The notes under the pieces were generated by a model. That model saw nothing but the letters and a program-made list of their open reading frames with translations, had not been told where the DNA came from and made no database searches. A stretch of DNA of 61,573 nucleotides, from contig MU004241.1 in assembly GCA_010405405.1 (NCBI GenBank), positions 1,275,359 through 1,336,931 of the forward strand. The letters run 5' to 3'. Source of the DNA: Microthyrium microscopicum. Lineage: Eukaryota. A program made the translations under genes and the position numbers. Below are positions 1 to 61,573 of this stretch, piece by piece (the stretch's first letter is position 1; every line of letters begins with the position of its first letter).

Positions 1-1237
1 TCACGGCAGAAGTTCGAAGCGTTGAAAAGCTTGACGGACTGTGTTCGCATGATCACTGCAGCTTGTAGTCCTTTGTGACGATGTGACCCGTGAGTACAGA
101 AAAGGCGAATAAACCACATGGTTCAAGCGTACCTGGGTATGGTGGCAGGTCGGGGGCGCATAGAACTACCACGCTATCGGATGCACCACGTTATGTCTAG
201 TTTTGTGTTATGAAAGCAAATCCATAAAATGAGATCTTAATGATATAAAGTCATGCTTGCTTGCAAACATTGACTCTTTCGTGGTGCTTTCTACTATATC
301 AGACAAGTGTTATGCTTGTCTGAAGCCTGAGCATTTGACAGCTATTGCATAATGCGTATTTACCCAAAGCTCAAATATTCTCAGTACGCTTTCACTTTGT
401 TGTGTTTTCCTCAGCAGAACTTCTGGACTCTGATCTTCGCATCTTTGTGATGATGACATCCGGTCAATAGTCTGCATTCCATACGCCTTACTTACTATTG
501 CTTGATCCCGATACTAGACATGCTAGTCAGTATTTTCATGCTGACCGAACTAAACCTAATAGCTTTGCTGATCTTGAGACCTTTTTGCTCCCTTTTCTGA
601 GCTCTAGTTGGTGGATTAGCGAGGGAATAATTTTCCAATTGGACACGTCACAGAGGACTTTCCATTCAAGGATGATATGTAGCTTCAGGTACTTGCTGCG
701 CGCCTTTTTGAGGATGTCTGAGTAAATAGAAGCTTTGTGGCCATCTCAACAACTTTCAATATCATGATACGGGATACTGAGGAAAAGATACATCTGATGG
801 TCCTGCAAGCCTCTGTTCTCTCATCAGTTTATGTTCTCAAACAAGCCCCAGGCCATGTATACCGATGACTTCACATACCAGAATGCACTTATTCCTCATT
901 ATCGGAGTGTCATGTGTATCGTGATACTTGTAACTTGGAGTAGGCCTGCCACATGGCTTCAAGCTTCAATGCAACTGCCTTCCCTAGATCACAAAGTGGT
1001 TAGAGCAACTTGAACACTTGCAAACTAGTAGACGCGCTGCTTCCATGCGACAGACTCGTGGTTTAATAGAAGGCACGAACGAGTTTTAGTTGCAAGCTGA
1101 ACATGCTCCCAATCATGTTTCCTTCAACTAGCCATCCTGCATCCTCTAGAATACATCACTCGCGAAATCAAATTTCATCCTAAACGACCTTGACCATACC
1201 TATTCCATCCACTGAAAAGCCTTTATACTCAACAATC

Positions 1238-1895
1238 ATGTCTAAACTTACCTTCATCATGGCTACCCTTCTTCTCTTCCACGACACACTCACTCAAAAC
1301 CTACGCATCAACATCAACAGAGTCCTCCCATCCGTCACGCTGTATCTGCTGCCTAAGATCCAAACGTCAGCATCTGATGGGAAGTCCGGAGTAGGCGTAA
1401 GTGCTTCAGAGAACGTTTTCGTTCCCAATCAACCCCTTCGATATTCGTCTCTGACAAATATGCTTAGGTATACGCTTGTGATGGCCAAGGCTTCACTGGC
1501 AATTGCAACTGGCACCGAATCACAGGATCCAACGACAACAATGATTGGAAGCAGGACATTGGCAAGTGCTTCCAGATTGGCGATTCGCTTGGTTCTCTCG
1601 GTCCAGATGAAGGCGTCTACTGCGCTGCGTTCCAGTAAGCAAACAGCTCTCTTTTTTCTGATGAAGATTCTGACAGAGAGCTACCAGTACCGTCAACGAT
1701 TGCAAATTCTACTCTGGCGAACAGCGAAGCCCAGTTCCAGGCATGACCAGCATTTCTGTGGCAGCTACATATCCAGGCGTGTCCAATGTGACCGACCAAG
1801 GATTCGTGGGCGGTGGCGGCGTGTGGGCTTATTGTTTCCGAGGGGACAGTATCAACAATCATTGTTTGAGTGCTTGGGGGACTTGGTGTCCTTGA
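1238..1895 (+). CDS. Small secreted Cys-rich protein, beta/gamma-crystallin-like (3 exons: 1238-1396, 1468-1634, 1688-1895; 177 aa)
   Basis: Two GTAAG...AG introns splice into one frame. Hydrophobic N-terminus MSKLTFIMATLLLF, motifs GVYACDGQGFTGNC and SLGPDEGVYC, 8 Cys, ends SAWGTWCP*. Confidence 0.7.
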
Positions 1896-2478
1896 GCTAT
1901 GGGGGAGGGGATAGCAGTACCTAGTAGATACCGAGCATAACCTGAAATAACACCTGTTGATGAGCAATGAAGCCATCAAGTATTGATTGTGCGAATAACA
2001 CCTGCATAAAGATTAAGAGTAGTCTAAGAAAGTTAAGACTTATTCATGGTGAACATATACTTAAGTCATGGTTTTACTCAAGATGATTGTTTATAGTTTG
2101 ATATGTGATATTTGAATGCGGGTATCTGATTGCTATATACAGTGCGACCACTACCAGTGAGTAGAGTCTGGGAGTTGTTTGATATGTGGTCTGATAGACT
2201 GATGCACTGACACAGTCAGGAGAGGTCCAACGGTAGTATCGAAAAGGCCAGCCCATTCAACAGTTTGGAGGACGCGTAGGTTGGGAGAGCAAAGGGTATC
2301 CAAAGGTATTTCGCCATCCATGAGCCATAACAAAAAGGCCAAGGCCAATGCAAGAACGCTGAAATCAAATCCAAAAAAACCTTTCCCAGGTTTATATCTA
2401 CAAGACAAAACAAGAATTTTTTCTATATTTACAAGAAGAGTGCGTAAAACATTAAAGCAATACTGCAAGAGGCAGCGC

Positions 2479-3781
2479 TTATCCTTCTAGGATACCCCAG
2501 AAGTGTTCGGCGTTGAATGTGCCTCCGTTGTTCTTCAACCAGCGGTTGTTGAACGCAGAGTAGAGATACACATCATTGGGCATGTGCATCTTTATTGAGG
2601 CGATGGCGGCGAACTGGTGGAGTCTGCCGGGAAGGGCGAGGCCGTTGGGGTTTCCGCCGGTAGGCCAGCCAGTCTCGGTGACGACGACGCGGTGATCACG
2701 TCGCTTGCGGCCGTGGGCGCGGGAGCAGGCGCGGAGAGCACCCACTTGCTGGGCAACGAAGCGGCCGGCCATTAGAGCTGGTGTTCCGGAGCTGAAGAAG
2801 GGGTGGATGTTGGCTGCGATGTAGTCTCCGGCTGCTTCACTGCACAGTTCTGGGTGGGCGAGGATAGCTCCTTGTGTTTCGACGTGGACGACGGCGCCTT
2901 GGAAACCGCTTGGGCGGAGGACGCTACGGGCAGCACCAACGGCGTTGATAACGTCGCCGGCTGAAGAGCCCTTTTCGACATCTTCGTTTCCTACAGTGAT
3001 GGTGTGGACAATGCCCCAGCCTACACCGGAAGCCTCAACTTGGCGGACGAGTTCTCTGGTGTCAGCGGCGGCGTTGTTGAGTTCGAAAATGCCGAGCATG
3101 AGCTGTACACCAGCTTGTTGGGCAGCCTTCATGGCTACTTCGATTTGATTGCAGGTTGTGCCATATACACGGATGCTGATGAAGTGTTGAGCAGCGATCT
3201 TGCGGAACTCATCGTTGGCTTGTTCTTGGGGCTTGCAGGTTGTAACTCCCTCATCTCCATTGAAAGGGGTCCATGAGATTCCGTATCCGTTGGCGCGGCT
3301 GATACCAGCAGCTGAAGAGGCATATCTTTGATTCACTTCTACTGGTCCGGCGTTGACGTCTACTTCTGGTGTAGGAGGTGCGGCTGCTGGTGGTGGTGCA
3401 ACGTTGACTGCAGGGCTGGGATGAGCTGGGGCGGCCGGCACTTCTGGCGCTGGTGCTGGAACTGGAGCTGGTGCGGGAGTGGCTTTTGCCTCTACTGCAG
3501 CTGGTGCTGGCGCGGGTACTGGTGCTGCTGCAGGAGTTGGTGATGAGCCATATTCGGTCTTGTATGGAACACCCTTCTCGTCGACGTATACGATGGCATC
3601 TCCTGCCTGTACTGTTTCCCAAACGACTTGGGTGTCGCGCTTCTTGTGGGCATTCGCATGACCTGTTCCCGTTGTTAGTAAGATGAAAGCTCAATTTGTA
3701 GATGCGAATATGCTTACCATGTGGTTGAGCGACAGCTAATTGCAGCAATGCCGCAGCTGCGAAAGCGTAGACTGTCTTCAT
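2479..3781 (-). CDS. Secreted GH17 cell-wall glucanase/glucanosyltransferase (Scw4/Scw11/BtgE-like); intron 3663-3717
   Basis: Signal peptide MKTVYAFAAAALLQLAVA and a Pro/Ala-rich linker. GH17 motifs IRVYG, TVGNE, ANIHPFF, VVTETGWP and AEHFWGI. Confidence 0.9.
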
Positions 3782-5048
3782 ATTCGTCTTTGTATGATGG
3801 TGTATCGGTGCTAGTAGCGAAAGTATTCAACCAGAATTGGATCTTGAATGCGTAGTCTGAGTGATGTCTGCTGAATACAATTGCGAACGACTGTTGTAAA
3901 GAAAAGAATGAATGTGTGATCCACAGAGTGGTCGGTATATGCGCAAAGGACGGACAGGAAGACGAAAACGAAGGTGGAGAGAAAACGAGTGTTGTTTAAT
4001 GAGCTTGGGAAATCATAAGTAAGACTCCCTATCAGTTAAGAGGCAGGTCAAAACAACTCTTGCGGTCAACATCCAATCTTGCTGTCTGGCCGCCGTCAAA
4101 CCATGGTTGAGCTTTGATAATTTGCGACAGGTACACCAGTCACAGCCCTGGTTGTCGTTGGCAGCCATGTCGTTTTTAATATATTATATCGAGCTGGTCC
4201 TTGTGGCCGAGGTTCTGTATGGATAGCCTCATCGACGACAAGTCGCTCATCCTATCTCGTTAAGTGGCTTTGAATTGGCCGTACTCTCCCATGCTCAGTA
4301 GGATGTAGTACACTCCACTCCTTGATTGTTTCTAGCCTTCCTGTTCCTGCCTCAATGAGCCAAAGAGACCGAGGCCTGTCCATGGTAATTTCCTCTTTAG
4401 TAGTTGGAATTGTGCCTATTTTTGCCTTGCCACAAGATATGCTTGACCGTTATTCCTTCTCAACTTACCAGCCATATCTGTACAAGTAAAATTATTATGC
4501 TTTTCTCTTGGACCATTTTACATCACCATATTCGGGCGTCGTACGCAGGATGTCGCAAGCCGACGAGTTTTGATACTTCTAGTCTGTTGTGAAGAAAGTA
4601 CAGCGACCGTTCAATCAAATCAAGAACCGCGGGCCAATTATTATCAGTGCGTCTGGCTCGACAACCAATTGGAATTTGGTCTTTAGGTGATTTTGCGGCT
4701 TGAGCGCAAAATCTTGTACCTTAACCTAATTGTTGAGGAACGGTACGGTAACGGTGAACGACAGGCCTCCAGGGCTTCCATGCTCTTCTTCTAAATCGAA
4801 ACAAGGATCCATTGAAGTACCAAATTGCATCCTCGTGATGATCTATGGATGATTCCTAAAGCTGCCGAGTCAGTATCTCGATCTTGATCTACTAGCGTGA
4901 TCTAAGTGGTTGGAATTGAACGTCATGGTAATATATGCTACCAAACTCTGGTAAAAGAGCCTCCAAGCTGGCTATAATGACAGCCCAAAGAAGACTTGAA
5001 TAGTGACTCAACGCGCTTTGGCATTTTACTGCCACTTAAGAACCTTCC

Positions 5049-5090
5049 AGAAGGCAAAGTTCAAAGCATAGAAGGCAAAGTTCAAAGCAT
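5049..5090. repeat. Perfect 21-bp tandem duplication (AGAAGGCAAAGTTCAAAGCAT x2)
   Basis: Read directly from the sequence. Confidence 0.9.
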
Positions 5091-5902
5091 TCAAGCCGTT
5101 CTTGGACTGCTGATAGCCGTGTGCATACTATCATTGTAATAGCGGTTCTTCGCATATCTTGTGGCTCGCATGTCATAAAGATGATCTCTTTCTTGAATGG
5201 GGCTCAGGACCTCACACGAACGATTTGCTGCGAACGTACATTCGGCCCTTCTAAGAATTGGTTACGATTCAAGTCTATTGTAGGGTTGTTGGTGAGCCAT
5301 GAACGACGCGTCGGTCAGCAAATTTGGTGGGGACATCTTGATACAGTTGCCCTTTGAAGATGGGGTACTAACCTTTTGAAGCAGAACCGGACGAGTTAAG
5401 AGCATCAAGGCTCAAAGAAAACCTAAAAAGTCTCCTTCTGATGCGAGCAAGAGATGAGGTTGGATGTCGCGCCCAGCTCATGGGTAAGGAAATGTGGCGC
5501 TGGATTAGTCACATTTGATTGGCTAAGAACCTTCGAAGAGAAACATGAGGCTGAAGTTCAGCCTTACAACACATTTTCTGCACTCAGTTGGGCTTATCCA
5601 GCGATGTCAATGTGCAGCTCCACCTCAGCTCCCATGATGACATTTCCATCTATATGTACACTAAAATTATGTCTTCCCAGGCTTTGGGTCAAATCCGAGA
5701 CGAGCTTGACGTTGCAAAAGTGAACATACCTGTTATTACATTACTAGATTATGTTTGATAATAGGAGAAAGATATATATGTTGCTAAACAAGAAATGCCT
5801 ACCAATGCCAAGGGGTATTCCAACAACAAAGCACAGCACAATTTTAGCCGCCCAATGTACATCATAAGCAACAGACAACTGTCCATCTAGACTGAACGCG
5901 CT

Positions 5903-7428
5903 CTACATAACAACACACCCATGCGTCTGCATAAACTCATCCCCCGGCGCCGCAAAATCATCCCTAAACAGATCATACTCATTCTGCCTCTGCTTCATCT
6001 TACTCTCCGCCTTGAAATACCGCATCAGAAAGTTCTGCATCGCTATATCCAAGTGACTGCTATCCGCCTCCATCACCGTCTCCTCACGACATAACGCACA
6101 GTTCTTTGTACCTGCGCGCTGCATCACGATCAAACAGCGGATACAGAATATGTGTTGGCAGCGGAGGCGGATGGGTCGGTACGCGATGGTGAAGCAGATG
6201 GGACACAGGTAGTCGTCTAGACGGGGGACGACAGCGAGAATGTGCTTGGCGACTTCGGAGGTTAAGTCGCGGCTGAATGAGGAGGCAATTAGAGTGGAGG
6301 GGAGGAAGGTCGGGAAGGAGACTTTGGCGTTGAGGGCGGTGCGTTTGTCGAATTCTGGGGGATGTTAGTATTGTTTGTGGTTGGGATGGGAAGAAGGGAG
6401 GTTGTACTTTTTAGGATTTTGGTCATGGCTTTGGAGTTTATTTCTTGGAATTTGAGGGTTTGGAGAAGTTGTTGGTTGATTTCTAGGAACTGCTTAAGGG
6501 CTTTGGTATTGTCTCGCTTTTTGAAGTTCTTGAAGAGGTTGGCTTTTTGGCCTTGTTCTAGGAAGAGGAGCCAATTCTTCTCGGCTTTGGCAGCATCGTG
6601 AGCTCCATGGTCGCGTTCGGTGGTGGCGAAGAAAATTCGTGAGTCGAGGTAGAGTTCAAAGATGCGTCTCCAGCGATCTAGATCTGATCTTTGTGAAGAG
6701 CTGTCTGGATTTGTCGACTTGCCCAGGACTCGCCCTACATCCACAATATCTTTCGTCAAGGTCGTTCGCTGTGTAGCTTCCAGCGCCACAAGACCACTTG
6801 ATTCTTTCTCCAATACAGAAAAGAACTCCAAGTCGCTGGTCAATGGAACCATGATCAACTTTGTCGGGCGTCCAGTCGAGCTCCGTCGCTCTTTTGCCTC
6901 TCCATCTTCTCCTTCAACCTCTTCCTCCGCCGATGTCGTCGTCGAACTACGGCTCAATGGCGGTAGCTGATCTTCATCCGTGATTCTCACCGCCGTCAAC
7001 TTCTCCGCGACCGCCAACTGATGCAAATAATTTCGTGTCTCGGGTGCCAGCGACGCACTCAGCGGTTCCCCCGTCTTCGCGTCAACGACAAACAGCAACT
7101 TGGGCCTGACCGAGCCAACCTTGCCTCCCACATCCGAGCTATTAAAGAGGTACTGGAATGGCTTGTCCTGGACAGTAGGACTACTCGTATCAGTAGAGGC
7201 CGTGCTGGTGTTGCGACTATCGTGAGATTCATCCTTGACCGCCTGGCCTTGCTCGACGGTTTCAAGCAGAGTGTGAAGAGTTTTCGCATCTAGTCCAAGA
7301 GTGGTGAGTTCTTGCTGGACACGTTTTATGCATTTTTTCAGTTGGCCATAGGAGATGGCGGAGTTTACCCATTCCGCGGGAAAGCCGTCTTGGAGCAGAC
7401 GCGCCTTGAATTCTTGTGCAAACTTCAT
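5903..7428 (-). CDS. SPX-domain RING-finger E3 ligase (fungal RING-14 type); intron 6355-6407
   Basis: SPX start MKFAQEF...ISYGQLKKCIK, and KILKKFDKRT across the splice. C3HC4 RING CPIC...CQHIFCIRC...CALCR. C-terminus CVVM*. Confidence 0.9.
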
Positions 7429-8270
7429 TCACGGAGATCACGCCAGGTTGGCTTTTCGGATAATAGTGCGTTTATAGATTTCAACGAATTGTATAGAAGC
7501 TTGTAGTCAGACTGCCGTGGATCGTCGGTATATATTCCGGTAGCAAGGGTAAAAGATGACGTTGGGAGGGACTAGGAGTGAAGTCTCTGTTCACCGCTTG
7601 AGCAAAGTATCGTGATATTGTTTAAGGGTACAGGTTGGATCTGCAAAAGTGAATAGCTATAGAGTTTTAGAAACAGCCAGCCTTGAAACGAGCGGCCTCT
7701 AGGAGTATATACTGTTTTTCCCCCTCGAGCCCCTCTGCAGCATGATGCGTTCTGCGCAGGCCAGGTCCAGCACTACTGGCACGCGACAGGTGTGCAGCCT
7801 TTAGTTCTCCGCTTCCTGCACAGGTTTATAGCCAACCAGAAGCTTGGCTACACGAGCATGGCAGTAGTAGGCGTTGAAGTCTTAAGTAGTGAGAAAAAAC
7901 TAGTGCAGTAGTAATAGCAGACCTTTGGCTGGGCCTTAGAAAGTGCTCCAATTCAGATCTTGTAGGCGAATGTTTCTTTCGACTTTGTCAGCTGCCGTAT
8001 CCGACTTTTCGGGAGAGGAAGGTACAGAACATTTGCCACCCATGTTTTACGTACTAGCCTTCGCCTAACGAGGTCTAGCGCCGGCCAGCCACATATCGAC
8101 TTTGCCAAAAATATGCATCTTTTTCACCGTACCTGTCACGAAGAGTCTCATTTCGCTAGAGTTGCTTTCCGATGGTCGGAAGCTGTTCTCGGTTATTGAC
8201 ACATTGAGCCTCTTACTACCTGTTACTCCTGAAGCTGATATCATTCTGGTCATTGGTGATTGAACGTAAG

Positions 8271-8330
8271 CAATCATAATCATAATCATAATCAAAATCA
8301 AAATCAAAATCAAAATCAAAATCAAAATCA
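8271..8330. repeat. Compound hexanucleotide microsatellite (AATCAT)n(AATCAA)n
   Basis: Read directly. It explains the spurious ILILIL ORF at 8065-8355. Confidence 0.9.
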
Positions 8331-9182
8331 CTGGCACATTGAACACAGGAAGCATTGTGGATTTTACAGATGTTCCTTGATTTTATCGGGACTACCTGTC
8401 TACACCGGCAGCGCTCACCACTAAGTAGTACTACCTTTTAGGCTTGAATAATTTGATACCCTTCCTTCCTGTCTGTCTGATTTCAGTCGCCTGTCTCCCA
8501 ACCACTGCCATGAACATACAAATCCTCCGGCGGGCCGACTTTGTTGTAAAAGAATATGGGGTATAAGAATGTCGGTCCACGCCTTGAAAAAGAAAAGCGC
8601 AACTTGCACTATTGCCCACGAGCGGTCTGTGTGTGAATGACCGCAGCAATAAAGTGCATAAATAAAAGGGGATTTGGGGAGGTGATGGGGGTGTAAAAGT
8701 TGTAAAAAGGGGCAAGAGGTTTAAACATATTCATGTTGGGAAAAAAGGTCGCTCAAAGAACGTTGAAAACCCGCAAGAGCCCAGAAAAGCTTTTGTCCCC
8801 CGTTTACAGCTGGAGTTGTACAATTTGCCATTAATCCGTATGGCATCCTTGATCTCGGATCGAGTCTTGATGCCCAGATGGAATGTGTTTTTGTCGGCCG
8901 ATCCGTAGAGCCCAATCAACCTACGAAATGAATCGAGGCGGGCTCTAGTCGTGACGCAAAGTATTCCGAATTAGAGAACCGTAAAAAAAGCAACGCTTGC
9001 AATGCAATGTAATAAGACTGATGGAAAAGAATAACAGTAAACGCTAAAACGCTCATGACCTTTTTTGGCGATGATTGGTTGCATGTTTTTTATTTTTTTG
9101 GTGTGACCATGGTCGACTGGTATCACCGAAGTGACATGGTCGTGGAACAGGTAGCACAAACTAGTCTGCCAATAACGACAGA

Positions 9183-10419
9183 CTACTGTACAGAGTGCAT
9201 ACCGTAGTATAGATCTGGAGGTGCATATTGTTGCGCTCCGACCTCGTGGTGGATGTGGTGAGAGGGAACAGGACTAGGAGTTGTTGGATAGGCTGAGGGA
9301 GGAGGTGGGTAGCCCATGCAAACACTGTTGTCATTCTCAGGAGTGATTGGTGGTGTGAGACAGCCGTGTTGCACAACGGTGTTGGGATAGGCATGCTTTT
9401 GAGGGGTTGAAGGAGTACCGTAGCCCGAGTCGACTGGGCACTCGTCCATCTTCTCTGGTTCTGGTTGTTGAGATTGCATATATACTTCCACAATTTGAGC
9501 GACTGTGGAGAGCTTTTGCGATGCGAACTTGCACTTGAGAACGTTGGACGGTTGCTCCAGATATTTGTGAAGCTTGTAGATGATCTCGGACTCGTAACGG
9601 CCAGCCCAGTTGTCTACACTTATTTGTTCGCGTTGAAGAAGGAAACGAGCCAAAGCCAATGCGGAACGGGCGAGAACGGATGGACGAGTTGACACAAAAT
9701 CGCGATGATATAGCGAGATTTCACAAATGTACCATGTCATATGCATGAGCTCAGCGTCGCCGGGAGCCGTTTCTGCAAGGGCAATCTGCAAGAAGCTGTC
9801 TACGGTTGGATGTCCGAGAAGATAGTCCAGAGTCTGGAGCACGTGCCATTCCATTTGCATGAACATCTCTTCCTCGTATAATTGGCAGCAAACTGATCGA
9901 AGTTCCCGGAAGGTGGGAACACGGTCCTTCTTGTCTCCATACTTGGCAGCAATGAGTAGAGCGGCACAAGCGACCAACTGATAGTGGCGCTTGTAGACCA
10001 CCCGACGTGAGCAATAGCGATCGAGTATGTTGACGGTGAGGTAAAGAGTTTCCGGCAGGAGTTGGAACGCAGAGTGGGCTTCGGTAAGAAAGTCGAGGAG
10101 GAATGGTCGCATGTACCATTTGATCTCATGCTGAATGTCGATTGAAGCGACCTCGGGCATCGTCATTTCCTAAAGAGTGAGCAAAAATCAGAAAGCAAAG
10201 AATGCTGCCGCTTACCTCCATGCGTTCCATATGATCCAGAACTTCTTCAAGATACTCATTGGATGTGACATCAGATAATTCTGCTGCCAATTCTCGCTGA
10301 CGCATCTTGGCTAATTGCCGGTTCTGTTCGCGGATTCGCTCACCCATCGACAACTCCTCAGCTTCGACGAAGAATGTCTCGCAAGGCGCATAGCGCTGTC
10401 GAGTAGATATGGCTTCCAT
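9183..10419 (-). CDS. G1/S-specific cyclin (Cln/Ccn1/Puc1-like); intron 10170-10215
   Basis: Cyclin box WYMRPFLLDFL...ETLYLTVNILDRY...QLVACAALLIAAKY...MEWHVL. PEST-like tail with TP/SP sites (LTPPITP). Strong CACCATGG start context. Confidence 0.92.
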
Positions 10420-10697
10420 GGTGATGTGTGTTGTTGTGTAGTGTTAAAGTGTTGGTTAAAGAGTGGACGTCTAAATTGAAATAGACTTGATACAGAAAGG
10501 AAAGGCGGGTGCAAAGCACAATTAGAGAGTGACTTTTGAGCGAACAAGAAATGAAGGTGTTGAGCAAGGCCAGATCAGAAATCTTGACCTCTTGAGCGTT
10601 GGGCGAGTTAGCCTGCGTGAATGCTACAACTTCCTATCGAGGCAGTCAGTATTTGGATTAACCGAACCAGCGTTAATGCAAGACGCAAAACTCACCT

Positions 10698-10775
10698 TTA
10701 TGAAAATATTAAACAACTATAGCTGGTAAGGAGCGGATGGAGAAGAAAGACGGCTAGTCCCTTGCGATAGAGCAT
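10698..10775 (-). promoter_or_regulatory. Candidate uORF (MLYRKGLAVFLLHPLLTSYSCLIFS*) in the spliced 5' leader of the cyclin gene
   Basis: ATG-to-TAA ORF of 25 aa lying wholly within a predicted leader exon, between predicted introns 10634-10695 and 10790-10844. Confidence 0.5.
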
Positions 10776-13700
10776 CAACCACTCTTACTCTAGGAATGGA
10801 TGGGTTAGCCATACATCTTGCAGACTAGTGAAAGGAATTCTCACCAGATGAGAAAAGCTGAAAGACGTCGAGACTCGAAAGGGCGAGCCAGGGGGCGGTA
10901 CGATCTAGAAATGACAATTAGCCAAAGCTCAGCAGAATTTGCCAAGCCCATGAGTATGGTGACCGCGTCCAAAATGCATTGAGTCGTTCAGGAATTGTCC
11001 GGGCGTTGGTGGCTTCACAATGGACGCCGCAGGAACTGGCAATACTGATACAGTAGAGTTGTAGCAGCGTGTTGAGCTCAGTGTGTTGAGTATGACCTTT
11101 CCGCGAGTTGTATGAATTGTGACCACTGGCCAAGCAAATAAAGTTGTGATTGACGCTCGACCAGGGCGTTTCCAGTGAGCCATGCTCAAAATGACCCAAT
11201 TCTTGAAAGAATAAAGAACTTTGATCTGGGGGGTCGAATGGTAGTTGCTGCATTCCGTTGAGTTGTACCCCAATCAGCATTCTTGGCCATTGAAGAGCAG
11301 TATTATTGTCCGAAGAACAATTTCCCCGCAGATTTTGCAGCATCGGATCTATTCAGCCAGTTCTCCATTGCTCTTGCCGAATTTGAGAGGTTGATCAAGA
11401 TCACGGATCTCCGCAATGCAGCCCAGCTTCCATCTCTTCCACGGTTCTCACGCTGAGTCTTTCAGTGATTGATATTCCATTTTCCCTCATATTGCTTATG
11501 ATTGGCATCATGAGCCTGGGTCTGATGGTGGGAAAATGATCATTTGTGCTTGTTCCGGACTCAGTTGTAAAGTTTTCGGGCGGTTGTCGACATACGTCCA
11601 ATTCGAGGTCATCGACTCAATGCATTTGGTGAACTATCGTTAATTGGGCAGTAACACAAGTCACTTACCAGGATATAAAGGAGAAGAAGCCGGGAGATAA
11701 AATTCACAGTCTAAAAGAGGGAAGGTGACGAGACGTAGAGGTTGAGGATGAAGAGGTGAGGATAGGACGGAGTGTGCGTCGACCGGCGGCTCACGGTAGT
11801 GGTAGTGATGGGCGGGGAAGTCTATGAGGAGAAATAAATCTCGGGAGACTGGAGGAGTAGGAGTGGTGGGAGATATTCAGTCGTGGGAGACTGAACGACA
11901 CTCTTTGTAGAAAAGGAGGCCGGGGGAGCTTTGGATGAGTAGGAGATGTGGAAGAAGCAGTGCCGAAATGACCAAGTCCAGCACTATGTAGCAACTTCAA
12001 ATCCAATTCTCATAGCTCCGACACGGAATGGTCAGGGTAATGAGGAGGAGAGTGGTGAGAGGATGGGAGGAGAGGAGGAGAGAGGATGGTGAAGCATCAG
12101 ATGGTTTAGAGAGCACGACAAGAGGTTTTTGGATGGGATGAGCATGGGCATGAGTGGATAGCATTGCACCCTGGCAGTATTTTTGGGACTAAGGGGACTG
12201 CGAAGGGACAGTTCCTGGTTAATCCTCAGATCCTGGGCCTTTTTGGGGAGAGTGGGCTTTGGGCTTGCGCTCAGAGCCTTGAGCTGCCCAGCACCGCCAA
12301 AGAGAGACTAGAGAGACTTTGATAACCAGTCCACTTACCAAGTTACCAGCAAGGTTAGTGGTGGCAGCAAAGAAAGCGAGGGACGACAACGACCTGGACT
12401 AACGACGAGCAGCAAAGACTCCCAGAATCCCAAAGAGCAGGGGACAGGGCTGACAATGATCCATCATCAAATGGACGCAGGACGAGCCAAGTAAAGAGAT
12501 GCTGGTCGACATGCTGCTTTAGCCTTTGGTGTGCCATTTTGCAACTTTGCAAGGCATTGGTGTTCAAGGTGCTCGACGTCGACTTGACTTGACGTGGAGA
12601 GCCAGCTGGAAGCATGTCTGCGAAGCCCGTAATTGGCCCATAACCATCTTTGCCCTCTGCACAAGACATGGGATGCATTTGGCCTGGATTGGATGACATG
12701 TTACCATCTCCAACTCTCCAAAACTGTCTACTATTCTGCTGCGAGCCTTGCCTTGCCTCCAGTAGTCTAAATCTGCACGCTGGAGTCTGAACACCTGAGA
12801 TTTGATCGAGTTACAGAATAGTGAGCGAGCTATCCGACAATTGCTGCTCAGCGCCCAGTGCTCAACACCTCTCACGAAAGAGGACAAGACGAACCCTTGA
12901 AGGCATTATCCATGCATCTCTTGCCGATGGCAGACACCAATACGCGCTCGGTACACGCTGCTTTATGAGCCAAAACGCCCGCCTTCAAATCTGCTGTGAC
13001 GCTGCCGTGGACTCTGTGGAGAGGCTGAAAGGCAATCATCATCAAGCTGCACCAGTCAATTGTGCCGTAGGATGTAATAGTAAGATGCACGGCGCCCGCT
13101 TGGCCTGGGCCTTCTTTCACAATGCACTCGAGGTCATTGATCCAAGGAACCCAAGTCCTACGAGGCTATGATGATATTGAAATTATTGAATGCCTTCTTT
13201 CTGTATACGTTTCGCCCTGGAGACGACATGCAGCAAGCTCGAGCAATGTCTTTGCTGCCGTGGAAGCCTTGCCGGATGCTTACGGCAGTTGTAAAACTTT
13301 TGAATCTTCAACTGACGAACCAAATTAAATACCACCATCATGTCAGATCCAGATATGATATATGCGAGGTGGAAAAAAACATCGTACATCCAGCTAATTG
13401 TCGCGACTGTGGCGCCTCATCCCCTGCCACTACGAGCGATGATCAATGGCTTCTCATCCAAGCTCACAAGCTCAGGAGTTTAAGTTTGCCAAATTGACGC
13501 TTGAACCCGTCTGCCAGTACGGTAGTAGTCGACAGTCCTGTACGGCTTGTACAGCCCAAATCATCATCCTTTCAACCGCCTGCGGAAGCTCTCTCATTTC
13601 GTCCTATGATCCTGGACATTGTTGTACCGCTTCTCCTGGATTATGCACGTACTTATCACGCTATCCACGCAACGTGACCCTCTTGCCAGGATCTTTTGTC

Positions 13701-16700
13701 TGCTGAAAAGGACTGCCCGCAAATCTGACTCCGTACCACCACTTGAATGGTCGCCGCCAAATTCATTGTGCGGCGTCTGCTGTTGCTGGCCGCCTCTGAT
13801 ACTACTACTGCCAGTCCCGTTATTGGTCAATCCGTTCCTACTCGGCCATCTCCTGAACAAAGAATATGCTTTGCGAATTATTTCGGCGTCGCTAATCAAT
13901 GCTGTGCCAAATCTTTTGACTTTGAAGTCTTGACAGTGCTACTCTACGGTCGCCCGAGGCTGGCCATTCCGTAGTAGGTACTACTTGTCTCGGTGCCTTG
14001 GTAGGTTGATCCTACTTTCTCGAGGTGATGATTGTGATTCTGCAATGTCAAAGACTGCACCTAGCTTCCAATCGGTAGCATCCGTTCACTAGCTGCAGTC
14101 TCTTGTCAGATGGCCTTTCAGGCACAATATCAATATCTCGGCCATTTGCCCGCCCAGACGCGATGCACCCTCCCAAATTGGAAAGCCGTGGGCAAACACG
14201 TCCTGCACGTCTGACGCGAATCCAATGTTGCGACGCGGGGACGAGCCAATTGTAGTGCAATAGATTGGAGGCTGGGGATTGAGTTCAAGGGTTTTGTGGA
14301 GCAGTAGGAATAACTGTGCCGGTTTCTTGAATCGCTGACCCTGGCCTTGTGGGCGGACGGCTGGTCACTTACGGACAAGACAAGAATAATTATGGAAAAA
14401 GCAGCTTAGGGCAGTATCTATTGATGATGCTATTTACGCCGACTACTAGGTTGTTCTGGCTGACGATGAACAGCTCATCAACGCTCATCTGCGTTTATCA
14501 CCATACATGGCTTGTCAAATGGCAGTTAGACCCACAACCTGATGCTGCGTTCAATTCATAGCGGCACCACAAGAACTTGATTTTATCGTGAGAAATCAAG
14601 TTTATAGATTTGACCGGTCTTGCATGCCTCGCATATTTTATAGGCGACCTCGGGAAGGTAGATATTATGCCAGCCAATCTGGATGCAAATCACCCGTTTT
14701 ATGGCTCCGGTGTACACCGACCTACATGTTTTAAAACCGTCAGCCTTGCTACACAAAATCGGGTGGCAGGCAATTTGGAAGAAAGGAACATCTATCCGAC
14801 GAGACTCAACCACGTCACCTGTATCTCAGGTTGTAATTATACGCCCTTGAACCTCAGATCTCTAGGAATTGATCGCATAACTCGCCATACCATGCTGTTG
14901 GCAAGGGGTTAGAGCGGGACGAGGCTCCGTCGCTTACATATATTGAGCACCCCGCGATAGACAAAAATAAACCCAAGGGTCTGGTTGGGAGGTCAGAATA
15001 TCGTACATTGGGACTGACCTGATATGCCTAGAAGAACCAGAAAAGGGCAATGCTATGCTTCCACCTAGTACCTTACCGACTTTCCGGATTAATATAAACG
15101 ACTTTGCCATGTCTTGCCCCAGTACTGCGATCTCATTCGTCCGCAGCTTGATACAGATCTGGTTCAGCCTTATTGATCTAGCCAATACATCTCTAGAATA
15201 AGACTTTGATCTGGCTACCAAAGCTGAACTCCATATTGATCCCTATACTTCGATTGCAATATCGCTACTTTTCGGCCAATAGTATCTGATGTTCACTTAC
15301 CTTTTATGTTCGCCACTTCAGAGGGATGGGTTCTCCGTCGTCAACACTGTCGTCTCGTGAGTCGCAGGCACGGAGATCTACGAAGAAGGCAGAAAAAATC
15401 ACCCCTCTTCAGGGTCTCCACGCGGTTCTCTCGGGAGTTTGAGATCCCAAAGTTTCGAGTTGAGAGGAGGAACCAACCACTGCAGGTGATCTATTACTGT
15501 AATGCCTCTTAAGTACTACATCATCTCATCATTTCGAGTGTAAGGGTTCTGATATACATACGGTATACCCACGCCTTCCGTCCAGGATACTCCCCAGCAA
15601 CGCAGCAGTTCGCGCCTAATCCTTGATCATCAAATTCCCAGTCCTTGCAAGACGTTTGTCACCGCCAGCCCGAGAAAACGAAATAGGGTGGCAATGGGAT
15701 CTCCAATCCTCGCCATTATGTCTTGTTAAGAGCGGATTCAAGAGCCGCCTGGCCGATGACACAGCGGTTAAGGGCATTATCGCAACCGAAGCCACTGGGT
15801 ACACATCAAATGCCTTCCCTGAAAAGACCAACAATTAACCCAGCACTCCTGAGTACGACATGGCATTCGACTTCATGTCAACGACCCTGTTTCGGGAAAC
15901 ATGATTTGACCAGCACAAAATCGTAGAAATATCATTCTTGATTCCAATTGACGCTGCCAAGAAACGAATTGTGGTACAAAGCCCAACTGCCCAAAACGCT
16001 TTGATAGTCACACTTGCAAAAAAAAGTTAAACCGCTAACGCACTGTACAACCTTGATCATTGGCGATGAAAAGTTGATACTCATGTGAATATCATTGCAC
16101 TACGGGTTCAAAGATGAGCCATATTCAGCCTTGCTCTCCGGTGTGCCAAAGCTCTACAATGTGTTTCACCCTAAAGGTGAGATATTTCCCGAAGCCGCCG
16201 TTATGAGAGTGGAAATTGTTCCTAGGCTATGGAACGGGTAAGAAATGGGTTCCAAACTGCTCACCAGTTCCGCTTTTTACCCATTTATTACACTACAAGC
16301 AAAATCCTAGAGTACGATCTTTCTCCGCGCATGAATACTGACAGAACAATTCTAAGCCACCCCGCCAAAATTACCAATTCTTGGATAGCTTTTCTCAAAT
16401 AATGCGTATTGGCATTGATCCTTTACAGAGTTTCTGATATCTAGGATTTCATACTACCATACAACTTCACATGGTCAAGGTCTCGATTCAAATACCACCG
16501 TTAACATGTTTTCGGGTAATCAAATCAACGTGATTTACATGCCCCGCTCACTATTCGTCTTCTGAGACAACTAGATCGCTCTTCAAGTGCCTTGGCTGCT
16601 CTATCACCGCATTACCGGTGCCCATCGGACGCCAATTGCACATTTTATCCACCAGATTCCACGGCTGGGGAATAAGCACTTCTGCACTATGAGGTTTTCT

Positions 16701-19478
16701 TGCCCCGCGTCTACAAGCTTATCTGGTAGAACGCGTTCATCTACGCGTGCTCAGCTGAAAGTTTTAACGTGTGGGACCAACGTGGAAATTATGTACGCTA
16801 AGCTGGACCCCAAAGCGAGGCCAGGTCCATAACGCCACATTTATCATGGCTTCCACAAACGCGGAAAACGACCTGCCAAGTACTCCAACAAGCGCGATGT
16901 CTGGGCTTCTGGAAGATGAACCAAAAGAAATCCTAGACGACGCCTCGAACCCACAGACTAGCAAACGGTAACTCTGCACTTGCTGACGCAAAAAGACCAC
17001 TTTTATGTGCTCCGTGGCACTCAAGAATCCATTCTTTGCCTTGAGGCGCCGTGGCTGAAGTACTTTGACGTGTCAATTGCCGTATATCCTCAAAAGAGCA
17101 GCAGTGCCAATTTAACGCGAGCAAGAGCCTTTTCCTTCTTCTTTCATTTCACCATTCCACTGCTCGACGCGCCTTTAAATGAAGATGTGAATGTCAACGG
17201 ATGCTGATATAAAAAACGCGAACATGGTGCATAATTGCAATACGGAGCGAGCCTCGTGCCCCTTTCCAATGAAGCACGCGATACACAAAATCGTCCGGAG
17301 TACAAGCGACATGCTACACCGTTCCGGATTGCGAACTCGCAATAAAAAGGAGATCAGAGCGGCTTTGCCTCAGCCGAACATGCATTCGTTCAGGTTCTGG
17401 CTAGCAGTGTAATATGGCATTTGCTTCCTTCATTGAAAATCACTTCTATCCACGATACAACCGTGCAGATTGCGGCGTGTCTTCAATTGTAGTACGTACC
17501 CGACGCACTAGGTTTTCAACAGACCCATGGATTCTTCAAGATGAAGTCACTGCCATGCCGTGAAGATAGAGGGATGGCTAGGACATAGACATCCATGGCT
17601 TCTATGAGTATAATTGTGCTCTTATAACTATAACTGAGTCTCTAACGCTGTCTGAACAAGGATCGGAACCCTCAAGGTCAATTATCTACCGATCTTCGCC
17701 GAACCCGCTCTCTGCATACAACGGCTTAATTGCCTTCCAATATGGGACATATACGAGTCGGCAGATGACAGATGCAATTGTACGGTCTGACTTGTCTATA
17801 TCAATAAGGCCACCTTCCCTGCTGAATCTTTCTCGTCTGCTGTCGTGTCACCACTCGATGCCCTCAGACTGCGCCTTCAACATCTTCTCCCTCGTTCTTC
17901 CATGCCTATTATCTTCTATTTGCCTATACTCTTCTCTTCTATAGCCTTTACAGCAAGCAGTTCGTGGTTTGCAACCGCTCTCCTCTATGATTTGCAGATT
18001 GACATCCCACGCCTATCCACCACAGATCTGTCAATCTGCCATTAACCCGCTGCCATTATGCCTCGTGGGCTCACAGACTATCGCTCATCAGAGGGCAGAC
18101 TGTGGCCCTGAAATCGTTCGTCGGCATGCACGCTATGAACACATGGGCTTTGCAGCTCCTGAGATGCAGGAACATCCCAGAATGCCCATAGAAGCGTCGC
18201 AGAAACATGGCATTCGAAGCCACATAGCTCCCAAGCTTGAAATCTTCTTTTCCCCGTCCCGAGCTCTTTCATCAAGACTCGGCTGATCCACGCTTTGGCT
18301 CCACATACCGCAAATGGCCATCGGATGTTGTGCTGAACGACCTATTTGAGCTGGGCACAACCCTAAGAAGCAATAGATCGACGATAGCGAGCCCTTTGGC
18401 CATTCGGAAAGAGCGAGTCCCATAGTGGTTCATATCTGTCTCTATCTGGCATGGAGTTCTTGCTGTCTATCACACGAATCAGCAGCTTCCATTTGCTTAG
18501 AGCGGGCTATGTCGGAGCTGAATACTCTCAAGAGATACGTCTTCGATGATGGCTTCATTTGAGATGTTGGACTTGTCCTTTACGCTATCGCAGGTTCTAA
18601 CCCGAGGAGCAGAGGAACCACGATGTCCTTGATTGATTTGCCCCTCTTTTGCTATCAGTTCAAGAGGACCAACTTTTCGAATCATGATTGCAATAAGGGG
18701 ATTTGGATCAAACCCTTCCTTGGCAGCAATCTGGTTTCAAGAGACAGCAACCTAGCATGACCAAGTTTGAGCTGGAATCGTAAACAAAGTAAATCGTAGC
18801 ACTGAGTCCGCGTTCGCGTGTAGAATGAGAAGATGGTAGGTTAAGCGCACCTCATATTCAGACTAGCTAAGCGGCCGTGATTCAAGCCATATCTCACAGA
18901 CAGAGCTAGGTTTCTTAGCCAGACGTTTTATCGTGATCAACTTATGGAGTGTAATCTGCTTAATGAAGCATTTGCCAGCGGCGTATACACCACTCGTCCT
19001 TGGCACGTTATATCTCTTGATGGAAAAACGTACACGTAAGATTATGACTTCTCCAATTTTTAGTATCCCTCGCTGTTTGCTCTAGTTTTCAACGGGTGAT
19101 ACTCCCGTCCAAGATACGTGAAGCATTCAAGATATACCTAGAGATGATCTGACTTACGAATGACCATCTGAGGAGCTTACATCATTTACAAGGCGATACT
19201 CAACAGCTACATAGTAATGTATGCATGTGATGGTAGTTTCATCCCAACTGATGCTCTTCGTTTTGTGGGGTTTATACGGTAGATCTGACATAATATGAAT
19301 AGAGATTGAATGAACTCGATTTTCGATTTCTGTATCCTCTGCCCGCGTTTTTCGAATAAGCTGCTGAGACTTCTCCATTTACGATACTAAGATATCAAAC
19401 TAATACAGGAATGAAGGAAGGTGCTCGTAATGAATACGCCTAGCCAGAAGACGATATATGGTTGCCCGAAAAACACCT

Positions 19479-20032
19479 CTAACATTGAGCAAGATAAGCT
19501 CTCTGGACGGCGCACTTTTTACCACAAAGTTAGAGAAGAGCTTCAAAGAGCTACAAGAGCCGGATAGACATACCTGTTCGCCTGCCCATGTGAATTGTCC
19601 ACAGTTAGGACATCCGTGGTTCACGATAAACTCTCCAAACAATTTCAACGAATCTCCTTTGACTTGACAAGTGAGTTGGGTATTGGTGGATGAAACAAAG
19701 ATACCACAATGACCTGAACAGGCACCAGCCTTAGAAGTGCTGGGACTACAAAGATGTTAGAAGACATTGATCAAACTGATGTGATTTCCTTACTTTGGAT
19801 TGGCTTGATTTGATTCATATGTTATGTTTGGATTAAGACTGTTCATTGCATTGACACAATCTTGGAAGAGATTTGGAGTCGAACTGCATTCTGGCGCAGC
19901 CTTACAGTTGTAATCATCTACTTGCTGGCCAATCTTACTGACGTCCATATGGACAGTCATTTCATTCGTTGGTACGGCATAAACAGCTGTAGTTGCAAGA
20001 AGCGTCGAGACAAGAAGATTGACAGCGTGCAT
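19479..20032 (-). CDS. KP4 killer-toxin-like secreted protein (3 exons: 20032-19794, 19745-19574, 19514-19479; 148 aa, 10 Cys)
   Basis: Signal peptide MHAVNLLVSTLLATTAVYA. The spliced product contains IVNHGCPNCG (KP4-family NHGCxxCG) and ends CAVQRAYLAQC*. Confidence 0.72.
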
Positions 20033-20972
20033 GTTGACTATGGTTTCGATGGTGACTTAAGTGTGGTGGTAAATCTGGAGTTGACCGCGAGTCGTTATTT
20101 GGGAAATCAGGAAAGAGTCAAATGCCGACTTTATACCCAATGCTTCAGTTCCGAACCTCATGACTTTACTTCTCAATGACCACTGCTGTATCACAGTATC
20201 GACCCGAGCGAAAATTTCTCTGAAGCGGTAAGAGATTAAGCCAATGGACTGCAAAGAATCGCAACGACTAAGTTCGAATTGAAGTGACCTCAAGTAAACG
20301 ATTACAGCATATCAGGTACAGGTACTACAATAGTATGGAGTAGTGACACGCAAACGCATCCACATCGAGTATCTCAAGTGGTGCCGTGCATGTGCATGTT
20401 GTCACCGCCTCCGCATAAAAGCTGCGTGCACCCAATCTAAGAAAAGCACCAAGACTAGAAAGTAGGATTGGACCCGATACTGGAGAAAATCCTACTACGG
20501 TCAACCGATCAATGGATCCGAACCTACTCAGTTGGATCATGAGATACAACACCTGAGAAAATAGGTTAAGCATTGTTGATCGAAATAATACAATCATTCC
20601 ATTGCGACTTTGGTGATGACTATAGGTAAATTAGTCTATATTGACCTCTCGTGATTCGGAAGTCGTCGTTAGGAGGCTGTTGGACTGTGGCAGATATTAC
20701 TACTGCTGATTGGAATCGGCCTTCAGCAAGTATCCAGCAAAATCTGAGCCATGTTTCGTTCGAGCATGCTCCCCAGATATAACAATGTCTCTGACGAGGT
20801 TGATGCTTAATTTTCCCCAAAGTGCTCGAAAATGGCAGAATTGAGGTTGAGAAATTTCCCAATATAGGTCGGCACGTGACAACGTGAAGTCTACGCGTTC
20901 AACGCTTCTGTACTCCAATACTTTCTCAATCATCGACTACAAATTTCTCGAAGCTGATACGTACCGTTGAAC

Positions 20973-22340
20973 ATGCCGCTAGGCTTCGAGCGCATCAATG
21001 AGCGCGTCAAACGTCCAAATGAGTTGATTAACTTCATCCGTCCTCTCAAAGGACCAGCCGAAGCCACCTCACAAGATTTCCTTGAGCGCATCGCCGCCAT
21101 TGTGTATCCAGTCATGCGGGACTCTCATATTGCCGTCATGGCGTTGGAGGAATATCCTCCTAACACCGAGTTTTGGGGTCGCAATTTTAATGCAGGCGAG
21201 GTTATTCAACTTGTGCTCAAGCGAAGAGATGGCGGCTGGCTACCCTTTCGACACGTTCAGATGGTCATGATTCACGAATTGGCGCATTGCAAAGAGATGA
21301 ACCATTCGAGGTTCTTTTGGCGTGTGCGTAACGAATATGCCAGTGGTCTTACTACTTTGTGGGCGAAAGGCTATACAGGCGAAGGGTTCTGGGGCAGCGG
21401 AAGAGGTCTGGGCGATGGAACATTCCTACACAACAATATGCCGGATGAATCTATCAGTCCAGATTCTCTTTGTGGCGGTGCATATAAGAATCGAGGAAAG
21501 AGAAAAAGAGGAGGCAAGTCGAAGAAGCCTGAGCTCTCAAGTGCTGAGCGAAAACAACGACGCATTCTCAAGAAGTTCGGAGCTGGAGGTACAGCGCTTG
21601 GAGGAGATGAGCAGGAACGTCAGAAGCTTGAAAATGGAAAGAAAGTCAAAGGCAAGCCACGGGTCGCAGGAAGCGCTCGTGCTCGAGAACTGCGAGCTGC
21701 AGCTGCCTTGGCGAGATTCTCCAAAGTCGAACCGTCCCCAGAGCCAGACTCGAGTGAGACTGAATGGGACGAGTCTGAGACTGAAGATGAGACTCACATC
21801 TTGAAGTCCAATGGAAAAGAGTTGGTGCGAGTTTGTGGTGACATGGACGAAAATGATGCCGATGTCAAACGGGAGAAGGACGAGATGATGGCTAGTCTCA
21901 CCTCTGATGTTGAAGATATAGATTTAGCTCCTCCAAAGGATGTGCCAACTCTCAAGCCTTCCAAAGACGACATTGGCACTAAACATTCTACCAAGGTCAA
22001 GTCGGCGCCTGCTGATCACAACACTGTTCACAGGGCAAAAGTGGACCCGCCTATCAAGAAAGAAGGAGTCTCACGATCAGAGCTTTCAGAGAACGCTTTG
22101 CTTCCAACCAAGGACCCGCCGCTGCCACGCAAGCCATCGAGCACACGCACAGCAACATGTGAGGTTTGCTCACTTTCCAATGACCCAGGCTCAACAATAT
22201 GCATGGCCTGTTCAAATGTTCTAGATCCCTCAATTGTTTGGAACCATTGGAAGTGTACAAGCGACACTTGCAAAGGAGGAGCGTACATCAATCCCGGTGA
22301 TTATGGTCTGTGTCAGTTATGCGGAGCAAGAAAGCCATGA
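20973..22340 (+). CDS. WLM-domain zinc metalloprotease (Wss1 family) with C-terminal zinc ribbons
   Basis: WLM motifs LEEYPPNTEFWGRNFNAGEVIQLVL and HELAH (HExxH). SHP-like FGAGGTALGG. C-terminal CEVCS..N....C.AC and W.C....C...CQLCG. Confidence 0.9.
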   Translation: MPLGFERINERVKRPNELINFIRPLKGPAEATSQDFLERIAAIVYPVMRDSHIAVMALEEYPPNTEFWGRNFNAGEVIQLVLKRRDGGWLPFRHVQMVMIHELAHCKEMNHSRFFWRVRNEYASGLTTLWAKGYTGEGFWGSGRGLGDGTFLHNNMPDESISPDSLCGGAYKNRGKRKRGGKSKKPELSSAERKQRRILKKFGAGGTALGGDEQERQKLENGKKVKGKPRVAGSARARELRAAAALARFSKVEPSPEPDSSETEWDESETEDETHILKSNGKELVRVCGDMDENDADVKREKDEMMASLTSDVEDIDLAPPKDVPTLKPSKDDIGTKHSTKVKSAPADHNTVHRAKVDPPIKKEGVSRSELSENALLPTKDPPLPRKPSSTRTATCEVCSLSNDPGSTICMACSNVLDPSIVWNHWKCTSDTCKGGAYINPGDYGLCQLCGARKP

Positions 22341-23189
22341 GATAACTGACCCCGCTTACGACTTTGATGAATTTCCCTGTATTTGATACCCGGTTCACTT
22401 GGGGGAGCAACACTACCTTGCTTTAGTTATAGATTGTGGAACCAAAGATGAAATCAAAAGCTGAATTGCTGCATAATGTAATCAAGTGGTATCTTCTGCC
22501 TCGAAATATCGTCACATGTCTGTCCCCATATTCCTTCACTGCTCTGACTCTGAGCTTCAATCTTTCCTATGCTTCACATAGACGCCATTCCTTCACTTCT
22601 TCGGCAATGCTTCTTCGATTCCCTTCACATGTGTTTCCAATCTTTGAACGGTTGCTTGTAAGTTCTACCTTCTGTCAGTCAAGCCTTTTCAATCCGTTAT
22701 CGCACTTACGAAGATGTCTTCCGTCAATAGCTCATTGCTAACGCGATATTCGTTCATCACATAATAGTACATGCCTGCGCCCGACATTGTTGAACCAAGT
22801 AGGAATCCAGTAAGCCTGAGAGAGCACACATCAGCAACCATTATACGTCTTCTTCTAAACATTGGCTACACACCCGCCACGAAATGCGCCCACGGGCCGC
22901 TTTGCTGGCAGTGCCTCAACTACGGGCTCCCTTAGTGATTGTGATGTCGCAAAGGTTCGTCGCGGAACGGTTCGGGAAGCAAGGCGAAGGTTTGCGGTGA
23001 GTATGCGCGAGGCCATGATTTTGGTAGTGTCTGGGGGTAGGTTTGGTCGATTGAGGGTGTTCGACGTGAGATGAGGAGACTAGATCCAAGGGAATTAATT
23101 GTCAGTTTGACGATGAAGTTGGTGTTGAGGGCCAGTGCTCTAGACTCAGCCAATGAAAAGAGGCCAGGTTAGGCTATGAGGCTATGTTT

Positions 23190-23500
23190 GAGGGGTTGTG
23201 ATTGGCCCTGTCCCTAAACTATTCATAAGCTATGACTTTAAATATCTCTTAGATATGAAAATCATTCTAGCATATCTAGTCTGAAATATATATTTAAGGC
23301 TAGAAAGATAGAATGCTCAATTAAAACATGTTTTAGCTACTATTAAGTTTTTCTAGAAGGTTTTAACAAAATAATAACAGACCTACCCATACCAGAGTTG
23401 AACTTGTAGAACCTCCTATTCTAATAGCAAAAACTGAACCCCCACTAGCCACCAATGAGGAAAGGACTAGTTGAGGGTACAGAAAAACCAGGCGAACTGA
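23190..23500. other. Short AT/TpA-rich patch, probable RIP-degraded repeat remnant
   Basis: Local TA enrichment compared with the flanks. No ORF or termini recognised. Confidence 0.3.
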
Positions 23501-24017
23501 TTTTCTTTCAGGCCAACTGAATTCGTTTCTTTGAAAGAAACAGACATCCCAAAGTTCGCAGGGAAGCCGCAGACCAGGAACCGGAAGAACCAGCTCTCAT
23601 GACAAACAGGACGAAACCGATACTGTTATACGTTGCCAGTCTGCAGGCTGGGCCGCTTGTGAATTCACTTAGTCCACAAGGCCACCTGCTATGAAAGCTC
23701 GCTACCATAACTTATTCAGGAACGTAGGTCTTAGCTTCTCAATTGCTCATTGGATGGTAGTCACCCAGGTGGGGAGTCTGTCCCCTTCAATCGGCCCGGG
23801 GCTGGCGTAATTAAAACTAGTCAGTATACATTACGGAACAAAGGAGCTTGAAAAACTAACCGTAGAGCAGAGGATAATCGTACAAGAATTTCGAACAAAA
23901 GTGTATATAACCCCACAGCAGCTACAGGGAAATCTCCATCCTAAATGTTCACAGCCTATGCTATGAATAAATCTTAAAGATATGAATTTCTATCAAATAG
24001 GAATGTTGAAAATGCAG

Positions 24018-25301
24018 TTACGCAGTATTCGCCACTTCTTCGTCGTGCCTATCGAGTCCTGGAGGTCCATCAACCCATCTCTTGAAAGGCACAACGAATA
24101 TAGTACCGCCTACTATCTGGAGACCTTGGTATATGACCATGGGTATCTGTAGCTTTGCTTGTAATTCCGGAGTGAGTCCTACGAACATGGTCATAGCAAG
24201 AGGAACACCCATCGCAGGTGACTTGGCGGGAACGCAGTAGCACACTGAGATCACATCTTCCTTGGAAAGCCAGAGCCTTGATCCGAAGAACGAGATTGCG
24301 TTGACGATAAAGTAAAGAGCGACGCTGAAGAAGACGACAAATATCATGTTGCTAGGTTTGACAGTGTCAAAGGCATGACTGGCGAAAGCTTGGTCGTACA
24401 CCTGCCAAACAACAACCAGGAGGCAGAAAGTGCTGATCTTGCTGATTTTGTATCCAACAATGTAACGTTGATTAAGCTTGGGAAAGAAGTTTTGTACTAA
24501 TTGGCCCACGAACTGATCCATGTTAGTATGTGGAATTCAGAGTCCAATGAGATAACTGACCATTGGCACAAAGAGTGAAAGACCTAGTTGCTTGAAGACA
24601 CGGCGATATATTTCACCATATCCTCCATGCTCTGTTGGCAAGGCAGTTGTGTACCATGCTCCTGAACTTGTATACATTGTGAATATCACTGGAGTCAAAA
24701 AGGGGCCAAGAAAATTTCCAAGCGTAGATTGAACTACAGTGAGGGCTTTGTTTCCATGTGCATTACCCGTCATAACGACATTACTACTGATAGTGGTAGG
24801 TGTGCATCCAGTCAAAATGAAGCCTAACAGTAATCCAGGGTCCATGAAGTTTCTATTCATCGCACAGAGAGACACAACTGCAAAAACGACAGAAGAAAAT
24901 CCGAGGTAGCAAAGGATTTGAACCCATAGATGAAGTTTCCAACGTGAGTAGTTCTCCAGAAGTATTTGAGTATTGAGAGTGCAACCAGTAAGAAAGAATA
25001 TTATTGAAATACAAAGATAAGATACCAATGTGGCTTTCAGTTGCTGATGCTTTTCCGGAACCTGAACTTGTGAGGCGAGGAGAATAACCAGTCCTAGAGA
25101 TATCAAGAACCACTGACTGGCAACCAATTTGAGGAAGCTCCAGATCCAGCCTTGCCATTTTCGGGATTTGTGTTGCTCTGTGATTGAAGATGGAACCAGA
25201 TCCGAACTTTTACTAGACAGTGACCGCGTGTCGTCATTTGATATGTGAGGCTGAGGGCTAGACTGGATGCCCATCTCTTTTTCCTGCTCTTGCCCTTCCA
25301 T
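24018..25301 (-). CDS. Sodium/bile-acid symporter family (SBF-like, SLC10A7/Rch1-like) membrane protein; intron 24513-24560
   Basis: Multi-TM protein with motifs QWFLISLG, GCTPTTISSNVVMT, STLGNFLGPFLTP and CVPAKSPAMGVP. Confidence 0.88.
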
Positions 25302-25701
25302 ATCCTTGGTGTTGAGACTCAAACACTGACTGCGAGTGCAAGTTACAACACCAGTGACTTGACATTGGGCCCTTTCGACTCATATAGCTCATGACTCTTT
25401 GAAAAATTCGTGGAATCGTCGGGAATAACCTGATCGCAGAAATATTCCCGTTCACACCCCTCCATGTGCATTGTCGGCTCGCACACCCCTTCCCGATCAC
25501 GGGCGGCATACTTCTCAACAAGCGAGGCTCGGCAATCGATCAATGATCGCTTGGAATTGCCCAGATCATTCACTGTAGCAATCTGGTTCTCTTAGTAGTA
25601 GTGAATCGGGATATGAAGGGCTGAAAGCTTTTGAGAAATGTGTAGCATTCTGAAACGTTCATATCATGTCAGCTGTGATTGCAGTTGCCTGTTGTGGAAC
25701 G

Positions 25702-26308
25702 TATGACGGCTCATAACGGCCACCCTGGCCACTTCACCAAAATCAAAAAGTACAAAATCCAAGAGATTACAAAACATTTATTTGCAGCCCCGTTTAGCAC
25801 TTTTTGGCAGTTCTGAAGAAGCCAAATAGTAAGTTGAATTTTTCTGCATTTTTACAATTCCTAAGAATACTACATCTTTTTGTTTTGACGAGAGGAAAAG
25901 GACTTTATAATTGTTGATATATTTTGCTTTTTAATAAAAAGTGGAGCTTGGCGATGATACTTCTACCTAGTAAAGGCTGTCCCTAAGTTAGTGAGGGACG
26001 CCCCTAAGTTAGTGAAAGTAAGTGCCCCTAAATTAGTAGCTCTTCTCTCTACTTACCTTACTTCGTAAGCAATCCCAAAATGCTAAGAAAGATGCATCTT
26101 TCTTGAATTGAGAATCAACGTCAACAACCATAACTAAATAGAATTTTCTAGCTCTCAAAAATGCAGAAAAATTCAATTTGCCTTTTGGCTTCTTCAAAAT
26201 CCTCAAATTTGGGCTCTTTGTGGTGTAAATAATTGATTTGTAAACACATAGATTTTTGGATTTTGGATTTTGGTGAAGTGGCCAGGGTGGCCGTTATGAG
26301 CCGTCATA
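25702..26308. mobile_element. Non-autonomous DNA transposon (MITE) with long TIRs
   Basis: TATGACGGCTCATAACGGCCACCCTGGCCACTTCACCAAAATC is mirrored perfectly at the right end, and imperfect inverted similarity continues about 150 bp inward. GAACG lies on both flanks. No coding capacity. Confidence 0.9.
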
Positions 26309-26489
26309 GAACGTCGGCAACCTAAAATAGTCAACCTCACATCTCACTCGTATAAAATAGGTAGCGCATAACAATTGATCTTTAGATTCAACTGCTTCCA
26401 GTGAAACTGAACAATTCAGCATCACGTACGGTTTCGACTTCTCTCGAGATATACATTCGGACATTCCAAAGACCCTCTCCCCACCCAAC

Positions 26490-27047
26490 ATGGCAGAAAC
26501 AAATACCTCTAAAAGTGAAGATGAGATGCCACTCTACAAAGGCTCCTGTCACTGCGGTAACATCAAATTCACAGTACGACTCAACCTCACTTCACCTTCG
26601 CCAGAAACGGGCCATATCATGACTCGTTGTAATTGTACAATCTGCCTCAAAGCTGGGCTCACCCTTGCGGTTCCGACTCCAGTGACATCCTTCACCCTGC
26701 TGTCTCCATTGCCGGAAGGCACTACATCGCCCATAAACTACTCTCAGTACCCTGACGATAAACCATTCCCTGGATTGGCCGAATACACTTTTGGAGGCGG
26801 CCGAGTTCAGCATCAATTTTGTCCAACATGCGGAGTCAGAGGCTGGGTCAAAGGGGTGATTATCGGTCCCTCAAATAAAGATTTTTCTTTTATGCGTATA
26901 AATGTTCATACGCTTGATGGCCGAGAAGATGGAGCAGAAATAGAGTCGCTGAAAGACATCAAGATTGGCTATTGGGATGGCGTAAACGATAAAGATGGTT
27001 GGGCGAAGGGCGTGGGTGAAAAGCCATATGATAGAGGAATTCTCTAG
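26490..27047 (+). CDS. GFA/CENP-V (Mss4-like, glutathione-dependent formaldehyde-activating family) protein
   Basis: Motifs YKGSCHCG, CNCTIC and HQFCPTCG. Confidence 0.88.
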   Translation: MAETNTSKSEDEMPLYKGSCHCGNIKFTVRLNLTSPSPETGHIMTRCNCTICLKAGLTLAVPTPVTSFTLLSPLPEGTTSPINYSQYPDDKPFPGLAEYTFGGGRVQHQFCPTCGVRGWVKGVIIGPSNKDFSFMRINVHTLDGREDGAEIESLKDIKIGYWDGVNDKDGWAKGVGEKPYDRGIL

Positions 27048-27277
27048 CGGGCAAGTTCAAGGTTCCTGATTGCATCTGGAGAGATCGTTCTGGGCACGAA
27101 GTTAGCTATCAAATATGACGAGGACTACAATAAGATTATGTCGTTTCTGTGCCTTGCTTTACTTTGACACAAATTATTGTTAATTGCCACGACTTGACGA
27201 TCTTTCGTTGTAGCGATACTACGAGATGGAAGTTTTATTATAGCCGGACAAAGATATAACGTTTCTACTCAGCCTGC

Positions 27278-28528
27278 TCACTTTGTAACACAGATACCAT
27301 TCTGTGAGTTACTGAGAAATACAACCAGAATGGCAGGATAAGTTGCAGAGACCATATATATCTCATTCTGACCAAGCCGAGTACAGAAGGAGAGCATGAC
27401 AGCAAATACTGCGGTGAAGATGCAAACGATTCCATAGCTCATCTTCGGTCGATCAGTCAGCGTGGATAGGATTCCCACGGGTGCCAGTATCATGAGTACG
27501 ATTATAATAACGGCGACGACCCTGGACAAGACTTCGATTCGATCTTTACGATAATATCGAACTGTAAGGCCTTCGTTGTTGTCAAGGCGGAGCATTTTGT
27601 CGGTGAACAGCTTCTGTGACTTGTTAACCATCTTTGCAATAATATACAATAGGAGAATGCTCACTTGAGAGAAAGGAATGTAATTTAGCATTTCTTCTAG
27701 ACGATCATCTAGCCATGAACCTTTTGCATCTTGACTCAACGACACCATTTCATTAGAACATAAAAACCAGTCCTCCATATCATCATTCAACTCTCCATTG
27801 AGTTCAAGATGATCTAGAAGGGAAGTGTAATTTCTGGTGGACGGCCGCGAAAGAGCCCCGTATTTCCTCTCTCGCAATTGTATCTCATCTAGATTAGAAA
27901 TCTGTGAGTTCATATAGCAAACAATAGCCTGCCGGGAGCTTACCGAATTCTTCAAGAGCCTTGTCCAGGTCTAGCATGGCATTGTCCCATACTTCTTCGC
28001 CAAAGTTGTCTTCGAAACAGTCGAGATTGTGCCTGTCGTGGTCATCGGCAACCCTTTCCAGCTCGTCTAGCTTGGCTTTTGCCTCTTCAACTTTGTATTG
28101 TTTGTATAATCTGACTTTAGTACGAAGACTTGCGTAATCTCGACCAATCGAAAAAGCAGGGTCGCTCGCCAGCCAGGCTGCAAATCTTGGGTATCCTCGT
28201 AGCTTCTCAGTGTCTAGAAAGGACAATGTAAGCTTAAGCACTTCTAATGTAACGATGCTCACACACATTTGCTGTAAGTAATGCGGCTGGCAATCCTTTC
28301 TCTCTCCCCAGGCACGGAGCCTTTCAGAGTGCTATTCTGAGCCTCAGAGTTTTCCATCAGCCAAGTCTTTGAGCGCTGGTTCCAAGATGTTCGGCGCTTA
28401 TCTTCGAGAGTCAGTAGGCTGGGAGACTTGAACCACAGTGATCGGAGGGATAACAAACTGGAAGATTCCAACAGGGGAGCACTGCTATTGTTCTCGCAAT
28501 CATCCACGCTAGCCTTTGAATATACCAT
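27278..28528 (-). CDS. DUF6594-type fungal membrane protein (about 4 exons; start codon uncertain)
   Basis: GYPRFAAWLASDP motif, coiled segment, and three C-terminal TM helices ending ATYPAILVVFLS. Introns join the ORF pieces 28259-28645, 27894-28268 and 27278-27955. Confidence 0.72.
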
Positions 28529-31500
28529 CCCTGCTTCTAGAGGAGAAGCGGTCTGCCTATCGATGAGTTGTTGAGGCCTTCTTGATGATAGTAAGGCAGT
28601 ATCAAAGGTAGATGTTGGCCCGATTGGAGAAACAAAGATGGCCACGTCGTTCCTTCACACCATCATGTTGTGTAACCTATATTCAAGAACAGGGCACATC
28701 AGCATAGAGCGGTTGGAAGGAATGATAGGTTCGGGTGATGAACGAGAAAGTTGTGTTTATGAAGTCAGGTCTTGGACTCCTGGTGTACAAAATCGGTCCG
28801 AATTGATTGATTTGAAAATGTAAAATCATAAAGAGCATTACCTGAACCTCTATCAGCATTGTGTCATTATTCTGGCACCTTTTGGGCCTCGTGCAGTTGC
28901 CCATAAAGCAACAGCCACTGAGATTCATTTGTTTTTCGCCCGGGGGTGAGGGAGTGGGATGAGGATCGCTCTCATTACTCCAATTTTTGCTTCTGGTTCC
29001 CGGAAAGTTTAGTGCCTCAAAACGACTCGTTAACTACTATGGGAGAACAAGCAGGATGGCCAATGTTATCCTGGGTAGATCGTGGCGTTGATATCTGGTG
29101 TCTGAAGACAGGCAGAAGAATGTTCATGTGATACAAGTTCTTGCCCAATCACTAGATGACACCACGAGAATCAAACTACAAAGAGCATGTTTATTGATTC
29201 TGTTCGGATGAGCTACTTCGAAGTAAGCTGGTTCTATCTTTTGCAATCTCGAAAAGCAAGATTGTTGAGAGATGGAAGGAGTCGTTAACATGAAAAACTA
29301 TTACCCAATTCGTTCTTTCTTGTTGCTTCAAACTGTCTATGAACTTCCCAAACCAGGCCGGCCAGCGAACCTATACCAGCGACAGCGATTCAAGAGGGAC
29401 TCCAAAACCATCATAATTTCAGGAAAGGTTGCAGTTGTTGCATGGCTTCTTTCCGTTGCATTCAGCAACGCTGTTGTCGTCGCAAGGCTCGCATATCTTT
29501 TGACAAGCTCCATCGCCGTCTGCAGGGCACCCTTCTGGATGGGCAGAACAAGGTGATGATAAGGTGTATTTGCATTTCAATCTGGCTAAACGGCCGGTAC
29601 ATGGTTTTTTGTCGTTGCATTTATTTAGTTCTGGCTGGCCGCAGTCAGGGCATCTTCGCTTGTCTCCCTTAAGCTACAAGTTGATCAACGATGATTTCGT
29701 GGCACAGATTGCTCGTCATACTAACAGTGGGCTTGAAGTTTCTGTCTTTCATTTGTTGTGAGTATTCTGTCACTGTATCCTATCGCTGTGAGCCTGGGAT
29801 TGACTCGTCCTAAATGGGCGAGTTGCACTTACCGTGGCTGACGACCCCTGGGGAAGCATTCTGAAGAGGGCGAGAAGCTGCAAAAGTGGGAAGATGAGGT
29901 AGTGGATTGAGCGACGTCCAATTGAAGTATCGGTATGATCGGTTCGTGTGAAGAACTGGAGCAGGAAGCAATGGCTCTGTTGAAAAAAGGATATTCATAA
30001 TTGAGAGGTTTGCCGTCTTAAATGTGTAAATATTTCAAACGCTGCTCTACAATGGACAGTAAGATACTGGATTATCGTACACGTCCTCGACACACAGTAA
30101 TATTCTTCGGACCAGGACCATATAGCATCAAACAAGGCATCGCATCCATTTCGCAACCCTCACATCCAATACATCGCAAGGCAACAACTGCGCCCACCAA
30201 CCCGCAGGCTAAAGGCAGAGCTTCAATGCATCTCCAAGACGATGATGCAAGTATCAACCTCCACTGTGCACGACCTCACATGCGTTGTAGTCCGCTAAGC
30301 CATAGACAGCCATAGAAGCCTCCCTCGAAAGCGCCTTGGATCATCCAAAAGGTGAGAGTTGGGCAGCCAGAACACACAATTGCGCAGACATCTCCTACAC
30401 CGATACTAAATCCATGCGCCAGCCTGATGGAGTCAATGGGTCCACGTAGCTAGTCGACCAGCACGAAGGATTTGAACAATTGAAACGTTCATGAACAAGG
30501 TTTTGTGCGATTTGCGGGCCGTTGCGCATGAGGCGATTCGACTATTGAGAATCAGTTCAGTTGCAAACGGTTGGAGCAAACGGTTCAGTCAATTGACCGG
30601 TCGGCTCGAAGCGCAGAGCCTCAGCGTGGTTCTGCGGGTGATTGGTGTCTCGCAGGGCGAAGATGCGATGTTGGATCTGGCTATGTGCATTTCTAATGGT
30701 TACAATAGTTACCATGGTCCAGTCTTCCGTGCGCTGTATAGGAAGCTTGCAAAGTCGAGTCCTGGTGGAGATTGGGTGTGAGATTTCTTATTGTTGATTT
30801 TGTTTACTATCTGTTATGCAAAAGCGAGGAGGTGTTGCATCTTCAAGTCCTATCATTCTTGAACGGATCAAGGATTGTGAACATCTGGGATTCTATTAGT
30901 AGAGGCTTTGTACTAACGCATAGTAATAGAAACCGATATCCATAGTGTGGTTCGCGAACTGCATTGGCTCTTATACACTTCATTGCGCCTGTATTGAACG
31001 TTTCTTCCATTCTGTACAGAATAGGGGTTCGAAGTTTGGGCCAACTCCTCCCAGCTAAAGTGCCAAACACTGTCGATCTGATTAAATGGAAATGATTGAC
31101 GATGGACGGTATGGATCAGTTCTTTTCCAAAAAGCCAAATACTTTCCATGAGATGAAGTTAGAGGAAGTGACCTATTTCCAAATATTCTTGGATGTTGAC
31201 CGCCACTTTGGAATATTCTTCCAGAAAAAGAGAAAACGCCCATATAAGAAAACGTAGTATACTCCATATCATTGGCCAATTCTCCCTGAATGATATTGAT
31301 TCATTTTCCTATTGGCGCAACAATGCCTACAGTGCTTATGGACAAAGCAAGTTAGCAGGTTAGGTAAGTTACCTCTCTCCCGGCCCCTCGCCGTGGGATT
31401 AAGGTCAAATTTATTTTTTGGCACTCCGATAGGTACCATGGGCTTTCCTTGTTAAAGTGGCGGATAGTGGGATGTTTGAGAGATAATAACGCAATGTGGA

Positions 31501-34500
31501 ACCTTCCAAATGAAAATGAAATATTCATCTTACGCGAATGAAAGTGGCTTGCCATTTTCGATTTGATGGTAAATATTCTGATCGTGGCAACATTATATCC
31601 AGATGCCCTTGGAACAATATCACATGCTGTATGGATTCATCAAAGTAATTCCTTGCTTCTGGATAATTATAGGCATCTGTCAAAAGAACGCATTTCATCA
31701 ACTATCGCAATGACAGAAACGCGATGATAACGCCCCACCGGCTTCACCGTCCTCCAGCAACCTTGAAAAGCTGTCAGAATCTCTCCTTCCGAAATTTGAA
31801 GGTTGTGGCGCTCTCGTAGCGGCTCTGGTCATCCAATAGGAACCTGGCCCGAAGCTTTTCAGGAACGGCTTCCAAAGTCAACTTCTGTTCCCCTCGGAAC
31901 TTAGCCAGCAAACCCCCCACTTGCCCCAGATGTTAAAGGGGCGAGGGGCGGCGACTTTTTGGTGCCCCTCTGCGGGTGGTTGGAGGGAACGCGCTCCACG
32001 AGGTCAGGATCCAGTTGATCTAGCGATCATATTGTCTTACGCTGAACGCCCCAGTGACGATATGAGCGACAGGGTATGGCTTTTGATTTGCGCGGCAATG
32101 GAAAGGGGAAGACGAGGAAAATCAAGTTACAACTTCTGAAGTCACTCTGCACAAGACGTCGCATTTGCCCTTGTAGGAAAGGTCGACGGGGCTGAGAAAC
32201 AGCGGCGGTACGCGCTATAATAGAGCTGCCAGTTATAATGAAGTCATGAATCGTTTTCCTTGCTTGTGGTGTATCCATTTTTCTGACTGAGCTTGGGCGA
32301 GCTCTGGAAGTTTAGAGAGAAAAGGTGGGTAGGTTGCCGTCACAGCTCATCTCGTTTTCCCTATGTTATACCTACGAGTCAGGACGGAAATGTTTAACAT
32401 GGAAGGTTTGCGCGAGAGAGAAAAGTGTGGGTCAAGTACCCTAGAAAAAGGACAGGTACGTGTTTTGGAGATCATCGAACTCGCGTGCGTTGCTCGCGTG
32501 GATGTGTGCATATGAACTCATAAGCTTGAAGCTTGGAGATCCCAAGGATTTGAGAATCCTACTGCATGCTGGCCAAACATGGACACTCTCTTATAGCATG
32601 TACAAAGCTAAGAGGATAGGGAAGATAGAGACGGCCAATTCGCTTTGTTGTAGAGATTTGTAAGATGGCATTGGATAGCTGAGTCACGGCTACATGCCAC
32701 CTCGCGGGCCCGTCGCCAATCTGGTGGGCAAGGTTACAGGGCTGTTGTCTCATGAAGGAAGGTTACTTCGGGCAAAGCACCGGATTTGTCGCCTTCAAAT
32801 TCATCTCTTGAAAGCCAACCGAAGTGAAATGGCACAGATGATGCCTGGCTAATGATGTTAATAAAGAAGGACCGGTCGATATTGGGAGGGTTGAAAAGGC
32901 AACGCTGGCACTGCTGGCAGCCTGGCCAGGGACAATATGAAGCTTGCGCCCGAAACCGAGGCTTCGGAGCGACGGGAGTTGATGCGATGCTGGGTAAAAT
33001 TCATTTGGAGCACATGGCGATGTATGTACCGCCAAGACTGTCGTATCCCTGGAAGTTTCGACAGTCAAATGTTCCAGAAGACTTCCATGTTGGGCAATCG
33101 CGGGGCAGAATGATAGATGAGGTCAATTCCGAGCATTTGGCAGAAGGCGGGACCGACGCGGGGGAAAGTATCTTTGGCGCAGTTTGAGGTGGACAACTTC
33201 TTCAGTTAAAGAGGGCAGCAGGAGGTCTTTGGCAAGCAAGAATAAACCATAAGTGGACTCATGGAATTCAGCCAACTAATACTTGTCCAACGGACGAATG
33301 GGGCGCGCCTTTCAATGTATAATGGTAGATTTCAATACTTTGTATGCATCACCAGCAAGTAGCAGTTACTCCAAGGGGAATGAATACTCTATGTATTAAG
33401 ACACATGGCCGAGGGCATGTTCATGGCTCGTGATTTTGACGCACGAGCGGGGAATCTCAGGGGCTACCAGTACTACTCTATGCTAGGATTGTTACAACAG
33501 GACTTTGGGAAATATGGGGTTGAATCATCGCGTCAAGATGTACATATTATTGCCATGCTGTGATGCAGGAGTTGCGTAGTCAAAAGTAAGACAAGGGGGA
33601 CAAGTACAAATAGAAGAAGTTCGGCCACTATCCGCTATGTATTATCCGGTCAATGATGGCGTGGAAGAGGCAAAAAGATGGGTTGATGTTTCGCGCAAGG
33701 TTTGTGGCAGGCAACCAGGCATAGTAGATAGGACAAAGTCATTCGTTATGATTGATGTTTCTTTCTTCTTATCCAAGTGCTTTTGTTGTCGGGAGCGCAT
33801 ATAATCTATGCAATAATAGAAAACCTTAGCTTGCATTCTTTAAGGCTGATGATGATCACACAGTAATCGATGGGAAAACGGTCGTCTTTGTATGCATCAT
33901 GGCAGGTTGTAGTGGTTGTTAGAGTGGGTTACATCAAGGCATCTAAGAGAGACGAGCAAATGGGTGTCTGGTCTAGGGGAGAGAAAGGCTCCGTGTATGT
34001 GCTGTTACTGAAGTGCTCTCTCGAAATTCGATCCACTCAGCCTTGACACCTGGCAGCTGCAGTTGAAGTTAGACTTGGAATCAAACAGCGCCCCCCGCGC
34101 AAAGTGCTGCTAGACCAGGATTTAACCTAATTGAGAGCTGCACGGCCCTTTTTTTAGCTGGACTGGTCAAGACTGGTCTTTTCGGAGCATTGGACAGCCC
34201 CCGGATCCACTCAGCCGGCCCCTTGCTCGTTTTGGAGGTACCCTTTTCAGGCTTTCAGCGATGGGAGTTGGCCCGCGAAAGTCTTGAGAAGTTTGAACCC
34301 CCCCTAAACTCCTCCCACCCAGCCTCTCCTCATTGTCTCCCCAACTTTCACACCTCGACCTCTGCCCCACTTACACCTCTCAACTTTTTTGTTGACCATC
34401 AATAGCTATCCATACATCACCTCGCTCTTTAAGATAATTACTCTACCATCTTTACCATCAAGTCGCTCCTGCCCCGCCACCATCCGCACCTGCCTAATAC

Positions 34501-34557
34501 ACCAGTTGTGACTCCCGCTGGTCCGTCGTCCTTTCCCTCATCGGCAATCGTGCCTGC

Positions 34558-34623
34558 ATGAACTTCAATACAGCTCCAGCGTACCTGCCTCCTTGCTCGA
34601 TGAAGGCATCCGCGCGACTCTAG
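34558..34623 (+). promoter_or_regulatory. Candidate uORF (MNFNTAPAYLPPCSMKASARL*) upstream of the C2H2 factor
   Basis: 21-aa ATG ORF in a pyrimidine-rich putative leader, ending 116 nt before the main ATG. Confidence 0.35.
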
Positions 34624-34739
34624 TCTCCAGTCACGTCTATAGCTCGTCAGCATTCGCTTTGCTGGCTCCTTCACCACCACCGCTAAGCATCGACAACGTA
34701 TAACAATCTGCCCCGCTGCAATTCCCCTCTCTTCTCAAA

Positions 34740-37310
34740 ATGCCTGCCGCTGCCGTAGCTGGTGGCCAAGCTGCCTCAACTCCGCGCAAGGCTCCCGGCT
34801 CTGCGCCAGAGAAGAAATATAAGTGCCAGTTTTGCAATAGAGCATTTAGTCGTAGTGAGCATCGAAGCCGGCACGAGCGATCGCGTAAGTCACCCTTTTT
34901 GGCCCTCAAATTTCGTCCTAATTTCATCGACTAACATGCCTATTTCCATTTGATAGATACCAAGGAACGTCCATTCAAATGCATGAAATGTAGAAGCACC
35001 TTTGTTCGCCGAGATCTTCTTCTACGTCATGACCGAACTGTTCACGCCAAAGATGGTGGCCCACCACTCCAGAGTGAAGGCAAGCGTCGTTCCAACAAGA
35101 ACACCGAAGCAAACAACGCGGCCAAGGCTGCTGCAACTTCAGCACCTGCTCCAGCTCCAGATACATCTGCGCTTGACTCTCTAGATGCTGTGGGCAATGG
35201 AATGGCTGAACTGGAGGCTGCTGGCATGCTTCTCCGAGACTTTCAGCACAAGGCCATGGCTAGTCAAGAACCCGAGCCCATGCCAGATGCTCCAGACAAT
35301 CGCCTGCCAACTCCAACCTTAATGGAGCCACATTCTGCATATCCATCCGGCGCCGTCGCTCTTCCACAGATGCCTTGGGAGCCTTTTGCATCAGACAAGT
35401 CGCATTCCATTGGTAGTGCCAATTCTAACGACTTTCACGTGGGCGGCCAAACCTTGTCGCATCCTCCTCTTCCACCCATCATGGAGCGTCAGATGTCAGG
35501 TAGCGATACTTTGATACCATCATTTCAATCACTGCATAATAGTCTTCCGCAGTCTGGAAACGGTACTCCAAATTTGTCACCCTACCCTTCTATGCTTGGC
35601 CCTGTTTCCCCTGTCGATTATCGGCGATCACCCGGACCTAGCCAGGCATTGACAATGGCAAAGGCCCCTCAGATCGAGTCAGAGGAAGCATGTGCAAAGA
35701 TCAGAGAGAACATCAAGATCGCAGATATTGATAATCTTTTGCTCGATACTTTTCATATTCCTAACCTTGTGGTCTTGAACCGATATCTCTCAACCTACTT
35801 CAACCTCTTCCATCATCACCTGCCATTCTTACACCCAGGGTCATTCAATCCCACCACAACTTCACCTACCTTGCTTCTTGCAGTGTTGTCCATTGGCGCA
35901 CTATACACGTTTGAGCAAGAACAGGCTTATATGCTCCATGTCGGTTCCAAAGTTCTGGTTAATCAGTTCCTTCAAAACAAGGAAAGCTTCAGCTCGCGCA
36001 AATGCCCACTCTGGACCATGCAAAGCACGCTGCTCAACATGATATTTGCGAGCTGGAGTGGAGATCCCAAGGGATTGGAATGGGCATGCTCAATCAAGAG
36101 TTTGCTCGCAAACATGGTCGCCGGAAACCGATATGAGCTTAAGTTGCGCATTGAGGCTCGACAAGGAGGCCAGCCTAGTCACGCAGAATGGATTGAAGAT
36201 GAAGGATGCCGACGGACATATTATGCTGTCTATATCTTCTTCGGTCTGCTGACATTGACCTTCAATCACACTCCTGCTATTAGTTTCAACGAGTTTGATA
36301 GCTTAGAGCTGCCATCGTCCGAATCACTCTGGAGCGTTGAGGCTTCTGATGAAAGCTCGTGGCGTGATAGCCTCACTGCTTCGAACATTATCACTTTCCA
36401 GGATGCTCATCACCAGCTCTTCCAAGGCGAACCAGCACGGTACAGCGCTTTCGCCACCAGAGTAATGATAAATGCTCTATTTTTGGAAGTATGGTATCAC
36501 AAGAGAAGTCCAGAAGCTCTTCAGGACGTGGTCACAGAGTACAAACTTCGCCTCGCTCTTGAAACTTGGGAAAAGTCTCTCCAACAATGCGAACCAGAAA
36601 CTGTCGTAGTACATCTGAGCGCTCCACACAAAGGTCATCCACTCATATTCAACGCCATGGCAATGTATCGCAACACTCGAGCACGACTACTTGTCGACCT
36701 CAAGGCTGTCCAGGAGGCTCTTCGATATCATGATGCTTATGAAGTCGCAGCAACCATGACTGGCGCTCGCGAGAAAGTCAAGCGCTCTCAAGAAATGCTT
36801 AAGGTCATTCAAGAATGCTTTGAATGTATTGAAGTTGCTGCTGTGCATGGCATAAGATGGGTTGCACGCACCTCTGCTACAAATTGGAGCATTGAGCATC
36901 CCCTCTGCGGCATGGATTTGATGATCATTTTGTCGCTCTGGCTCTTTGGCTTGGAGCACGACGAAGAACCTGCGACAGAGGAGGAGCTTGCCATGTATAA
37001 CAAGTTACGAAACTTGTTTGACGACGATTCGGTGGATGTGTTCGGTGCCAAGCTCAGCTCAACAGTTGCCCGACTCTGGGGTAGTATGATTGATGAAGTA
37101 GTTGTCTGGGGGTAAGTCTATCTTTCATGTTCTGCCGTGACATATTGCTAACATAAATACAGCATTACCAAACTTATGGGAGAAGCCTTCAAGATCCATT
37201 CACAGGCTTTAATTGGTTATGAGGATCATGGCTCTGCTCGATCTGGATCACCAACTCCCTCCATCTCCAACCCTCACCTTCGCGCTCTTGAAATGCAGCC
37301 TGCATACTAG
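34740..37310 (+). CDS. C2H2 zinc-finger transcription factor with fungal-specific TF (middle homology) domain; introns 34885-34956 and 37112-37162
   Basis: Two fingers CQFCNRAFSRSEHRSRHERSH-TKERPF-KCMKCRSTFVRRDLLLRHDRTVH. YFNLFHHHLPFLH...LLLAVLSIGALY is typical of Fungal_trans. Confidence 0.92.
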
Positions 37311-38478
37311 ACCGCCTCGACTGTAATTGCTAATGATTACTTTCCTTTGTTTTACATACTCTCGTCTCTGGACACAGCACGGCGTTCTGGGTTCCTTGCT
37401 TAATCTCAAGCTCTCTATCATTGGCTCCCAGAGAATACACGGACTGGTCTTTTCATGCTAATATACTTCCCGGCGTTCCTGCTCTTTTTCTCCTACCCCT
37501 CCAGTTGTAGCTACATTGTTTTGGAAATTCCATCTCAAGCATTACGGCTTCTCAATTTGCTGGGCAAGGCTTTTCTCTCTTGGTCAACAACAATTTGACT
37601 ATTCCACGATACCCCATCTACTACTGTTTCCATAGGAAAAGTGGCACAGTGTAGCTGCTTCTACATCTTGTTCAATGCATGTCCGATTTTATTTTATTTC
37701 TAATTTCAGCGCTCTATAGCGTCATACACACACTCGTTTTGTCGTCTGGCACGACTTTCCAGAGGCAAAAGCTACATCTCATTTCATCTTTCTAGCGATC
37801 ATTCCGGCTAGCAGTCCAACAACAATCTGCTCACCACCACCAATTATTGTAATCTTTTCTCTTGTTTCACACGATATCTCTGCTTAGTGTTTTTTGTTTC
37901 GGAATCATCATGGAGTCGTTTTTAGACAATCTCTGGGTCGGACCCACTGGCCTTTTTGTCACCAAAAGAAATTGCATTTGTGTGTTTTTCATATGTCTTA
38001 GAGTTTTTGCTATATGGGTACTGGACGTGAAAGATCTTCCTGCGGGATATCTTGCAGGTTGGCGGCTGGACAGGCGTGGCTTTGTTCTCCCCTGCGCGGA
38101 GCATTTTGCATGGTTTTCTGTATGTTCTGGGAATTCATTATGGGCTGGAGCAAATATGGCGAGGCTCCTGTAATACTCTTGGTAGATGGCCTAGTGGGTT
38201 CGCGTTGCTACATACGAAACATGCTGTATTGATAGAACTTGTGGTGGAGGTAATGAACTGCTGGCTTCGAGCCGTGGTAATTTTGCAGACTTGTTTGATT
38301 TTCGTGACGAGGACTTTTGTGTTGACCTTTATTATTTTACATGACTCTTGTTCCTCAGAGTTTATATGATGAAGTCGGCCTAGCTATATACCTCTCTACC
38401 AGCTTAACGCGCTACTATAAACAAGGCTAACGCTCAACAAATCCCCATCATGATATGTACAATCCTTTCCAGTCCCGA

Positions 38479-39409
38479 TCACCGTCCCTCCTTCCGCAGA
38501 TCATTCAACACCATATATCTACTCGTTCCAATCCACCCCCACCGAAACCACACCATCTGACTCCTATGCGCCTCCGTCATCGCCCGTCGTGCCTGCGTAT
38601 ATCCGCCGAAACCACTCATATACACCAACGGCGTCGGCGCCTCGCCCTTTTCCTTTTTCGCGCCCACCAACAAGCCCACCAGTGTCACCGGTGCATCTAG
38701 GATTGATAGGTACTTGCGTACCACGCTGACTGTGCGCAGACTGTACAGCTTGATAGGGACTTCCCAGCCTCGATGTTTGGCGGCGAGCTCGGTGATGAAG
38801 GATGTCGCAGCGGTGTGCAGTGATTTGTGGTTTGGATGGCCGGAGATTCCGTGAGCGTCGAAGGTTATGAGGATGTCGATGGAGGTGCTGGGTGCGGAGG
38901 AGGGTTTGGTGGGGTGGAGGTAGGTGTTTGAGAGGAGGGTGGTTATGGATTTGGTGGACCATGTTGTTGTTATGGAGTCGGGGAAGTCGCTGGAGGGGTT
39001 GTTAGCTTGATTTATGTGAGGAGATGATGTAATGTACGGAGAGTCTATGATGGTTACATCGTTGGGAGAGCGGAGACCAAGATGGAGGGCGCTTTTCTTG
39101 AGCTCTTTTTTGCGGATTTCGCCTAGACCGTCTGCGTTGCCTGTTGGTGGGGTTAGTGAGTGGTTCGATAGATATGGGGATTTGCATGCCGCTGGAGAGA
39201 CAGAGGATGGAGAATTGATTGTTTAGCTCGGGTTTTGTGAGTGCTATGACTGTTGGCGCAAAGAACATGGCTTCGTCGTCGGGATGGGCTATGAGCAGCA
39301 CGATGCGCTTATTTCGGAGGGTAGGGAATCGGGTGGAGACTTCGTGTGCCGTGAAGAGCCACATGGTAAATACCACGAGCGGTATACTGGCGTATGTGAG
39401 CCAATCCAT
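38479..39409 (-). CDS. GPI12: N-acetylglucosaminyl-phosphatidylinositol de-N-acetylase (PIG-L); introns 39141-39189 and 38990-39037
   Basis: Motifs IAHPDDEAMFFAP, CLSSGNADGLG, TFDAHGISGHPNH and HRSQMVWFRW. Confidence 0.93.
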
Positions 39410-39655
39410 ACTGATTGTGTGGTTAATAGTGTATGGTGGAAGAAGTCAAGAAGTTGCGGCGTGGTTGTTGAGCATATTCCGAAATATAAATAGCGTCCAG
39501 CCAATCAGCGCGTGTGGATGCCGCGTACACTTCCTTCCTTTTTGAGAAGCATTGAATCAGCTTTCCCATCACCAGCTCACTCAAACAAGGAAACCGTCAT
39601 AACTTCCTCACTCGTCAATCATTACCCACCATCTGGTCGCATCTCACGCCCAACC

Positions 39656-40393
39656 ATGAGCGAGCAACCCGAACCGCGAAACCGCCGCGAACGTCGCGCC
39701 GCCGACAAATCCGCCGGCAAGACGAAGACCAAAGCAGCCAAAAAGACTCCTTCCCCCGAGATTCCCATGGTCATGCCCGACTACGACTCCAAACCCACCG
39801 GTAAAACCCTCCTACAAATCGCCGAAGAACGACGCCATCTGCTCGAAAAGGGCCAGCCCTTTCCCGCGAACGCTGTAATCAATCCCGACGGCACCGTCGA
39901 GGGCAGCAACAACCCCGATATCGATGTCACAGATCTTCTACAAAGTCACGATACCACACAGTTTCTATCTGATGAGCCGCTGGGAGCATTTGCCAATGCG
40001 CTCATATACTGCATTTCACTGTCAATGCTACATGTCACGCTCGATGTGATGGTGTTGACACAATATAATCAGGATGTTGAATGGCGGCTGATTGCAGGAC
40101 GAATGCTGCGTCTGACGCCTGCGCTGTTCGTGGTCTTGTATGTGTTTCATACAGAGGGAGTGAAGCGGTGGAAGAAGATGCGGCAGCTTTTCTTTCTGGG
40201 CCTTTCGATAGGCGCTGGATGCTACATGTTGTATGCGGCGAATGAGTTTGGGTACTACTTTGTCATGAGGCGGTGTCCTCCGCTAGGAACGCTATGGGTG
40301 TGGAGTGTTATAGAAATGGATCTGGCATATGCGCTGGTCCATGCTGCGACGGTTCTGGGATTTATGTGGTGGGGAGAATATAAAGCATTTTAG
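39656..40393 (+). CDS. Conserved-looking fungal multi-pass membrane protein of unknown function
   Basis: 245-aa ORF with a charged N-terminus (RNRRERRAA), KTLLQIAEER, and about 4 C-terminal TM segments (LDVMVLTQY, PPLGTLWVWSVIEM). Confidence 0.8.
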   Translation: MSEQPEPRNRRERRAADKSAGKTKTKAAKKTPSPEIPMVMPDYDSKPTGKTLLQIAEERRHLLEKGQPFPANAVINPDGTVEGSNNPDIDVTDLLQSHDTTQFLSDEPLGAFANALIYCISLSMLHVTLDVMVLTQYNQDVEWRLIAGRMLRLTPALFVVLYVFHTEGVKRWKKMRQLFFLGLSIGAGCYMLYAANEFGYYFVMRRCPPLGTLWVWSVIEMDLAYALVHAATVLGFMWWGEYKAF

Positions 40394-40431
40394 ACGGTAA
40401 TGTAAAACATGTAAATTTGCAATTCGTGATT

Positions 40432-41255
40432 CTACCCAGAGAGATCAATGATCTTTCCGTGCAGGAGATATCTACCGGCAATTTTGCCTACTGCCCAGCC
40501 TATGTATGCGCCCGTAACTATGGTCACTGGCCATTTCTGCCATTCGCGATCCCTAATACAAGTTAGCAATGGTAGCAATTCAACGAAGGACGTATGCCTA
40601 CCAGTCAAGTGGTATCGGTATCGCTCCTAACCAAGCTCCGAGTATCGTGCCAACAGCCGCACCAAACACTTCGTCAATGGGCAGCATTAGCGCCGAGATC
40701 CTTCGCCAACTCTCCATTTCAATGCCATGGACATATGTAAGTGGCAGTCCAGCGAGTAGCGAGATGTGCGCAGCGCATAATACCGTATGCCGAAAATGCG
40801 TTGTCAGAGGCGCGCCAAAAAGTATGAGGAGTGTGGTCAGGATGGGTGTGCCGATTAGGATTGTTACGATGGAAGCAAGCAATGAGGTCTGATAGTTAGC
40901 AGTGGTCGGCGCATGTTGAAGATATTCAAGGTACCGTTATTCGTTTAGATATTGGGGCTCCCACAGGTCCTCCAGGCTTCTTCTTTCCTATAGACTTGGT
41001 GGTCGAAGGTTTTGCGGTTGGACTGCCGACTGGAGGTAGACACACGACATTGTAAAGGAGTTGGAGAACAACTAGTGGTATGAGCATCGAGGCCAAGGCT
41101 GATTCGGGGTCTGCGACTATCTCCTTGAATTGTAACAGGTATGTTGACAGAAGAAGCAGAGGGTGGATGTGGGTGTATAGTCGCGATGCATCGGAATCGA
41201 GAGAAGACACTGGCCGGATGTCGACTTTCGGGAAAGGAGTTGTGGCTGTTGCCAT
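40432..41255 (-). CDS. GPI11: GPI ethanolamine-phosphate transfer factor PIG-F; introns 40889-40934 and 40553-40601
   Basis: LILFGAP, and the PIG-F signature [21 protein letters not shown] reconstituted across the splice. Confidence 0.93.
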
Positions 41256-41696
41256 ACTGAATATACGACCGTGTCACGCAGGTCGGCAATTTGTGCTCAC
41301 GTCATGGAAGTAATGGGATTTGGAGGCCGTGGTTGTTGACGTTAGATGTTGGAGATGGGACGTGTTTCAATTGATTGAATATATGCGCGAACCTTGCCAA
41401 GCCTCCACTACTGCTGTTATTTATCAGCCTTGTCGGCTCAGTCATAGAAGATCAAGTAAACAGAACTCAATTTTTGAGGTTCTAGCACAAAATCTGCTGG
41501 TTGAAATTGACAGCGATCGTTGCATTATTTTCAAGTCAATTTAGTAGATTGTAGAAGCAATTTCAGCGTGAAAAGTGGACCATATAAGATTAGGAAGCCA
41601 GCTGTAATAAATTGCTGGTTTTAAACTCTGGCCGTCATCAACGTCAGCAACGCTCCGAGCTTATATTATACCTTCATCTCCAAGGAACCCAAGGTG

Positions 41697-43047
41697 ATGA
41701 ACTTGCTATCCCAGAGACTCTACTCGGCCTCTTCGTTCGCCAAATCAACCATTGTAAAGCGACGGTCGACGGTACGTGGCGGATGATATCGTTGATTGAG
41801 CTCTCAACTAATTGAAGCTCAGTACTGTCTTGGAATACGCAAGATGCATATTCAATCGATTCCCATGTGTACGGATTATCTTTTCCGGCTTGGACGACTG
41901 GCTAACACTACTTAAGGGACGGGCAAGATGGACAATTACGCCTACTTGGTTTCCGACGACAAATCCAAGGACGCGGTCATCATTGATCCTGCCAACCCAC
42001 CAGAGTAAGACATCAGATTCAACGAAGCCAGTCACTAACTAAAGAAGAGTTCTACCTGCATTGAAAGACGCCGAGGCGAAAGGCCTTAAGATAACGAAGA
42101 TCATCAATACCCATCAGTAAGTTCATTCTTCAATGAAACTCCAAAGCTAACAACACGGCAGCCATGGAGATCATGCTGGTGGTAATGAGAAAATAGTGAG
42201 CATCATTGGCATAACAACAAGAATATCACTAACTGTCATGTCTCTAGCTTGAGAAGTACCCAGTCCCAATAATTGGAGGCAAGGACTGTGCAAAAGTCAC
42301 AGAGACACCAAAACACTCTTCGACATTCAATATCGGCGAAAGCATCAAAGTCACTGCGCTACATACCCCATGCCATACCCAGGATAGCATTTGCTACTTA
42401 TTTGAAGATGGAAATGACAAGGCCGTATTTACGGGGGACACGTTATTCATCGGAGGTGAGTTGCATAAGGCTGCGGAAGCGGCCCGATTACGGATTGTTA
42501 CTGGTGCAGAGAGCTAATGCCTCATGGCAATAATCAGGATGTGGAAGATTCTTTGAAGGTACCCCAGAAGAGATGCACAAGGCTCTGAATCAGACCCTGG
42601 CGGCTCTCCCTGATGATACCAAAGTTTTCGTGAGTACAAGCTCGGCATCTCTATCCGTGAGGATCGTCTGATGCCATCGCAGCCTGGTCATGAATATACC
42701 AAAGGAAATGTGAAATTTGCCTTAACGGTCACTCAGGATGCAGCGGTCAAGAACCTCTTGGCGTTTGCGGAGAGCAACAAAGAAACCCAGGGGAAGTTTA
42801 CTATTGGCGATGAGAAGGTGCGTTGTCGGATACACTAGGCATTTTCGGAAATTTTGCTGACTAGGCCGCTCAGAAGCACAACGTTTTTATGCGTGTAGCT
42901 GTAAGTTATCCCCGACTATGAGCCGTCTACATATCCCGTGGAGCTGATTATTCCTTGTCTTAGGACCCGAGTATCCAGAAGGCTGTTGGAGAATCAACAG
43001 AACTTGGAACAATGGCCAAATTGCGCGAACTGAAAAATAATGGTTGA
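41697..43047 (+). CDS. GLO2: Hydroxyacylglutathione hydrolase (glyoxalase II), many short exons; core ATG at 41844, optional upstream exon from 41697
   Basis: Spliced motifs [16 protein letters not shown]...[52 protein letters not shown] and FTIGDEK. Confidence 0.9.
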
Positions 43048-43498
43048 GAGTGTTTGATCAAGGTTCATAAATCAGTTGAGCGTTTGACCAATATTCACCA
43101 GTGGGACAAACGCTTTTTATATCAGTGAAGGTAGACATCATTGTCAAGATAATGACTAACAAGGAGACAAGGCGGGTATATTGTTTAAAGCTGCCACCAC
43201 ATAAAAATGAGCAAGAAATTAGGAGGTTTGTTTTTCCCACTCGTGCAATGGCGCAAAAGGATTCGGGAAGTCGGCACGCTCTCAGTTATCCACAACTTCA
43301 TCCCTGTTACACCTTGCATTAGCTTCAAGAATTGTACATGTTGATCCCATCTCTAGCAAAATACTTACAGCTGCCCATAACGTCCCCCGCTTTACATTTC
43401 CAATCAACCTGACTGTCAACCGCTCAAACCATAAAGAGCGCCAGTTGCGCTCAATGTTCTAGTATTTCAGACCGGTCCCTCATTTGAACGTTCATACC

Positions 43499-45238
43499 AT
43501 GGAGCGAACACGAACAAAAGAAGAGGAAGTTGTCGAGCTCGCTGTCCAAGAAGGGCACGATGCAGATATTCCAACCAACGAAGGCGCGGTGATGGCACAT
43601 TCAAAAGCTCCGGCCTCACATTCTTCCATGAGCTCACCAACTTATCTTTTGGACAAGGAAACAGAAAAAGATATTGAAAAAGATGGCGCTTTTACAACCT
43701 CGTCAACAGCATCAGTCCATAGTCTGGCAAAAGATGAAGTCAAGATCGAGGTATCAGACCCCAACATCGTGGATTGGGATGGTCCAGACGACCCGCAAAA
43801 CCCATTGAACTGGCCAAACTCGAGACGATGGGGATCTGTTGCTGTTGTTTCTGGAATCACTTTCCTTACTCCCTTAGGATCAGCAATCTTTGCTCCTGGT
43901 GTCGACTTGGTGATGGATGAGTTCCACAGTCATAGTGATCTTCTCTCTGGCTTTGTGGTATCAGTTTATGTGCTCGGTTTTGCATTTGGACCATTGAGTA
44001 AGTCCGAAACAATGATTCATACGAATTATGCTGACTGAATAGCCATCGCCCCAATGTCTGAGATGTACGGACGTCTACCATTATATCACATCTGCATGAC
44101 TCTTTTCGTGATATGTAATATAGCATGTGCGCTATCCACCTCGTTAAACATGCTCATTGTATTTCGATTTCTGGCTGGAACCTTTGGAGCAGCTCCTCTC
44201 ACTCTCGGCGGCGGCACAATCGCAGATGTGATGCCCGCTTCCCAAAGAGCCAAAGCGATGTCAGTCTGGGTGCTCGGCCCTACGTTCGGACCCGTGCTTG
44301 GACCAATCTGTGGAGGCTTCATTTCTCAAAATATTGGCTGGCGATGGAACTTTTGGATTCTTTCGATCGCAGCCGGAGTTGGAACGCTTCTAGGCTTCCT
44401 CCTTATGAAGGAAACATATGCGCCCACTCTACTCGACCGTAAGACCAAACGGCTCCGAAAAGAGACTGGAAACATGAACCTACGATCGAAGCTCGACATG
44501 GGCCTAACACCCAGAGATCTCTTCTGGTTTTCTATTGTCCGACCAACCAAACTGCTACTCTTCTCGCCCATTGTACTCTTCCTCTCCATATACGTGGCTA
44601 TCACCTACGCCTATCTCTACCTTTTCTTCACCACAATATCTGACGTTTTCGCCAATCAATATCACTTCAAAAAAGAACTCGTTGGCCTTTCCTTCCTTGG
44701 ACTTGGAGTTGGCCAGTTCGCTGGGCAGTTTGTATACAGCTACTTTGCGACTAAGAGTTACAACAGCCATGTCAAAAAGGGTGGCTTCAAACCTGAGCAC
44801 CGGCTAGAAACTATGATATTTGGCGCAATCATAATACCAATCGCCTTATTCTGGTACGGATGGGCAGTACAAGCAAAAACTCAATGGATGAACCCCGAGG
44901 TTGCAACGTTCTTCTTTTCCTTGGGAATGCTGTTCATTTGGGTATGTATACCATCTCCATTCGGCCAAGTCACTGCTAACCAGTCTCAGATGCCTGCCAA
45001 TGTGTACCTCATCGATGTCTACACAGTATACGCCGCGTCAGCCATGGCAGCTAATACAGTACTTCGTTCGTTGGCAGCAGCAATTCTACCGCTTGCCGGC
45101 CCAAAAATGTACGCCAAACTGGGATATGGATGGGGCAATTCGCTGCTTGGGTTCATTGCGCTGTTCTTGCTTCCTATTCCGCTGATCTTCATGAAATACG
45201 GCGAGCGGATGAGAACACAGTCGACTTTGAAGTTGTAA
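43499..45238 (+). CDS. MFS drug:H+ antiporter (DHA1 family); introns 43998-44042 and 44942-44989
   Basis: Motifs VDWDGPDDPQNPLNW, PMSEMYGR, GWRWNFW, ETYAPTLL, PEHRL and GYGWGNSLLG. Confidence 0.93.
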
Positions 45239-45432
45239 TTTGCATGTGGTATGAAGCATCAAAATATTAATTGTAATGCATCAGCATCCAAATAGCGGAA
45301 TACAAACATTCTACTATCTGCTGTTCAAATCGTAGGCGTCGTTCCAAAGCTGATCATACTTCAAAACGAAGTCAGACTGAGACAGACAAGCTAGACATAA
45401 ACTAGTAATTATGTTACATTGTGCTGGACTTA

Positions 45433-45661
45433 CCGTAGCTTTCGCATCAAATGCAGGATTAATTAACCGCTTTTGGCAATCCCAAATTTGGGATGACCAA
45501 TATCTTTCACCAATGATAAGTAGAGGATTAATTTCACGTGTGAACAAAAGTTAGCGCTAGGTAGGGTCCCCTAGGGTCCCCTAAAATTACTGAGTAGTAA
45601 GCCCAAATTTGGGATTGCCAAAAGCGGTTAATTAATCCTGCATTTGATGCGAAAGCTACGG
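45433..45661. mobile_element. 229-bp MITE, Tc1/mariner-pogo type
   Basis: Perfect 60-bp TIRs (45433-45492 and 45602-45661) beginning CCGTAG, with TA on both sides (45431-32 and 45662-63). Confidence 0.92.
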
Positions 45662-46039
45662 TACTCTGATTAGACTTTGACAGGTAGACCAACTCTGCTC
45701 GTAAGCCATCTGAACCCATCATCATGTCGTAGAGTACGCATTACAAAATTCTCATTACCACATAGACATGTTTCATAAAGCAAATCAGAAAAGGTATTGT
45801 CATATTGTATCTCTCGAGATCCGCCATGAATTCAGGGGATTTCACTACCTACCTAGGGCAACCATGGAAATTTCATTGTAGTTTCGCACCGCCACAGTTG
45901 AGGGGATCCGAGAACGGACAACGACAACAAGTCCGCAAATATAAAACTCGGCAGCGCTAATTTGAACATGATCAAGGCCTTCTTCCATTCAACACCTTAA
46001 ATCATTCGAATTGCATTGTTAAGGGGACCAACATTAGCA

Positions 46040-48149
46040 ATGGAGTCGATACCAACGTCCAACGGCATAGGCACGAAGCTCTGGGACCCAGTCGACATTG
46101 AAAAGACCCAGATATATCAGTTCATGCAACACGTCAACAAAAAATATAAAAAGAGCTTGGGATCTTATGATGACCTGTATGAATGGAGCATCACCAACCT
46201 ATCCGAATTCTGGGGCGAAGTATGGGATTATACAGAAATGGTTGGAAAGCCGTTCACGAGGGTTTTGGATGAAGCAGCACCAATGTTCCCGCGGCCAAAC
46301 TTCTTTGAAGGCGCAGAGCTGAACTTCGCTCAAAACCTTCTCTTTCCTAGTGTTGTCAAGGATCCGGAAACCATCGCCGTGTATGCTGTTACAGAGAAGT
46401 CTCAAAAGTCTCTTACATGGAGCCAACTGCGTGAGCGAGTACGACAGTTTCAAGCTGCCATGCTGGCTCTCGCTGTCAAGCCTGGAGATAGAATTGCTGG
46501 CTATGTCGCCAATCATGCGCATGCTGTGGTTGCCATGCTGGCAGCAACTTCTCTTGGAGCTGTGTGGACGGCGGTCAGTACAGATACAGGAGTTCACGCA
46601 GTACTAGAAAGATTAGCCCAGATAGATCCCAAGATTCTCTTCGCAGATAATGCAGCAGCATACAATGGAAAAGTCCACCCAACGGCCCCCAAAATACAAC
46701 AGATCGTCACAGGTCTCCCTAACCTCCAATCTCTCGTCATCCTGCCCACAGTACCCGGTATTCAACTCGACATGGCATCCCTATCACTTAGTCCAGGAGG
46801 CTCTCTCACCCTCGACACTTTCCTCACCCTCGGTACTCCTGACCACACCCTCCAATTCCCACTCTTTCCACCCGCCCAACCAGTCTACATCCTCTACAGC
46901 TCGGGCACCACCGGCAAACCTAAAGGCATCATCCACGGATCCGCCGGCACACTCATCCAACACAAGAAAGAACACCTACTCCACTGCGACTTGACTCCCG
47001 CCTCGCGCCTCTTCTACTTCACCACCACCTCCTGGATGATGTGGCACTGGCTCGTCTCCGGCCTAGCATCCGGCTCCGCCATAATCCTCTACGATGGCTC
47101 ACCCTTCCGTACACCCTCCACCGACGATCCATCCGGCTCCGCCCCCTCTGACGCCGCAATGCCAAAGCTCATTGCCAAATTGCGGATCACGCATTTCGGT
47201 ACATCCGCAAAGTATCTCTCCGTTCTGGAACAGCGTGGCCTAGCGCCGCGAGACACGTGCGACTTGAGTTGTTTGCGCGCAATATACTCGACTGGCTCGC
47301 CACTTGCGCCATCTACTTTCGGATACGTATACCGCGCATTCGGATCAATTAACTTGGGGAGCATTACGGGCGGAACGGATATAGTATCGCTGTTTGGCGC
47401 ACCTAGTCTGTTGAGCCCAGTGTATACAGGCGAGATCCAGAAACGCGGGCTGGGCATGGCAGTGCGTGCGTTTAGCTATTTAGGAGAAGATATCACGGAC
47501 TCAGGGGAGGCGGGAGATTTGGTTTGTGTCAAGGCGTTCCCGTGCCAGCCGGTGGGATTCTGGGGAGCGGATGGGGAGGCGAAGTACAAAGCTAGTTATT
47601 TTGAGGCATATGAAGTTGATGGCAGACCTGTATGGTGTCATGGGGACTATGTGAGGATTGGTAGGGAGACGGGTGGAATGGTGATGTTGGGACGAAGTGA
47701 TGGGGTGCTGAAACCTTCTGGTGTGCGATTTGGCAGCTCGGAGATATATAATGTGGTGCTCAAGTTCTTTGGAACACAGGTGGAGGATGCGTTATGTATT
47801 GGGAGGAGAAGGGAAGAGGATGCTGATGAGACGGTGGTGCTGTTTCTGAAAATGGCTGAGGGACATGTCTTCTCTGCTGAGTTGGTTGACGGTATCAAGA
47901 GCATGGTGAGGAAGGAATTGAGCGCAAGACATGTTCCGGGAGTAGTTGATGAATGTCCTGAGATTCCGGTCACGAGTAATGGCAAGAAGTAAGTCGCTTC
48001 TACAGTGTATAAGAGATTGATTGCTAACGGCTTGTAGGGTCGAAGGGGCAGTGAAGCAGATACTCTGCGGACTGAATGTGAAAACTGGAGCTTCCGTGGC
48101 CAACGCAGAGTGTTTGGAGTGGTATCGCCAGTGGGCGGAGAATCCTTGA
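46040..48149 (+). CDS. Acetoacetyl-CoA synthetase (acetoacetate-CoA ligase); intron 47989-48037
   Basis: AMP-binding motif YILYSSGTTGKPKGI, plus WMMWHWL, SITGGTDI, GRSDGVLKPSGVRFGSSEIY and NGKKVE. Confidence 0.93.
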
Positions 48150-48303
48150 GAACGCTAGTTGATAAAGTAAATGAGACAGCAATAAACATCTATTTTAATA
48201 TTATATTCTATCTCTTCTGCGAACGTGAGTACCACAGCTTAGTAGATTCGACTTTGACGTCTACAGACCGCAGCAATTGCCGATAACAGCATCACAATCA
48301 GTA

Positions 48304-50150
48304 TCAAAGAATGTGGAGTCTTTGGATCTTATTGCGATGCTTGAAAATTTCTCCATCCATAATTCCGCCACAGTACGCATTGCCGATAATGCGATATTTG
48401 TTACCATCTAATTTTCGCAGAATCAGGGGCACGTCGAGACCAAGGAGGATAGCCAGAACGTCGCCTTGTGCCAGACCTGGGGGCCCAAGCCCAACCCGGC
48501 CACGCATGCTAATGAAAAGCCTGCGGTGTTGGAGGCATTGCTTGATGGTCGCCACTGCATGCCGAAGAGCAACACTCCTAGTCTCAGTCTCACTGGAATC
48601 AGGGAAGAGCGTGGGCAATTCCTCGCAGACACTCTCGAAATCCCTATCTGTCGCAAGTTGCCAGCCTTCGTCTCTCGTATATTTGCAGCCTTCGCAAGCT
48701 GCTCGTAGCGCGTCTCATTCAATGTCCCTCAAGGTTCTTCGGTGACAAAACACAGAGGTTTGCGCCAGGGATGTAACGTCCCCTATTCGTTGAAGAGTGT
48801 GTATCAAAGCATGAGTCCCTCGAGACTCATCCAACAACTCCTCCGGCTCATGCTGTACAACAAGGTCGAATACGCAGCCAGTGGCCGATAGAGCGATACA
48901 GCCGTCTTGCAGATATAAGAAGTCGAGATTTGAATTTGTCGATCCTGCTGCCCTATACCTTATATCCTCGCGGGTCAACGTTACAAGTGGCCATTGAAAT
49001 GGTTGTGTCCAATCCGGTGCCCAGGATGGTAAGCCTGCAAGTCGATCGTCGGAGCTTTTGTTGTGCATAGTCATGATTGACATGTCCTTCTTTATCAATG
49101 CCATCGCTGTTTCCGTATAGACTTGTAAGCAGGTCTTGGAGTAATGAGGGCAAATTCCAAGATCTAAAGCATCAGAAGCGAATCCTAAGAATGCGAATAC
49201 TCGGTCTCGAGGATCCGAACATTTCAGAACGTTGCTAATGCCGAACGCCTGCTTCATTAAGGTGATCAGTGGAGCACGGTTTCGTAAAGCGTTCAACGTC
49301 AAAAATGCCGCTTCAAATGAGCCTATGTCGATGTCCAAGAGAGAGGCTCCAAGCGTCTCTGATTCTATGTTATTTTCGTCGGTTACCATATCGAGGAACA
49401 GAGAACTTTTCATGGCCATAAAGAGCTGTACAACAAACCTCAGCCACTCAGCTCGAACTCGTTTACGCCCGCAGTGAATCCATATTTCGCTGGATGCTCT
49501 AATCTCTTGCTGAATCCAAACCCTTTGCCAATACGTTCGTCGTACCAAGGCCTTCAAGTCTGATGGTGATGGATAAAAGTCCAAGCCAGCAAAGTCCGAT
49601 TCCGAAACTTTGATTCGTTCAAGTCTACTCCATCGTAGTGCAGTCTCTGGTAATTGTCGTCCAAGTTGTGCAATGAGATCGAAGAGTACATCGCTGTTAT
49701 CCGCACACATTCCCAGCCACGCCGCTACATAAGTCGCCTGGTGATATATGTTCCACATCTGCTGTACTTGACTTGTTTTCTCCTCGTCATCGGTTTGATT
49801 GATGCCTGTCATCTCTTAGCGCAATGTAGCAGGAGCCACATATATCGACTTACAGATAGCACTAGCCCAAATAACCGCATAGACTGCAGACATTGAACTC
49901 AAAGCCTCATAGAGGTTCTCTCCGACTGTGAACTCATATTCTATTCCCTGGTCTTCTACCACGATGAGTCGTTTTTGTGAATCCCCCCATGTGTATGACA
50001 GCGCAATATACGTAGGTCGGTCGTCTAGCGAGGCGTGTTCAATGGAGATGCGGAGCTGCTTTTCATCCGCTACTACATCTTTTAAGACGCTATTACTGGG
50101 GACAAAGTGCCCGTACCCACGTCCCAATTCGGGTCGTCGATACAACCACG
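48304..50150 (-). pseudogene. HET-domain (HET-6-like) heterokaryon-incompatibility gene, 5'-truncated, with an in-frame stop at 48715-48717; intron 49805-49852
   Basis: Motifs YIALSYTWG, AICINQ...EK..QVQQMWNIY, YWQRVWIQQE, CSDPRDRVFA, LPSWAPDW and C-terminal G.DVPLILR...IGNAYCGGIMDGE. The frame continues past a single TGA. No ATG before the AT-rich block. Confidence 0.82.
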
Positions 50151-51479
50151 TTAACTTAGTAAAATCTTACTTAGCTTAACCTTAGCTTAATATACTTACA
50201 ATTATACTACCTTAACTTATACTTACTTATAGCTACTTTATACTTAATTATAGTTACTTATACTTAAATCTAGCTACCTTAGGCTATTTATACTATTACT
50301 TAGTTTTATACTTATAGTTCTAGTTCTAGGCTTCTTATTAGCTAAGTAGCTATGTAGTATATAATAAGAAAAATATTAAGTTAATATAATTCTATTAAGA
50401 GTCTTAGTTTTATAATTATCTTTATAGAATAGCTAGAAGTAATTTACTATTAGTAGCTTACTAATATAATAGAATAAAGTCTTTTAGGTATAGCTATCTA
50501 GAAAGAATAATAGTAGTTAAATTATATATATAAGAATATTTTTTCTATATTACTTATTATTATAAATTTCTTCTAGATATATAGATCTATATTCTTTAAG
50601 CTACTTCTTTATAGACTTCTATTAGTACTAAAGCTATAGTAACGTTATATTACGTATTAGTATATATAGTTTATTTATATACTTATTTATATTCTTACTA
50701 TAGTCCTTTTAGCTAAATTCTTTATTTTAGATTCTATTATAATAATAAGTTTTTACTATACTCTTATATTCTACTATTCTCTAATATTTATTTTATATTA
50801 AGTAAAAAAATCTAGTCTTTCTTTTCTTTTAATATCTTTAGTTAATATAGATTTTTAATATTAAACTAGTAAAATCTTTTTTAGCTTTTATATAACTTAA
50901 TTTATACTACTTTATTAATTTAATTTAAATAATATTAGTAAAAGTTTAGGTTAGCTACAAAATAAGAGATATCTTAGTAAGATAAGTAGATCCTAGTAGG
51001 ATAAGTAGTTCTAAAAGATATCTTATTATAGTCCTAAAACTATATTTATTATTATCTAACTTCTTAGTTAGGTTTAGCTTATATTTTATATACTATTTTA
51101 TAGCCCTAGATTAGGGCTATATTATTATATAATCTATATTACCCTAGCCCTAATAGCTATTAAAATATAGTAATTATTATTTTATCTAAAATAACTTTTA
51201 TAATAACTTCCTAATTAAGCTAGCTATAGTAATAAAACTAGTACTATTAAATAGAGCTCGTTAAGATAAGTATTATTATATATAGGTTATAGATTATTAA
51301 AGCTTTATTACTATTTATAGCCTAGATATAAAAAATATAGCTTAATAACCTAAAGTTTAAATAGTGTTTTATATTTTCTATTCTTACTAACTCTATAAAA
51401 CCTTAATAGATTTAGCTAGTTTTTTTAAAATATTTATAAAATCTATAATTTATATATATAGGTAATATAGTAATAACTA

Positions 51480-53100
51480 TATTAGACTAAATAGCTAATA
51501 ATCTATAAAGAAAAATTAGACTTAGAGAATCTTATTATTAGTTTTAATATTCTTTACTAAACTAAAGATCCTTATTAATTCCTACTAAAATTTAGTTCTT
51601 ATCCTAGTAGTCTTAATAGTCTTAGTAGTAAAGTATAATTTAATAAGATTAGAGATAGACTAACGTCTAATAGTCCTAGTAGGAACCTTATAAGACTATT
51701 AGCTAATCTAAACTTTTACTAATAAAACTATTAGAATTTCTTAAGTTACTAAGGCTTAGAAAGTATATTTATAAATTTTTAGCTAGATACTTATACGCGT
51801 TATAGTATTATTATAGCTAGAAGTATAGCTAAACTAAATAACTAAAATATAGAAGAATAAGACTCTAATTTTAAAAACTATAAAAGCTTACTTAATAGTA
51901 GCTCTTTAGAACTACTTAGTATAGTTAACGTAGTAAGGATATCTCTATCTAGAATATAAAAAGGTATATAAAAAGGATTAGAAATAAATATCTTAAAATA
52001 AGTCTTTTATAATACTATAAAGGAGTTTATTAAGCTAAAGAACTACGTCCTTTATTAAGAGAAAGAGCCTTTAGTAGCTAAATACTCTACTTCTAAATTT
52101 ACTTTTCTTAAAACTATTCTTAATTAGCTTAATAAAATTAAAGTAGTAGTTTAATATTATTTTATTATATTAGCTCTAAAGCTATATTCCTAGATAGTAA
52201 TTACCTTCTATACTAAACTATATATAAGTAAACTAAAAAGTTATTTTATTATTTTACGACTTAAAGTAGAATAATATATAGAGACCTTTTTAAAGGTCCT
52301 TAAGGAACTTAAAAAGATATTTATAGATACTATAAGTATATAATCTCTATAGAGTAGTAATCTTTAAGTCGTCTTTAAAAATACTAAATAAAAGAATTAG
52401 GCTTAGTACTTAACTATTAAAGATATATAGATATTTTAGTATAATTATCTTATTAAAGTAGCTAGCGTATTTTTAAAGAGTATTAATAATAGGGTTTATT
52501 ATAGTAAGAGAGTAGATAATTATAACTTAAAGTTTATTAAGGCTCTAAATAAAGATAACTAGTATATTCTTACTATTACTAAAGTAAGCTAAATTTATAG
52601 TAATAAAACATTAATCTTAAAGAAGAAAAAATTATCTTTTATTATATATTTTCTTATAGAAAGTTTCTAGAAGATTATTATAGCCTAAAGGCTAATAATT
52701 AAGAGCGTATAGTATAGTTATAAACTCTAAGCTATAATGCTAGTAAGTACTTATTATTACTAGTATAGTATTTAGAAATATATATAGTTTTCCTATTTAA
52801 TAGAAGCTTGCTATAGATACTATATAGATAAGTATAATATATAGAATTATAAAATAAAAGATAAAAATAAATAGTACTTAAATTATAGTTATAAATATAA
52901 CTATTAGGATAAATTTTATAGTATTTATAAGAGTATTACTTTAGTAGTAAATATTCTTTAAGTAACTCTATTTAAACGTACTATTAAGTTATAGAATAGC
53001 GTAGCTTAATAGAATCGTAGTAATAGATTCCTAGTATTAAAGAATAAATATATACTTATTACTATACTAAAAGCTAGCTCTATATTTAAGAAAGTAAATA
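51480..53100 (+). mobile_element. RIP-degraded LINE ORF1 (gag)-like coding relic
   Basis: Frame around 52350-52570 reads SSNL*VVF...YNYLIKVASVFLKS...SKRVDN. Reverting transitions gives SGDL...DYPVEVAGVPLK...GKRADN, parallel to the relic at about 56680-56780. Confidence 0.45.
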
Positions 53101-54239
53101 TAGAGGTTTAGATAGAGTTAAATAAGTAGAAAGAAAATTAAATAAAGTAGAAGCGTTTTATAGAATAGTCTATTAATAGCTATAAGATTAATATTTTATA
53201 ATAAATAAATAGACACTAGAGTACTTATAGCGCTCTATTAAGATAAATAGTATAGTTTTATTTCTTTAAAGGTTTCTACTATAAATAGTTAGTATAGTCT
53301 ATATATATTTATTAGAGTAGTATATTTAGACTCCTTATAGGGTCTAAACGAACTAGATAATAAAGAGATTTATATATATATTATTTAATAAATAAAGTAA
53401 GAGTATAAGTTAGCTTTCTTTTTTAAGTACTTAAAAGCTACTTTAATTTAGATTAAAGTACTTTAATTTAGTAGTTAGTATATTATAAAAAAACTATTAT
53501 TAATTAAAGTTATTTAATAATACTATAACTATTTATTACTATAATATATAGTTTTATATCTAAGTACTTAACTTAATATTTAATTTATTAAAATATAGAG
53601 AATAATTAAAATAAATTTACTAATTTAAAATATATTAAATAGAAATTAGAACTAAAACTACTTATAAGGTTAAAATTAATAAAATAAGATAAACTATTAA
53701 AGTACTTTTATAATTTTAGTAAAAAAATATTTTTTAAATAAAATAAATATTTAGAATTCTTAAATAAATCTAATATACTCTATTACTTAAGTAATATTAA
53801 TAGCTAGAATTAGTATATATTTATAATAAATATTATTACTTAAATAGAATAAATACTTTAAATTATTTAATAACTAAAATAATAATTATTATATATATAG
53901 ATATAATAAGTAAAATAGACTTATATTTAATATAATTTAAATATATTTAATAATTTATATAAAATAAATAGTATAAATAACTAGTATACTATAATTACTA
54001 TTATATTATTTATAACTTATATATTTAAAATAATATAAATAATATAATTATTAAAATAGCTATTATAACTTAAATATATTAAATATTTATAATACTATAA
54101 TACTTATAACTAGCTAAATAATAGAAATAATAGAAATTACTTTAATAAAGAATATATATTAAATCTTTTAAACTAGTATAATTCTAAAAATATATTTTAT
54201 ATACTAAATATTTAAAATATTATAATAAATTAAAAGACT

Positions 54240-54539
54240 TAAATTTCTATAAGATTTATAATATTTATAATACTTACTAGATCTTAAATATTTATAATAT
54301 TTTAAATTACTATAATATTAATAATATTTTTAATATTTTTAAAATATTTAATAACTATAATATTTATTATATTTATTATATTTATAATATCTAAAATATT
54401 AATAATTATATAATATTTATAATATTTATAATATTTATAATATTTAAAATATCTATAATATCTTAAATATTTATAATATTTTATATTATCTATAATATTT
54501 AGAATATCTATAATATTTAGAATATTTATAATAATTATA
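54240..54539. repeat. Degenerate 9-bp tandem array (AATATTTAT-like), left part
   Basis: Units such as aatatttat, aatatctat and aatatttag are read directly. Confidence 0.8.
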
Positions 54540-55729
54540 TTTTTATTAAATCTTATTTATTATCTTTTAGCTATGCTAATAGGTTATGTAGATGCTACTC
54601 TTTATAAGTAGGTAAAAACCCTTATCTAATTAGCTACTCTACCTAAATCTAGCTAAGTATAGCTTACTCTAGGCCTAAGGCCTAGTCTAGCTTTAGCTAA
54701 TTTCTATATATTTAGTAAACTAAGGCGCTAACTATATAAGGGAAAACCCTACTATTATATTCTATATACTAATCTATATTAAGGCTAATATTATATCCTA
54801 CTAAGCCTTATTAGCTTTTTAAGCTATAGAAGCTTTAATAAGTTAGGAAGCTAAATTCTAGAAAATATTTAGCCTATTAGCACTTCTCTAGGCTAGTTCT
54901 GTTATAAGTTATTATTCTTCTATTTAGTTTACTACTTTAAGTTCTTAAAGTTACTAATATTATTATTTCCTAAAGAGCTAAGATTCTTTTCTTATTATTA
55001 TATTAGATTCCTTTATTCTTACTATTAAATACTAAATCTAAGGTAGTACTATTAATCTACTAAAGACTATTCGCTATGCTATACTTTGCTTTTAAGCTAA
55101 GATTTAGAGTCCTTTAGCTTAGTATATTCTAAGTTACTTTTCCTAAGTCTACTAACTTATTCTATAGTACTATTTATACTAATCTATAGGTATTATACTT
55201 ACTAAGCTATAGTATTCCTAAATATTATAATTTACTACTATATTATTTAGTCTAATTTTACCTTATATAGCTAGATTTTAAGCTTACTAAGCTAGAGCTA
55301 ATCCTCTAATCTAGTTACTAAAAGCTATAAAAAAGTTATTTTAGTATACTAATTTTACTACGCTTTAATAGTATTATAGCTTATTTTAGTATAGCTTTAT
55401 ATAGCTAGTTTCTAATTATATAATTTAACGCTAGTTCGTTATTAATTAGTAAAGCTTTAATAAGAATAATCTTATAGCTATATATAGTAATTACGTAATA
55501 TAAAATTTACATCTTTCGTAACGTATTAAAAAGAGCTATAGCTCGTCTTCTACACCTGCTAAAAAGGAAAGAATAACCTCCCTAAAAAGGAGTAAACATA
55601 GCTTTAAAAGTAAGTAACGATTACCTTTTTAGAATAGTAAAGGAGACGGGAATCGAACCCGTGCCCTACGGATCTTAACAGATAGGGCCTACTGCGAGAT
55701 TGCAAGTACTACTACTATACTACTCCTCC
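54540..55729 (-). mobile_element. 1.19-kb tRNA-headed SINE-like retroelement
   Basis: The 5' end coincides with G1 of a tRNA-like fold. 3' tail AATAAATAAGATTTAATAAAAA. TATAATAATTATA repeated at 54527-54539 and 55730-55742. It splits a 9-bp array. Confidence 0.65.
55638..55729 (-). ncRNA. tRNA-like sequence (pseudo-tRNA / SINE head), isotype unassignable
   Basis: Acceptor GGAGGAG/CTCCTTT+A. D-arm GTAT-AGTAGTA-GTAC (A-box-like). T-arm ACGGG-TTCGATT-CCCGT (B-box). The anticodon region is expanded and non-canonical. Confidence 0.75.
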
Positions 55730-55990
55730 TATAATAATTATAATATTTTTAATATTTACTATATTTATAATATTTATAATATTTATAAAAGATTAAATAT
55801 CTATAATATTTATAATATATATAATACCTTTAATATTTTTAATATTACTAATATCTTTAATATTTCTAATATTTTTAATATTTAGAATATTAATAATAAC
55901 TTTAATAACTTTAATATCTAAAATATTTAAAATATTTCTTATATTTACTATATTTATAATATTCTAGATACTAATATTAGTATAATATAG
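55730..55990. repeat. Degenerate 9-bp tandem array, right part
   Basis: Same unit as 54240-54539. It gives the spurious NIY/NIF ORF at 55700-55885. Confidence 0.8.
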
Positions 55991-56299
55991 TAGATAGCTT
56001 TAATTACTAAATATAGAGCTATTCTAGAAACTAGCTTTACTAGAATAATAACCTAAATACTTAAAATTATCTAGAATTATTTAGAATTATTTAGAAGAAG
56101 TAGAAGCTTCTATTTATTTCTATTAGAATTAAATCCTTTATTATATTATAGTATTAGATCTTAACTTTATAGACTACTTTATTATAGACGTATTAAGATT
56201 AAGTTTTATAATACTATACTTTTCTTATTATTATTTATAATTTATACCTTCTTTTCTTAGCTTAAGTTCTTATCTATAAAATAGAATAATAAAGTATAA

Positions 56300-59200
56300 T
56301 TTAGATTTTTCTTATTATTAGTAGTATTTATAATATCTTAAAAGATTAAAAAGCTTCTAAGGTTTAGTAGCTTAGTTTCTATCTATTTTAGTTTAATAAA
56401 CTAAATATATATTCTTTCTAGCTAGTTTTTATTACTAGGTTTTATTTATATAATTTATTAGTAATTAGAACCTATATATTTACTTAAATATATAAGACTT
56501 AATTATTAGATCTATATAATTTTAAAAAGATTAAAAAGACTATTTTTTAAGTAATAACTATTAAGCTACTACTTAATAAAAATATTAATATTATAGTTAA
56601 TATATAATTAGATAAGAACTATATCTAAAATAAACTACGCTAAGTAAACTTAAATAAGGTCTAAGTTCTATAATAAAACTATTTAATAAAAATCCTAAGA
56701 ATTCTACTTAAACTAAACGTAACCTATAATAAGAATATAAATAATAATAAACTAATTAAAGAATTAGTTAATAAAAATAAAATAAAGTTTAAATACCTAA
56801 AGATAAAAATAGTCTAATAGCTCTATAAAGGCGTAAAGTATAAATAAGTAAAAGAAAAACTAAAGAAGTAAAGAAAGGTACGTACTAAGGAATTATTTAT
56901 ACTATATTACTTAATAATAATAATAAAGAATAAGATTATCTAAAAGAAGTTCGTTATTAAAGTAGAGAAGCTCTTTATTAAATTATATAATCTAAAATAT
57001 ACTATTAAATAGTACTTCTACTATTAAATCTAAAGCTATATATAAATAACTTATACTTAATATAAACTAAACTATAGTAAATATATAAATAATTATAATA
57101 CTAAAAACTATATTAAGATAGGTCTAATTTAATACTTTAATTATAAAGATAATAAAAGAAGAGGAAGAGAAAAGAAAAAATAAACCTAAAAATACTATAT
57201 ATAATAGAAAAAAATATATAAAATATACTAAACTTACTTTAAGAATATAAAAGAATTCTAAAGAATAAATAAAAAATATATAAAATAAATAAAAGCTATA
57301 TTATATACTTAAACTATATTAATTTAGCTTATAGATAATAATAAATATACTATAATAAATAGTATAAAGAAAAGAAAAATAAAAACTAAGAATCTTAAAA
57401 GGCTATTAATATTATAAGAAGTAAAAAATAAAATACGTAATAATTTAGTCTAAGATACTTAAAGATTAATTATAAGTATATTTAACTTTAATAAAAGTAA
57501 TAATAACTTATAAACTATAAAAAATAATACTCTAAAAGAATAATAAAGAAATAACTATAAAAAAAATAAATTAAGTTATAAATAACTTTAAACTAACCTC
57601 TAATAATAAAATAAGTAAAATTAAAATAATAGACTTAAATAAATAGTATTAATATTATATAATATAACTATAAAAAGTTAAATATAAGAAAAGTAAAGCT
57701 ATTCTTTAATTTATTAAATAATACTAAGTAACTAATTATAGTAATCTAAGACTTTAAAAGAATTATAAAGCTAAAAGAAATATACTATTTTCTAACTATA
57801 CTTTAGTATATAATTAGAATAATTAATTAAGAATAAATTTTATAATAAATAAGGCACTTAATATAAAAAACTAGTAAGTAAAATATTATAACTAATTTAT
57901 CTTAATACTATATCTTTAGTATAGATATATAATACTAATAATTATTAATATATATAGTAAAGGCTTAATAGTAAGTAATTATAACTATTTTACTAAATAC
58001 TTAATACTAATAAAAGTAATTAATAAAGTAGAAAAAAAGATTCTATTAGTAAAAAACTTTAACTACTACTACTATTAATAAAAAAGTATAATATTAGCTA
58101 CTAAACTCTAAATAAATACTTTACTTTATAATATAATTTAATAAAAACTCTACCTAAGTATACTAAAAGGAGAATTAATTTATAAGTTATATAAAGAAAA
58201 GAGAATAGAAGTAATAAAAATAATAATTAATCTTATATTTATATTTTAATTTCTTTAAAAAAGACTAAAGTATTATAGTTTAATTAATATCTAAATATTA
58301 ATAGAAAATTATATTCTAATTATAATTTAGCTTATTTTAAAATAAAAGAAGTATATACTAAAAGTATAGTATAATATATAAAAACTAGATATAAAATAAT
58401 TTATTAAATATATAAATAATAGCTTATAGAATATTAAAGATATATTAATAAAGGCTCTATATAAGATAATAATAAAAGTAGTAAAGATTTACTATTTAAA
58501 AATAAAACTCTTAAAATAAGCTTTATATAAGTAGTTACTTATAATTACTCTATTAATATAAGAAAAGTATTATATAAAAAAAGATACTTTTAAATAAGAA
58601 ATAACTAAAATAAGTATATATATAAATTAGTTATAGCCTAGCTAAGAAAATCTTTATATTAAAATAAAGTAGTATTCTAATAGACCTTTATAAAAAAGAT
58701 TATAAAGAATTATAAATACTATAAGAACTAAGGCTTATAAAGAATAAGTAAATAAATAAAAGCTAAAGCTAGTAAACTAAAAGAAGACCTATACTTATTA
58801 GTACTTAAATAAATAACTAATAATAACTATATCTATAATAACTAAAGTAAGGTAAATATACTATTTATAAAGTTTTTTCCTTAAACTAAAGTAGTAAACC
58901 TAAGTAATATAAAAGCTACTATTCTACTTCTAAAACTAAAGATAAACTATAAAGTAATAATAAAAGAGATAAATTATATAATTAGTAGCTTTTTAAATTA
59001 TAAGATAATAGAACCTATTAATATATTAAATAAGGTCTTAAAGGCTCTTAAGCTTAAAGTATAGCTAGAAAAGAAAAGTAATAATCTAAAACTAATAAAA
59101 TTTAATAAAAGACTAGTACTTATAATTAATAGAATACTAATAAGTAGTATAATTTTAAAATACTTAAGGTAATTCTATATACTAATATTAAAAAAACTAA

Positions 59201-59600
59201 GTAAGAAAGATTACTTATTACTATTAGCCTACTAGCTAATTATTTTTAAGAATATAATAGTAAAGTTAATTAAAAAAATTATTATTAATAAACTTACCTA
59301 ACTTATAAAAGATAATAATTTATTACTTTAAAACTAAATAAATACTAAGGTAGAGTAGTTAATATTAATAATAGTATAGCTCTTAAAGAATACTATTAAA
59401 GTAATATAAAAGAGAAACGTAAGAGCTATAGTATTAGTACTTAGCCTTAACTTTTAAGAAGTATATAATAATATTAATTTAAGGAAGCTTCTTTATATTC
59501 TAAAAATAAAGGAATTCCTCTAATAGCTAATTAATATAATAGTAAGCTTTATTATTAATTATATAACTTAAATTATATTTACTAAGTACTAAAGTCTATA
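56300..59600 (+). mobile_element. RIP-degraded Tad1-like LINE (ORF1, AP endonuclease, first half of RT); boundaries approximate
   Basis: Near 57650 the start resembles (L)QYNC.KS. Near 59000 KIIEPINILNKVLK corresponds to KAPGPDGIPNKVLK. Near 59185 ILKKLSKKDY....AY*LI corresponds to LKKPGKKDY....AYRPI. At 59440 LSLNF*EVYNNI corresponds to LSLDxxGAYDNV. Confidence 0.8.
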
Positions 59601-61573
59601 TTAGGAACTAGGACACCTCTAGTTTAAGATAACTACTAATAGAATATATCTACGTAGAATAAAGCGTTATTAGTTAAGTTAACTAATAATAACCTATTAT
59701 AAATATAGATAGCTTAGTAGAGTCTTTATAGCTTTAAGTAATAAAGAAGAAGAATTATAAAAGTCTAAATAACTTTCTAATAATTATTCTTATTTCTATT
59801 TTTATATATTTATTTAAACTATAATAATTATAGTTTTTACTTACTTAGAATAACCTATTTCTAATATAGTAATTACTTCTTAATTCTTAAGTATCTAAAA
59901 AAATTGTTTTTATTTTTTATCTAATTAGAAACTATATTTAATAGTAAATATTTAAACCTTAACGCCTAGATAGAACTTAGATAGCTATAACTATTAAGCT
60001 AAAAATTATTAATACCTATTATACTCTAAATTAATATATTTAAAGATATATTAAACTTATTTAATATTAAATTAGCTAACTCTAACTTACTTAAATCTAA
60101 AGAAATCTAAAATAACTTTATAATATACTATAAAAAGAAACTTAATATACTTATTAATAAAAAGAAGCTAAAGCTTAAGGTATAAGAACTAATAATAAAA
60201 GCTAGGGTAATTTAGTTTAGTAAGCTTAAAACTACCTAAGAGTTAAAGAACTTTAATTAAGTTAATATAATAAGACTTAATTAATATTTTTTAAACTAAG
60301 CTCTTATTTCCTTAGGACCTTTAAACTAAGATAAGCTTAAAATAGAGCTTTATAAAAGAAAGAGTTTTTAAGAATATATATCTTAAGTTAATAATATTAA
60401 ATAAAAGTTTATTAAATCCTTTTATTAAGAAAGTACTTATAATTAATAATTCTACTAATATATTTATAAATATAATTAACTTAAGAAAAAGCTATTATAA
60501 ATAGAATTAGATAATCTTATTTTTTATAAAGAGTTTTAAAACTTAAGATTCTAAAAAATATAGTAAATAGTTTAAGATTATACGTTAAGCTATCTAAGCT
60601 ACTTTATAAAGTAAAAATATATTACTTTTAAGAAGTTCTAAATAGTTAAATTAAGTTAATACTACCCTTAGGAGCTTTATAATAACTTTTTTAAGTTTTA
60701 AAAGAAATAAAAGTATAATAACTAAAAGAATTACTTCTTTTAGTTTTATAGAAGCTTCTTAGAAATATATAGAAAAAGATTCTCTTTAATAAAAAGTTTA
60801 TTACTATTATAATTAAAAAAGTCTTTAAAAAAGCTAACTTATATTAGACTTTTAATTTTATAGAAACTAAAGCCTATTTTATTCTTAAAAAGATAAATCT
60901 AAGATAATCTTTCTTAAAATAATACTTATACTTCTTAGAAGATAAGTATAAATATAAAAAGGGCTTAAAAAAGCTAAAAATATTTAAAAAGTCTTTCTAC
61001 TTTTTAAAAAATAGTAAAGTAAAATAAGCTATATTTAAAATAACTTAAAATATAGATATTCTATTAAAGTCTAACTTAAAAAAGGTTAAATACTTTAAAT
61101 ATAGTAAACTTTACTTTAAAATAAAATACTCTAAGTTATAAAGAAAAGATAAAACTATAAAGTTATAAATTAGAACTTAGTAGCCTCTTTTATTAATAAA
61201 ATAGCTTAACTTAATACTAAATAGCTTTATAAAACTATTATTATAAATATCTTAAAGACATTAAAAGCTAAGAATAATAACTTATCTAGTAAAATAGACT
61301 TTAAAAATAAAATTAAAGTAAATATACTTATAAAAAAGTCTAAGAAATAATAAAAGCTAAGAAGCTTTATTCTTAAATATTATAGTTAATTATAAGTTAT
61401 ATTTTAATATTATAGATATTAAGCTAGCTAAAAGACTTTAGCTTTATATTATTTTTCTCTACTTTTAAAGCATTATTGTACTAAAAGATTAATTTCTTAG
61501 AATTATTCTATAAAACTATTATTATTAGATTCGTCTTATTAAGACTATTATAATAGTATAACTTTTAACTAGA
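59600..61573. mobile_element. Further RIP-degraded element interrupting the LINE RT; class not determined
   Basis: RT similarity stops before the expected PQGSxLSP and YADD motifs, and different RIP-type sequence follows. Confidence 0.4.

Follow-up and report, generated by a model that had tools for sequence, protein, structure and literature searches.

The window (the whole stretch of Microthyrium microscopicum DNA that was analysed, 61,573 bp) contains an 11.5-kb AT-rich block in which one insertion, exact at both ends and bounded by a 13-bp target-site duplication, interrupts a 9-bp tandem array. The inserted element runs on the minus strand from 55729 to 54540, a length of 1190 bp. Tandem Repeats Finder recovers the host minisatellite as two halves of period 9, one 3' of the element (54207–54539, 37.1 copies) and the other 5' of it (55730–55963, 26.0 copies), and the array breaks exactly at 54539/54540 and at 55729/55730. 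The 13 bp that adjoin the element on its 5' side (55730–55742, TATAATTATTATA on the minus strand) match exactly the 13 bp that adjoin it on its 3' side (54527–54539), and when the element is excised together with one copy of the 13-mer, the 9-bp units come back into phase. Within the array the 13-mer occupies one of the 321 positions of the 54207–54539 half and one of the 222 positions of the 55730–55963 half; the window holds one more exact copy (59820–59832), which belongs to no array. Identical 13-mer pairs make up 160 of the 71,262 possible between the two halves (0.22%), and 38 distinct 13-mers are common to both. The original prediction had described an element with exact boundaries, a flanking 13-bp repeat and an array that resumes on both sides, and the coordinates, the tandem repeat analysis and the array phase all agree with it. 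With this minisatellite as the target, the boundaries of the insertion leave unusually little room for doubt. An internal repeat search of the element revealed neither terminal inverted repeats nor LTR-like ends, only short low-complexity matches, and the duplication of 13 bp, the lack of terminal repeats and the RIP pattern described below led us to reject a Helitron and a DNA transposon as well as a solo LTR.

The first inserted base is, to the nucleotide, G1 of a tRNA-like head that extends to a discriminator A at 55638 (55638–55729, minus strand). ARAGORN calls this fold (55637–55729, minus strand) as the single tRNA-like gene of the entire window, and the Rfam tRNA family RF00005 matches 55638–55729 on the same strand over model positions 1–71 of 71 with 40.1 bits (gathering score 29, E 1e-5), the sole Rfam match at E ≤ 1 within 49500–61573. 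In the ARAGORN cloverleaf the anticodon is CTC and the variable arm is over-long at 26 nt (6-bp stem, 12-nt loop); six of the 26 pairs in the fold are G.T, with one A.A mismatch where the anticodon loop closes. The head carries both Pol III boxes. Box B (GGTTCGATTCC, 55649–55659, minus strand) is an exact match to GGTTCGANNCC, the only one on either strand of the window, and the box A-like site (TAGTATAGTAG, 55712–55722, minus strand) agrees with TRGCNNAGTGG at 9 of 11 positions, its two mismatches (position 11 has T in place of C, position 17 has A in place of G) both being RIP-type transitions. Just after the discriminator lies CTA (55635–55637, minus strand), possibly a CCA end altered by CpA-to-TpA RIP, but this trinucleotide is weak evidence for such an end because C[CT]A is frequent in the element (50 of 1188 positions, 4.2%). 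Before RIP the anticodon would have been CTC or CCC, both of which belong to class I tRNAs. Since RIP makes no indels, a class I anticodon beside so long a variable arm points to a SINE-type head that has evolved, not to a freshly copied tRNA. A functional nuclear tRNA gene was also considered and was rejected on the 6/26 G.T pairs, the A.A mismatch, the 26-nt arm beside a class I anticodon, the score of 40 bits and the position of the first run of at least four T, which comes at element position 121, 29 nt past the discriminator. A metagenome scan with a 22-nt T-arm/acceptor pattern returned 38 loci and no relatives of the body. In 38 of 38 the similarity is confined to element positions 61–111, that is, the T-arm/acceptor end and the first trailer bases, and the tRNAs that ARAGORN calls at these loci, where there are any, sit in clusters typical of prokaryotes or phages.

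At its other end the element closes with an A-rich 3' tail of 22 nt (AATAAATAAGATTTAATAAAAA, 54540–54561, minus strand). The tail includes two AATAAA motifs, which are no evidence of a signal because the motif is common across the AT-rich block (3.6 per kb). Between head and tail lies a RIP-saturated, non-coding body of obscure origin (54562–55634, minus strand), as judged from dinucleotides, Pfam, purine/pyrimidine tests and window comparisons. When the element was compared with the window by blastn it matched only itself, the next match being 79 bp at 76% (40.1 bits), and a RIP-proof comparison with purine/pyrimidine-recoded blastn gave a best score in the window of 54.0 bits, a value reached by 29 of 30 shuffles (range 52.0–67.9). 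A 3' region shared with a partner LINE is a trait of a minority of SINE families, and the window has no match to the tail of the element. The sense strand contains 10 runs of at least four T, and when each T before A is counted as a former C, seven such runs (one of them of five) still stand, the first at position 142. As read from these letters, the T-runs would be awkward for a full-length uninterrupted Pol III transcript of the element and argue against one.

The idea that the element was possibly once protein-coding was not borne out. It had been put forward for a frame starting at an ATG near 55512, and an ATG is indeed present there, at element position 218, yet TAA comes directly after it and the frame has 38 stops in 324 codons. 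Per 396 codons there are 43 (the ATG frame), 64 and 59 stops in the sense frames and 34, 39 and 49 in the antisense frames, and none of the six stays open for more than 43 codons. The purine/pyrimidine skeleton is informative on coding because RIP transitions cannot erase codon periodicity there, and the phase test, applied to nine real ORFs in the window, gave p < 0.05 for eight. For positions 218–1190 of the element the same test gave chi2 1.5 (p 0.47), and 900-bp windows sliding inside the element reached chi2 values of only 0.0–3.3. Positions 93–1190 gave chi2 1.7, whereas ORF pieces of about 1.1 kb gave at least 3.1 in 15 of 15 cases. Read with X at stops, the six frames of 50000–61573 gave no Pfam family (0 at E ≤ 1), and phmmer matched the proposed frame, likewise with X at stops, to 0 of 1,835,955,588 protein representatives at E ≤ 0.001. 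An autonomous LINE or other protein-coding retroelement was rejected, every frame having 34–64 stops per 396 codons.

The dinucleotides carry the pattern of RIP, with a TpA/ApT ratio of 1.4–2.4 and CpA+TpG nearly absent. Surviving CpA+TpG number nine in positions 1–220, four in positions 221–1120 (against 202 TpA) and three in the last 70 bp, and the difference in survival between the 5' end and the body is significant (Fisher p 8e-6). RIP can spill out of repeats into neighbouring single-copy DNA, according to the part of the source drawn on here (PMC3105345), and the gradient in the element, its middle saturated and its ends spared, is the reverse of what is expected for spread from the flanks. 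Such a gradient suggests that the element itself was once present in more than one copy, and this RIP pattern is the one ground for speaking of a family; alternatively, the lightly mutated first 220 bp could mean that the head lay outside the repeated unit. The element has a GC content of 27.2%, compared with 17.0% for the rest of the block, and 12 of the 12 highest-GC 100-bp windows of the block begin within it. No other DNA of the block is so little degraded, which suggests, in relative age, a younger insert in an older, fully degraded block. Four sequencing runs, all of one sample in one study, contained 0.39–0.56 of the words sampled; as the assembly may derive from them, these runs do not count as independent.

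The original prediction held that SINEs are rarely described in ascomycetes, which is overstated: the part of one survey considered here names the SINEs or SINE-like elements MgSINE, mgsr1, Foxy, Egr1, EGH24, nrs1, SINE2-1_BG and the AfuSINEs (PMC5063351). The lengths given there for fungal SINEs are 140–900 bp (PMC5063351). SINEBase sets a limit of <1 kb (<700 bp in a narrower wording), its 175 families span 75–662 nt, and its definition includes a 100-copy criterion (PMC3531059). With 1190 bp between the duplication copies, the element lies above both of these ranges and exceeds the formal <1 kb limit, and on account of that limit we call it SINE-like and not a SINE. For the head, SINEBase requires that 60 nt or more be at least 60% identical to a tRNA species (PMC3531059), and here the comparison was with the generic Rfam tRNA model (40.1 bits, full length). 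The layout of head, body and tail is common to the element and SINEBase SINEs, 41% of whose families combine a tRNA-derived head, a body whose origin is unknown and a tail, the commonest SINE pattern (PMC3531059). MgSINE (472 bp), Foxy, AfuSINE2 (140–493 bp) and SINE2-1_BG, as far as the excerpted descriptions go, resemble the element in their A/B-box tRNA head and unrelated body, in an A-rich or simple-repeat 3' end and in being non-coding, and AfuSINE2 has duplications of 4–14 bp; their presumed dependence on LINEs of the Tad and I clades is a further likeness (PMC5063351). In contrast to these SINEs as so described, the element is 2–8 times longer, has an over-long variable arm, is RIP-degraded and lies in a window with no LINE-like 3' match. 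Closer in size are mgsr1 (800 bp), Egr1 (700 bp) and EGH24 (900 bp), which in the same excerpt are likewise non-coding, retroposon-like and interspersed, come from ascomycetes and are near 1 kb, although the element is some 300 bp longer and the comparison is by description only (PMC5063351).

Based on the structure of the locus and these comparisons, we propose, with a probability of roughly 60%, that a non-autonomous non-LTR retroposon, non-coding and with a tRNA-like head, left this copy, now dead; it would have moved by a SINE-like mechanism and is longer than a SINE. The tRNA-like head, A-rich tail and target-site duplication had been taken as a LINE-type retroposition signature, and this reading is supported, the head, its boxes, the 22-nt A-rich end and an exact 13-bp duplication all being present. 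In the sections of the sources consulted, LINE insertions have 10–20-bp duplications and A-rich ends (PMC2104539), and an I-clade LINE of A. fumigatus makes 13-bp duplications while those of the AfuSINEs are 4–14 bp (PMC5063351); the duplication and the A-rich end seen here fit LINE insertions. We infer an RNA intermediate, a polymerase that made it, a LINE enzyme that copied it and membership in a multi-copy family. In the mechanism that we envisage, the template RNA would have had the G1 of a diverged tRNA-like module as its 5' end and an A-rich 3' end, and it may have come either from Pol III by way of the internal A and B boxes or from a longer transcript processed at the tRNA-like fold. 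A LINE-encoded endonuclease and reverse transcriptase would then have copied this RNA by target priming at a staggered break in the 9-bp minisatellite, duplicating 13 bp, with an AT-rich block that was presumably already degraded as the target. RIP would have mutated the element afterwards, saturating its middle and sparing its ends. The suggestion that an adjacent Tad1-like LINE had possibly mobilised the element was not supported, as no Tad1-like or other LINE is recognisable in the six X-read frames of the 11.5-kb block (0 Pfam families at E ≤ 1) and the window has no match to the element or its tail.

The main rival is a template-switch chimera of a tRNA with another RNA, that is, a one-off retrocopy for which a LINE reverse transcriptase, at work on a 5'-truncated repeated RNA (the 3' part of a LINE or an abundant non-coding RNA), would have switched to a tRNA or tRNA-like RNA, the product integrating with the 13-bp duplication. 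Known chimeras, in the part of the source used here, have a full-length small RNA 5' and a truncated RNA 3', in the same orientation and between short direct repeats (PMC2104539). One filamentous ascomycete has documented cases flanked by 14-bp repeats, the WEIRD/Mg-SINE/MGL chimeras of Magnaporthe being LINE-made joins of a complete 5' small or non-coding RNA to another (PMC2104539). A head that extends from G1 as far as the discriminator, with CTA next to it (the form that CCA takes after a CpA-to-TpA change), agrees with such an origin, as does the far lighter RIP of the head and the next ~125 bp relative to the body, which is expected if the 3' part alone was repeated. However, the 5' module of the element is a non-canonical tRNA-like sequence, unlike the small RNAs of the Magnaporthe chimeras as there described, and RIP cannot make a head that joins a CTC or CCC class I anticodon to a variable arm of 26 nt and has an A.A mismatch besides; the CTA would occur by chance about 4% of the time. 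The 3' module, again in contrast to those chimeras, matches no LINE or transcript in the Pfam and window searches, and the 3' part of a LINE, being mostly ORF2, should have kept the periodicity that positions 93–1190 do not display. The last 70 bp are RIP-light too, which fits a repeated unit whose edge coincides with the 3' end of the element itself. We consider a chimera of this kind unlikely, though worth keeping in view. As regards a truncated RNA as its 3' part, Pfam, periodicity and phmmer gave no signal, and RIP may hide homology.

A rearrangement that carried a tRNA gene and neighbouring DNA into the array, or a nuclear mitochondrial copy, would do away with retroposition and leave the 13-mer shared by chance. 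The flanks are repetitive enough to have 38 distinct 13-mers in common, and the AT-rich block resembles fungal mitochondrial DNA, but the 13-mer in question is unique in each half and lies exactly at both junctions, excision restores the phase, and the tRNA-like start coincides with the junction to the base. The head is also unlike a working tRNA gene in its late T-run, G.T pairs and score; Rfam and Pfam find no other RNA families (rRNA included) and no mitochondrial protein families in 49.5–61.5 kb; and the dinucleotides are those of RIP. We regard an origin without retroposition as highly improbable, and a nuclear mitochondrial copy was rejected on the 13-bp duplication, the RIP dinucleotides and the absence of organelle genes. 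Hardly credible, in our judgement, is a tRNA-promoter element with a former gene of ~280 aa whose start would be the ATG at 55512. Among the sense frames this one does have the lowest number of stops, all of them TAA or TAG and so derivable by RIP from CAA, CAG or TGG, but the same argument fits any frame, and on the antisense strand two frames out of three contain fewer; the ATG that runs at once into TAA, the 38 stops, the p of 0.47 and the empty Pfam and phmmer searches all stand against it.

Our proposal of a dead tRNA-headed retroposon describes a tidy, fairly ordinary relic, and as a single dead copy with neither coding capacity nor an identified partner LINE its wider importance is limited. 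More tentatively, and with the odds against it, the element may be one member of a family, as yet undescribed, of non-coding retroposons that are tRNA-headed and long (>1 kb), in a RIP-competent ascomycete, with a head derived from a mature CCA-bearing tRNA and an RNA made either by Pol III reading through short T-runs or by Pol II and trimmed to G1 by RNase P. Set against a multi-copy family, the element is a single copy within the window by both blastn and the purine/pyrimidine comparison. Because the boundaries are unambiguous, the locus would make a good presence/absence marker between isolates, and if other copies exist it would offer a clean case for dating insertion against RIP. Further copies would also mean that fungal tRNA-headed retroposons extend past 1 kb, and a family of such long elements, if real, would add a size class and a route of biogenesis beyond the formal definition of a SINE.

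The element runs for 1190 bp along the minus strand from 55729 down to 54540, starting with GGAGGAGTAG and ending in AATAAATAAGATTTAATAAAAA. It is a genuine retroposed insertion, with clean boundaries and a tRNA-like head, that has been killed by RIP, the C-to-T-type mutation process. It cuts a period-9 array exactly at its two ends, with one half at 54207-54539 (37.1 copies) and the other at 55730-55963 (26.0 copies; Tandem Repeats Finder), and this minisatellite of about 63 units in total, such as AATATTATA, with a GC content of 5.5%, is its insertion target. An exact copy of the 13-mer TATAATTATTATA lies immediately before G1, the first base of the element (55730-55742), and another immediately after the tail (54527-54539). 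Each array half contains the 13-mer once, among 321 positions in one and 222 in the other, identical 13-mer pairs between the halves make up 160 of 71,262 (0.22%), and when the segment plus one 13-mer is deleted in silico the 9-bp units continue in phase. Because the bases flanking the two copies differ, the duplication does not extend beyond 13 bp. The start of the only tRNA-like sequence in the window coincides to the base with the junction defined by the array, and it is very unlikely that it would match this independently defined point by chance. Taken together, the rarity of the 13-mer in each half, the restored phase and the tRNA-like start at the junction identify the segment as one insertion that duplicated 13 bp of its target site. 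Hence, the exact boundaries of the original prediction hold (the array is split at 54539/54540 and 55729/55730), and so does its reading of the flanking 13-mer as more than an array unit. A third exact copy at 59820-59832, outside any array, is most likely due to chance, given such AT-rich DNA.

The element bears the marks of LINE-driven, target-primed reverse transcription, namely the 13-bp duplication, an A-rich 3' end and a 5' terminus on the first base of a Pol III-type RNA module. Terminal inverted repeats, LTR-like ends and strong internal structure were not found in it. Duplications of 10-20 bp and A-rich ends are among the features described for LINE insertions (PMC2104539), and the flanking duplications reported for Aspergillus fumigatus include those of an I-clade LINE (13 bp) and of tRNA-related SINEs (4-14 bp) (PMC5063351).

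The window comes from a filamentous ascomycete, and the domains encoded by the ORFs of positions 1-50,000 include fungal-specific transcription factor and HET domains. GC content lies at 41-54% as far as 50,000 and at 13-24% from 50,001 onwards, and the element sits within this AT-rich block. The compositional boundary at 49000-51000 is sharp (46% GC at 49001-50000 versus 24% at 50001-51000) and has a HET-domain ORF directly beside it, on the minus strand at 48715-49815. Next to the 9-bp array, at 53922-54132, lie other overlapping tandem arrays (periods 14, 18, 44, and 53), which makes this part of the block a mosaic of AT-only satellites. The body of the element (element positions 221-1120, counted from G1) is RIP-saturated, with 4 surviving CpA+TpG beside 202 TpA and a (CpA+TpG)/(ApC+GpT) ratio of 0.06, while 9 CpA+TpG survive in the first 220 bp and 3 in the last 70 bp (5' end versus body, Fisher p 8e-6). 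The median 200-bp window of the block has zero surviving CpA/TpG, and the only one of 111 with at least 6 lies in the head (55501-55700). The element has a GC content of 27.2%, compared with 17.0% elsewhere in the block, and all 12 of the block's highest-GC 100-bp windows start within it. The likely order is thus that the block was degraded first, the element inserted next and its own mutation came last. Mutation peaks in the middle of the element and is least at its two ends, whereas spill-over from the flanks would give the reverse pattern; this tentatively suggests that the element itself was recognized as a repeat, a soft reading since RIP can extend into neighbouring single-copy DNA (PMC3105345) and the weakly mutated head may instead indicate a repeated unit confined to the body.

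The head is the one tRNA-like gene that ARAGORN finds in the whole window (55637-55729, minus strand). It matches the Rfam tRNA model over its full length (55638-55729, minus strand; 1-71 of 71; 40.1 bits against a gathering score of 29; E 1e-5), the sole Rfam match at E≤1 in 49,500-61,573. The ARAGORN cloverleaf has a 7-bp acceptor stem, a 4-bp D stem, a 5-bp T stem, a four-pair anticodon stem closed by an A.A mismatch, the anticodon CTC and a variable arm with a 6-bp stem and a 12-nt loop; G.T pairs account for 6 of the 26, in keeping with C-to-T changes. Box B (GGTTCGATTCC) is the sole exact match to GGTTCGANNCC across the two strands of the window, and box A agrees with TRGCNNAGTGG at 9 of 11 positions, both mismatches being RIP-type transitions. 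The pre-RIP anticodon must have been either CTC or CCC, and each of these is a class I anticodon. Class I tRNAs have no long variable arms, and RIP makes no insertions; the head is therefore likely to be a tRNA-derived module that had diverged, and not a recent copy of a cellular tRNA. Directly after the discriminator A comes CTA, which a CpA-to-TpA change would produce from CCA, but C[CT]A is present at 50 of 1188 positions (4.2%), so the CTA is no more than a hint of CCA. The sense strand has 10 runs of at least four T, and 7 of these (one of five T) remain when each T before A is counted as a former C, the first at element position 142. Such runs are awkward for uninterrupted transcription by Pol III, and it might be speculated that the RNA was instead made by Pol II and then trimmed at the tRNA-like fold.

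It had also been suggested that the element once encoded a protein of about 280 residues, which we now regard as very improbable. The proposed ATG at 55512 is present and the next codon is TAA; its frame has 38 stops (19 TAA and 19 TAG) in 324 codons, no outlier by stops among the element's frames, each with 34-64 per 396 codons; across all of them the longest open stretch is 43 codons. Since RIP can turn sense codons into TAA and TAG, every frame is open to de-RIPping, and that argument carries no weight. The purine/pyrimidine pattern by codon position, which RIP transitions cannot erase, is significant (p<0.05) in 8 of 9 window ORFs and gives chi2 of at least 3.1 in all 15 ORF pieces of about 1.1 kb. 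The element gives 1.5-3.0 (p 0.23-0.47) and 0.0-3.3 in 900-bp sliding windows; one of four 400-bp sub-windows (positions 601-1000) reaches p 0.038, which is not significant after four tests. It should be noted that the chi2 of about 13-15 at 55101-56450 arises solely because the array period is divisible by three, a caution for reuse of this test. Pfam (E≤1, six frames of 50,000-61,573 with X at stops) returned no family, and phmmer of the proposed frame matched none of 1,835,955,588 representatives at E≤0.001.

An adjacent Tad1-like LINE, proposed as the mobilizing partner, was not recovered: the same Pfam search recognized neither a reverse transcriptase nor any other domain in the block, nothing else in the window resembles the element by blastn (best non-self match 40.1 bits), and the best purine/pyrimidine-recoded match (blind to RIP), at 54.0 bits, was matched by 29 of 30 shuffles. 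Two block stretches, 51500-53300 and 58550-59900, retain codon-like three-base periodicity (peak chi2 in 900-bp windows of 17.7 and 15.8, respectively) and may be relics of coding transposons, although Pfam recognized nothing in either. A metagenome scan with the T-arm/acceptor pattern gave 38 loci, with similarity confined to element positions 61-111, the T-arm/acceptor end and the first trailer bases. This single scan, the window and published papers are the basis of the whole analysis.

The main rival is a one-off bipartite chimera generated by template switching, for which there is precedent in Magnaporthe chimeras with 14-bp flanking repeats (PMC2104539). We consider this unlikely, as the head is non-canonical, the 3' end is RIP-light and the body lacks codon periodicity. 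Ascomycete SINEs in print include MgSINE (472 bp), mgsr1 (800 bp), Egr1 (700 bp), EGH24 (900 bp), nrs1 (500 bp), AfuSINE2 (140-493 bp, one with a Tad1-like 3' end), Foxy, and SINE2-1_BG (PMC5063351). In the SINEBase text as cited here, where the word "fungi" is absent, a SINE is under 1 kb, usually with at least 100 copies, and its head has at least 60% identity to a tRNA over 60 nt (PMC3531059). The element shares with such SINEs the head-body-tail layout and the insertion marks but, at 1190 bp, exceeds the 1-kb limit. Thus, of the unusually long SINE that had been envisaged, the layout and the marks of insertion stand and the SINE label does not: the element is SINE-like in mechanism and, with a probability of about 0.6, a member of a SINE-like family.
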